Positions 1-45,745 of a stretch of DNA of 45,745 nucleotides are shown piece by piece (positions within the stretch are counted from its first letter, which is position 1; each line of letters begins with the position of its first letter). The translations under genes were made by a program, and so were the position numbers. Below the pieces are notes generated by a model. The model ran no database searches, was not told the origin of the DNA, and worked only from the letters and a program-made list of their open reading frames with translations. The stretch is from contig JWZX01002432.1 in assembly GCA_001275005.1 (NCBI GenBank), forward strand, positions 1-45,745, read 5' to 3'. Source of the stretch: Chrysochromulina tobinii. Its lineage: Eukaryota.

Positions 1-29
1 GCAGCCCCGGAGCCGACCGCTCCCCGCGG

Positions 30-290
30 CCGACTCGGAGGCCGTCCCCTGCGAACCCGACCCAGCCGCCCCCCGCTCCACCGGGGGGAGCCGGACACAC
101 TCACACGCCAGACCACACCCGAACCCCGGGACGCACACATCGCCACAAACCACCGTACAGTACCAGTACAGTACCGGTACCCGGTAAAAAGACACCGGGG
201 GGAGCCGGGACACACACGGGACACGCGGACGCACAAAGGCACACGGACCGCACAGACGAACCCGGTACATTGTACTGTACGGGTACCACT
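30..290 (+). repeat. Dispersed repeat family, forward copies (core CCGGTAAAAAGACACCGGGGGGAGCCGGGACAC)
   Basis: Core at ~181-215 is near-identical to ~3936-3970, ~4077-4110 and ~17857-17891; 30-100 is an imperfect reverse complement of ~4417-4505. Confidence 0.85.
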
Positions 291-573
291 GACGAAACGT
301 TCCCCCATTCTTTGGAACTAGCAGTCTAGCACGAGGAAACAGAGCGCGCGACGGCCAATGGCCGCCAGCCGCGCGCAATCACATCCCGCGTGTTAAGCTG
401 TTAACGCGCTGGATGTACGATGTTGAGCCTACGCGCCCTTCTGGACGCGAAGCTCTTGAAGGAGACAGGATGTGATAAATGTGATTGCACGCGGCTGGCG
501 GCCTTGGCCGTCGCGCGGCGCGACTCTGTTTCCTCGTGCAGTCGTGCTTCCAAAAGGGGAACGTTTCGTCAGT
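288..573. repeat. Long imperfect inverted repeat (~95-bp arms, ~95-bp loop)
   Basis: 288-384 (ACTGACGAAACGTTCCCC...GCACGAGGAAACAGAG...CGCGCGACGGCCAA...GCAATCACAT) pairs with 479-573. Confidence 0.9.
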
Positions 574-599
574 TTAGTTTCATTTCGTTTCCGAGCACA

Positions 600-690
600 G
601 TCCCGGCTCCCCCCGATGACTTTTTACCGGTACTGTCCCCCGGTGTCTTTTTACCCCGGCTCCCCCCGGTGTCTTTTTACCGGTACCCTG
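600..690 (-). repeat. Dispersed repeat family, inverted copies
   Basis: Three partial copies of CCGGCTCCCCCCGGTGTCTTTTTACCGGT, the reverse complement of the core. Confidence 0.85.
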
Positions 691-724
691 TGGCGGCTCC
701 CACTTTTCCAGTGTTTACAGTCGC

Positions 725-1969
725 ATGGCAAAAGTACCTTTGCCAACCCTCGGCCAACCCTCGGCCTTCTTGCAATGGGTCGAACAGACAGACTCGGGCG
801 GTCTCTCGCCTACGCAGCTCGCCTTCGCTGCTGCTCGCAAGGGCGAACCGTATTGGGTGAAAAATCACATCTGCAACGAAACGAAGTGCTACACGTATCC
901 GGCCGCAGTGTCGTTGAACCGTGCGCTGCAGATCGTGCAAAGCTGGGAACAGCAGCGCCTCCGAATGGCAGAGCTCAACACAAGCATAGAACGTGCCCTC
1001 GGGTGGGATCTGGCTTTCCAAGCCACCCATAAGATGCAGCGCGCGCAGGAGGCAGCGCGCAAACACCAGCGCAACGCAAGCGCTGCGACACTCATTCACG
1101 TGGTGATCTCCATTCTTGAGAACGACCTGCCGGGATTTGCGCACGCTATCCTCCAGCGCAGGGATCCGCGCGTGAGGCTCGTCGTGTACAATAAGCTCGC
1201 CAGCCTGAATGTGAGCGCCACCACCATCGACGCCCATGGCAACGAGCAGCACAATGTGCCGTTCAAGACCCAGCACCTTCGCAATTGCTTTACCTACGTG
1301 GAGTATGTGGATCAGCACTACGAGAATTTGCCCGACGTTGCCATCTTGACAAAAACCAACATGGTGAGCACCACGACCATGGACTTTATGATCAAAACGG
1401 CGACGAGCAACATGCATCATGTCGACTCTTACCCATGGCCAGAGTGGGGGGGTCGCACGCTCACAAAAGTCCGCTGTCATCCGCGCTGGGCGTGGTCACC
1501 CTTATATCGGCAGCTGTGCCCGTGCCCGTGCCAATCTTCTCCATGCGTCGATGGGCCAGCCCGCTGTACGACCCGATATCAAGGAAATCAATGGGATACT
1601 TATCATGGCTGCATCTTCAACTGTCGCTCCAAGTTGATTCATCAGATCGTCGACTGGATGCAAGATGATGAGCACATAAATCGTGCCGGCCGGCCGCGAT
1701 CATTAGTCGAGGAGGTCTTCTCGGAAGGGATCTTTGCCTATTCGCGGACGATCCTGCGCCAGCACCCGCACCACCTGTACAAAGCATGGAAGCACGAACT
1801 CGCCCAGAGGGGCGACGAGGGCGGGCATCAGGAATGTCTCGACGAGTGGGCCACCTTGTTCGACGAGCCTGGTGACGATCCGTGGGGCCGCGACGCCACG
1901 ACCAGCGTGCCGGTTTGGAAGGCAAGTCCGAGTCGACTTCTTTACACGCCGATTGGCGTCATCGCCTAA
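725..1969 (+). CDS. DUF3431-like protein (putative glycosyltransferase-related)
   Basis: 414-aa ORF. VVYNK, FTYVEYVDQHYENLPDVAIL and IFAYSRTILRQHPHHLY...EWATLF resemble the DUF3431 motifs YLxYIIDHYDxLPD and FAVSRxxIxxxPxxxY...ExxWHxIF. Confidence 0.65.
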   Translation: MAKVPLPTLGQPSAFLQWVEQTDSGGLSPTQLAFAAARKGEPYWVKNHICNETKCYTYPAAVSLNRALQIVQSWEQQRLRMAELNTSIERALGWDLAFQATHKMQRAQEAARKHQRNASAATLIHVVISILENDLPGFAHAILQRRDPRVRLVVYNKLASLNVSATTIDAHGNEQHNVPFKTQHLRNCFTYVEYVDQHYENLPDVAILTKTNMVSTTTMDFMIKTATSNMHHVDSYPWPEWGGRTLTKVRCHPRWAWSPLYRQLCPCPCQSSPCVDGPARCTTRYQGNQWDTYHGCIFNCRSKLIHQIVDWMQDDEHINRAGRPRSLVEEVFSEGIFAYSRTILRQHPHHLYKAWKHELAQRGDEGGHQECLDEWATLFDEPGDDPWGRDATTSVPVWKASPSRLLYTPIGVIA

Positions 1970-1995
1970 AAACTCATCGTGTTCACATGACAAGA

Positions 1996-2233
1996 GCACT
2001 CTGCGAGTAGCCACCGTAGCCCGTTGTAGCCCGTGGCCGTGCCTTCCTGCGTGCCTTTGGCCGGAACACGGTCGTTCTTTAACGGTTACCTGACCCCCAC
2101 TACATGTCAGGGCTACATGTATTACATGTAACCTTGCTATTACCCCCCGCGCTGGGCGCACACGACACGACACCGGTAAGAAACATGGCGAAACCGAACG
2201 ACCGAAAGCGTAAAGTCCTACGCAGACGCGATT
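1996..2233 (+). repeat. Second repeat family, copy 1 (between convergent genes)
   Basis: Shares GCACTCTGCGAG, CCGTGCCTTCCTGCGTGCC, TTGGCCGGAACACGGTCGTTC, ACCCCCACTACATGT and ACGCAGACGCGATT, in order, with 4169-4358. Confidence 0.85.
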
Positions 2234-2268
2234 ATGTTTCAAAAAGGACCAAATCGTGCGTTTTGCGT

Positions 2269-3840
2269 TCACCTCCGCCATGGCAATATGCCGCTCGATG
2301 AGTTTCCATTCAGCTCCACCAGCTTGCTCCGAGTTAGCGGCCTGAAGCTGCCAGCCTCCCGATCGTTACCGAACATGCGCCACTGCGTCTGCATAAGCGC
2401 GGCGTTCAGCAAGACCGCGAGACGGCCTGCATGGAGCTTGAAACCTTTATTGTGTTTCCAGCGCAATAAATAGTTGTACTGCGGATGCTTAGGGATTGTA
2501 TCGTCCGGCATCGTCTCGTTGAGAAAGACCGGGTACGCATAGTGCTTATGCCGGCTATCCCAGGTCCATGTAACACTCTCCATGTTGTTGTTGGAGCCGG
2601 GGCGGCCAGAGAGCGTTTCGGAGTACCACACGGACAAATAGATGTTTGAGGCACCGTCGGGCAGGTGCGTGCACGAAAACGCCGTGCCGCCGCACACGGT
2701 GATGCAGATGGAGTAACGCTGTAGCATCTGCACCTCGTCCCAAAGCGTCTCTCCCGACCAAGACCACTCGTCGATTGGCACGTCGAACGTCGCGCGAAGG
2801 GTCTCCAAGGTCTCCTTCGCGTTTAACGCCATCCTGTTGGCGCCGCCATTGTGTGCGCCGCCCGCTTGGGTGCCCCCCTTGTTGATAAAGATGATCCGCT
2901 GCTTTGGAGGGCGAGCGCGTGGGTTGATGCCGATCCCAGCAAGCCAATAGTGCATGAACTTGCCCCAGCTCTCCGGCGGATGGCGACGCGACGAGCCGTG
3001 AAGCGTCCCGTCGCCCGCCAGAAGCGACCTGTAGCAAGTAGTGCGTTTCCCTGGTGGTGGAAAGTTCCTGAGAACCTTCGACTCGTTACGGTACTGGTCC
3101 GAGAGGCCGCGCATCAGCGTCTGAAAGTGAGGACACTTGATGCCCGTTGGCCCTCCGCGGACGTTACGCTCGCATGGTGTGTCGCTCATCAGCACGTGCA
3201 CGTCGCGCGAGACCAGCCCAACAACATCCATCGCGTGCCAGATGGCATAGATGTACTCAGCGTACATGTGCCCGACAGCATTATGCCAGGGCCCGATCGG
3301 CTGGCGGTAGTAGTGCAGGCCGCTGACCCAAGCCACGTTCGACGGGATTAGCCCATCGATGACCTGAACATGGAAGCCTTCGTTGAAGCCAGAGGAGTAT
3401 GTTACTGCCGCTCGAAACTCAGTCTGAACGTGTGGGTCCTCATGCGGGCCCGCCCCTGTTCGGCTGCCCACGTTGGTCCATGTAGGTGGCTCAGCGAGGT
3501 CTGGGTGCCGATGATACTGCCAAATTCCAGATTTGGAACCCTTCTTGTTATAGCACAGGTTCTTGAACATGCACGTGCGCTCTTCCGCCCGGGTAGGCTC
3601 ATCCTCACCGCCATAGCACACATGCGTGCTCACTGCCATTTCGAGGTTGCGAAGAATGGAAGGCTGAAAAGCTGAGAGAGCGGCTCCGAGAGGCGCCGCC
3701 CTTCTTGAAGCGGCCTCGTCATTCAGGCTGGCCGCGGGCTCACTCTTCGCAGTCGTCGCCCTGCAACCGCCGGGCATCACGGTATCACCCTTTGCCCTGC
3801 AACGAGCCTGCCAGTCCCTCGTGCTCGGCTCTGTTGGCAT
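2269..3840 (-). CDS. Glycosyltransferase family 61-like protein
   Basis: TCMFKNLCY, GHMYAEYIYAIW, TCYRSLLAG, RIIFINK, NRMALN and EVQMLQRYSICITVCGGTAFSCTHLPDGA match the GT61 layout. Start set at ATG 3840 because the upstream ORF extension runs into repeat DNA. Confidence 0.7.
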   Translation of the reverse strand: MPTEPSTRDWQARCRAKGDTVMPGGCRATTAKSEPAASLNDEAASRRAAPLGAALSAFQPSILRNLEMAVSTHVCYGGEDEPTRAEERTCMFKNLCYNKKGSKSGIWQYHRHPDLAEPPTWTNVGSRTGAGPHEDPHVQTEFRAAVTYSSGFNEGFHVQVIDGLIPSNVAWVSGLHYYRQPIGPWHNAVGHMYAEYIYAIWHAMDVVGLVSRDVHVLMSDTPCERNVRGGPTGIKCPHFQTLMRGLSDQYRNESKVLRNFPPPGKRTTCYRSLLAGDGTLHGSSRRHPPESWGKFMHYWLAGIGINPRARPPKQRIIFINKGGTQAGGAHNGGANRMALNAKETLETLRATFDVPIDEWSWSGETLWDEVQMLQRYSICITVCGGTAFSCTHLPDGASNIYLSVWYSETLSGRPGSNNNMESVTWTWDSRHKHYAYPVFLNETMPDDTIPKHPQYNYLLRWKHNKGFKLHAGRLAVLLNAALMQTQWRMFGNDREAGSFRPLTRSKLVELNGNSSSGILPWRR

Positions 3841-3924
3841 TTCTTCGCTTTTGCCACGCAGAGGTGCCTGATAGGTGCGCGGTCGATTGTGTAGGATTGT
3901 GCCATGTACCGGTAGCGTACTGTA

Positions 3925-4690
3925 CCGGCACCGTACCGGTAAAAAGACACCGGGGGGAGCCGGGACACACATGGGACACACGGGACACGCGGACGCACAA
4001 AGGCACACAGACCAATCTCACAACCAACCAAACCCACCAACAACAAACACCCCGCACGTCAGCGCGACGACCGAAGCCGGTAAAAAGACACCGGGGGAGC
4101 CGGGACACACGGGACACATCGGTGTTACCGGTACCGGGGTATGCCCCCAGGACGGGCGGATGGTCTCGGCACTCTGCGAGAGCTCTCGTACATTTAGCCC
4201 GTGCCTTCCTGCGTGCCGTTGGCAATGGCCGTTGGCCGGAACACGGTCGTTCGCTTCACGTACCTTACCCCCACTACATGTGCATGTGATACATGTACCG
4301 GTAGCCCCACTATTGCCCCCGCGCTGACTGATGGTGAAGTCCAACGCAGACGCGATTTAGTGGGGAATTAGGGGGAATAGTGCAGCTACATGTATTGAGG
4401 TTCGTGTGTCTGTCTCGTGTGTCCGGCTCCCCCCGGTGGAGCGGGAGGCTTAAGGAGGCGGCTGGGTCGGGTTCGCAGGGGGCGGCCTCTTCCGAGTCGG
4501 CCGCTGATTCGGTCGTCTCGCGGTCGCGCGGGCGGCCCTGCGCGCGGGTGCGTTGGTGGGCATGGGTGGGTTGGGATGGTTGTGAGGTTCGTCTGCCCTT
4601 GTGTCCCGTGTGTGTCCCGGCTCCCCCGGTGTCTTTATACCGGTCCCGTGTGTCCCGTGTGTGTCCCGGCTCCCCCGGTGTCTTTTCACA
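3925..4690. mobile_element. Candidate fold-back/MITE-like element with inward-pointing repeat-family arms
   Basis: Forward cores at ~3936 and ~4077 and reverse cores at ~4417-4440, ~4610-4645 and ~4655-4690 enclose a copy of the second repeat family (4169-4358). No transposase seen. Confidence 0.55.
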
Positions 4691-4965
4691 GGACTGAGCG
4701 GGCAGTAACAGTGCCAAAGCACCGGTTGTCGCGTCTGTCGTGTTACAAGTAACGTACACAGAACCGTCATGTAAGGTGTGTGTATCCTGAGCGGTAGTTT
4801 CAGTGCTGTAGCTTTGGTTGTCGCGTCTGTCGTGTTATTAACGTTCACAGGACGAGGCACGAGAGGCCTCGGCACGGGGATGTCTCCACTTTCCAGGGCG
4901 CTCGCCCGCCTCGACGTTGGGAGAAGTCGCCTCTCCAGGTTCTCGTCAAGGACCTCCCTCCATCC

Positions 4966-6786
4966 ATGAAGTCCACGATCATGCGCGCCATGCGCTGCTT
5001 GCAGCCATACAAAGCATTGAACCCTCCAAGAGTGTTTGCCATGTTGCCCACTCGCGCCCTCTCCACGACGCCGAATCCCACCAAGGCTGGACTCGTGCCG
5101 CCAGAGCCCGCCGAAGTTGGCACACCAACCCTGCTGAGCCGTCCACACGAGCTGCTACAACACAAGGCGGACGAGCGAGCTCCGAGCTGGCACCGCTACT
5201 GCATGCTCGGCGGAGGCACGCTAGCAGGCGGAGGTGGGATCGCACTCCTTGGCTACGCTCACCTCCAGTGGCTTATGCCGCTCGTCCCCGACCTCGCGGG
5301 CGTCTCGCTCCTTGGCATCGGCGGCGCACTGCTCGCACGCGCGGCGAAGATGCCATCCAGTGCGAGTGACGGCGGTGCTACAGCGCCGCCGTCGGAGCGA
5401 TCCCGAATGCGCCTCGCGCGCTCCGGCGGACGGTTCATTGCAGGAGGTCATGAGGGCTTTCAGATCGAGATCATCCCCCTGAACGACGAGCTACGCTACT
5501 CGAGCGCCGCCGCAGCGATTGCGAGCGGCGGTCGCGATAGCACCGCCGATGGCGATGGTGCAGCTGGTGGTGGCAGCCCGGCCAAGCCGAAGACGTGCGG
5601 TGAGGCGGAAGAAGCTCTCAAACTCGCGGAGAAGGCGGAGCGCGAGGCTACGAACGCGGCGCGCACCAAGGCGGCGGCCGAGCTGGTCGCAAGTCTCAAG
5701 CAGCAGCTGAGCGAGGGCGCGCCCGCCCGCCGGCTGCGCCAGAAGCTCGAGCCTCGCCTCTTCGTCATCGATTTCGACACCCGCGCGCGTGCCTCGCGTG
5801 ATGGCCGACCCGCAGCTCCACCCTCGACGCGCGCGCTTCTGGACGATCTACGCGAGCAGGTCAGCCTGCTCCTGCACGTGTGCTCGCCGTATGACGAGGT
5901 CGTGCTGCGCATTACGTCACCGGGTGGGCCTGTGACCGACTACGGGCTCGCCGCGGCCCACTTCGCTCGTCTGAAGACCGCGGGTGTGAAGACGACAGCT
6001 GTGGTCGACCTCGTCGCCGCCTCGGGAGGCTACATGATCGCGTGCGCGGCCTCGCAGCTGCTCGCGGCCCCGTTCGCGATCGTGGGCTCGATTGGTGTCG
6101 TTGCGCAGGCGCCCAACGTGCACAGGCTGCTCGAGCAGAACGGCGTCGAGGTGGTCCAGCGAACGGCGGGCGAGTATAAGAGGACTATCCAGATCTTCCA
6201 GCCGAATACGGCCGATGGCCTGCGCAAGTTCGATGAGGAGCTCGCGCTGATCCACTCGGCATTCATAGGGCACGTGCAAGCGCACCGTGCCAACCTCGAC
6301 CCGGCGAAAGTGTGCACAGGCGAGTCGTGGCTGGCTACGCACGCGCTGCCGCTCGGACTCATAGATGGCCTCGCCACCTCCGACCAGTACATACGCGCCA
6401 AGCAGCAGGAGATGGATGCCTACCTGCTGCGCCCGGCGCCGCCCAGGCGGCCGTCGGGTTTGATGGCGCTTCTCTCGCGCACGACCGACGCGATGCTGGA
6501 CGTGGCCGATGCGGCTCGTGCAGCGCTGCCATTGGCGGGCAAGTTGATCAGCTGGACGCGCTCGAGCATCCCCTCCTCCCCCTCCTTCTTCACGGCGAGC
6601 CCTCGGGCGATCGCTGCTGACGTGGCGCACCAGACGCTGCATGAGGCGAGCGGGGCAACTTGCGGGGGCGCGGGCCCTGGGCTTGCTGCGTTGGGCGTTC
6701 AACCACCGCTGCTGAGGGCTGATGAATTCGGCGGCAGCGCACTCGAAGCTGATGCAGCGCGGGTTGGCGGCAATGGGCATTCGTGA
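4966..6786 (+). CDS. sohB: SohB-like peptidase, family S49, probably organelle-targeted
   Basis: LFVIDF, DEVVLRITSPGGPVTDYGLAA, VDLVAASGGYMIAC, APFAIVGSIGVVAQAPNVHRLL and TAGEYKRT; N-terminal hydrophobic segments; basic presequence-like N-terminus. Confidence 0.9.
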   Translation: MKSTIMRAMRCLQPYKALNPPRVFAMLPTRALSTTPNPTKAGLVPPEPAEVGTPTLLSRPHELLQHKADERAPSWHRYCMLGGGTLAGGGGIALLGYAHLQWLMPLVPDLAGVSLLGIGGALLARAAKMPSSASDGGATAPPSERSRMRLARSGGRFIAGGHEGFQIEIIPLNDELRYSSAAAAIASGGRDSTADGDGAAGGGSPAKPKTCGEAEEALKLAEKAEREATNAARTKAAAELVASLKQQLSEGAPARRLRQKLEPRLFVIDFDTRARASRDGRPAAPPSTRALLDDLREQVSLLLHVCSPYDEVVLRITSPGGPVTDYGLAAAHFARLKTAGVKTTAVVDLVAASGGYMIACAASQLLAAPFAIVGSIGVVAQAPNVHRLLEQNGVEVVQRTAGEYKRTIQIFQPNTADGLRKFDEELALIHSAFIGHVQAHRANLDPAKVCTGESWLATHALPLGLIDGLATSDQYIRAKQQEMDAYLLRPAPPRRPSGLMALLSRTTDAMLDVADAARAALPLAGKLISWTRSSIPSSPSFFTASPRAIAADVAHQTLHEASGATCGGAGPGLAALGVQPPLLRADEFGGSALEADAARVGGNGHS

Positions 6787-7430
6787 CTCGACAGTGCCGG
6801 CGCTCGGCAAGCTCGTGTGAGCTCGTGAGGGTGGGCGAACTACAGCAGCAGGACACAGGCACGTGGCAGATGGAGGGAGGCGCCGCCGGTGACTTGACTT
6901 GAGAGGAACAATGGGAAGCTCCGTTAACCCGGATCCACACCGTCACACACAGACGACATGACACAACCATCACGATCACAAACCTGCGCTACACAAACCG
7001 AGCGAGACGCTACAACCATCACATTAAATCGTATAGAGAGAGGGAAACTCGCGCACGTTCCAGTTGAGGTGTTGAGCGCGCACGCGCAGCGTCCCGTCTC
7101 CCGAACGACCGACGTTTCCCCGATCGCGGATGCCCATGCCGTCCCCGCGCTTCCGCGGGACCGACGACACGCCCGCACACGTCTGGTCGGCCGGACCGCA
7201 CGGCACGACACCACCGCTCACGTGCACGTCTCGTCAGAATTTTAGATTTCCTATAATGATCGGACGTTCCGTTATATAATAAAAGTTATACACGAAAGGA
7301 CTCACGCGCGGCTGCGGTGAGTAAAACCCGACGCGACTGCGCGCCGGGGGCTCCCCCTCCATAATACGATCCTCTCACATCGCATACTGGGCGCATACCG
7401 TACTGATTCACCTACTTCGCCGGCTTTTCG

Positions 7431-7745
7431 GTATACACCGTACGGGGTAGAAAAGTTTGTTTTGTCTCACCGGACCGTACCTAACGAGGCGGGCGACCAT
7501 CGGGTGGCTGGAACTCCCCCTTGGCAGGGGGCGGTTCGTTGGCCCCTCCCTACGTGCCACCCCCACAAGTATAACGGCCTATACGGCCCGGGGTTCATCA
7601 GTGTGATGACACTTAAGATGACACCCGGTGACCCCTTACCCCCCCTCTCCCGACACATCGAACCCCCCTTTTCCGTAGGGGAAGTTCGGGAGGTTGTGGA
7701 AAAACCATCCACCCCGGGGAGGATTTTACACCGTACGGGGTATAC
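7431..7745. repeat. 315-bp segment bounded by a quasi-palindromic 16-bp repeat (possible MITE)
   Basis: TACACCGTACGGGGTA occurs exactly at 7434-7449 and 7727-7742; the ends also form a ~19-bp inverted repeat starting GTATAC with 2 mismatches. Confidence 0.5.
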
Positions 7746-7766
7746 GCCTCGTCTGAAGTGATACTT

Positions 7767-9209
7767 TTAGCTCGGCTCAGTGTCATCGAGAGCGTCTCCT
7801 ACGAGCGTGCGCCGATCAAAGACAAAGTTGGCGCCTCGCCAGGCCGAGGTGCGGCTGCTACCATCCATGGGCGGCGGCGCTTTCTGCTGCCGCCGCTCCT
7901 CCTCCTCCTTCTCCTGCTGCTCGCGCTTGTGCCTCAAGTAGCCTACGATCCCATGCTGCAGCTTCTTGGTGTTGTGAAAGCCGAGCTCCTGCTCGAGGAA
8001 AGCATTCACCTTGACGCATCGGATGCCGCCGGTGCAAAAGGTGAGGATGGGCGCGTCTTTGGGCACCTCCGCGAGCCGCTTGCGCAGCACATCCCACGAC
8101 TGAGCAAACGTGTCCGTACCCAACGGCTCGGCGGCCACCTCGGCGGCATCCTCGGCCGCCACCTCGGCCGCCTCTGTCTCAGCCCCGCCCATGGCTGCAC
8201 GAGCCATCGCGCCTTTGCGCGCGACCACAAAGGTGCCCACCTTGGACTCGTACAGGTTCCGGCAGTCGAGCAGCACCGCGCCCTCCTGCTGCAGCGCCAT
8301 GTCCCACTGATCAGGCGTCACATCCTCCCCCGCACTCTGCCAATCGAGAGGATTCCACAGCCCATCCGTCAGGATCTGCGCGCGAGATTTGACGACACGC
8401 TTCCGGAACGGCGGCTCGCTCCCAACAGCGACCGTTTCGCCCAGGTTGAGCACGATGCGCCCTATCTCGGGCCGGCCCAGCGCCGCGCCCGCCTCGCGCA
8501 GCCCCTCGCGCAGCCTCTCGAGCTGCGATTGCGCCACGGCCAGCTGAGCGTTCACGCCCTCGCACGCTACGTAGATGGTGCCGAGCGCGCCCAGCTGCAC
8601 GAGCAGCTCGTCGAGGCGGTGCACGAGCGCCTCCACTTCCTCCGTTGACGCGGCCGTCGGGTGGAAGGCGAAAAAGGAAATCATCTGGAGCGTCTCCGTC
8701 GGCATGCCAGGCGGCGGCGGCGCACCAGTCTCAGCGTCGACCGGCGGCAATATAACATCCTCTGGCTCGGCAACGCGTAGCTGCGGTTCGACGCTGCGCT
8801 CCGCCGCGATCGAGAGCAGCTGGCGCAGGTCGGCGTCCGAGGCGATCTCCCGCTTACCGTGAAAGAGCCGAAACAGGGCGGGGTCCACGGTGAGGCGCGG
8901 AGCAAGCGCGGCACGCAAGTTATCCAGGCTCGCGGACGAGGGCACCTCGATGACCTGCTTTCGTCCAGGGCGCGACAGGTACGGCCGCACAGGACGTTCA
9001 AAATGGATCGAAAGACTCGTGCTGGCGCCTCCGGATGGTGTGCCACACAGCATGGCCACGGCTGGGCGCCGAAATGAGCCACGAACGGTACCGCCGCCGC
9101 TCGGCACCGTACGTGCTGTGGCGAGGGCCAACGACAAGAATGGGATGGCGCGCGCAACACACGGCGCGCGACGGCTTAGTATCTTCCACGTTGCCAACAT
9201 GCCGATCAT
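7767..9209 (-). CDS. trhO: TrhO/YceA (UPF0176) rhodanese-domain tRNA U34 hydroxylase-like protein
   Basis: GTIYVACEGVNAQL, LLDCRNLYESKVGTF, FCTGGIRCVK, LQHGIVGYL and WRGANFVFDRR. First ATG at 9209; the listed ORF start is GTG. Confidence 0.88.
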   Translation of the reverse strand: MIGMLATWKILSRRAPCVARAIPFLSLALATARTVPSGGGTVRGSFRRPAVAMLCGTPSGGASTSLSIHFERPVRPYLSRPGRKQVIEVPSSASLDNLRAALAPRLTVDPALFRLFHGKREIASDADLRQLLSIAAERSVEPQLRVAEPEDVILPPVDAETGAPPPPGMPTETLQMISFFAFHPTAASTEEVEALVHRLDELLVQLGALGTIYVACEGVNAQLAVAQSQLERLREGLREAGAALGRPEIGRIVLNLGETVAVGSEPPFRKRVVKSRAQILTDGLWNPLDWQSAGEDVTPDQWDMALQQEGAVLLDCRNLYESKVGTFVVARKGAMARAAMGGAETEAAEVAAEDAAEVAAEPLGTDTFAQSWDVLRKRLAEVPKDAPILTFCTGGIRCVKVNAFLEQELGFHNTKKLQHGIVGYLRHKREQQEKEEEERRQQKAPPPMDGSSRTSAWRGANFVFDRRTLVGDALDDTEPS

Positions 9210-9519
9210 CAAGCCAAGCAAAAGGGGCTCACTCACGGGGCCCCTTGAGCCAAGTCATGTCAAGACAAGACAAGTCAAATGTTCTCGACTGTACAATTGT
9301 CCAGCGATTGGATCGGAACAGTACATGTATTCGATCCAGTCCACTCGCTGTATGTTTACTGTCAAAGCTTGTAAAAGGATTCCAAGAACATTTCCTGATT
9401 TGGGTCCATCCGTTGATTACGATCCCGAAAGGAAATCCGCGTGCCGGGCTGACGACGTGGTGGGTCCTTTTTGTTGAGCGTTGGTTGGTCGCATCACTTG
9501 CCCGCGGGGCGTTTTGCTC

Positions 9520-10512
9520 ATGGTGCTCCTCGACATCATCGAAGAGAGCCACCCCCGTGGATCGTGCGTGCGCTTTCTGTGCGAGGTGCCCATTCGCTCC
9601 ACGGTGGCTAGCACATTGGAACACGTTATCGCCGTGCGCACTGCCAGGGACTCCCTTGAGGAGGCAGTAGCACAGCTGCAGGGTACAGATTCTTCGTCGG
9701 ACGCGCATCGCATGGCCTTGGCCCTCATCTCGGACTCGGCCGTGCAGAGCAAGGTCGTGCTGACGCGCGAGCAGCTGCACGCGGTCTTGCTTGCCCTGAA
9801 TGCGCAGAGCACCTCACAGCCGAGCTCGCTGGGCGAATGCTGGCTGGCCTTTGCAAGCCGGCGGCTGGAGCAAGACAAGCTGCTCTCCGACTACGTGGGG
9901 ACCAACGAGAAGTCCAAGGTGAAGCTCGCCTTGACGACGAGTCCGCTGCCGCCCGCCGCCGCTGCTCGCGACGTGCCGCCGAACCCTTTTGGTACGCCCG
10001 CGACGGCATCCGAGTCGATGTCGACCAAGCGCCCAGCAGCCGCAGCGACGGCCGCCGAGCTGTCGGAGGATGGCGGCTACACAGAGCTTCCAGCGCAGCG
10101 GCCGAGGCTCGGCAGCGCGCCAACCGCCGAGCCGCACGAAGCCTCGCCGTCGAAGCTCCAGCAGTCGCCTCTCGAGAAGGGTGTCAGTCTGCTCGCCTTC
10201 TGGAAGGCACGTGAGCCGGGCGGACGGCCTCCGAAGAGCGACGAGAACGCGCCCGCAGCGGGGGCGGACGAGAACGCGCCCATCCTGAGCACCAGTCAGG
10301 CGGCCGCGCTCACCAGCGACAACGCGGTGCGTCAGGCGCTGCGTGAGCCCCGACTGCAAGAGCTGCTTAGGCACATAGACAGCGCCGGCACGAGGGAGGC
10401 GGCACTTCAACGGCTGGAGCTGGCTCTGGAGGACCCGGAGTTCGAGGCATTCTCGCTCCAGGCGCTGCAGACGATAGGCTGGACCTCGTCGGGAGCGCAG
10501 CACGCAGAATAG
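9520..10512 (+). CDS. CFAP298 (C21orf59)-like N-terminal domain fused to a ZNHIT3/Hit1 C-terminal-like domain
   Basis: MVLL...FLCEVP and WLAFASRRLEQDKLLSDYVGTNEKSKV resemble CFAP298; VRQALREPRLQELLRHIDSA...LEDPEFEAFSLQALQTI resembles the ZNHIT3 C-terminal helical domain. Confidence 0.6.
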   Translation: MVLLDIIEESHPRGSCVRFLCEVPIRSTVASTLEHVIAVRTARDSLEEAVAQLQGTDSSSDAHRMALALISDSAVQSKVVLTREQLHAVLLALNAQSTSQPSSLGECWLAFASRRLEQDKLLSDYVGTNEKSKVKLALTTSPLPPAAAARDVPPNPFGTPATASESMSTKRPAAAATAAELSEDGGYTELPAQRPRLGSAPTAEPHEASPSKLQQSPLEKGVSLLAFWKAREPGGRPPKSDENAPAAGADENAPILSTSQAAALTSDNAVRQALREPRLQELLRHIDSAGTREAALQRLELALEDPEFEAFSLQALQTIGWTSSGAQHAE

Positions 10513-11386
10513 GCGATGTGCTCTTGTGGATGGAGCCTTGGAAGGATCTTTGTTGACGGTCACGAGGGGACGGGACTCTTTGTGATCGGTATACGGAGGG
10601 TGCAAATGCGCTGAACTTGCTGAGTCTGGACCCGCGGCCGCGGGTGCCAGGCATATAATGTGTCCCTGGGTGGGCACGCAGAGGCGGGGCGGTCACCCAC
10701 GGGGGCGGGGGCGGCACCGGCAGGGCCTGCGCTGGGGCGACGGCAGCCGGCACGGGGCACGGCCCAGCGCCCACGCGAGACGCGTTGTACGTCACTAGCT
10801 GCAGCGGGTAATGTATATTTTATAGACTAGAGCCAAAATAAGCGAAAAGAAGAACGAGACTGCACGGTCTGAGCGACTCGAGAGCGCGCGCGCCATGCGG
10901 CGATGCGCGGCGGCGCGCCGTGCTCCGCCGCCGGTCGGCGGTCCGTGCCGGGCCCCCGCCCCGCGCCCCGCGCGCGGCCGCCCGGGGAGCGGAGCGGGGG
11001 GCGCACGGGTGGGGGATGCGCTCCGTCGGCACCGTCGTGACCAATGACGTAAAGTTATTTCGATCGAATAGACGCGGGTCGCGAAAGGCTGCACCTCCAG
11101 ACGACACCACAACCCCGCCGCGCACTGTCTCGCAGCCTCCCCGCAGGCGGCCGCGACTGTGTCCTGTATACCCCGCACGGCGCATGCTCGCCGCAGTCGC
11201 GGAAGACATCTGCCATGCAGGCTTGCGTATCGTCAAGCACTCACCGCACCATTCCCACACCATGCCACGCGAGTCTGTCACGCCCCGACATCGCCTCGCC
11301 GCCGCAGCCTCGCAGCAGACGCCTCGCAGGAGACGCCTCGCAGGAGACGCCTCGTCGCGTGAGCTGCCCCTGACGAGCACGCTCAC

Positions 11387-12805
11387 TCAGGTGACCACGC
11401 CATTATCGACGAACTGGTCCTTGCCAGCGCCGCACTGCGGGCACGTGAAGGAGTCGCCGAAGAACTTGTGCTCGCGCCCTGCGGCCGGGAAGAGCACGTA
11501 GCCGCAGCTCGTGCACTCGTACTCGTGGGTCTGCCCGTCGCCGTCGCCCACATTCGTCGGACCTGCACCTGCCGAAGGAGGCGCCATGGCGGGAGGTGGA
11601 GCGGCCTTGGGGGCGGGCGGCGGCGGCGGCGGCGGGGGCGTCACGAGCTTGAAGTCTGTCGCGGCGATCGGAACCGCCGGGGCAGCTTTGGTCGCAACGG
11701 TCGGCGCGGGACCCGCAACGGTCGGCGCGGGACCGGCCTGTGGAACGTCCTGCGTGTCAAAGATGGATTTGACGGGCTTTCGAGGCTGGCCAGTCGCCTT
11801 GTAATTGGCTGCGTTCTGCGCGGCAGCACGCTCGAGCGCCTCCTGCAGCTGGCGCGCGCGCTCGGCCTCGGCGATCTTTGCCGCCTTCTCCGCCGCCTCA
11901 TCCTCCCTTCTCTGCTGCACCTCGGCCAACAGTCGTGCCGCCTCGGCGTTTGAGAGGCCCAGGATGGCGCGCGTCTCGGCGTCGGGCGCGGCGAGGCCCT
12001 GCTCCTCGCAGAGGGTGCGGTAGAGGTCCTCGAGCATCGCCCGCTGCAGCGCCGCCACCGTGTCGAAGGACCAGTTTGGGAATTTGGTGCGCAGCTTCGC
12101 CATCGCCGATGCCTGCGGTATCGCGCGCTCGGCCGCAAAGACGAGCTTGTTGAGAACCGACGGCTGGCGCTCGAGCTTGGTCGCAGCGGCCTCTAGGAGC
12201 GTGGCGCACGCGGCGTCGTCCGAGACGCGAAAGATAGCCATGGCCGCCTTCAGCTGCTGAATCGCCTTGACGCCGACGGGCACGTCCCGCGCGAACTGCA
12301 CCAGGAAGGTGGTCACCATCGGGCCGGTGAAGCGGCCCGGACCGAGCTGCGTCTTGAAGGTCGAGTACGCGGCGGCCATTTCGCGCTCGTCGCCTATGTG
12401 GAAGATCATGGTCGCAGCAAACTCGTCGAGCAGCGTGCTAACCCGCCGCTTGTATAGCCGCTGGCTCTGCCAAGCCGCCACCGCCATCGTCGCTGCCACC
12501 GTCACGCCCATGAAGGGCGCGCGCGCCTTCTGGAAGAAGGTAGGCGGCGTCGTTGTCCCGGGTGGCGGCACGCCGACGTACTGCTGCTGCTGGGAGGCCT
12601 TGCCCTGCGGCTGCAGCCCGCTCACTGCCATGCGGCGGCTGTCGCCCTGCTGCGAAGCCGCGATGAGATCGGCCGAAGGACCATCAGCAGCCGCCATGAC
12701 CGCGAGCTGCGGGCGAGGTGCCAGCATGTTCGCCCGAACAAGCGAATGGGTCGAAGAAGCGAATCCGATGCACGCGGCGCCCGTCAAGGCGAGGAACGGC
12801 AACAT
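11387..12805 (-). CDS. Plastid-targeted protein with C-terminal rubredoxin-like domain
   Basis: Signal-peptide-like MLPFLALTGAACIG-F followed by a Ser/Arg/Ala-rich segment; one TM; C-terminal YECTSCGY...FTCPQCGAGKDQF with two CxxC motifs. Confidence 0.8.
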   Translation of the reverse strand: MLPFLALTGAACIGFASSTHSLVRANMLAPRPQLAVMAAADGPSADLIAASQQGDSRRMAVSGLQPQGKASQQQQYVGVPPPGTTTPPTFFQKARAPFMGVTVAATMAVAAWQSQRLYKRRVSTLLDEFAATMIFHIGDEREMAAAYSTFKTQLGPGRFTGPMVTTFLVQFARDVPVGVKAIQQLKAAMAIFRVSDDAACATLLEAAATKLERQPSVLNKLVFAAERAIPQASAMAKLRTKFPNWSFDTVAALQRAMLEDLYRTLCEEQGLAAPDAETRAILGLSNAEAARLLAEVQQRREDEAAEKAAKIAEAERARQLQEALERAAAQNAANYKATGQPRKPVKSIFDTQDVPQAGPAPTVAGPAPTVATKAAPAVPIAATDFKLVTPPPPPPPPAPKAAPPPAMAPPSAGAGPTNVGDGDGQTHEYECTSCGYVLFPAAGREHKFFGDSFTCPQCGAGKDQFVDNGVVT

Positions 12806-13004
12806 GCTCGCACCCCGGGTCGAGCAGCACACGCTGCGTCCACGAGATCGAGATGAGCGCCCTCATGGGCGCCAAGTTTCGTCCATACACACATCGCTCT
12901 ATCACCTGATTAAAATGCCATGGTTTTCAAGCGCAGTTCCTACGACAAGCGATAGAATTCATAAAGAATTGATGATTCTATTTTGGAAAAAAGGCGGCGC
13001 CAGC

Positions 13005-13931
13005 ATGTCTATCCCATATTCGCTTCAGCCACTCGAAACCTACTTTACGCGCGCCAACGAGTTGAGCGGGCCGCACCCGTACGTCGCGCACCACCTGCGC
13101 CTGTTTGCCGTCGAGCTCGCCATGAAGATGAAGGGGCCGGACGCCAACCAATTTCTGCTCACGCAGATGGATATTCTTGAGAAGGAGAAGGGCACCGTCG
13201 AGCCACCGCTGTACCAGCCGCCACTTTGCCCAGACCCCAACTGGAAGCCCCCTCCGCCTCCGCCTCCGCCAGAGGCACCACCGGTGGCTGCGGCCGGCGC
13301 GGCGGATGCTTCCGACGGCCGCAATGGCAGCACTGCAGATGGCACAGGGGCGAGCGACACGAAGCCTGAGGAGGCAGCGGCATCGGCGAGCAGCAGTAAG
13401 GGCATGTTCAGCTTTCTGAGCAAGCAGCCGCCAAATCCCAGCTTGGACGCCGCCAAGGAGGGTGCAGCCAACCTCTCCATCGCGGGCGATCCGAAGCCGC
13501 CTCCCTCGACAGAGGCGCCTAAGCCGCCGATGATCACGCCCCACAAGGTGGCCGCGACCCCACAGCAGGCGCTGCGCACCCTCGCGCTCGACCTCTATGA
13601 GCGCGGTCGCCAGGCGGACAAGCCGGACACGTTCCCGTCGCCCTCAACCTCCTGGGGGGTGTCCGAGGCGCCAAAGATAGCTCGGTGCCTTCACGCCTCC
13701 GCCGTCATTCTCGATGCACTCAAGCACTTCGAGCCTACGCTGCCTGCCGAGCTCGAGCGCTACCAGACCGCGGCCCATCGGCGCTCCGTGCAGCTCGGCG
13801 GCCAGATCAACTCGGCCTTCAAGCTGAAGGAAGGGGAGCCGATCTCGTTAAAGTGGCGCCCTGCTGACATGGCGGCTGCCACTCCACTTCCCCTACCACC
13901 GCCGCTCTTCCCATCCGTACCTAGGTCGTAG
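13005..13931 (+). CDS. Vta1/LIP5-like MIT-domain protein
   Basis: IPYSLQPLETYFTRANELSGPHPYVAHHLRLFAVELAMK...FLLTQMDILEKEK matches the Vta1 N-terminus; second MIT-like half ALDLYERGRQADK...ARCLHASAVILDAL. Alternative in-frame ATG at 12915. Confidence 0.75.
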   Translation: MSIPYSLQPLETYFTRANELSGPHPYVAHHLRLFAVELAMKMKGPDANQFLLTQMDILEKEKGTVEPPLYQPPLCPDPNWKPPPPPPPPEAPPVAAAGAADASDGRNGSTADGTGASDTKPEEAAASASSSKGMFSFLSKQPPNPSLDAAKEGAANLSIAGDPKPPPSTEAPKPPMITPHKVAATPQQALRTLALDLYERGRQADKPDTFPSPSTSWGVSEAPKIARCLHASAVILDALKHFEPTLPAELERYQTAAHRRSVQLGGQINSAFKLKEGEPISLKWRPADMAAATPLPLPPPLFPSVPRS

Positions 13932-14407
13932 CCAGGCAGCATCGCCAATGTCAGCCGCGCAAGCGTCGTGGCATGCATCGTGAATGGGCGTCAAGAACCC
14001 AGCCACCCCTGACCTGACCGGGTGTTGCAGGGTTGCACGCGACAAGGCACCATGGCTGTGTGTGACAACGGAAGCCGTTATTTCCGCTGTCGGACGTGTC
14101 TCGAGTGTCGTGCGGACGCACCCCGCCATCAATTGTTGGCGCACGCAGGTTCCATTGTCATTTTGACGCACTTTAGAATGAACAAAACAATGACGCGAGT
14201 TTCGGGACCTTCGACCTACTACAACACCCCGGCGACCGGACTACGGTTAAACTACGCCACCCGGTCTACGGGCGCGCGTTCCGCCTGGGAATCATCCGAC
14301 ATCAAATATCAATGACGAGCGCGCCGCCGGCAGCCGTCCTCGGACAGCCCGTGCAGCCTAGCAGCTCGACTCGCCGGAGGGAGCTCTAGACGACCATCGA
14401 AGCTTTC

Positions 14408-14478
14408 GGCGACCTCGGCGGTGATGCTTGCGGCGACCTCGGCGGTGATGCTTGCGGCGACCTCTGGGTGGCGACCTC
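14408..14478. repeat. 24-bp tandem repeat (~2.5 copies)
   Basis: GGCGACCTCGGCGGTGATGCTTGC repeated. Confidence 0.85.
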
Positions 14479-14528
14479 GCGTGTTGAGCACTCATCTCTG
14501 CGCTGCGCGCGCGCTGTTCATCTGTATG

Positions 14529-15758
14529 TCATTCGTGTGGACCCACCCTCATCTGCGTCTTGGGTGGTTTCGCATCCTTGGGCGAGTTTGCATCCTTGGT
14601 CGCTGGTATGTGCTTGCACCAGCCAGCTCGCATGGCAAACCACAGCGCCGTACCAAGCACCACCACGCCGGAGGCCACGACGATTGCGATGATTGCACCC
14701 ACCGCCAGTGACGCCGCCGCCACCGCCACCGGCGGCGTCGCATGCGACGAGTCGATGAGCTGCACCACTGGCGTGGCGGTGACGTTAAGGCCCGGTGGCA
14801 GCAGCGCCGAGGCACTGGCGGCGCTGCTCAGAACCGGCGCGAGGGCCGCCTCGACAGTCTGAGCAGCCGCGAGCGTGGCGGCGGCAATGCTCAGCGCCAG
14901 GCGTACGGAGCCCGATGTGACAGTGAGACGAACGGACGAGGCTGGCACGTTGGCCGCCGCCGCGAAGGAGTCTACGATCGAGTCGCGCACCAAGTCCGTG
15001 TAGTCGCTTACGTCGCCCGAAGCCACCATTGTCACCTCGACGATGTAGGGCGGCGAGGGCGGCGGCGGCGAAGGCGAGGGCGGCGGCGGCGAGGGCGAGG
15101 GTGGCGGCGGCGAGGGCGAAGGCAGAGAGGGCGAGGGCGAGGGCGAGGGCGGCGGAGGTGATGGCGACGGCGGCGGAGGTGATGGCGACGGCGGCGGAGG
15201 TGATGGCGACGGAGATAGCGACGGCGGCGGCGAGGGCGAGGGCGGCGGCGGCGAGGGCGAGGGCAGAGAGGGCGAGGGCGAGGGCGAGGGCGAGGGCGAG
15301 GGCGGCGGAGGTGATGGCGACGGCGGCGGAGGTGATGGCGAGGGTGGCGGCGGTGACGGGGGCAGTCGCGGAGGAGGTGACGGCGGAGAGTACGTGCCGA
15401 TCAAAGCACCACAATTGGGCATCGTCCTGCTCGTGGTGTAGATTCCTTCGCCTGGATAGCTCAGGCTGGTCGTGTACTGGGCTACTGAGCCTTGAGTCCA
15501 CGTGCAACACGGATCTCCCAGCTCAAGACCGTTGCTCTGGCCATCTCCATCGCTATCAGCCTGACAAAAGGCCACTGTCCACACGAAGCCGGCATCCCTG
15601 AAGTGGTCGCGAAAGCCGCCGCTGTGGCCGACGTTATCGAACGATGTTTGGCCGAATTCGATGCTGTACGCATTTGGCAACAGCTCTCTGTACGATGGCC
15701 GGCCGTCGACGAGCAAAAGTTGCCCCGCGACGAGTGCACGAACTGATCGAGAGCCCAT
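14529..15758 (-). CDS. Temptin-like domain, extensin-like Ser-Pro stalk and TM surface protein
   Basis: YRELLPN...VGH...FRDAGFVWTVAFCQADSDGDGQSNGLELGDPCCTW; long SPPPP repeats at ~15050-15390; hydrophobic C-terminal TM. Confidence 0.8.
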   Translation of the reverse strand: MGSRSVRALVAGQLLLVDGRPSYRELLPNAYSIEFGQTSFDNVGHSGGFRDHFRDAGFVWTVAFCQADSDGDGQSNGLELGDPCCTWTQGSVAQYTTSLSYPGEGIYTTSRTMPNCGALIGTYSPPSPPPRLPPSPPPPSPSPPPPSPSPPPPSPSPSPSPSPSLPSPSPPPPSPSPPPSLSPSPSPPPPSPSPPPPSPSPPPPSPSPSPSLPSPSPPPPSPSPPPPSPSPPPPSPPYIVEVTMVASGDVSDYTDLVRDSIVDSFAAAANVPASSVRLTVTSGSVRLALSIAAATLAAAQTVEAALAPVLSSAASASALLPPGLNVTATPVVQLIDSSHATPPVAVAAASLAVGAIIAIVVASGVVVLGTALWFAMRAGWCKHIPATKDANSPKDAKPPKTQMRVGPHE

Positions 15759-16094
15759 GTCAGGGGTGCCGAGCTGGGGTGCCGGGCGCGTCTGTTTTTA
15801 CATTTTTTCCCCGTTTGGGAACGGCCTCACCTAATAACGTAACTTGATCGGTCATCGTGCGCCGCGGTCGGTCCAGACCAGCAGACCATGCAATTCATGA
15901 ATCGCCGCCCCGCAGGATATCCTGGGCTACATGTTTGTGCATGACGCACAGGTAATTTGCCAGGAAAGGCAAAAGCCGAAAGCGGAGCCCCCATTCAGCA
16001 TTGTATAAAGACGCTGTACCGTGTGCATCAGTGCATGTACCATGTTCATCATCCCATCCTCTCATATGCCCGCATCCAAGCGAACCCGTCCACA

Positions 16095-17702
16095 TCACGT
16101 CAAAGTAAATTTGCTTCCCTTGCGGACGACCTCGCCGCTGACCTCGTAGTTCCCAAGTGCACCGCCTGCGCCCCAGCGAGCCTCGAGCTTGCTCGGCGGC
16201 TTTGCTCCCGGCACCTCAACGCCCCTTGCGAGGCGCATGAAGTGTGAGAACTCGACGAGCTGGATGCTGTTCGAGTTGTCGAGGTCGAGCGCGCACCACA
16301 GCACCTTTATCTGCTCCTCGGAGAAGGCGGCCTTTTTCACCTTGAATTTAAAACGAATCACCTGCCGAAGCTCGTCAAATGTGATCAGCCCCGACGCGTC
16401 GTTGTCCACTTCCTTGAAGACTTGAAGCCAGGCGACCCCATCGTGCGCGTCAGGTTTGTCAGCCCTGACCCACTTTCCATACTGGATGGCAAGCTGCTTC
16501 AACTCCTCACTGCCAGGTTCCGGCACCCTGATGCCAGCCGCTTTGAGCTCTTTGCGCATGATCATTGTGTCCACGCTGCTCTTCAAATTTGCGAGCTTGA
16601 GGTCACGATCCACCGCCTCCTCATTCGCCAGGCGCCTCGACATACTCTTCTGCCTGATCACGACTTCGCGCCGGGCCGCCAGGAGCTTCGGGTTGGTCTC
16701 ACGGCCCATGAACGTCTGGAACTCGGCCTCTTCAATAAAGCCCGACCCGTCCACGTCGAGTGCATTCCAGAGCGACTTTAGCGTCGCATCCGAGAGGTCG
16801 TCGTGCCCGAGACGCATGCGCCTGCGCACTCCCGCCTCGAACTCAGAATACTCGAGCAAGCCAGAGTGGTCGTGGTCAAAGTCTTTGAAGAGCTCCAGCC
16901 AGCGATCGCGTTGATCCGGTGGCATGATTGAGTCAATCCGCACGTTGAACGTGGTCGAGAGAACTTGTAGCTCGGCCTTGGTGAGTGGGGCACCGTCCGC
17001 GCTCTCGAGGCCACGCCACGACCGCTGCCGTGAGGTGATCGGTCGGTGATTCCGACCCGAGCCGCCGATGGGTGGGGACGGTGACAGGTCACTCGACAGG
17101 TCACTTGCAGAGGTGACGGTGGAGCGTGCAATTGAGGCAGGCGCGCCCTCGTGCAGCGCGAGCGACTCTGCACGAGGCGATTGCGGTGTCTGCGCTCGGC
17201 TGCTTCTTCTCGAGGAAGAATGAATGACGATGTCCCTGTAGACCATGCCGCTTCGTAGCGGACTCTGGGGCTTCGCAAAGGGTCCGCTGCCTGGGACCCT
17301 GTAGGCCCCGTGGACGCGTGACCATGTGAACAAGTCCTTTCCTTGCATGTACCGCGCGTTCTGAGCGATGATGAGGTCAATCTTGGAATATGCAGCACGA
17401 GCTGAGTGAGGTCGCTTCACATGGTTCACCACGCTCTGCATGTCCCCGAGGAGCGTCCACGCGTCCTTCCCGCCGTCGTAGCGAGGGGGCGAGAATGCTT
17501 TCAGGTCCGTAATGTCTTTCTTTGCGAATTGAGCCATAATCCGCTCATTCCGGGCTGCAGCACGCTCCTGCTTCTTCCTCTGCGCCTCGGCTGCCATGTC
17601 GGCTGCATCATCGGGCAAATACTGAACGTACCCGTTCGGCGGTCCGAGATCGTCCGCCCGAGGACTGATCGAACCAAACGCATCCAAGCCCATTCTGGTC
17701 AT
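16095..17702 (-). CDS. EF-hand calcium-binding protein (4 EF-hands)
   Basis: DHDHSGLLEYSEF, DVDGSGFIEEAEF, DNDASGLITFDEL and DLDNSNSIQLVEF. ATG 17702 chosen because the upstream ORF extension enters the repeat. Confidence 0.85.
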   Translation of the reverse strand: MTRMGLDAFGSISPRADDLGPPNGYVQYLPDDAADMAAEAQRKKQERAAARNERIMAQFAKKDITDLKAFSPPRYDGGKDAWTLLGDMQSVVNHVKRPHSARAAYSKIDLIIAQNARYMQGKDLFTWSRVHGAYRVPGSGPFAKPQSPLRSGMVYRDIVIHSSSRRSSRAQTPQSPRAESLALHEGAPASIARSTVTSASDLSSDLSPSPPIGGSGRNHRPITSRQRSWRGLESADGAPLTKAELQVLSTTFNVRIDSIMPPDQRDRWLELFKDFDHDHSGLLEYSEFEAGVRRRMRLGHDDLSDATLKSLWNALDVDGSGFIEEAEFQTFMGRETNPKLLAARREVVIRQKSMSRRLANEEAVDRDLKLANLKSSVDTMIMRKELKAAGIRVPEPGSEELKQLAIQYGKWVRADKPDAHDGVAWLQVFKEVDNDASGLITFDELRQVIRFKFKVKKAAFSEEQIKVLWCALDLDNSNSIQLVEFSHFMRLARGVEVPGAKPPSKLEARWGAGGALGNYEVSGEVVRKGSKFTLT

Positions 17703-17854
17703 GACGGTCAGACTGTGGCTGTGTCGCGTGGCAAGACCGGGGCGGCTGTGTCCTAGAGGCGACTGAACGACGCACGCACCCTCTCGCGCGGACCCGAAAT
17801 GAAACGAACAAGATGTTTGGACAAGTTGAAAAAGTTTCGAAGTCCTATAGGACT

Positions 17855-17960
17855 TACCGGTTAAAAAGACACCGGGGGGAGCCGGGACACACGCGAGACA
17901 CACGGGCGCACACGGGCACACGGATCACAGATCACACAGACGAACCTCACAAGTACCATC
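17855..17960 (+). repeat. Dispersed repeat family, solo copy
   Basis: TACCGGTTAAAAAGACACCGGGGGGAGCCGGGACACAC...CAGACGAACCTCACAA. Confidence 0.85.
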
Positions 17961-18731
17961 CTTACCTTACTTACCGGTACCTGAGTCCTGAGTACTCAGG
18001 TGTCAGGTCAGTTCGAAGTCCTGTAGTTTCGAAGTCCCCCGCGCCCCCGCGCTCACCACTCCTCCCGTACAAATAGCTTGTTGAGGGGTGGGGGAGTGAG
18101 TGCACGCGTTCACGCGTGCGTTCTGCGTTGCCTTGGGCCCACTGCGTCTAAACTTGGTCGCGTTCGTTGTTGCATTAAGTTGCATGCCATACTTGTTGAT
18201 GAACACTGCGACTCACGCCCGGTGCCTGCCTACATGTAAAGCAGACCAGGCTCAGTCACCCAGTCAGTTATGTTGCGCCCCCCCGCGCTCATACCGCGCT
18301 CAGCACACTCATACATGTATCGCGGTGGGTGGGCTGGAAGACCTCATCTCTCTCATGTCCTCTCGACTCGAATAAGTGTTAATAAGACTCGAATCGAGAT
18401 CAGCAGCCGCGCATCCATCGAAATCCCCCGTGGCCGTGCATGATGTTCGTCGAGTCGTTCTCGAGAGCAGCAGACTATCATCAGAGAGAAGCGAGATTAT
18501 GATCTGAGATCGCATAACATTGTATTGACGACACTCTTCCAAAAAGGTGAGAGAATCGCGTGCTTGAGAGAAGAAGAAGAAAAGGGTCACCGTTGGACAA
18601 CGCATGCAAGTCTTTTCGCATGGTGGTGTATCCGATACATGTACGTTTTGTTTTGGTGTTTTGGCTCCGCACTGTCATCAGAGGAGCAACTTCGACAAAG
18701 CTCTTCGCGCGACGCTGGCGGGACGACTTGA

Positions 18732-20657
18732 ATGCGGAGCTTGTCGACGGCGCATGAACTCAAGGCCGCGGCTTCCACCGCACTGGCTGGCCAGCTGTGC
18801 GCCTCTGGCACGGTTGGCCATGTGCACCAGCCACTTTCGCCCACATTGGATACGGTCGTGGCCAGTGTGTGCTGCCCTGGTCAGTGCGACCGCTGCGGCG
18901 GTGTTGACTGCTGGGCGCAAGCCGGTGGGCTGGCTTGCTGCGCAGCTCACGTCCACGCGCTAGGCGCACCGCCGTGCTCACGGGCCGAGGATGTGGGGTG
19001 CGTGCTTCCACACCCAGCAGCCGACGAGCTGCCCGCAGAGCTGCGTGAGGAGAGCTGCCTCGACGTGTGGTCTGCCGTCTTTCCAGGCGAGGTTGGGGAC
19101 TGGCGAGGCCGGTCGTGTGACTTCAAGGTGAAATGGGGCCAGTGCTCCCAATTCTACTCGAGCTGCCAGTGCTCGTGTGGCTACTGCTTGCCGACGCACG
19201 ACCACGGCTGCTCGCCATCAGGCGGCGAAGCACTAAGCGAAGCACCGCCGCCACCGGCCGAGTCGCTGCTGCCCATGCCTACTACGGGAGCAGAAACCTC
19301 CTCTTCCAGCGGCTCATCAAGCAAATCGCCTCTGCTGCTGCGCACGTCCACGTCGAGCGGGCTGCAGCAACCGCATCCGCTGGTTTGGCGTGATGTGCAG
19401 CTGCCGCCTTCACCTCCGCTCCCGTCACCGTTGCCGACTGGCAAGGAGTCGATTGGCAGCGCTGCAACGGGCACTCTGGGGCCCACACCGACGTCGAGCA
19501 TGCTGGTGGCGACGCTCGCATGGGCGGTGGCAACGCTGGCGGAGGGCGGGCCCGTCTCGCCTGAGGCGGCGGGCGTGCTGGCTGCGGCGCTACTGGTCAT
19601 ATGCCTTCTCTGCCGCGTCGCTGCCGCGTGCTGCCGCGTCGCCAGCCGGCCGGACGCACCCCTGTGGTTGCAGGCGTGCTCACACGCCTGCTGTGGCGCT
19701 CTCTTCCTGGGACACGCCGCCATTCCACACGGCCGCCATTCCATAGGGCCGACGCACGGCGCCGCGTACACGTCGGTGCACACGAACGGCAGTGTGATCG
19801 GTAGCGGCGTCCGCGGCGGCGCGCACCGGGCGGCGGCGGCCGCCGCCGCGCTCGAGGAGGAGGAGGACGAGGAGTACGACGACGAACGCTTCATCGACGT
19901 GGACGATGGATGGGACGAGGGATGGGACGAGGCGGGTTGTCCCGGTACCCGTGCGTCGTCTTGCTGCCATCGCTCGACGGCATCGTTAAGAGCCTCATCG
20001 GCATCCAAGCAGCAATCACGCTGCGTCGGCGGCCGCGGTAGCGGCGGCCGTGGCGGCGGCGGCGGCGGCACAGCCGCAGCAGCCGCAGCAGCCGCAGCCA
20101 CCGGCGGCAGCGAGGACGGTCTCGAGTACGATGCTCGCGACATATATGATGCGCCAGGGCTGGATGAGATGCCGGACCTCGAGGACGACATCAGACCGGA
20201 CGACTCGATCTCGGTCGCGTACTTCAAGACGTTAGAGGGGTCCGGTGCGAAGCCACCATTGCACGGCGAGTCCGTACGCGAGGGCGAAGGGGGCGGCGGC
20301 GCCGGCGCGGCGACCATGACGATCGAGGTGCCCAACACGACGCCAGGGACGAGCGAGAGGCCCAACACGACGCCAGCGACGATCGAGGCGCCCAACGGCT
20401 CACTGCACGCTATGGACGTGGAGCTCGATGGTCTCACCTCGACCGCCGAGCTGCGCCGAGGCATGCTGCAGGGGTACCGCGAGCTGCTCGGCGTGCAGCT
20501 GCCCCCGCATGCACTGCGTGTGCATGCACGGCTGCGCTCGGGCTCGTCGGTGCTGCTGACGGACGAAACGCCACTCTCGTCCACCGTCCTCGAAGCGGTC
20601 GCCTTCTACGTATGGGCAGTGCTCTCACCTGATGACATGCGCTCGATCAAGCCGTAG
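18732..20657 (+). CDS. Hypothetical membrane protein with Cys-rich, ShKT-like ectodomain
   Basis: 641-aa ORF; SCDFKVKWGQCSQFYSSCQCSCGYC resembles ShKT; hydrophobic AAGVLAAALLVICLLC segment; acidic region downstream. 5' end uncertain. Confidence 0.6.
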   Translation: MRSLSTAHELKAAASTALAGQLCASGTVGHVHQPLSPTLDTVVASVCCPGQCDRCGGVDCWAQAGGLACCAAHVHALGAPPCSRAEDVGCVLPHPAADELPAELREESCLDVWSAVFPGEVGDWRGRSCDFKVKWGQCSQFYSSCQCSCGYCLPTHDHGCSPSGGEALSEAPPPPAESLLPMPTTGAETSSSSGSSSKSPLLLRTSTSSGLQQPHPLVWRDVQLPPSPPLPSPLPTGKESIGSAATGTLGPTPTSSMLVATLAWAVATLAEGGPVSPEAAGVLAAALLVICLLCRVAAACCRVASRPDAPLWLQACSHACCGALFLGHAAIPHGRHSIGPTHGAAYTSVHTNGSVIGSGVRGGAHRAAAAAAALEEEEDEEYDDERFIDVDDGWDEGWDEAGCPGTRASSCCHRSTASLRASSASKQQSRCVGGRGSGGRGGGGGGTAAAAAAAAATGGSEDGLEYDARDIYDAPGLDEMPDLEDDIRPDDSISVAYFKTLEGSGAKPPLHGESVREGEGGGGAGAATMTIEVPNTTPGTSERPNTTPATIEAPNGSLHAMDVELDGLTSTAELRRGMLQGYRELLGVQLPPHALRVHARLRSGSSVLLTDETPLSSTVLEAVAFYVWAVLSPDDMRSIKP

Positions 20658-20669
20658 CTCTACCGTATG

Positions 20670-20705
20670 TCTAGGGATCCCTAAGGGATCCCTAAGGGAT
20701 CCCTA
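20670..20705. repeat. Short tandem repeat (10-11 bp unit) of palindromic AGGGATCCCT
   Basis: CTAGGGATCCCTAAGGGATCCCTAAGGGATCCCTA just after the stop codon. Confidence 0.85.
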
Positions 20706-21194
20706 CAGCAGTGCGTCGGGTCGTCGTCCCCTCGACGCTTCCACCAGCTCTCGATCGGCTTTTCGAGGCCGCAGTCAACGACTTACGTGACCATACAATG
20801 GCACTTTTTCAGCCAGACTTCAGAGAGCCTAACGTAACCTCTGTCGTTCTGTCGCTGCGCCGCGCACGGCAATGGCGAATGGCCGAACTCGTTTTAGGAC
20901 TCAGAGAGCCATTGCTCAGAGCTCGGCCTTTGGCCAGCTCTCGGGGCTGTTTTATCATAACGGTTAACGCATCGCTGTGTGAAGTACAAGTTGTCAACAG
21001 GAGACCGTTTGGTATCTCAGTTACGACGTTTTTTAAACGCGGTGACGTTACGTCGCCATATATGTTATATCGTTCCGCGGAGATTTACGATGTGTTTGTG
21101 GGAACATACGCCCATCAGCCATCTGTGACTGTGTGCCGTGCTGTCTGCTGAGTTCACGGAGTTCTGACGTGTGACGTCTAGTGTCGAAGAGACG

Positions 21195-22800
21195 TCAAAT
21201 CCACTCCAACATACAGCACCAGTCTCCGGACCGGCAATCCAGCATAATATCCACAGCACGCACGAGCGCGAGGTTTTCTGTACATGTAAGACTTAGTTCA
21301 CGCCGACGACGCTGCGCCCGCTTTGCCTGATACGAGCGCTGGAGAGCAATCGCAGCGGCATGCGCCTCAACTCCATATGGCCTCATCACAAAGGCCGCGG
21401 GCTTCGCGGCCATGCGCTGGGGCGCGTTGAATGGATTTGGGCCCTCCATTGGTCGGGTGAAGGCGTCGTAGATGTTCATGTGCTTTGCGGCCGCCTCGAC
21501 AGCGCTCAGTGGGCGCTGGGGGCGCTCGACCGCCATTCGCGTGTGCGTCTGGTAGCAGAGCGCCGTACGGTGGTGCCACCGGCAGCAGTGGCGCTCCCGG
21601 CACCGGTGCCGGCACTCGGACCGGTAGCACTCGTACTGGTAGCAGAGGGCCATGCATCGGTTGCAGCGGCGGCGGCAGCTGGTCTTTGCAAGTTGCTCGC
21701 ATCTCTTCGTCGATCGACTCGTCCGAAGCAGCCGACTTCGGAGTGAGTGGCGGCGTCGAGGTGGGAGTGAGAGGGGGCGTGAGCGCAGGCGTGGACGGGG
21801 GTGTGAGCTCCGGGTGCAGCTTGGCGAGCGTGCCCTTGATTAAGGGCACCATCAAGAGCCGATTAAACGAAGGGCGGCGCTGTGGCTGCTTGTTGAGCAT
21901 CGAGTCGAGCAGCGAGCACAGTGCCTCCGAGTAGTGCTGACGCAGCGGGGCGACACGAAGGCTCCCCGAGCACACGAGCTGCATGAGCGCGAGCATGCCT
22001 TGCCGCGGCCTCATTTGGTCCAGCCACGGTGTCTGGAGTGTCATCATCTCGTAAAGCACACAGCCCAATGCCCACGTATCGCACCCGCGGTCGTACGGCC
22101 GGCCGCTACACAGCTCTGGCGACATGTACAGGGGCGAGCCGCACTTGGTCAACGCCAGGCCGTGCGAGGCAGAGAGGCACTTGCTGATGCCGAAATCGCC
22201 AATCTTCACGTCGCCAGAGGCGCTCAGGAAGATGTTTTGGGGCTTGATGTCGCGGTGCAGCAGGAAGAGCTTGTGATGGCAGTATGCGAGGGCGCTGCAA
22301 GCCTGAGCAACCATCTTGAGGCACTCATCCTCCGAGAACCGAGGACCGCCGAGTCTCAGTGGTCGCTGCTTCCGCTCGACGATCGCAGTGCCCAGGTCAC
22401 CTCCCTGCGCCCATTCCATGAGGAGAATGAGCTTCGCCTCGGCCCGGTCGACTTGCGAGTCGATATAGGCGATGAGGTTCGGATGCTTGAGTCTGCGCAA
22501 GACCGTCGCCTCGTTACAGGCTCGCTCGAGCTCCTTGGAATCGGCGCCCTTGAGGGAGACTTCCTTCATGACGCACGTCTCCCCGGTCCGCTTGTCAGTG
22601 GCCAAGAAGCAAGACCCGAAGCTGCCACTGCCAATCAATTTGGTCTTTGTGTAGACGGTGAGGATCGATGGCTCCGCGCGCTGCGCTGGGAAGGCGACTG
22701 GCGGCATGCACTCAGCGAGGAACTGGGGCGTGCATGGTGATGAGCCGCCGAAGAAAGCGAGCGCATTCTGTGAGGAGATGTGTCGTGGTTCACGAGACAT
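21195..22800 (-). CDS. NIMA-related (NEK) Ser/Thr kinase, probably with C-terminal IQ motif; proposed join(22800..21637,21548..21195)
   Basis: IGSGSFG, VMKEV, MEWAQGGDL, HRDIKPQNIFL, KIGDFGISK and GSPLYMSPELC. An 88-nt GT..AG intron (21549-21636) would link to the frame encoding AAIALQRSYQAKRAQRR. The unspliced ORF stops at 21367. Confidence 0.85.
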
Positions 22801-23055
22801 TCAGCAGAATAAGTTCATGTGCTTGCGTCTCCGAACCTGGGACAACGCACCCGACGAAAACCGAGCGTTTTCCAATCAGATTCGCAATCAGCCTCATCTT
22901 TCCGACGTGGCTTCGGGTCTTCTCGGACAGCCTTCTGTGAGCGCCTTAGCGCTGCGAGGCCAGCACCAACGCCGGCGACGAGAGCCTTACTGCCGACCCA
23001 TTCATCCTGACGCCGCGTGTCGCCCCGTGCTCAGGTCAGCAGCATCCACACGCAA

Positions 23056-24050
23056 ATGGCACAGCAAGCTCTCAACAACCTGGCGCGAGGCGCAATCGGC
23101 ATTGGTGCAGCTGCCAGCCTGGCGCAGGCCTCCCTCTTCAACGTGGACGGTGGATTCCGCGCCGTCATGTTCAATCGCCTGCAGGGCGTGCAGGTCAGCA
23201 CGACCGCGCACGCGCAAGCGCAGCACTCACTGCACGCATGGCCAGGCGCATGCCGCAGCGACGCGTTCTCTGCGCCACCCTCTGCTGCTGGCCATCTGCC
23301 AAAGGCGCGATCCCGCTCATCAGCCTCGTGCGTGTCGCCCGCTGGTCCTCGCAGAAAGGCGTGATTGGCGAGGGGACGCACTTCCGGATTCCTTGGCTGC
23401 AGACGCCGCACCTCTTCGACGTGAGGATAAAACCGCGCAACATCTCGTCCTCGACAGGGACCAAGGATCTGCAGGTGGTGACGATCAACCTGCGTGTGCT
23501 CTCGCGGCCGGACGAGGAGTTCCTGCCAGACATATTCAGCAGCCTGGGCCTTGATTACGACGAGCGAGTGCTGCCCTCGATTGGCAACGAGGTGCTCAAA
23601 GCGGTCGTGGCGCAGTACAACGCAGAGGCGCTGATCACGAAGCGTGAGACGGTGTCGCACGAGGTGCGCACCGCTCTCACGAAGCGCGCCAACGAGTTCC
23701 ACATCAAGCTCGACGACGTCGCGATCACGGACCTCAAGTTCGGCAAGGAGTTCACGTCGGCGATCGAGTCGAAGCAGGTGGCCGAGCAGGATGCCGAGCG
23801 CGCGCGCTTTCTCGTAGAGAAGGCCGAGCAGGAGAAGAAGGCTGCCATCATTCGTGCAGAGGGCGAGGCGACGGCGGCCGCTGTCGTGTCCGAGGCGCTG
23901 CAGGGCTCGCCGGCGCTCGTCGAGCTGCGCCGCATCGAGGCAGCCAAGGAAATCGCGGAGACGCTTTCCAAATCTCGCAACGTCACCTACCTCCCGTCTG
24001 GCGGGCAGAACATGCTCCTGAACATCAGCTCGGCGAGCAGCAGCGCGTGA
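23056..24050 (+). CDS. PHB: Prohibitin (SPFH family); join(23056..23193,23355..24050)
   Basis: [21 protein letters not shown], then a phase-0 GT..AG intron, then [43 protein letters not shown] and [11 protein letters not shown]. Confidence 0.95.
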
Positions 24051-24422
24051 GCCGCGACGTGGCCCGTTGGCCTGCGGTGGAGGCCTATGCACACTGAGGA
24101 TGATCAGGCGCGACGATGGTGTGCAAAAGGGGTGCCGGGTGCACGCACGAGCCGCGCGCGGGAGAGACTGGTGATTGCCGTGTGTGCGCGACACCGTGTG
24201 CCACAGCCTCTTGAGACTCGAGAGGGTGCAGATTCATGGCTGATGGAGGCCAACGGTGTGTTCAACATTAGGCTAGCCCCCTACACTCCTCTTGCTACCT
24301 TTGCCGGCGCAGCACAACAGCGAAAAATGGCAGGGCGCCGCGCTGCTTCCGGCTTTGTGCTGTGAACGGTGGTTTCGCCGTCCCGGTGATTAATTTCAAT
24401 AAGTGGATCGAGTTCATGCATC

Positions 24423-25925
24423 ATGGACGAAACTGGTTTTTCGGGCACGCGAAATTCCCCACTTCCAAATTTGCAAAAGCGGTGTTGTCACACCACTCCT
24501 CTCGTACGGTCGACTGTGCGCGAGCCGCCCAAACAGATGGACGCCGCGATCGCGGCGCGGCTGTATCCGCCACCCTTGAGCGGCGCTGGCCTCAACTTTA
24601 GCCTCTCGCTCACGACGTTCGCCACACAATGGCGAAAATTGGAGGTCCATCTTCCTGCCCTGCTCCACGGCTTGCGTTCCGGCAAGATAGAGGACTATGT
24701 TAGCGGCGAGGGGCAGGATCGCTGGGTGGACCAAATCTTCAAAGGGCGACGAAGAGAAAAGCTGTTTATGGTCGAGAGCGGAGCCTTCGATGGCGTCTTG
24801 TCGAGCAACACACTATTCCTAGAAGCAGTTCGGGGCTGGGGCTGTTTGCTTGTCGAGGCCAACCCCTTGTTGCTGCCGGTGATTCTCGGCTCGAGGCGCC
24901 GTTGTCACGTCTTCTCGGGCGGCTTGCAAATGAGCGACAAGCCCGTCGAGTATGCCGACTTCCATCCGGCCCACACCATGGGCAGCTTCGACTCCTTCGT
25001 CGACAAGGAGATGCTGAGCATCGTGAAGGCGAAGGTTCGACTGCTTAAAAATCAAATCGTCGGGAAGGACTCGAAGGCCGAAGCTGATACGAAGTCGATC
25101 TCCGTCCCAAGCTTCCCATTGCACCGCATCCTGCTCGCTGCCGGCCAGCGCGTCGTCGACTACTGGAGCCTCGACACGCAGGGGAGTGAGCCTCTGATCC
25201 TCGCGCACACCAACTTCACGGCGATCGAGGTGGGCGTCTTGACCGTCGAGCACGAGGAGCATGCGGCTCGGCGCTATGAGATTTGCAAGACGCTCGAGCA
25301 GCGAGGCTTCACACGTGTCCAAAAGACCGGAAAGGATGATTACTTTGCCAATCGAGCCTATTTTGAGCGCAGGGGCTTTGGATTTTCATTTGAAGGTATT
25401 CCGTGTCCTTCCTCGATTCACGACGCTACTTTGGAGTCTCAGGCAGAGGGAGGTGACTATGCCGACAGAGCACACATGACATATGCCGACAGAGCACACA
25501 TGACAGACGTGGGTCGCCTAGACGTGGGTCGCCTCCCAAAACATTCAAATGGCCTGCGCGCGCCCAAAGCCCGCAGCGGGTGGACACCCGAGCAGCGCGC
25601 GGCACAAAAGGCTGCGCGAGCCCGCGTCCGCGCTGCACTCCGCGCCCGCTGCCTAGATGAAGGCAAGGACTGCGAGTTGGTGCGCATGATGGAGGAAGTG
25701 GCTTTTGGCAAACACGAAGGCAAGCCGGAGTCGGCGATGGTCTCTAAGGGTCGGTTTCTGAAGAGGCAAAAGTTGCTGAAGAGGCAAAGGAAGGAGCATG
25801 GGAAGGAGGTGCTCTCCAGGGCGGTTCGAGAAGATCGGGTGGTGGAGGTGGCCCCCTGCCCGGCATCGGCCCTGGGCTGCGACAAGGCGACTGGTGCTCC
25901 GATTTCCCGTCACTGGGGTGAGTGA
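24423..25925 (+). CDS. FkbM-family (Methyltransf_21/Star-like) SAM methyltransferase
   Basis: FMVESGAFDGVLSSNTLFLE...WGCLLVEANP and VDYWSLDTQGSEPLIL...VLTVEH. Confidence 0.85.
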   Translation: MDETGFSGTRNSPLPNLQKRCCHTTPLVRSTVREPPKQMDAAIAARLYPPPLSGAGLNFSLSLTTFATQWRKLEVHLPALLHGLRSGKIEDYVSGEGQDRWVDQIFKGRRREKLFMVESGAFDGVLSSNTLFLEAVRGWGCLLVEANPLLLPVILGSRRRCHVFSGGLQMSDKPVEYADFHPAHTMGSFDSFVDKEMLSIVKAKVRLLKNQIVGKDSKAEADTKSISVPSFPLHRILLAAGQRVVDYWSLDTQGSEPLILAHTNFTAIEVGVLTVEHEEHAARRYEICKTLEQRGFTRVQKTGKDDYFANRAYFERRGFGFSFEGIPCPSSIHDATLESQAEGGDYADRAHMTYADRAHMTDVGRLDVGRLPKHSNGLRAPKARSGWTPEQRAAQKAARARVRAALRARCLDEGKDCELVRMMEEVAFGKHEGKPESAMVSKGRFLKRQKLLKRQRKEHGKEVLSRAVREDRVVEVAPCPASALGCDKATGAPISRHWGE

Positions 25926-26237
25926 ACAATCGGTGTGCCTCATCAGCGGAGCTGGGAGGCAGGCAGCGCGGAGTACGGTACGTATCGCGTGCATGATCCC
26001 GCGTGTGCCCTCGAGAGAGGCGTATGTACGCTCGACCCCCTGGAATGAACCTTAGACTTTGTTGGCGGGAAGGGGTTTCCCGTCCTACCGGTCTCTTACC
26101 TTACCGCTTACGTCTTTCGTAGCTCATCGGTACCGGTACCGAGCAGCGCGGGGTCGTGTCACTATTTTTTTTTTGGAGGAAATTCACACAGTTTTCACAG
26201 GCACGAGTGGCCGCGTCGCCGATGCGCAAAGGCTTCA

Positions 26238-29200
26238 ATGGCGACGCGCGGAGAGATGCCTGTCAGTGGAGAGATGCCTGTCAAGAAGGTCGATGCGCGC
26301 GATTGCAATCTGTTGCTCGATGAGCTGGCTGCAATGCTGGGCTGTGCAGCTGTACGCAAAGTTCAGAATCTGCACAAGGCCGCTCAAGACCTGACCTGCA
26401 CCCAGGCGAAGCAGGCAGAGAATAGCCCGACGATTGCAAAGGAGCCTCTACCGACCGTCGTCGTCACGACGGGCAACGATCGCGATCCGCAGTCTGAACC
26501 GCGCGCCAAAGTTTTGATCAGCGCCCTCATCCAGCATGGCAAGCTCGCACCGATCTTTGTGACACGTTACCATACATCGTCAAGGCCTGCCACGATCATA
26601 AGCCTGATGACACAGAACGATGCCATCGCCGTCGTCGTCGTCGATGGCAACGGGACTCATCTGCGGATGCGCGATGCGAAACATGACTTTCGTCTGCACG
26701 GCGGCTTTGGTGTATTCCGTGTGAAAAACGTCCTGAGAGGTTGCTCTGACAACCTGACGTCAGCATGCGCATTGCGCGAGGGTGATGTGTTTGTCGATTG
26801 CACGGCGGGTCAGCTGCAGGACGCGCTCGTGGCTGCGGCGGCGGTCGGCCCGACGGGACGTGTGATCGCGCTCGAGGCCAGCCCTCTGCTGTGGTCGGTC
26901 TCCTCGGGTCGGCCGGTCTGCACAGGCGACGAGGACATCGATCGGCTCTTGAACGAGCGTATCGAGGTGCGGCTGGGTGAGGCGGCCGAGCTGCTGCGAG
27001 CGATGCCGACCGGCTCCGCCGACGTGGTGTACTTCGACCCGATGTTCACGAGGCCGGTCAAGGCCGACACGAGCTTCGAGACGCTCCGACCGCTCGCATA
27101 TCACGAGGCGCTCTCGGCAGAGGCGATCGCGCAGGCGCGGCGCGTGGCGCGACGACTCGTCCTCGTGACCGATCAGCCGGCCAGTGGCGAGCTCGAGCGC
27201 CTCGGCCTTCGGGTGGTCTGGAACGGCCAGCGCAAGCGCTACGGCGCCATCGAGAGCTTGCAGGCCGAGGCTACGGGCGCCATCTCGGGCGTGGTCGAGA
27301 TCGCCGCGGGAGCCGCGGAAGTACGTGGCAGCGGCCGAGGGGGCCGTGGCGGCCACGTCGATGCCCACGACGACGCGCCAATCGCCCACGACGACGCGTC
27401 GGCTGCCCGTGCCGCACGTCGGGCAGCACGTCGCACAGCCGCTGCGCCGTCCGCCGTCGCACAGTACGCAGCTGTGACATCACCGCCGCCACCATCACCG
27501 CCTCCCTCGCCACCTCCGTCGCTACCGCCGCCCTCGCCGCCACCTCTGTCGCCGCCGCCACCTCTGCCGCCACTGCCACCGCCGTCAACGGCGCCCGCAA
27601 CGGCGCTCATCGTGCGCCTCGAGGCAACCTCTTTGGGTCTCGCATGGCCGCTGCAGGAGCTGCGCCTCGGTTTGGCCACGCAGGGGGCGCTCGGCATCCG
27701 GTGCTACGACTGGGTGCTCATCGAGCGCGGCGTGTGCGCGATTGCTTGCAGGGCCGCGCTCGACCCGAGCGTGCCCGACGGGAGCGCGATGCTGCCCGAG
27801 TGGATGCATGCTCAGCTCCGTGCCGCCGCCCACGACGACGCCCACGACGACGGCGCGCCGACTGCTCACGACAGCGCTGCGGCGGCTCACGACAGCGCGT
27901 CTGCTGGCCCAGTGGGACAGCCTCTCGTCGGCCGACTGAGCGCTGTCGTGAGCGCGGAGAGGGTCGGCCTTCTGAGGGACGACACGGCCGTTGGTTTGGC
28001 GCCGTCTCGAGCGCTCACGGTGGCGCTGCGGGTGACCTTCGCGCTCGCTCGAAGAGGTGCTCGAGACGGCGCGATCCAGGCCGAGGGCGAGGACGACGAT
28101 GCTGTGGGGTTGGCGCTCGCCGCCGCCTCCTCCTCCGAGGCGAGCGCCGTGTCGAGCGCCGAGGACGACGAGCTCGAGCGCGAGCGCGAAGAGGGGCCAC
28201 CACGACGACGCGTCGACGGCCGACCAATCGAAGGACCTCCGCACGCGCCGTCGCGGGCGGCTAGCGCTCCTCGCGCATTGTTCGACGCGGCGGCGCTCGG
28301 CGCGGCGCGTCGGCAGTTGCTTGGGCTGCCGCTGCTTCTGGGTGGACTGTGCGCTGTGCAGCGGCTCGACGGCGTGGCGGTGCTGCGAGTCTGCGGGTGG
28401 GACTGTGGCGAGAGCGGCGGTGGTGGCGAGGGCGGCGAGGGCGGCGGGGGTTGCGGTGGCGGCGGTGGCGGCGGTGGGGGCGAGGTCGGCGAGGGCGGCG
28501 TTCTTCGAAGGGGCGAGCCGGACGATCCTTCTCTGCGCCCGCGCCCCTGTTGCATCGGCCTTGCGACCGTGCTCCACGTGGTCGATGATGGTGACCACGT
28601 GGAGCCGACACGCCGTACCGCTCTGCCATCGAGGAGTCCATGCGCGAACGATGCGAGATGCACGATGCACGGCGCACGTGTCCTCTCCGCCCTCACCCGC
28701 CATGCCCTCGCACTCCTCTCTGCCTCGCTCGGCGCGCAACGAGCGCTTGCCTCAGGCGATGCGAGGCTGTCCGCGGCCGCCGCTGGTGGAGGCCATGCGT
28801 TGCTCTGCGGCCCGTCTGGCAATGGGAAGCGCCGCCTCCTTCGGCGTCTGGCTGCCCGAGTGCAGCGTCGCCTCCCAGGCACGTCGCTCGTGCGGGTGCG
28901 CTGTGCCTCCCTCCTCGCCGCCGCCAGCTCGGGCCGCCTCGCCGCGGCGCTCGATGCCCCATTTGACGAAGCGCGCCGCGCCGTCCCGAGCGTGCTGCTG
29001 CTGAGCGAGCTCGGCCTGCTGGCACCCGCCGCGCCCGCCTCCTCGGGTGCGGGCGCCGACTCGGAGGGCGGAGTGCACACCCAGGTGGCCATGGCGCTGC
29101 TCAGAGCGATGCGCTCGACGCCACCGGGCGTTCTCGTCATGGGCAGTGCGCTCGATCCGCTCCATCTACCACCGTGCCTTCGCTTCCACGGAGGATTCGA

Positions 29201-30811
29201 AGCGCTCTTTGAGCACACGCTGCCGACGGCCGCCCAGCGCGCGGCGCTGCTTGCCAGCTGGCTGCCCGGCGCGGCGCTCACCGGCACGGCGCTGCCTGGG
29301 CGCCTCTCCGCCACCAATCCCATCGGCTCGCCGACGGGCCACAGTCAACGTGGCGAGGAGGATGCTCCTAATACGGATGCTCCTAATACGGATGCTCCTT
29401 ATATGGATGCTCCTAATTTGGATGTCCCTAATATGGAAGGTCCTACCACGAAGGCGCGAGCGGCGGCGGCGGCGACAGGGCGAGAGCCCTTGGCGGACGA
29501 GCTGCGAGCCGATGCGCCGCTCAGCGCAGCGGTGCATGCAACTGTGCTGAGCGAGCTCACGGCCGGACGTTCGCTACGCGAGGTTCGCCGGCTGCTCGGC
29601 GCCGTGGCAGTGCGTGCGAGCGCTCGCGGCGGCGTGCCCACTTGGGGAGACGTTATCACCATACTACAGGTGCTCGTGCCCACCGAAGCTCCCTCCCCGA
29701 TGATCTCTGGCGTCCAGGGTCTCGGCAGCGGGTTGACGAACCCCTGGGCTCGCGTGGGCGGGTACTGTGCGCTGCGCGCGCGTCTGCAACGACTCCTCGC
29801 GACCATGCAGAGCGCGGCTGGCACGGGAGGTGTAACGGCTCTCGGGGTGGCCCCCCCGAGCGGCGCGCTGCTCTACGGCCCCTCGGGCAACGGCAAGTCG
29901 CTGCTCGCGAGCTGCCTTGCGGCCGCGTGCGGCTGGCCCACATTCTGCGTCAAAGGTTCTCAGCTGTTCGGCGCGTACGTGGGCGAAACGGAGGCGGCCA
30001 TTCGGGAGCTCTTCCGCAAGGCTCGAGAGAATGCGCCGTCGATTGTGCTGCTCGACGAGCTCGATGCCATCGGCGGCAGCCGCGGTGACCTCGGCGAGGC
30101 GAGCGAGCAGGGCGGCGGCGGCACCGCAATGGAACGCGCCCTCTCTACCTTGCTCAACGAGATGGACGGCGTCGGGATCGCGGGACCCAAATTTGGGAGC
30201 GTGGGCGACGGCGCGGGCGCCGTCTCGGGCGTACCCGCCGTCTTCCTGCTCGGCCTCACCAACCGGCCAGAGCTCGTCGACGCGGCACTCCTTCGGCCTG
30301 GGCGCCTCGAGCAGCTCCTCCACGTGCCTCACCCTAATTTGGAAGAGCGTGAGGCCATATTAGGAGTGCACACGCGCCACGTCACTCTGGGAGACGAGGT
30401 GAACCTCGCCAGCATCGCTGAGCGGACGGAGCGCTTCAGCGGCGCGGCGCTCGCAGCTCTGTGTCGAGAGACGACGATGCAGGCGCTCGCACGCCAGTGG
30501 CGGCGGCGGCGGGGGGGGGGCGGCCGATGGGAGCGAAGGAGGACGGCGAAGTCAACGACAACGATGACGATGGTGAGGAGGAGGAAGAGGAGGAAGAGGA
30601 GGAAGAGGAGGAGGAGGAGGGCGTCGCGCTGTCCGGAGGTACCGCCGCGGCGTTCGTCGAGGAGGACGACATGGATGAGTCGATCTTGGTCCGCGCGATG
30701 GATTTCGAAAGGGCTGGACGCGTCGTGCTGCGCTCGCTGGTACACTCTGACCAAGAGCATGCCAAGTTGGAGCAGAGGGACGCGAAGTTCCGAGCATCGA
30801 GGACCATGTGA
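26238..30811 (+). CDS. RsmJ-like SAM methyltransferase fused to a Cdc48-type double AAA+ ATPase; probable 1-nt frameshift at G10 run 30511-30520
   Basis: DVFVDCTAGQLQDA, VIALEASPLL and ADVVYFDPMF; degenerate D1 (LLCGPSGNGKR, VLLLSE); intact D2 (LLYGPSGNGKS, VLLDELD, LLNEMDG, TNRPELVDAALLRPGRL). The AAA lid-like VRAMDFERA lies in the 30461-30811 frame. Confidence 0.75.
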
Positions 30812-31211
30812 CGACCGTCAGAAGACCATGTGCTTCGAGGACCATGTGACGCTCGCAGGCGCTCCAAGTCGGTCCTAACCGGTGCGCCGCCGCACGCACG
30901 CCATGCGAAGCACGCCATGTGAAGCACGCCATGCGACGCCATGCGACGCTCGCACGCTACGTGGGCGACGCACAGGCAAACCACCAACCCTGCCCCCTGT
31001 CCATGGCGGTGGCTTGGACTGAATCCTCTGCGAGATCCCTCCCGAGGCTCGGGCAGCCATCGCGGACGCTGCCTAATGAGGAGAAACCTCCTAATTTGGG
31101 ACGCTTGCATGCGCGAGGGCCGGCCACCGCCATCGAGCGGATGAGTCTGGGACACATATGGCACAAAACATGCGCCGCGCCGCATACGACCCTGAACTCG
31201 AGCCACTTTGG

Positions 31212-31303
31212 CCTTCCGCTGATGAAACAGTACCATTGGAATTACCGACGGAGCACTCTGCGATGATGTCATAACACTCTGGCACCAGACTTCTGAGGAA
31301 AGC
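31212..31303 (+). ncRNA. Box C/D snoRNA, snR77/SNORD65-like with a second guide (copy 1)
   Basis: Box C TGATGA 31220-31225; guide TGGAATTACCG antisense to conserved 18S CGGUAAUUCCA, then D'-like CGGA; C'-like ATGATG; guide CTGGCACCAGACTT antisense to 18S AAGUCUGGUGCCAG, then box D CTGA 31293-31296; terminal stem TTCC/GGAA. Confidence 0.88.
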
Positions 31304-31390
31304 ATCCGCAACGCCCGGGCCCACCGCCAGGCGGGTTAGTCACATAACTTGCGCCGCGCCGCATACGACCCTGAACTCGAACCACTTTGG

Positions 31391-31482
31391 CCTTCCGCTG
31401 ATGAAACAGTACCATTGGAATTACCGACGGAGCTTTCCGCGATGATGTCATAACACTCTGGCACCAGACTTCTGAGGAAAGC
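31391..31482 (+). ncRNA. Box C/D snoRNA (copy 2, tandem duplicate at 179-bp spacing)
   Basis: Identical boxes and guides (C 31399-31404, D 31472-31475); internal differences only in the D'-C' spacer. Confidence 0.88.
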
Positions 31483-31886
31483 ATCCGTAACGCCCGGGCC
31501 GCGTGCTCATTCGTGCCCATGCTTGCCAATGCTCAATCGATCCGCGCCTTTGCCGCAGGCGAGACTGTAGACTGTACAAACTCCTTGAAAGTGCTGGTCG
31601 ATGGATGTCCACGAGCGTTGCAAACGGGTGACGCAAACCGCACAGAAAGTTCTTTCGCGTTCAAAGTCCTCAGCGCCGCAGCGGCGCAAGTCCCCAGACG
31701 CACGGCAGCGCGGATTCATACAAGAACCTCCCTCGCGGGGACAGTATGTAGGTTTCGAGGAGACAGTAGATTGTTCCTTGTAGAGAGAGCGCCCTGGCAT
31801 GCCAGTTACTAATACTTAATGCGCATCGCATCATTTCTGTCGAGGGAAAGCTTTTTAGTTCGGTACAGACGTGATCAGAAGTGCGG

Positions 31887-33392
31887 TTACCTCCTGCCGC
31901 AACATCTGAATATTGCTCGTCGCATCCTGGGTCGTGCCGCTGTATAATCGGCTATCCCGAGGCCGAGCTCCTCGGCCTGGTGCTGCACCTGCAGCTCCTC
32001 CCCGGCCACCAGGTTGGCATTCTCCAGGCGCGCATCCTCGAGGTCGAGATTGAGATCGAGATTTGCGTCCTCCCGGTCGAGATTGAGATCGAGATTTGCG
32101 TCCTCCTTGTTGAGATCGAACGATGGTCCCAATGTAAGCTGCGTGGGCGAGAGTGGTTCCGAGCTCCGCGGCCGTTGCACCAACGGGCTCAGCGTCCAGC
32201 AATGCACCGAGGCCGCCGCCTGCTGGAGCTGGATCTCATCGAGCTCGGCCGCCGAGATCGCGAACGCGAGGGCGCTCTCGTAATCTCCCACCGCTCGGAA
32301 GTGCTGTAGCCACACCTGCCTTCGGATCTCGTCGCATGCGAAGCGCGAGCGCCGCCCACGCTCCCCCGCCTGCAGCAAGCACGCCGCTCGGACCACCGAT
32401 GCGTCGGGGTTCGCCGCCAGCTTGCCGCTGCGGCACTTGCTGAGGACACCCGCGGCCCGGGGCCCAACCTGGCGCAAGCAGCCGCCCTGGCGCAAGAGGC
32501 CAGTCACATCCTGTGCCAGCTTGTCCCAAAAGGAATCGTCGACCAGCACCTTCTCCGCGGCCGCCTTCTCTGCTGCCGCCTTCACCGCTGGGCTGGTCTC
32601 GACATCGAAAAGCAGCATCTTGTCTACTCCAGGTGAAAACTCTGACAGCCGAAGGCAGCGCAACTCTTCACAGACAAGGCAGTACATTTTCCTGTAATGC
32701 ATCTTCTTAGCCGCTTGCACCTTCGTCACACTGAGCAGGCCGCTGGATTCGACGGGTAGGCAGCGGAGCCACCTCGAATCGAGCCGCTCAGCAACCTTCT
32801 CGGTGGACAGGCAGCGACAGATTCTGTTGTGTGGATTCGTTCGGGCGGCAGCAGCCTCGACCTCAAGCTTCTCCTGGACGACCACCGCTGGCTCCCACAT
32901 GCCATGGCGTATGTGGCTCTGTAGCAATTGCGCCCTCGTCGCCTCCTGCAGCGCATTGCGAGCTGCTAACCCTCGGAAGGTGCTCTGCAGCTTAAGGGCA
33001 GCCTGCTTCTTAGCCACCTGCTTCGCCCATGCCATCCCGAGTGCATCTGCCTCGTCCTCCGCCACCTCGTCCACCGCCACTTCGATCGCCGCCGCCTCGT
33101 CCGCCGCCGCCTCGTCCGCCGCTGCCGCCTCGTCCGCCGCGGGGCCCGCCGACACCTCCGCCGCAAGCGTTGCGTCCGTGTTGGCGCACGCGGGCGGTGC
33201 GGCGGTCGCTCTCGAGCGCGCGCCGACAAGAGAGCGCCGCCAAAATACTCTGGCAAAGTCTGCAAAATCACTCCGTGATCCGACCGTCAGCAATCGTAAG
33301 CATGTACCCTTACTGAAATTTCGTGAACTTGTTCCTGGGCAAATTTGTGTGACGCACTGCAAAGCTACTGGTAGACGAGCAGGTCGACACAT
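31887..33392 (-). CDS. Hypothetical IQ-motif protein (exon structure uncertain)
   Basis: AALKLQSTFRGLAARNAL IQ motif, Ala/Asp/Glu repeats and EDANLDLNL repeats. The start abuts the divergent gene, so it is doubtful. Confidence 0.5.
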   Translation of the reverse strand: MCRPARLPVALQCVTQICPGTSSRNFSKGTCLRLLTVGSRSDFADFARVFWRRSLVGARSRATAAPPACANTDATLAAEVSAGPAADEAAAADEAAADEAAAIEVAVDEVAEDEADALGMAWAKQVAKKQAALKLQSTFRGLAARNALQEATRAQLLQSHIRHGMWEPAVVVQEKLEVEAAAARTNPHNRICRCLSTEKVAERLDSRWLRCLPVESSGLLSVTKVQAAKKMHYRKMYCLVCEELRCLRLSEFSPGVDKMLLFDVETSPAVKAAAEKAAAEKVLVDDSFWDKLAQDVTGLLRQGGCLRQVGPRAAGVLSKCRSGKLAANPDASVVRAACLLQAGERGRRSRFACDEIRRQVWLQHFRAVGDYESALAFAISAAELDEIQLQQAAASVHCWTLSPLVQRPRSSEPLSPTQLTLGPSFDLNKEDANLDLNLDREDANLDLNLDLEDARLENANLVAGEELQVQHQAEELGLGIADYTAARPRMRRAIFRCCGRR

Positions 33393-33430
33393 CGATGGGT
33401 TTGCATCGGTCCGGCGTGGTGGGATGTTTC

Positions 33431-34324
33431 ATGCTCGCATGGATACTGGCTGTCGCCGATGGCTTATACACGCAATCGCTGCCGTCTCCACACATGCTAA
33501 AAGGCCGGCGAAGTTGCGCACAGGCTTGCGCTGCGAATGCCCAGGCATGGCATGTGGGGAAGAGTGTCTGCGCCTCGCCTGCGTGGGCCGAGCTGCAAAC
33601 GGAGCTGGACACTCTGCCCGTGTTTACACTTGCGAACGCTAAAGGTGAGCCGCTCGTGCAGCAGACTCCAGCGGGTGCGCCGGTCAGCATCTTTTTCGCC
33701 GACCTCTTCCGTGCTGAGGCCGAGCTAGCCAACGCGAACCGACTGTTCCCGGACCTGAAACTCAAAATTCTACCCATCGGCCTGGGGGATGCCTTCAAAC
33801 GGGCTCAGGATGGCAGTGCGGTGATCGTACCTTCTGCGAATGAGCTGGCCGCAGCTGGGATGGATCCCGCCACTTCGCAGAGCATCCTGCCTTTGTTTGG
33901 ATGCCCAAAGCTGATGGGTCCTAAGCCAGGCAATCCCGAGAAAAAGGTCATGCCACTCTTCATGTCCGCCACAGAGGCGAAGGCCGCGGTTGAAAAAGCG
34001 CTGGAGGACGGCCTTGGCGGATTAGTACCCGAAGGCATGACGGCGCAGGCGATGGGCTTCGACATACTGTGCATGCCGCTCATCAAGGCGTGCGAATTGA
34101 TCGTCACTGGTAGGGAGACTCGGTTAGCGTTCATTGCGCCAAGCAATTCAGTCAAGTGGCTGGCAGAGTACGCAAAGCGCACAACAGCCGCCTCCGATGG
34201 TTCGCCTGGGTCCGAGAGCGAAGATTCCGCGCGGCAGGCAATGTTTGAATCGCTGCTCGACATGCGGAAAGGGATGCAGGGCATTGAGGACGCTAAAAAG
34301 GGACCGCTGGGTTCCCTGTTTTGA
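33431..34324 (+). CDS. Tic22-like family protein, plastid-targeted
   Basis: LDTLPVFTLANAKGEPL, IFFADLFRAEAEL, KILPIGLGDAF, LPLFG and MPLFMS; signal-like MLAWILAVADG. Alternative ATG at 33395. Confidence 0.7.
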   Translation: MLAWILAVADGLYTQSLPSPHMLKGRRSCAQACAANAQAWHVGKSVCASPAWAELQTELDTLPVFTLANAKGEPLVQQTPAGAPVSIFFADLFRAEAELANANRLFPDLKLKILPIGLGDAFKRAQDGSAVIVPSANELAAAGMDPATSQSILPLFGCPKLMGPKPGNPEKKVMPLFMSATEAKAAVEKALEDGLGGLVPEGMTAQAMGFDILCMPLIKACELIVTGRETRLAFIAPSNSVKWLAEYAKRTTAASDGSPGSESEDSARQAMFESLLDMRKGMQGIEDAKKGPLGSLF

Positions 34325-34584
34325 CCCGGTATTTAACGTCCGACGATAATCGTTTCTCTCTCCTCTTTCCGGAGAGGAGTATTAGGAGGCCGAGCGTCTC
34401 GTGGAAGACCGCGCCGCATCAGGCACGCCAACGATCCAGCGCGGTGCGATGACTGATGGTGCTACCGTACGGACAAATGCAACCTTACACAGTATACGTG
34501 AGTCCAGCATTGTACAGAGCTGTGGCATGCGTAACTACCTCAGATATGCCAATCATCGTCCGCTGCTGCTTTGTGCTCCCTCTT

Positions 34585-34959
34585 TTAGGGCGGCGGAGGG
34601 CCAGCATCTTGATGGTCAGCATCCAACATGATGGATGACAGCATCTCCCCTAGCGCATCGAGCTTGCCATTGAGCTGCTCAGCCATCCATCCAGTTGTCA
34701 CTGAGCTCTCGCCAATCTTATCGAGCTTGGCATCGAGGTAGTTGATCTTGGCCTCGAGGCGCGCCATGGTGTTGAGAAGTGCCATCATTGTCGTCTCCGA
34801 CTGGAGCACCTTTATTGTCTCGTCAGTCTTGTCTGTCTGCAGGAATGGTACGTTTGTTCTCTGTGGATAGGCATGTTGAGTTTTTGCCATCTGTGCCAGT
34901 GGCATGTAGCCGGCACATGCGGCCGCCACGCCAATCATCGTCGCAATGCCGAACGTCAT
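34585..34959 (-). CDS. Small hypothetical protein with signal-like N-terminus and coiled coil
   Basis: 124-aa ATG ORF; hydrophobic N-terminus; heptad pattern MARLEAKINYLDAKLDKI. Confidence 0.5.
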   Translation of the reverse strand: MTFGIATMIGVAAACAGYMPLAQMAKTQHAYPQRTNVPFLQTDKTDETIKVLQSETTMMALLNTMARLEAKINYLDAKLDKIGESSVTTGWMAEQLNGKLDALGEMLSSIMLDADHQDAGPPPP

Positions 34960-35131
34960 CTCAAAGCCGACGAACCTTGCGTTACGAGATTATTCCAAAA
35001 ACGAACGTCGTCGTCGCGCGAGAATTCGTCAATGCATATACTGGTAAGTGGTCGATACAAAAAATAAGAAACCCTTTACAGAAACTTGACCTCAAAACAT
35101 GTAACGTTCGACTCACGCTAGCCGACTCGTA

Positions 35132-35656
35132 ATGCCCACGAGCGTGCCGTCGGCGCCTCCTTGCCAGCCGCCTACACCTCCTCAGCTGTTCGAAAGCAGC
35201 ATTGACGAGCGCCTGGATACGATCCGGAAGCAACTTGCGCAACTGCGAGCCGAGTGGCCCAGCCCGAATCAGCCGAATCAGCCGACAAGGCCATCGAGGC
35301 CATCGACTCCCGCACAGGGCGCGCCGCAGGGCACGCCGCAAACAAGCCGCGTCAATCCAAATACCAAATATCCAGACACCGGCTTCCGCATGGAAGCCTT
35401 TCCGCCACGGAGGTTGCGGACCAATTCGAGCTCCAGCTTCTCCGTGACTCGCCGTGACAAGGCGCTCGGTAGCAATCAATCCGACTGGCTCCCCGGCCAG
35501 CGCCCAATAGGCTACCGTCCACTCTCCGGTCGGCCTTGCTTTCGCAGCGGGACCGCATACTCGTTCCGCAAGAAGACGGTGAATGCAAGGCCCTCAAACC
35601 CCTACGTGGTTGATGACACGCCCGGCCCGGGTGCCTACAACACCCTCGTGTTCTAG
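35132..35656 (+). CDS. Hypothetical protein with SHIPPO/STPG-type repeat (possibly flagellar)
   Basis: C-terminal AYSF...DTPGPGAY motif. Confidence 0.55.
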   Translation: MPTSVPSAPPCQPPTPPQLFESSIDERLDTIRKQLAQLRAEWPSPNQPNQPTRPSRPSTPAQGAPQGTPQTSRVNPNTKYPDTGFRMEAFPPRRLRTNSSSSFSVTRRDKALGSNQSDWLPGQRPIGYRPLSGRPCFRSGTAYSFRKKTVNARPSNPYVVDDTPGPGAYNTLVF

Positions 35657-36558
35657 AGCCTTGCACGACTCGACGCAACAATGATACTCACATTGGTGGT
35701 GCCAGGCGGCAAGGGACATCCGGACCGGCGCCGGCAAAGGGTTCGAAGTTTTCATAGTCGATGCAACTGTATGTAGCAGGTGCCAGGTCGCACTCGCACG
35801 GGACGAGCCTCTCGCCCTCGGGCCGGCCCCACGCCGGCCACCGTCGCGCGCCCGTCGCACCGCGTATTATCCGTAGCGCGTAGGCGTCTCCGCATGCGTA
35901 TTTGAAACTGACTGATACTTTTCTGGTGTCGACATGACACTTCGTTTGAGCGCGCTAGAAAGCGCGGCGCTAGAACGCGCGAGTGCCTCCGGTCCGCCGC
36001 ATTGGCGGTCCGGGGGGGCTGCGCGCGGTCCACGCGCGTGACCGCGTCCGGGCGGTCGAGAACTCGATGATGCATGATCCGCGTACGGCGCGAGATCTCG
36101 CTCGCCGGGGGCGGTCGCGGGCGTCACGGGGGCGCCGCCTCGGGCCCGCGCGGGGACCACGCGCGTTACCGCACTGGCCACTGCCAACTCCGGAATACGC
36201 GGCAAGACGCGGGACTGAGGACCGGACCTCCGCCGCGCGGCGTCGGGCGGGGTGCGGTGCCTTGTCGACCCGGTGCGCGGTGGTGTCGACCGGCGGCACG
36301 CACCTGACACATACCACGCACCCCATTATGAATGGTTCATTGCTGTGCATGCACACACTCGATACGCGCACGATCCCACCGCAAAGAATATCTTGTCACA
36401 TCATCGTCGTCCGTCATGCATTCACACATGCATCACTCCCAAGCCCCCCGAGGGCAAAGCACCCGCGGGCCGGCAGCTCTTCGGGCGGCCGGCGCCACGA
36501 CGGCAGCTCTGCCCTCGTCAAGGGCACAAGTGCGCTACCAGGCACAGATTGTAGTGCG

Positions 36559-39072
36559 CTACTTCTTGCCCTTGCTGCTGCCAAAGATTCGGCTCATGGG
36601 TGACGCTTGGCGCGGCTTGGGCGATGCAGGCTTCGCCTTGCGCCCAGGAGATTCGGGTCGCGGCGATGCGGAGCGCGGCGACGCTGGGCGTGCGCTACCA
36701 CTGCCGCGGCCGGGGCTCTCCTGGCGCGCGGCACGCCCCGGGGAGTCTTGACGCCCCCCTGTGTGCGCCCTTCCGGGCGAGTCGGCGCCGAAATTGATTG
36801 AATATTGCGGCTCAAAGTTCGGTGCCTTCTTTGCAGGCGAGCTAGAGAGGATCCGTGGCGGCTTGGGCGTCGAGCGCGCCTTGCCGTTCTTGACGACCTT
36901 GACCTCGCCAAGTTCGAGAGCGGACTCGCCAGCGACTGCGACTGAGAGCGTCTGGCCGGGCCGCATGTGCGGCGGGCACGGCACGTTGACGAGCTGCCCG
37001 CCGACGTTGGCCACAAACTGCGCGCCCGGCACGGCGTCCTCAGGGATCACGATGTCGATCTTAGAGGTGCCCTCGGGCGCCTCCACATGCAAGACCGCCT
37101 TGGGTTCACAACCCTCGGGCACCGGGATGGCGGCCACCACCTCGCCGAGCTGCGCCTGGAAGTGCGTGTGCATGCCTGATACCCATCCGGAGGGCACGAC
37201 CACCTCGAAGACGGGCCCTCGATGGCGTGTATCATCGGGGGTGGGTGGTCGCTTGAGTTTCTTGCCCTTGACGACCTTTCCGGGAAAGATGATCTGCTCA
37301 CCGCTCACGGCCATCTCGACCGCCTGCAAGCTGCTCTTGCTCAGCTCGAACGAGAGCTTGTCGCCCGGCAGCGCGTTCTCCGGCACCGGAATCTCGACGA
37401 CCTCGCCCGACGGCAGCGTGAGCCGGAGCACCGCGCCCGGTCCGGCGCCCGAAGGCACGGTGACCTCGAAAGTCTCCGCGTCGTCCTCCGTGAACGACGT
37501 CCGAGTCATCTCGGTCAGGCACGAGGCAGCCTGCGGCACGAACGCGGCCGCGCCCAGCTGCAGCGGCGGCGGGAACACGGGCGGCGGCGGCGGCGGCGGC
37601 AAGTCGTCGTCGTCGGAGAAGCCGTCCAAGTCGTCGCGCACGTCGTCGTACGTCGAGTCGAGCAAATCTGACGAATCTCGCGGCGTGCACGCCTCCTGCT
37701 GCATGCTCGCCTTCTTCGGCTGCGCGTCCGCGGCGCCGGCGCCCGCGCCGACGCGCAACGAGGAGCCGCCACGCGGAGTGAGTACCACGTTCTGAGCGCA
37801 CGTGGCGTCGGCAGCGGGCAGCGGCTGCAATGCAAGGCCCGCGCGGATGACGCCGGCAGTGGTGCGCGGCGTCATTCGGGCGCCCTTTTCGTCCTCATCG
37901 CCTGCAAAGGAGCCGGCGCCGCCGCCGAGCGTGCGCTGGCCGCCGCCAAGCGCCGGCACGCCGCCGCCGCCGCCCGTCGGACGCGCCGAGAGGCGCGGCG
38001 TCGCCATGACCATCGAGGCATATGGATCCTCATCGTCCTCAAGCTCCTCGTCACCGCGGAAGGGCGAGAGCGCGAGCATCGGAGGCGGCCTGGCGCCGCG
38101 CGTCGAGAGGCGCGGAGACTGCGGCTCTTCGTCCTCCTGCTGCATGCTCGCCTTCTTGGGATTTGCGCCCGCGACAGCGCCGCCCGCTTTGCTCGACATC
38201 GGCACCTGGCTCAGCCCCTGCAGTGGCAGATCGAGAGACATGGACGGGTCAGCGTGTGCGTCGCCCTCATCCTGCATACGCATCGACTTGGGCTGCGGCA
38301 CTGAGGCCTCCTGCTGCATCATCTGCTTGCCGCCCTTGCCGCCCGCCTCCTGCTGCGGCTGCTGCTTGCCCGAGGCGCCCTTGCGAGCGCCTGGGCTCGC
38401 CCCGAAACCCTTTGGCGGTGCGAGCAGCGTGGGCGACGACGGGCTGTCAGGCGGCACGACAGCCAGCGGAGTACTCACGCGAGGGCTCTCGACCCTGCGT
38501 GGGCTCAGGCTGGCCGACAGCCCTCCCTCGCTCAGCTTCGCCAGGTACTCGAGCGCCGCACGGGGCGACGCCATCGGCTGCTGCTCCTCTGCCTGAGGCA
38601 GCTTGATGGTGAGTCCGCTGAGCTGCAGCGGCGGCACGAAGGACGGCCGCGGCGTCGACTCGTTCCGCGGCGACGGGGCAAAGTTGCTATCGTCGTGCGC
38701 CTGGTGATACGCTTGCCGCGGCGACATACCGCTCGCCGCGGCCAGCCGCGCGCGGCTGGCGGCGGCCGCCGCCGCAGGCGAGTGTGCGCACGCGGCACAC
38801 TCGCTCACACTGCTGCTGCTGGCGCCATCGAAGCCGGCCGCGTGCGCGGAAGTCGGCGAAGGCGGATAGCGGCTGAACTCTTCCGCGTCGGCCGCCGACG
38901 GTGCGAACGCTCGCGGACTCTGCATCTCTCTCCTCCTCGCCGAGTCCTGCCTGCGCCTCGCAATACGCGAGGCGAGCGACTCGCCGCCCGGAGAGCTCGC
39001 ATCGCCGCCTAAGCTGAGCGAGGGGATGACGGGGGATGAATGCACGCCGATGGGCTGCTCTGTGCGGGCCAT
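36559..39072 (-). CDS. Hypothetical low-complexity protein with repeated V-x-VP-x-G-xx-PG beta modules
   Basis: 837-aa ATG ORF; many SPR/TPR motifs; FEVTVPSGAGPG, EIPVPENALPG, FEVVVPSG, IVIPEDAVPG and VPCPPHMRPG. Confidence 0.75.
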   Translation of the reverse strand: MARTEQPIGVHSSPVIPSLSLGGDASSPGGESLASRIARRRQDSARRREMQSPRAFAPSAADAEEFSRYPPSPTSAHAAGFDGASSSSVSECAACAHSPAAAAAASRARLAAASGMSPRQAYHQAHDDSNFAPSPRNESTPRPSFVPPLQLSGLTIKLPQAEEQQPMASPRAALEYLAKLSEGGLSASLSPRRVESPRVSTPLAVVPPDSPSSPTLLAPPKGFGASPGARKGASGKQQPQQEAGGKGGKQMMQQEASVPQPKSMRMQDEGDAHADPSMSLDLPLQGLSQVPMSSKAGGAVAGANPKKASMQQEDEEPQSPRLSTRGARPPPMLALSPFRGDEELEDDEDPYASMVMATPRLSARPTGGGGGVPALGGGQRTLGGGAGSFAGDEDEKGARMTPRTTAGVIRAGLALQPLPAADATCAQNVVLTPRGGSSLRVGAGAGAADAQPKKASMQQEACTPRDSSDLLDSTYDDVRDDLDGFSDDDDLPPPPPPPVFPPPLQLGAAAFVPQAASCLTEMTRTSFTEDDAETFEVTVPSGAGPGAVLRLTLPSGEVVEIPVPENALPGDKLSFELSKSSLQAVEMAVSGEQIIFPGKVVKGKKLKRPPTPDDTRHRGPVFEVVVPSGWVSGMHTHFQAQLGEVVAAIPVPEGCEPKAVLHVEAPEGTSKIDIVIPEDAVPGAQFVANVGGQLVNVPCPPHMRPGQTLSVAVAGESALELGEVKVVKNGKARSTPKPPRILSSSPAKKAPNFEPQYSINFGADSPGRAHTGGRQDSPGRAARQESPGRGSGSARPASPRSASPRPESPGRKAKPASPKPRQASPMSRIFGSSKGKK

Positions 39073-39373
39073 GGTGTCACACGGAGCTTCTCGGCAAGCC
39101 GCCTAGACGCCCGGCTTGCTGCTTCGCTCAAAGATGGGCCAATGTGAGGGAGGGACCTGTGTGGAATCGATGTCCAAAAAAGGATTACGCGCATCTCCCT
39201 GAACTATTCTCCTCTAGCGATTTCTAACGAGGTGGTTAGGAGAATGTGGGGGCGGAGCCTTTGTCGGGCCTCTACAAAAAGCGTGAAGGTGATGACGACC
39301 CGTGTGGCCGGGGCGGACTCCAACAGGGCAACGGGTCTGTCTGAGGCAAGCGGTCTCCGACAGACCCGCCTCC

Positions 39374-40675
39374 ATGCGCCGCCGAGCGGAGCCCTCTGTC
39401 GCCGAACTGCAGTTCTCCTTCCCTCTCACACATGAAGCCGTGCTCGCGATGATGGCATGCTTCAGCAACGAAGGAGGCTGCCTGCTTCCGACGCCTTTTG
39501 TGATCGAGCTGCTCACCAAGCAGGAGGAACTACTGCGTGCGCTTCCAAACATTGTGGAGTTCGAGGTTCCCCCGGGTCAGCAGATCTGCATCGTTGGCGA
39601 CATCCATGGGCAATACGAAGACCTCATGCACGCCTTCTACATGCACGGCCTTCCCTCGCTCGAGAAGCCATATCTCTTCAACGGTGACTTTGTGGACCGC
39701 GGCAATCAGGGAGTAGAGGTGACCCTCACCGTCTTCGCGTTCCAGCAGCTGTATCCCGGGGCCGTCTTCCTCAACCGGGGCAACCACGAGGAGGCCTCCT
39801 GCCACTCCGTCGACGGTTTCCGGAAGGAATGCACCTCCAAGTACGGGCTGGCCGTCTACGACCTGTACGGGCGGCTCTTCACGAGGCTTCCCCTCGCCAC
39901 AGTACTCAACGGGGCGGTGCTGGTGTTGCACGGCGGTGTCGACTCCAACTTCACCCTTGAGCAGCTGCGCGACGCCGACCGCGCGGCGTACGTCGCCATT
40001 GTCAACAGCGGCAGCGCCAAGCGAAAGCGCTTCGCCCGACCTGCAGAGGGAGCCAAGAGTAGGACACATCTCGAGCGAGCCGCACAAATCGAGGCGCAGG
40101 CAAAGGCCAACTACCCGATCAACGCGGCACTATGGAACGATCCAGGCTCCTGTGAAGGGGAGTGTGAAGGGGAGGGCTTCAACAAGTGGCGAGGCACCGG
40201 AATGGTCTTCGGCCGCGACGTCTGCAGACGCTGGTTGGAGGACAACGGCCTCCAGCTGATCATACGATCACATGAGGAGGTGGAGCATGGGTTCGAATGG
40301 CCCTTTGGCGATGGCGAGCTGCTCGTAACCGTCTTCTCCGCAAGCAACTACGCGAGGAGCACGAGGAACCAAGGGGCAATCGCTCTTCTGTCCTCCCGCT
40401 GCGCCTCGTCCAGACCCGATCTCCCCGATGCTGGGTGGCCTTCGGCGGAGGGCCTGGACTCGATACAGCCCTCGCTTCTCTGCTCCGAAAGCGATGCCCC
40501 CACGATCCCCGCGGACCAGGGTTGTGAAGCGCTGGCCTCGGAGTCGTCGGCAACCCTCGCTGGAAGTAGCCCCTTATCCCAGCGTTACTCCTTTGAATTC
40601 GGCGCGCTGAGCTTTCTCCAATATGAAGCTCACGAGCTCTCCCAAGCCACAAGCGGATCTGCTTCAAATTTATAA
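39374..40675 (+). CDS. PPP-family Ser/Thr protein phosphatase (PPEF/PP5-like)
   Basis: GDIHG, FNGDFVDRG, RGNHE, HGG, IRSHE and TVFSASNY. First in-frame ATG at 39374; an upstream exon is possible. Confidence 0.9.
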   Translation: MRRRAEPSVAELQFSFPLTHEAVLAMMACFSNEGGCLLPTPFVIELLTKQEELLRALPNIVEFEVPPGQQICIVGDIHGQYEDLMHAFYMHGLPSLEKPYLFNGDFVDRGNQGVEVTLTVFAFQQLYPGAVFLNRGNHEEASCHSVDGFRKECTSKYGLAVYDLYGRLFTRLPLATVLNGAVLVLHGGVDSNFTLEQLRDADRAAYVAIVNSGSAKRKRFARPAEGAKSRTHLERAAQIEAQAKANYPINAALWNDPGSCEGECEGEGFNKWRGTGMVFGRDVCRRWLEDNGLQLIIRSHEEVEHGFEWPFGDGELLVTVFSASNYARSTRNQGAIALLSSRCASSRPDLPDAGWPSAEGLDSIQPSLLCSESDAPTIPADQGCEALASESSATLAGSSPLSQRYSFEFGALSFLQYEAHELSQATSGSASNL

Positions 40676-40853
40676 ATTTGGAAAAATCGCGGCATTCACG
40701 AGCCGTTCAGTGTGATGACGTGCAGAAGCATCCAAAAACAGCAAGTTCAAAACGTACTCTCCTTGTACGTACATCCTAGAGTACGTACGGTCGCACAATT
40801 CCTCCGAACGCTTTGTCTGCGGCTTTCACTTTACAAGACTCCATCACGGTGGA

Positions 40854-43800
40854 ATGAGCGACGAACCCAAAGCTTCTGACACTCAAATGATCGATGAACT
40901 CGGTTTTGGCGCTGCCCTCGTAACACCATTCGAGACTCAACACCTCTCACACGTCTGGAGCCATGTCCTTGGCAACACGCCGATTCCAAGCTGGGATCAG
41001 CGCTTGAGCGAGATCCTTGGCTTCATCCGAAGAAAAGAACCGTGGGAGATCAAGCCAGAGGACGCGCGACTGCTCCTCGTGAGCAGGTTGGCAAGGGGGG
41101 GCGCTCGACAGGTGCCGAGCATGAAACATGCCAACTGGGTCCACAAGACTGAGCCGCACGTCTTCTTCGTAGAGGGCGACGGGCAAGATACGGGCGACAT
41201 CGGAGAGAGCGACTATGAAAGAGTCACTACCAGTGGCGCGCTCTCGCACACTGTCACTCAATTCCCCGACTTGATCGCAGTGAAGCGGGCCAGCTGCTCG
41301 CCTGGGAAGGATACCCCAAACCCCAAAAAGGTGGGCGAGTGGCAGCTAGCGCTTCTGGAAGGCCACCCTGATTTCGGGAGCAAAACATTCCGAGGCACTC
41401 TGGAGCTGAAAGAGGAACGGGAAGGCGGATATGGCCGTGATGGAATCAAGTGCAAACTCTTTGGCCCGAAACTCGTTCACTCGGTCCCCGACATGAACAA
41501 GAAACGCAGGAGCGAAGCTGGCTCGAGCTCAGTTGATAATAAAGTCATCTCAGGCGACTTACGCGTCGATGGCTCGGTGGACATCGGTGAGAAGCTGACC
41601 GTTGGACAGGACGGCGAAGGTGTGATCCACGGGAGGCTGCAAGGTCACCAGGCGGACCATGCCGAGTGGATGCCGCGCCATGACCCCGGCGAGGTCCTCA
41701 TGCCCGGTGACGTGGTGGCGCTCACTCGCGACGCCAACGGCACGCAGATCAAGGTCTCGAAACACGCGATGGGGTTCATAGACTCGGCGGATGTCGAGTG
41801 GGTCGTAGTGCCAACCAACCCGCAGATCCTCGGCCATCAGCCTCCACCTGGCGAGGAGCACCTGCACGTGCCCATCGTCTTCATGGGCCAAGTGCCTGTG
41901 CGTGTGGAGGGCAGCCCGAGGGCGTCGAGGTACCTCATGCCGTCTGATCGCCTTTGTGTTTGCCGCTGATTGCCTCTGATGACCTCTTGATGGTCTCCCT
42001 CATCAGGTACCTCGTCCCCTCGGGCAAGGAGGATGGCACAGCGCGCGAGCTGCGGGAGGACGACGAGGACGAGGACGTGTTCGGTCAGGTGGTCGGTCAG
42101 GTGGTCGACGCGGTCATTCGTAACGGGCGCGTCGAGGCGTGGGTGATGCGCTCCTCTCCGCTCGACCGCTGGCGCCAGATGAAGCACAGCCGCCAAATGC
42201 AGAGGGATGCCGATGAAAGGGTGGCGGCGGCGCCAGCGCCAGCAAACAAAGTGCGCCTTCCCGAGCGCTTCGAGGAGCTGCGACTGCTCTCGTCGACTGC
42301 GGACGCTAGACTGCTTTCGTCGACTGTGGACGCGGGCCTCTACTCGAAGCTCGAGTCGGGCGGCACCTTCAACATAGCCGAGAAGGTGCTGCCCCTCGCC
42401 GACGACCTCAAGCGCCTCAGCACGGCCAAGTACCTGCTCAACGTCCCGGCCAACCTGCTCGCCCTCGGCGCCGTCGTGCTCCTCGGCGGCGAGTTCGCAC
42501 TGATCGCGGCGGTGCCCGACGACAACGCGGTGCTCCTCAGTGTTCAGGTGGTCACCGGCCTGCTCGCGGGCGGCGGTGCGGTCATCCTTCTCGCCACTTC
42601 CTTCCTCGTGAGAGGCATGTCGCTCGCACCTGCACACGACAACGGCGTGGAACTCAGCACCGTCGTCGTGGAGGGTGCGCCGGTCGTGGGCGTGTGCAAT
42701 GGCGTCTATCATCCCGCGCCAGACGACCATCCAGCCGACGGCAAGCCCTTCTACTGCAACCAGCACGGCGCCGCAATCGGCTGGTGGGACGAATCGTCGC
42801 CTCCGCCCTGCGACGACCCCTGGATGACGGCGGCGGACGAGCGGGCGGCGGAGGAGCGGGCGGCGGAGGAGCGGGCGGCGGACGAGGAGACGGCAGCGAC
42901 GAAGGCGGCGACGAGGCCTCTCGATTCGCAGGCGAAGGCTAAATGGCTGAAGATATATGCGCATCTGTGGATACGAGGTACTGCGAGTCAGTGGGCGGTG
43001 ATCCCCCCGCTAATCCGTCGGTGCCCCTCTGCGCTCATCCGCGAGGTACGAAAGCGGCAGCGAATCGCCATGACTTGGCGGGGGCTGGCAAACGCGGCGC
43101 TCAATGCGGAGTTGGGGGTGTTCTCATGGCAGCCGCTTGTTGACCGTTTGTTGTCGTTCATGCCTCCCGCCCAGAGCACCGGCGAATCCTTCGCGGCCGC
43201 TCTCACATGCCGCGAACACAAAATGCTCACCCGGGTGCGCCTCGCGGCTCTCGCCGCTCGTCCGGAAGGAGCGTTTTGGAGCATTTTGGAGCTCGTGGCC
43301 GAGCTCGCCCCCCACCAGCCTGGCCGTTGTGCCAGGCTCCCCGTTGCCCAGGCTACGTTGTGCCATACGCTATCGCCATCACTTCGGGCTGAGGCCTCTC
43401 ACCACCGCCCTCGCCCCATAACAGCAGCGGCTCGGGCGGAGTGGCGGAAGTTATCATGGGAGCAGAAAATTCTCACGGAAGCCTGCGGCGGAGGCCCACG
43501 TGTTGGTCCATCGCGCGCCGTTGACGGCACTTCCCCGGCCGCGAAGGCGGCGGCGGACAAGGCGGCGGCCGACAAGGCGGCGACCGAGAAGGTGGCGGCG
43601 GAGGAGCTGCGGCGCCGTGCCACGGCGCTGGGCCTGCTGCAGGTGCTCACGACTGCCAGCATCGCCGACGACGCGACGTTGAAAAAGTCGATCACGTTTT
43701 GCGACGAGTACGGCATAACGAGCGTCTCCGACATGGTCGAGTACAACCTGGTCCAAGACTTTGTTCGCCATCTCGGCCTGAAGACGGTCCCCGGCAAGAA

Positions 43801-43996
43801 GCTGCTCAGCATGCTGCAGACACCGACATCCGGACTCGCCGCCCAGTTGAGCGACCGCCTGTTCTCCCCGAGCAGCAGCCGCAAGTCCTCCAGCGCCACG
43901 ACTGTGGAGCCTTCGGTGGAGGCAGAGGAGCCTCAGAACCTCGACGCGGTTTCCGAACCTGTGGCCGAGGCCATTTTCAAGGCGCTGTCGGCCTAG
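40854..43996 (+). CDS. Multidomain membrane protein with peptidase G2/IMC-like autocleavage domain; join(40854..41929,42007..43996), ~1021 aa
   Basis: A 77-nt GT..AG intron joins two ORFs into ADHAEWMP...PGDVVAL...VVPTNPQILG...IVFMGQVPVRVEG...RYLVPSGKEDGTA. KKRR at 41499-41510; two hydrophobic helices at ~42431-42610; SAM-like C-terminal segment. Confidence 0.75.
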
Positions 43997-44549
43997 CTGG
44001 CCCAGCAGGCCCACGCGGAGGCTGCGCGGCAGCAGTTCGAAATAGAGACCAGGGTGCAGGTGGCCTTGATGCAGAAGATAGTCGCGGACAAGAAGGAGGC
44101 AGCTGGTGCGGCGGGGGAGAGCACGGCGCCCCCCGCCTTGAGCCTCAAGAAGCCCTCTGAGCTCAAGGGCCGCGACCCCTACGCGCCGATCGCATCTCCT
44201 CGGCGGGGTCTCGAAGGGAGAGAGACGTCCCGCCGCGAGAAGGCTGGGCCTGGGATGCCGGAACAGCCTGGCGGTAGGAATGTGCAGGACCTGGACTCGC
44301 AGCCAGCAGCGGTCGAGACGAAGCATCCAGCAACGGAGCGCATTGAAGATCGCGAGGCCGACATTCTTTCTTGAGGCCTGATGAGGGTACGTACAGCTGT
44401 AGTACTGTTCTCTAACCCGCCTGACCCGCTGTGTTGTTCCTGCCCGCGACCTCTCCCCCTGGTATAACGGTCGCTCATCCGTACACTGAGGGCGGCCGGA
44501 GTAGCTTGTGTTTTCCCCCTCTGTGGGGGGGAAAGTATGTGCAGTATCC

Positions 44550-44590
44550 GTATGTGTGTCCCGGCTCCCCCCGGGGTTTTGAATCGGTGT
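44550..44590 (-). repeat. Dispersed repeat family, degenerate inverted copy
   Basis: TGTGTGTCCCGGCTCCCCCCGGGGTTTTTGAATCGGT. Confidence 0.7.
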
Positions 44591-44877
44591 GAATACATGT
44601 GAGTACAGTACGACCGTTTCGCGAGGCGAATCCGATCGTGTCCGAACACGATCACGTCGGCCTGTGAATTTCGTCAATCGTGCTTTTTAATGCACGTTCC
44701 GGCGACCGCGAAGGCAAGGACATGGACGTCGAGAGTGAGTTAGAACCTATTGTCGACCTCGAAAGCATTCCTGATCAAGACCCTCAGCCAGACGCCGAAG
44801 ATGACTATGCTTCGATGTTGGCTCACGAAAGCAGAGCTGATCCTCCCGGGGAGCTTACAAATCATCACGGTCAAGGA

Positions 44878-45745
44878 ATGAGCGACGAACCCAACGCTTT
44901 GGACCCTCAAATGATCGATGAACCCGGTGTTGGCGCTGCCCTCGTAACAACATTCCAGACCTCGGGTGGTGGCGGTGCTGGTGGCGCTGATGCTGGTGAT
45001 GCTGGTGGTGCCGGTGGTGGTGACGTGGCGGCCTCCGCTGACCTCGGCCTGCACGCCCTGGTCCGCTCCACCTCCTCGCGGCTGCCCGCGATCAACAACA
45101 ACCCGCAGCTCGGCTCGGTAGCGCAACCCCTCTCACACGTCTGGAGCGATGTCCTTGGCAACATTCCGATTAAAGATAAAAGCTGGGATCAGCGCTTGAG
45201 CGAGATCCTTGGCTTCATCCGAGGAAAAGAACCGTGGGAGATCAAACCAGAGGACGCGAAACTGCTCCTCGTGAGCAGATTGGCATGGAAGGGCGCTTTG
45301 CAGGTGCCGAGCCTGAAACATGCCAACTTGGTCCACAAGTCTGAGCCGCACGTCTTCTTCGTAGAGGGCGACGGGCAAGATATGGGCGACATCGGAGAGA
45401 GCGACTATGAAAGAGTCAAAACCAGTGGCGCGGACTCGCACGCTGTCACTCCATTCCCCGACTTGATCGCAGTGAAGCGGGCCAGCTGCTCGCCTGGGAA
45501 GGATACCCCAAACCCCAAAAAGGTGGGCGAGTGGCAGCTAGCGCTTCTGGAAGGCCACCCTGATTTCGGGAGCAAAACATTCCGAGGCGCTCTTGAGCTA
45601 AAAGAGGAACGGGAAGGCGGATATGGCCGTGATGGAATCAAGCTCAGACTGTTTGGTCCGAAACTCGTTCACTCGGTCCCCGACATGAACAAGAAACGCA
45701 AGGTCAATGCTGGCTCGAGCTCAGATGCGCCCGTGAGCGGGAGGG
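44878..45745 (+). CDS. Tandem paralog of the 40854 gene, 5' part (open to window end)
   Basis: ATG 44878 (MSDEPNALDPQMIDE...) with no stop to the window end; highly similar to 40854-41530 apart from a Gly/Ala-rich insertion; ends near KLVHSVPDMNKKRK. Confidence 0.85.
   Translation, partial: MSDEPNALDPQMIDEPGVGAALVTTFQTSGGGGAGGADAGDAGGAGGGDVAASADLGLHALVRSTSSRLPAINNNPQLGSVAQPLSHVWSDVLGNIPIKDKSWDQRLSEILGFIRGKEPWEIKPEDAKLLLVSRLAWKGALQVPSLKHANLVHKSEPHVFFVEGDGQDMGDIGESDYERVKTSGADSHAVTPFPDLIAVKRASCSPGKDTPNPKKVGEWQLALLEGHPDFGSKTFRGALELKEEREGGYGRDGIKLRLFGPKLVHSVPDMNKKRKVNAGSSSDAPVSGR

Follow-up and report, generated by a model that had tools for sequence, protein, structure and literature searches.

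A Chrysochromulina gene family that joins a predicted NAC-like fold to a gp12/peptidase-G2-like domain in a layout resembling MYRF

MYRF and MrfA are the textbook example of a eukaryotic transcription factor with a borrowed phage chaperone that cleaves itself. Three reports describe their layout as a DNA-binding domain, a short beta stalk and a phage-derived, trimerising and self-cleaving chaperone (PMC5436001, PMC3828593, PMC8326128). For phi29, it is stated that the dyad assembles across subunits upon trimerisation (PMC5436001) and that the mature protein has Ser as its last residue (PMC4690869). We have analysed a stretch of 45,745 nucleotides from the haptophyte Chrysochromulina tobinii (contig JWZX01002432.1; the whole stretch is called the window here), in which a gene near one end encodes, once spliced, a protein of 1021 amino acids. 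On the reading that we favour, and which we hold to be probable, this protein trimerises, cuts itself at a gp12-type domain and frees a fragment with a NAC-like fold, its two membrane helices being likely a recent capture. Because it joins a predicted plant-NAC-like DNA-binding domain to a self-cutting domain of phage type, the protein likely frees its own transcription factor. In the full-text literature searched, which leaves most subscription journals outside, we found no account of a eukaryotic transcription factor with a G2-type domain, nor any of the family of the window's gene. The family is real and apparently undescribed, and apparently converges on the self-cleaving logic of MYRF.

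Two plus-strand open reading frames cover the gene (40854–41969 and 41948–43996), and excision of a 77-nt intron (Table 1) leaves a single frame from 40854 to 43996 with one stop. Much of this structure had been proposed in a sequence-only reading of the window, and most of it stands. The intron is borne out by transcripts: in a first set of runs, four of four RNA runs from three studies skip it. Between these spliced contigs and the window there are 3–12 differing letters in exon 1, and the contigs have indels of a paralogue or allele type, so that splicing is established for near-identical copies, not for the exact window allele. The skip was not found in a second set of two RNA and two unlabelled runs, and run X16 contains 41586–42213 in unspliced form; homologues that lack the intron continue through the same junction with the frame unchanged. 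The order of motifs is also as proposed, with KKRR (codon at 41499), a beta stretch from 41544, Asp (41655), Glu (41664), GDVV (41706), GQVPVRV (41886) and YLVPSG (42008) all in place, and the two hydrophobic helices predicted downstream of the G2-like motifs were recovered at 42434–42490 and 42530–42586. The globular N-domain of about 210 residues exists as well, with different limits: it spans approximately residues 43–219 and is preceded by an acidic leader of 42 residues.

Table 1. Positions in the window of the features of the gene and of its tandem copy
Feature	Position	Strand	Basis
Acidic low-complexity leader, aa 1–42	40854–40979	+	Leader composition in the family
N-domain, aa 43–219, ending in KKRR (41499–41510)	40980–41510	+	Model, NAC/GCM-type fold
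Beta-repeat stalk, aa 231–267, predicted trimer stalk	41544–41654	+	Alignments; low model confidence
G2-like domain, exon-1 part; Asp 41655, Glu 41664	41655–41929	+	gp12 fold match; PF11962-bearing profile matches
Intron	41930–42006	+	77 nt, GT-AG; skipped in 4/4 RNA runs, unspliced in X16
G2-like domain, exon-2 part, and following helix	42007–42213	+	Intronless homologues, same frame
DUF1118 fragment, two predicted membrane helices	42214–42607	+	Pfam; joint 42213–42608; parent-type contig
Mosaic tail	42608–43996	+	RNA contigs and homologues; no Pfam match at E 0.05
Tandem paralogue, truncated by the window end	44879–45745	+	Second N-domain copy; continues in L001

Several observations concern the surroundings of the gene. 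A metallophosphoesterase with its own stop codon lies upstream at 39296–40675. The NCBI model P0034, in which the upstream phosphatase is fused to G2 and DUF1118 parts, was judged a likely mis-model because the phosphatase frame stops itself at 40675 and no RNA joint supports the fusion. Many contigs that are otherwise unrelated, and whose ends are loose, match the 3′ part of the intron (41966–42008), which suggests an intron-end repeat that is common in the genome. A dispersed repeat of 30–75 nt, possibly a small mobile element or a promoter motif, occurs in both orientations at 175–252, 600–686, 3930–4110, 4596–4692, 17852–17929 and 44540–44587, one copy sitting just upstream of the tandem paralogue. 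At 31162–31500 there are two direct copies of 160 nt, 96% alike and separated by 179 nt.

Judged by profiles and by a predicted model, the middle domain of the protein is gp12/peptidase-G2-like, and the earlier assignment to the peptidase G2 type is supported in that both approaches agree and that the Asp and Glu lie in the register of the gp12 cut site. For the fold, a model was made of the homologue P0053 (pLDDT 69; 52% identical to the window part), and its best match among 48,161 chains was the C-terminal fragment of phi29 gp12 (3gqh; Z 10.7, rmsd 2.7, 112 aligned). The Asp of DHAE (model residue 38) falls on residue 692 of the 3gqh chain, the first of its range, and Glu695 is the catalytic residue of gp12. 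Phage capsid decoration proteins come next in the same search (Z 9.3 and 8.4); since they score near gp12, the fold by itself is no proof of cleavage. The best viral match found for the domain, at E 3.7e-7, is to a preneck appendage protein. A profile built from nine alignment members finds 132 longer proteins, and eight of the 120 matches listed carry PF11962, the Peptidase_G2 family (best 6e-7). The link to PF11962 that had been anticipated was recovered through homologues that bear it and not in the window itself, whose G2-like part has no sequence match in Pfam, PHROGs or the PDB; one of the nine alignment members touches PF11962 (E 0.052), below the Pfam gathering cut-off.

The motif D-x-[AG]-E is found in 243/243 proteins that cover the site; as the motif is itself contained in the search profile, this invariance is in part circular. 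The residue before the Asp is Ala in all eight of the PF11962-annotated matches. In the window the site reads A-D-H-A-E and includes neither Ser nor Lys, so the Ser-Lys dyad of S74/ICA domains is absent from it. By analogy with gp12, the cut is predicted between Ala267 and Asp268 (41654/41655), directly after the putative trimer stalk, in whose place the helicase subfamily described below has a coiled coil. A viral origin of the fusion was considered and rejected, there being zero relatives in the viral contigs.

Ahead of the stalk, the predicted model of the N-domain (pLDDT 87.5) suggests a DNA-binding fold of transcription-factor type that is NAC-like. NAC was the top match of a wide fold search (Z 7.4, rmsd 3.9, 116 aligned), followed by SSR4 (5.8), GCM (4.0) and WOPR (3.6). 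A second search returned four NAC entries at Z 7.5–8.1, the best with an rmsd of 3.3 over 106 aligned residues, and the next non-NAC entry at 3.2; these NAC values are moderate, of a level that the fold tool calls common. NAC and the DNA-binding domains of GCM, WOPR and WRKY type have one sheet type in common. Foldseek gave zero matches for the model at E 1e-3. The N-domain has no sequence match in Pfam, PHROGs or the PDB, and the NAM signature is absent from the window (E up to 1) and from 20 homologues (E up to 10). An Ndt80-like DNA-binding domain is likewise found neither in Pfam nor among the fold matches listed, where NAC is best, and a likeness to CG-1/CAMTA that was suspected by eye has no Pfam match.

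Sequence features of the N-terminal region are compatible with a role in transcription. Acidic residues dominate the leader in 17/17 family members tested (D+E 0.11–0.33, K+R at most 0.07), which makes it a candidate activation region, and a basic NLS-like patch is present in 16 of 17 members under a permissive pattern. A W-x-K/T strand, which we take to be the DNA-reading (recognition) strand, is present in 10/15 divergent members and missing from the window's clade. When 1.84 billion representatives were scanned by HMMER with a profile centred on the N-domain, only 23 matched, so that at this sensitivity the domain is narrowly distributed; P0064, a fish protocadherin found among the N-domain profile matches at E 5.5e-4, was taken as chance. 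In the text that we consulted of a haptophyte transcription-factor survey, haptophytes are listed without WRKY and NAC comes up solely in the plant benchmark (PMC4827209).

The helices after the G2-like domain have a different history. They occupy residues 502–520 and 534–552 (Kyte-Doolittle 1.83 and 1.98) and belong to a block that matches Pfam DUF1118 over profile positions 2–112 (E 8.3e-7; 29.8 bits against a gathering score of 22.5). Plastid proteins with this domain go by the names RIQ1 and RIQ2. For one diatom member, a chloroplast location is tabulated (PMC10269134). A separate, parent-type transcript contig, seen in X1, X4 and X5, covers 42328–42607 with 20–22 differences (~92% alike); both of its ends are loose and, read by eye, it stops eight codons past the shared part. 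The 15 differences listed touch 14 codons, of which 10 are altered in their residue and four are silent, in line with the 28% of silent sites expected under drift. It is likely that the helices were captured recently from a plastid-protein gene and do not belong to the design of the family. The joint is not an assembly artefact, as contigs with 0–4 differences span the DUF1118 junctions. Within the DUF1118 piece, L008:11600-11800 departs from the window (42430) at AG|GT, a site where an intron of the parent gene could begin; the window version would then be derived from mRNA.

It is distinctly unlikely, in our view, that the window copy is a working membrane-tethered factor like MYRF, in which the DUF1118 hairpin would keep the precursor anchored in the ER up to the moment when it cuts itself. 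The frame is unbroken across the helices, the chimeric junction is seen in independent runs (X1, X4, X7, X15 and X16) and the P0042 group, a helix-bearing sister lineage, has nearly identical helices, all of which would suit such a factor. However, the syntenic allele L008 (99.1% identical over 39000–42216) and L007 hold the front of the DUF1118 piece and end before the helices, with no helix exon found downstream in either; the tandem copy has none; the helix piece has diverged from the parent-type contig without silent-site bias; and the hairpin is of a two-helix plastid type rather than a single anchor with a luminal domain. Helices are present in 16 of 23 exon-2-type proteins, mostly from one cluster. 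Single marginal hydrophobic windows (1.82–1.88) also occur in P0121, P0122, P0123 and P0129 and in the members of their clusters; they lie inside helicase, G2-like or Ala-rich parts, and we did not take them for anchors. The mosaic tail that follows the helices, of ~470 residues, starts with a small beta module that the tandem copy also has, and continues with Ala/Glu repeats, an F-box-like piece (~43127) and KAAADK repeats; a multi-copy block at 43536–43889 is skipped by some copies.

Comparison of copies shows that tails have been swapped between copies of the gene. The second N-domain copy, from 44879, is 93% identical to the first and continues in L001, which is 100% identical to 44702–45745 and has an N-domain and a G2-like domain. 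In L001 and L005 the segment 42214–42607 is replaced by 58 different nucleotides without helices, and L005 and P0049 run on into tails of the F5/8 type C type. Relative to L004, the G2 core has a dN/dS of 0.19 and the N-domain one of 0.41; when the comparison is with L001 and L005, where the changes are few, recent values are 0.5–0.8. One could take the window copy for a young, transcribed but functionally decaying mosaic of a shuffling multi-copy family, in which only the older paralogues with dsRBD or helicase tails work. We judge this improbable: there are indeed many N-domain-only copies with unrelated ends, alleles that differ in their tails, recent dN/dS values of 0.5–0.8 and, in the window's clade, a recognition strand without its Trp, yet a frame of 1021 residues is still open, the residues in the catalytic register are intact, dN is below dS in six of six comparisons and near-identical copies are spliced in three studies.

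The wider family gives the best view of what the C-terminal half was originally. Among 363 proteins, 152 carry both the N-domain and the G2-like domain, and those with a species name are from Chrysochromulina only (C. tobinii P0034, C. parva P0297). We defined a full-length set of 62 by a complete G2-like domain and a tail of at least 250 residues in one open reading frame, a count that leaves intron-split copies outside. Their tails are a dsRBD-like array in 40, a helicase in 18 and ankyrin-like in four, with DUF1118 in none; by lineage the split is 6/10, 3/10 and 1/10. The best PDB matches of the helicase tail are ancestral Dicer (1e-50), DCL4, DRH-1 and RIG-I. A dsRBD stands above the Pfam cut-off in P0121 and P0129. 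In the window's parent clade the dsRBD signal, present in 11 of 13 members, lies below that cut-off (best 7e-4) and the tail has zero PDB sequence matches; when aligned to a dsRBD profile with hhalign, repeats 2 and 3 match (76% and 92%, controls <1%) and repeat 1 does not. In a tree of 49 G2 domains, where bacterial and phage labels were assigned from sequence content and from which P0136 was left out because the motif pattern missed it, the window stands beside L001 and P0029/L004 (100/100). This group is nested in the dsRBD-tailed clade (99/97), separate from the helicase clade (97/96), and L004 retains the dsRBD-like tail (E 6e-75) that the window has lost from its own gene. Extra domains have been inserted in some members, namely trypsin and RanBP zinc fingers in P0297 and a beta-lactamase fold in L004, and P0135 has a weak ZZ finger.

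Four relatives (L010:8672-13007, P0117, P0121 and P0129) combine in one gene the N-domain, a coiled coil, the G2-like domain, a Dicer/RIG-I-type helicase and a dsRBD, and Pfam reports no RNase III or PAZ domain in them. The L010 gene is interrupted by a likely intron and has neighbours of eukaryote type. Other proteins reuse the module differently. L013:43-1788, which has no Pfam match, starts with Cys pairs resembling a zinc finger, followed by a coiled coil, the G2-like domain and, by eye, IQ-like repeats; it is another algal-type reuse of the G2-like module. A separate lineage is made up of P0141/P0205 and P0139/P0209/P0210, proteins in which an acidic leader and an N-domain are combined with a G2-like domain, one predicted membrane helix and a C-terminal region rich in Cys. 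Their N-domain is GCM/CG-1-like by eye and they stand apart from the window family in the G2 tree; comparisons A4–A6 aligned the G2 parts only, not the N-domain of P0141.

Taken with gp12 and MYRF as guides, these data suggest a scheme in which the G2-like domain would fold the beta stalk, or the coiled coil, into a trimer and then cut between Ala267 and Asp268 using Glu271. The released trimer of 267-residue chains, with its acidic leader, DNA-binding domain and NLS, would act in the nucleus. Ancestrally, the C-terminal half was probably an array of dsRBD-like repeats, soluble in kind, or else a helicase of Dicer/RIG-I type together with a dsRBD, and from tails of these kinds the family most likely couples dsRNA to transcription. 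In a recent expansion in Chrysochromulina this tail was probably exchanged for captured pieces (F5/8 type C with DUF4476, or the DUF1118 helices).

Gating of the cleavage by dsRNA is a more speculative step. It is possible, though less than likely, that trimerisation is all that the G2-like domain brings about, or that its cleavage is constitutive like that of MYRF, the tails being separate products or plain RNA-binding modules and the N-domain not being gated by dsRNA. The published account of MrfA has its cleavage as presumably rapid and autocatalytic (PMC3828593), the capsid decoration proteins share the fold and do not cleave, and the residue ahead of the Asp is Ala or Gly here as against the Ser given for the mature phi29 end (PMC4690869); on the other side, the PF11962-annotated matches likewise have Ala at that position (8/8), the Asp and Glu are invariant and the module is paired with dsRNA-type domains in two separate subfamilies. 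Returning to release by self-cleavage, its fullest version is an antiviral switch of haptophytes within one polypeptide, in which dsRNA bound by a dsRBD or helicase would trigger G2-mediated release of a trimeric NAC-fold factor, Chrysochromulina swapping the sensor tails, a membrane tether among them, and so re-inventing the MYRF layout. On that version, the P0141/P0139 lineage would be a second independent factor with a G2-like domain and a membrane anchor, bringing the convergent origins of the layout to three or more. We regard this version as doubtful.

Were the favoured reading to hold, the family would be a second independent invention of what MYRF and MrfA do, with another DNA-binding fold and another phage protease, and it would place a NAC-like fold in haptophytes. 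Viruses control such algae in nature, and a module paired with dsRNA-type domains is a concrete and testable candidate for the way in which these algae sense them. The locus also captures domain shuffling while it is going on, in that tails differ among tandem copies and alleles.

Set against plant NAC proteins, the N-domain resembles them in its predicted fold (Z 7.4–8.1), basic patch and acidic leader, and differs in its identity of 9–12%, the lack of a Pfam NAM match and its fusion to a putative self-cleaving module. With the DUF1118 plastid proteins the gene has the family domain in common, here an in-frame fragment inside another gene. RIG-I-like receptors and Dicer have their counterpart in P0117, P0121, P0129 and L010, in which a similar helicase follows an N-terminal effector module; this effector is a NAC-fold domain with a G2-like module, not CARDs, and the window copy is without the helicase. 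With phi29 gp12 and Peptidase_G2 the middle domain shares the fold and the position of the Asp, which is the first residue of the released fragment; unlike gp12, it is internal to a eukaryotic nuclear gene, is followed by a tail of 250–1060 residues and scores below the Pfam cut-off.

The comparison with MYRF is the closest. The sequence-only reading had proposed a MYRF-analogous logic with a different phage protease and with membrane tethering as its defining feature. The gp12/G2-type domain argues for the first part. The tether does not hold for the family: the DUF1118 block occurs in 0/62 full-length single-ORF relatives and 0/4 loci with a close tail, its helices are absent from L001, L005, L007 and L008, and the claim applies at most to a young sub-lineage. 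MYRF, MrfA and the window family share the succession of DNA-binding domain, short beta stalk and phage-type intramolecular chaperone, to which cleavage and a trimer would be added here by analogy. In MYRF the DNA-binding domain is Ndt80-like, the catalytic dyad is Ser-Lys and the ER anchor is conserved. The window family differs in that its N-domain is nearest to NAC and its chaperone is of gp12 type with D-x-A-E; its conserved tail is dsRBD-like and soluble, or a helicase, and helices are found only in the young sub-lineage. In its layout the P0141/P0139 lineage comes closer to MYRF than the window gene does. By these analogies the window family would work like MYRF in its N-terminal half, and yet it is no member of the MYRF family.
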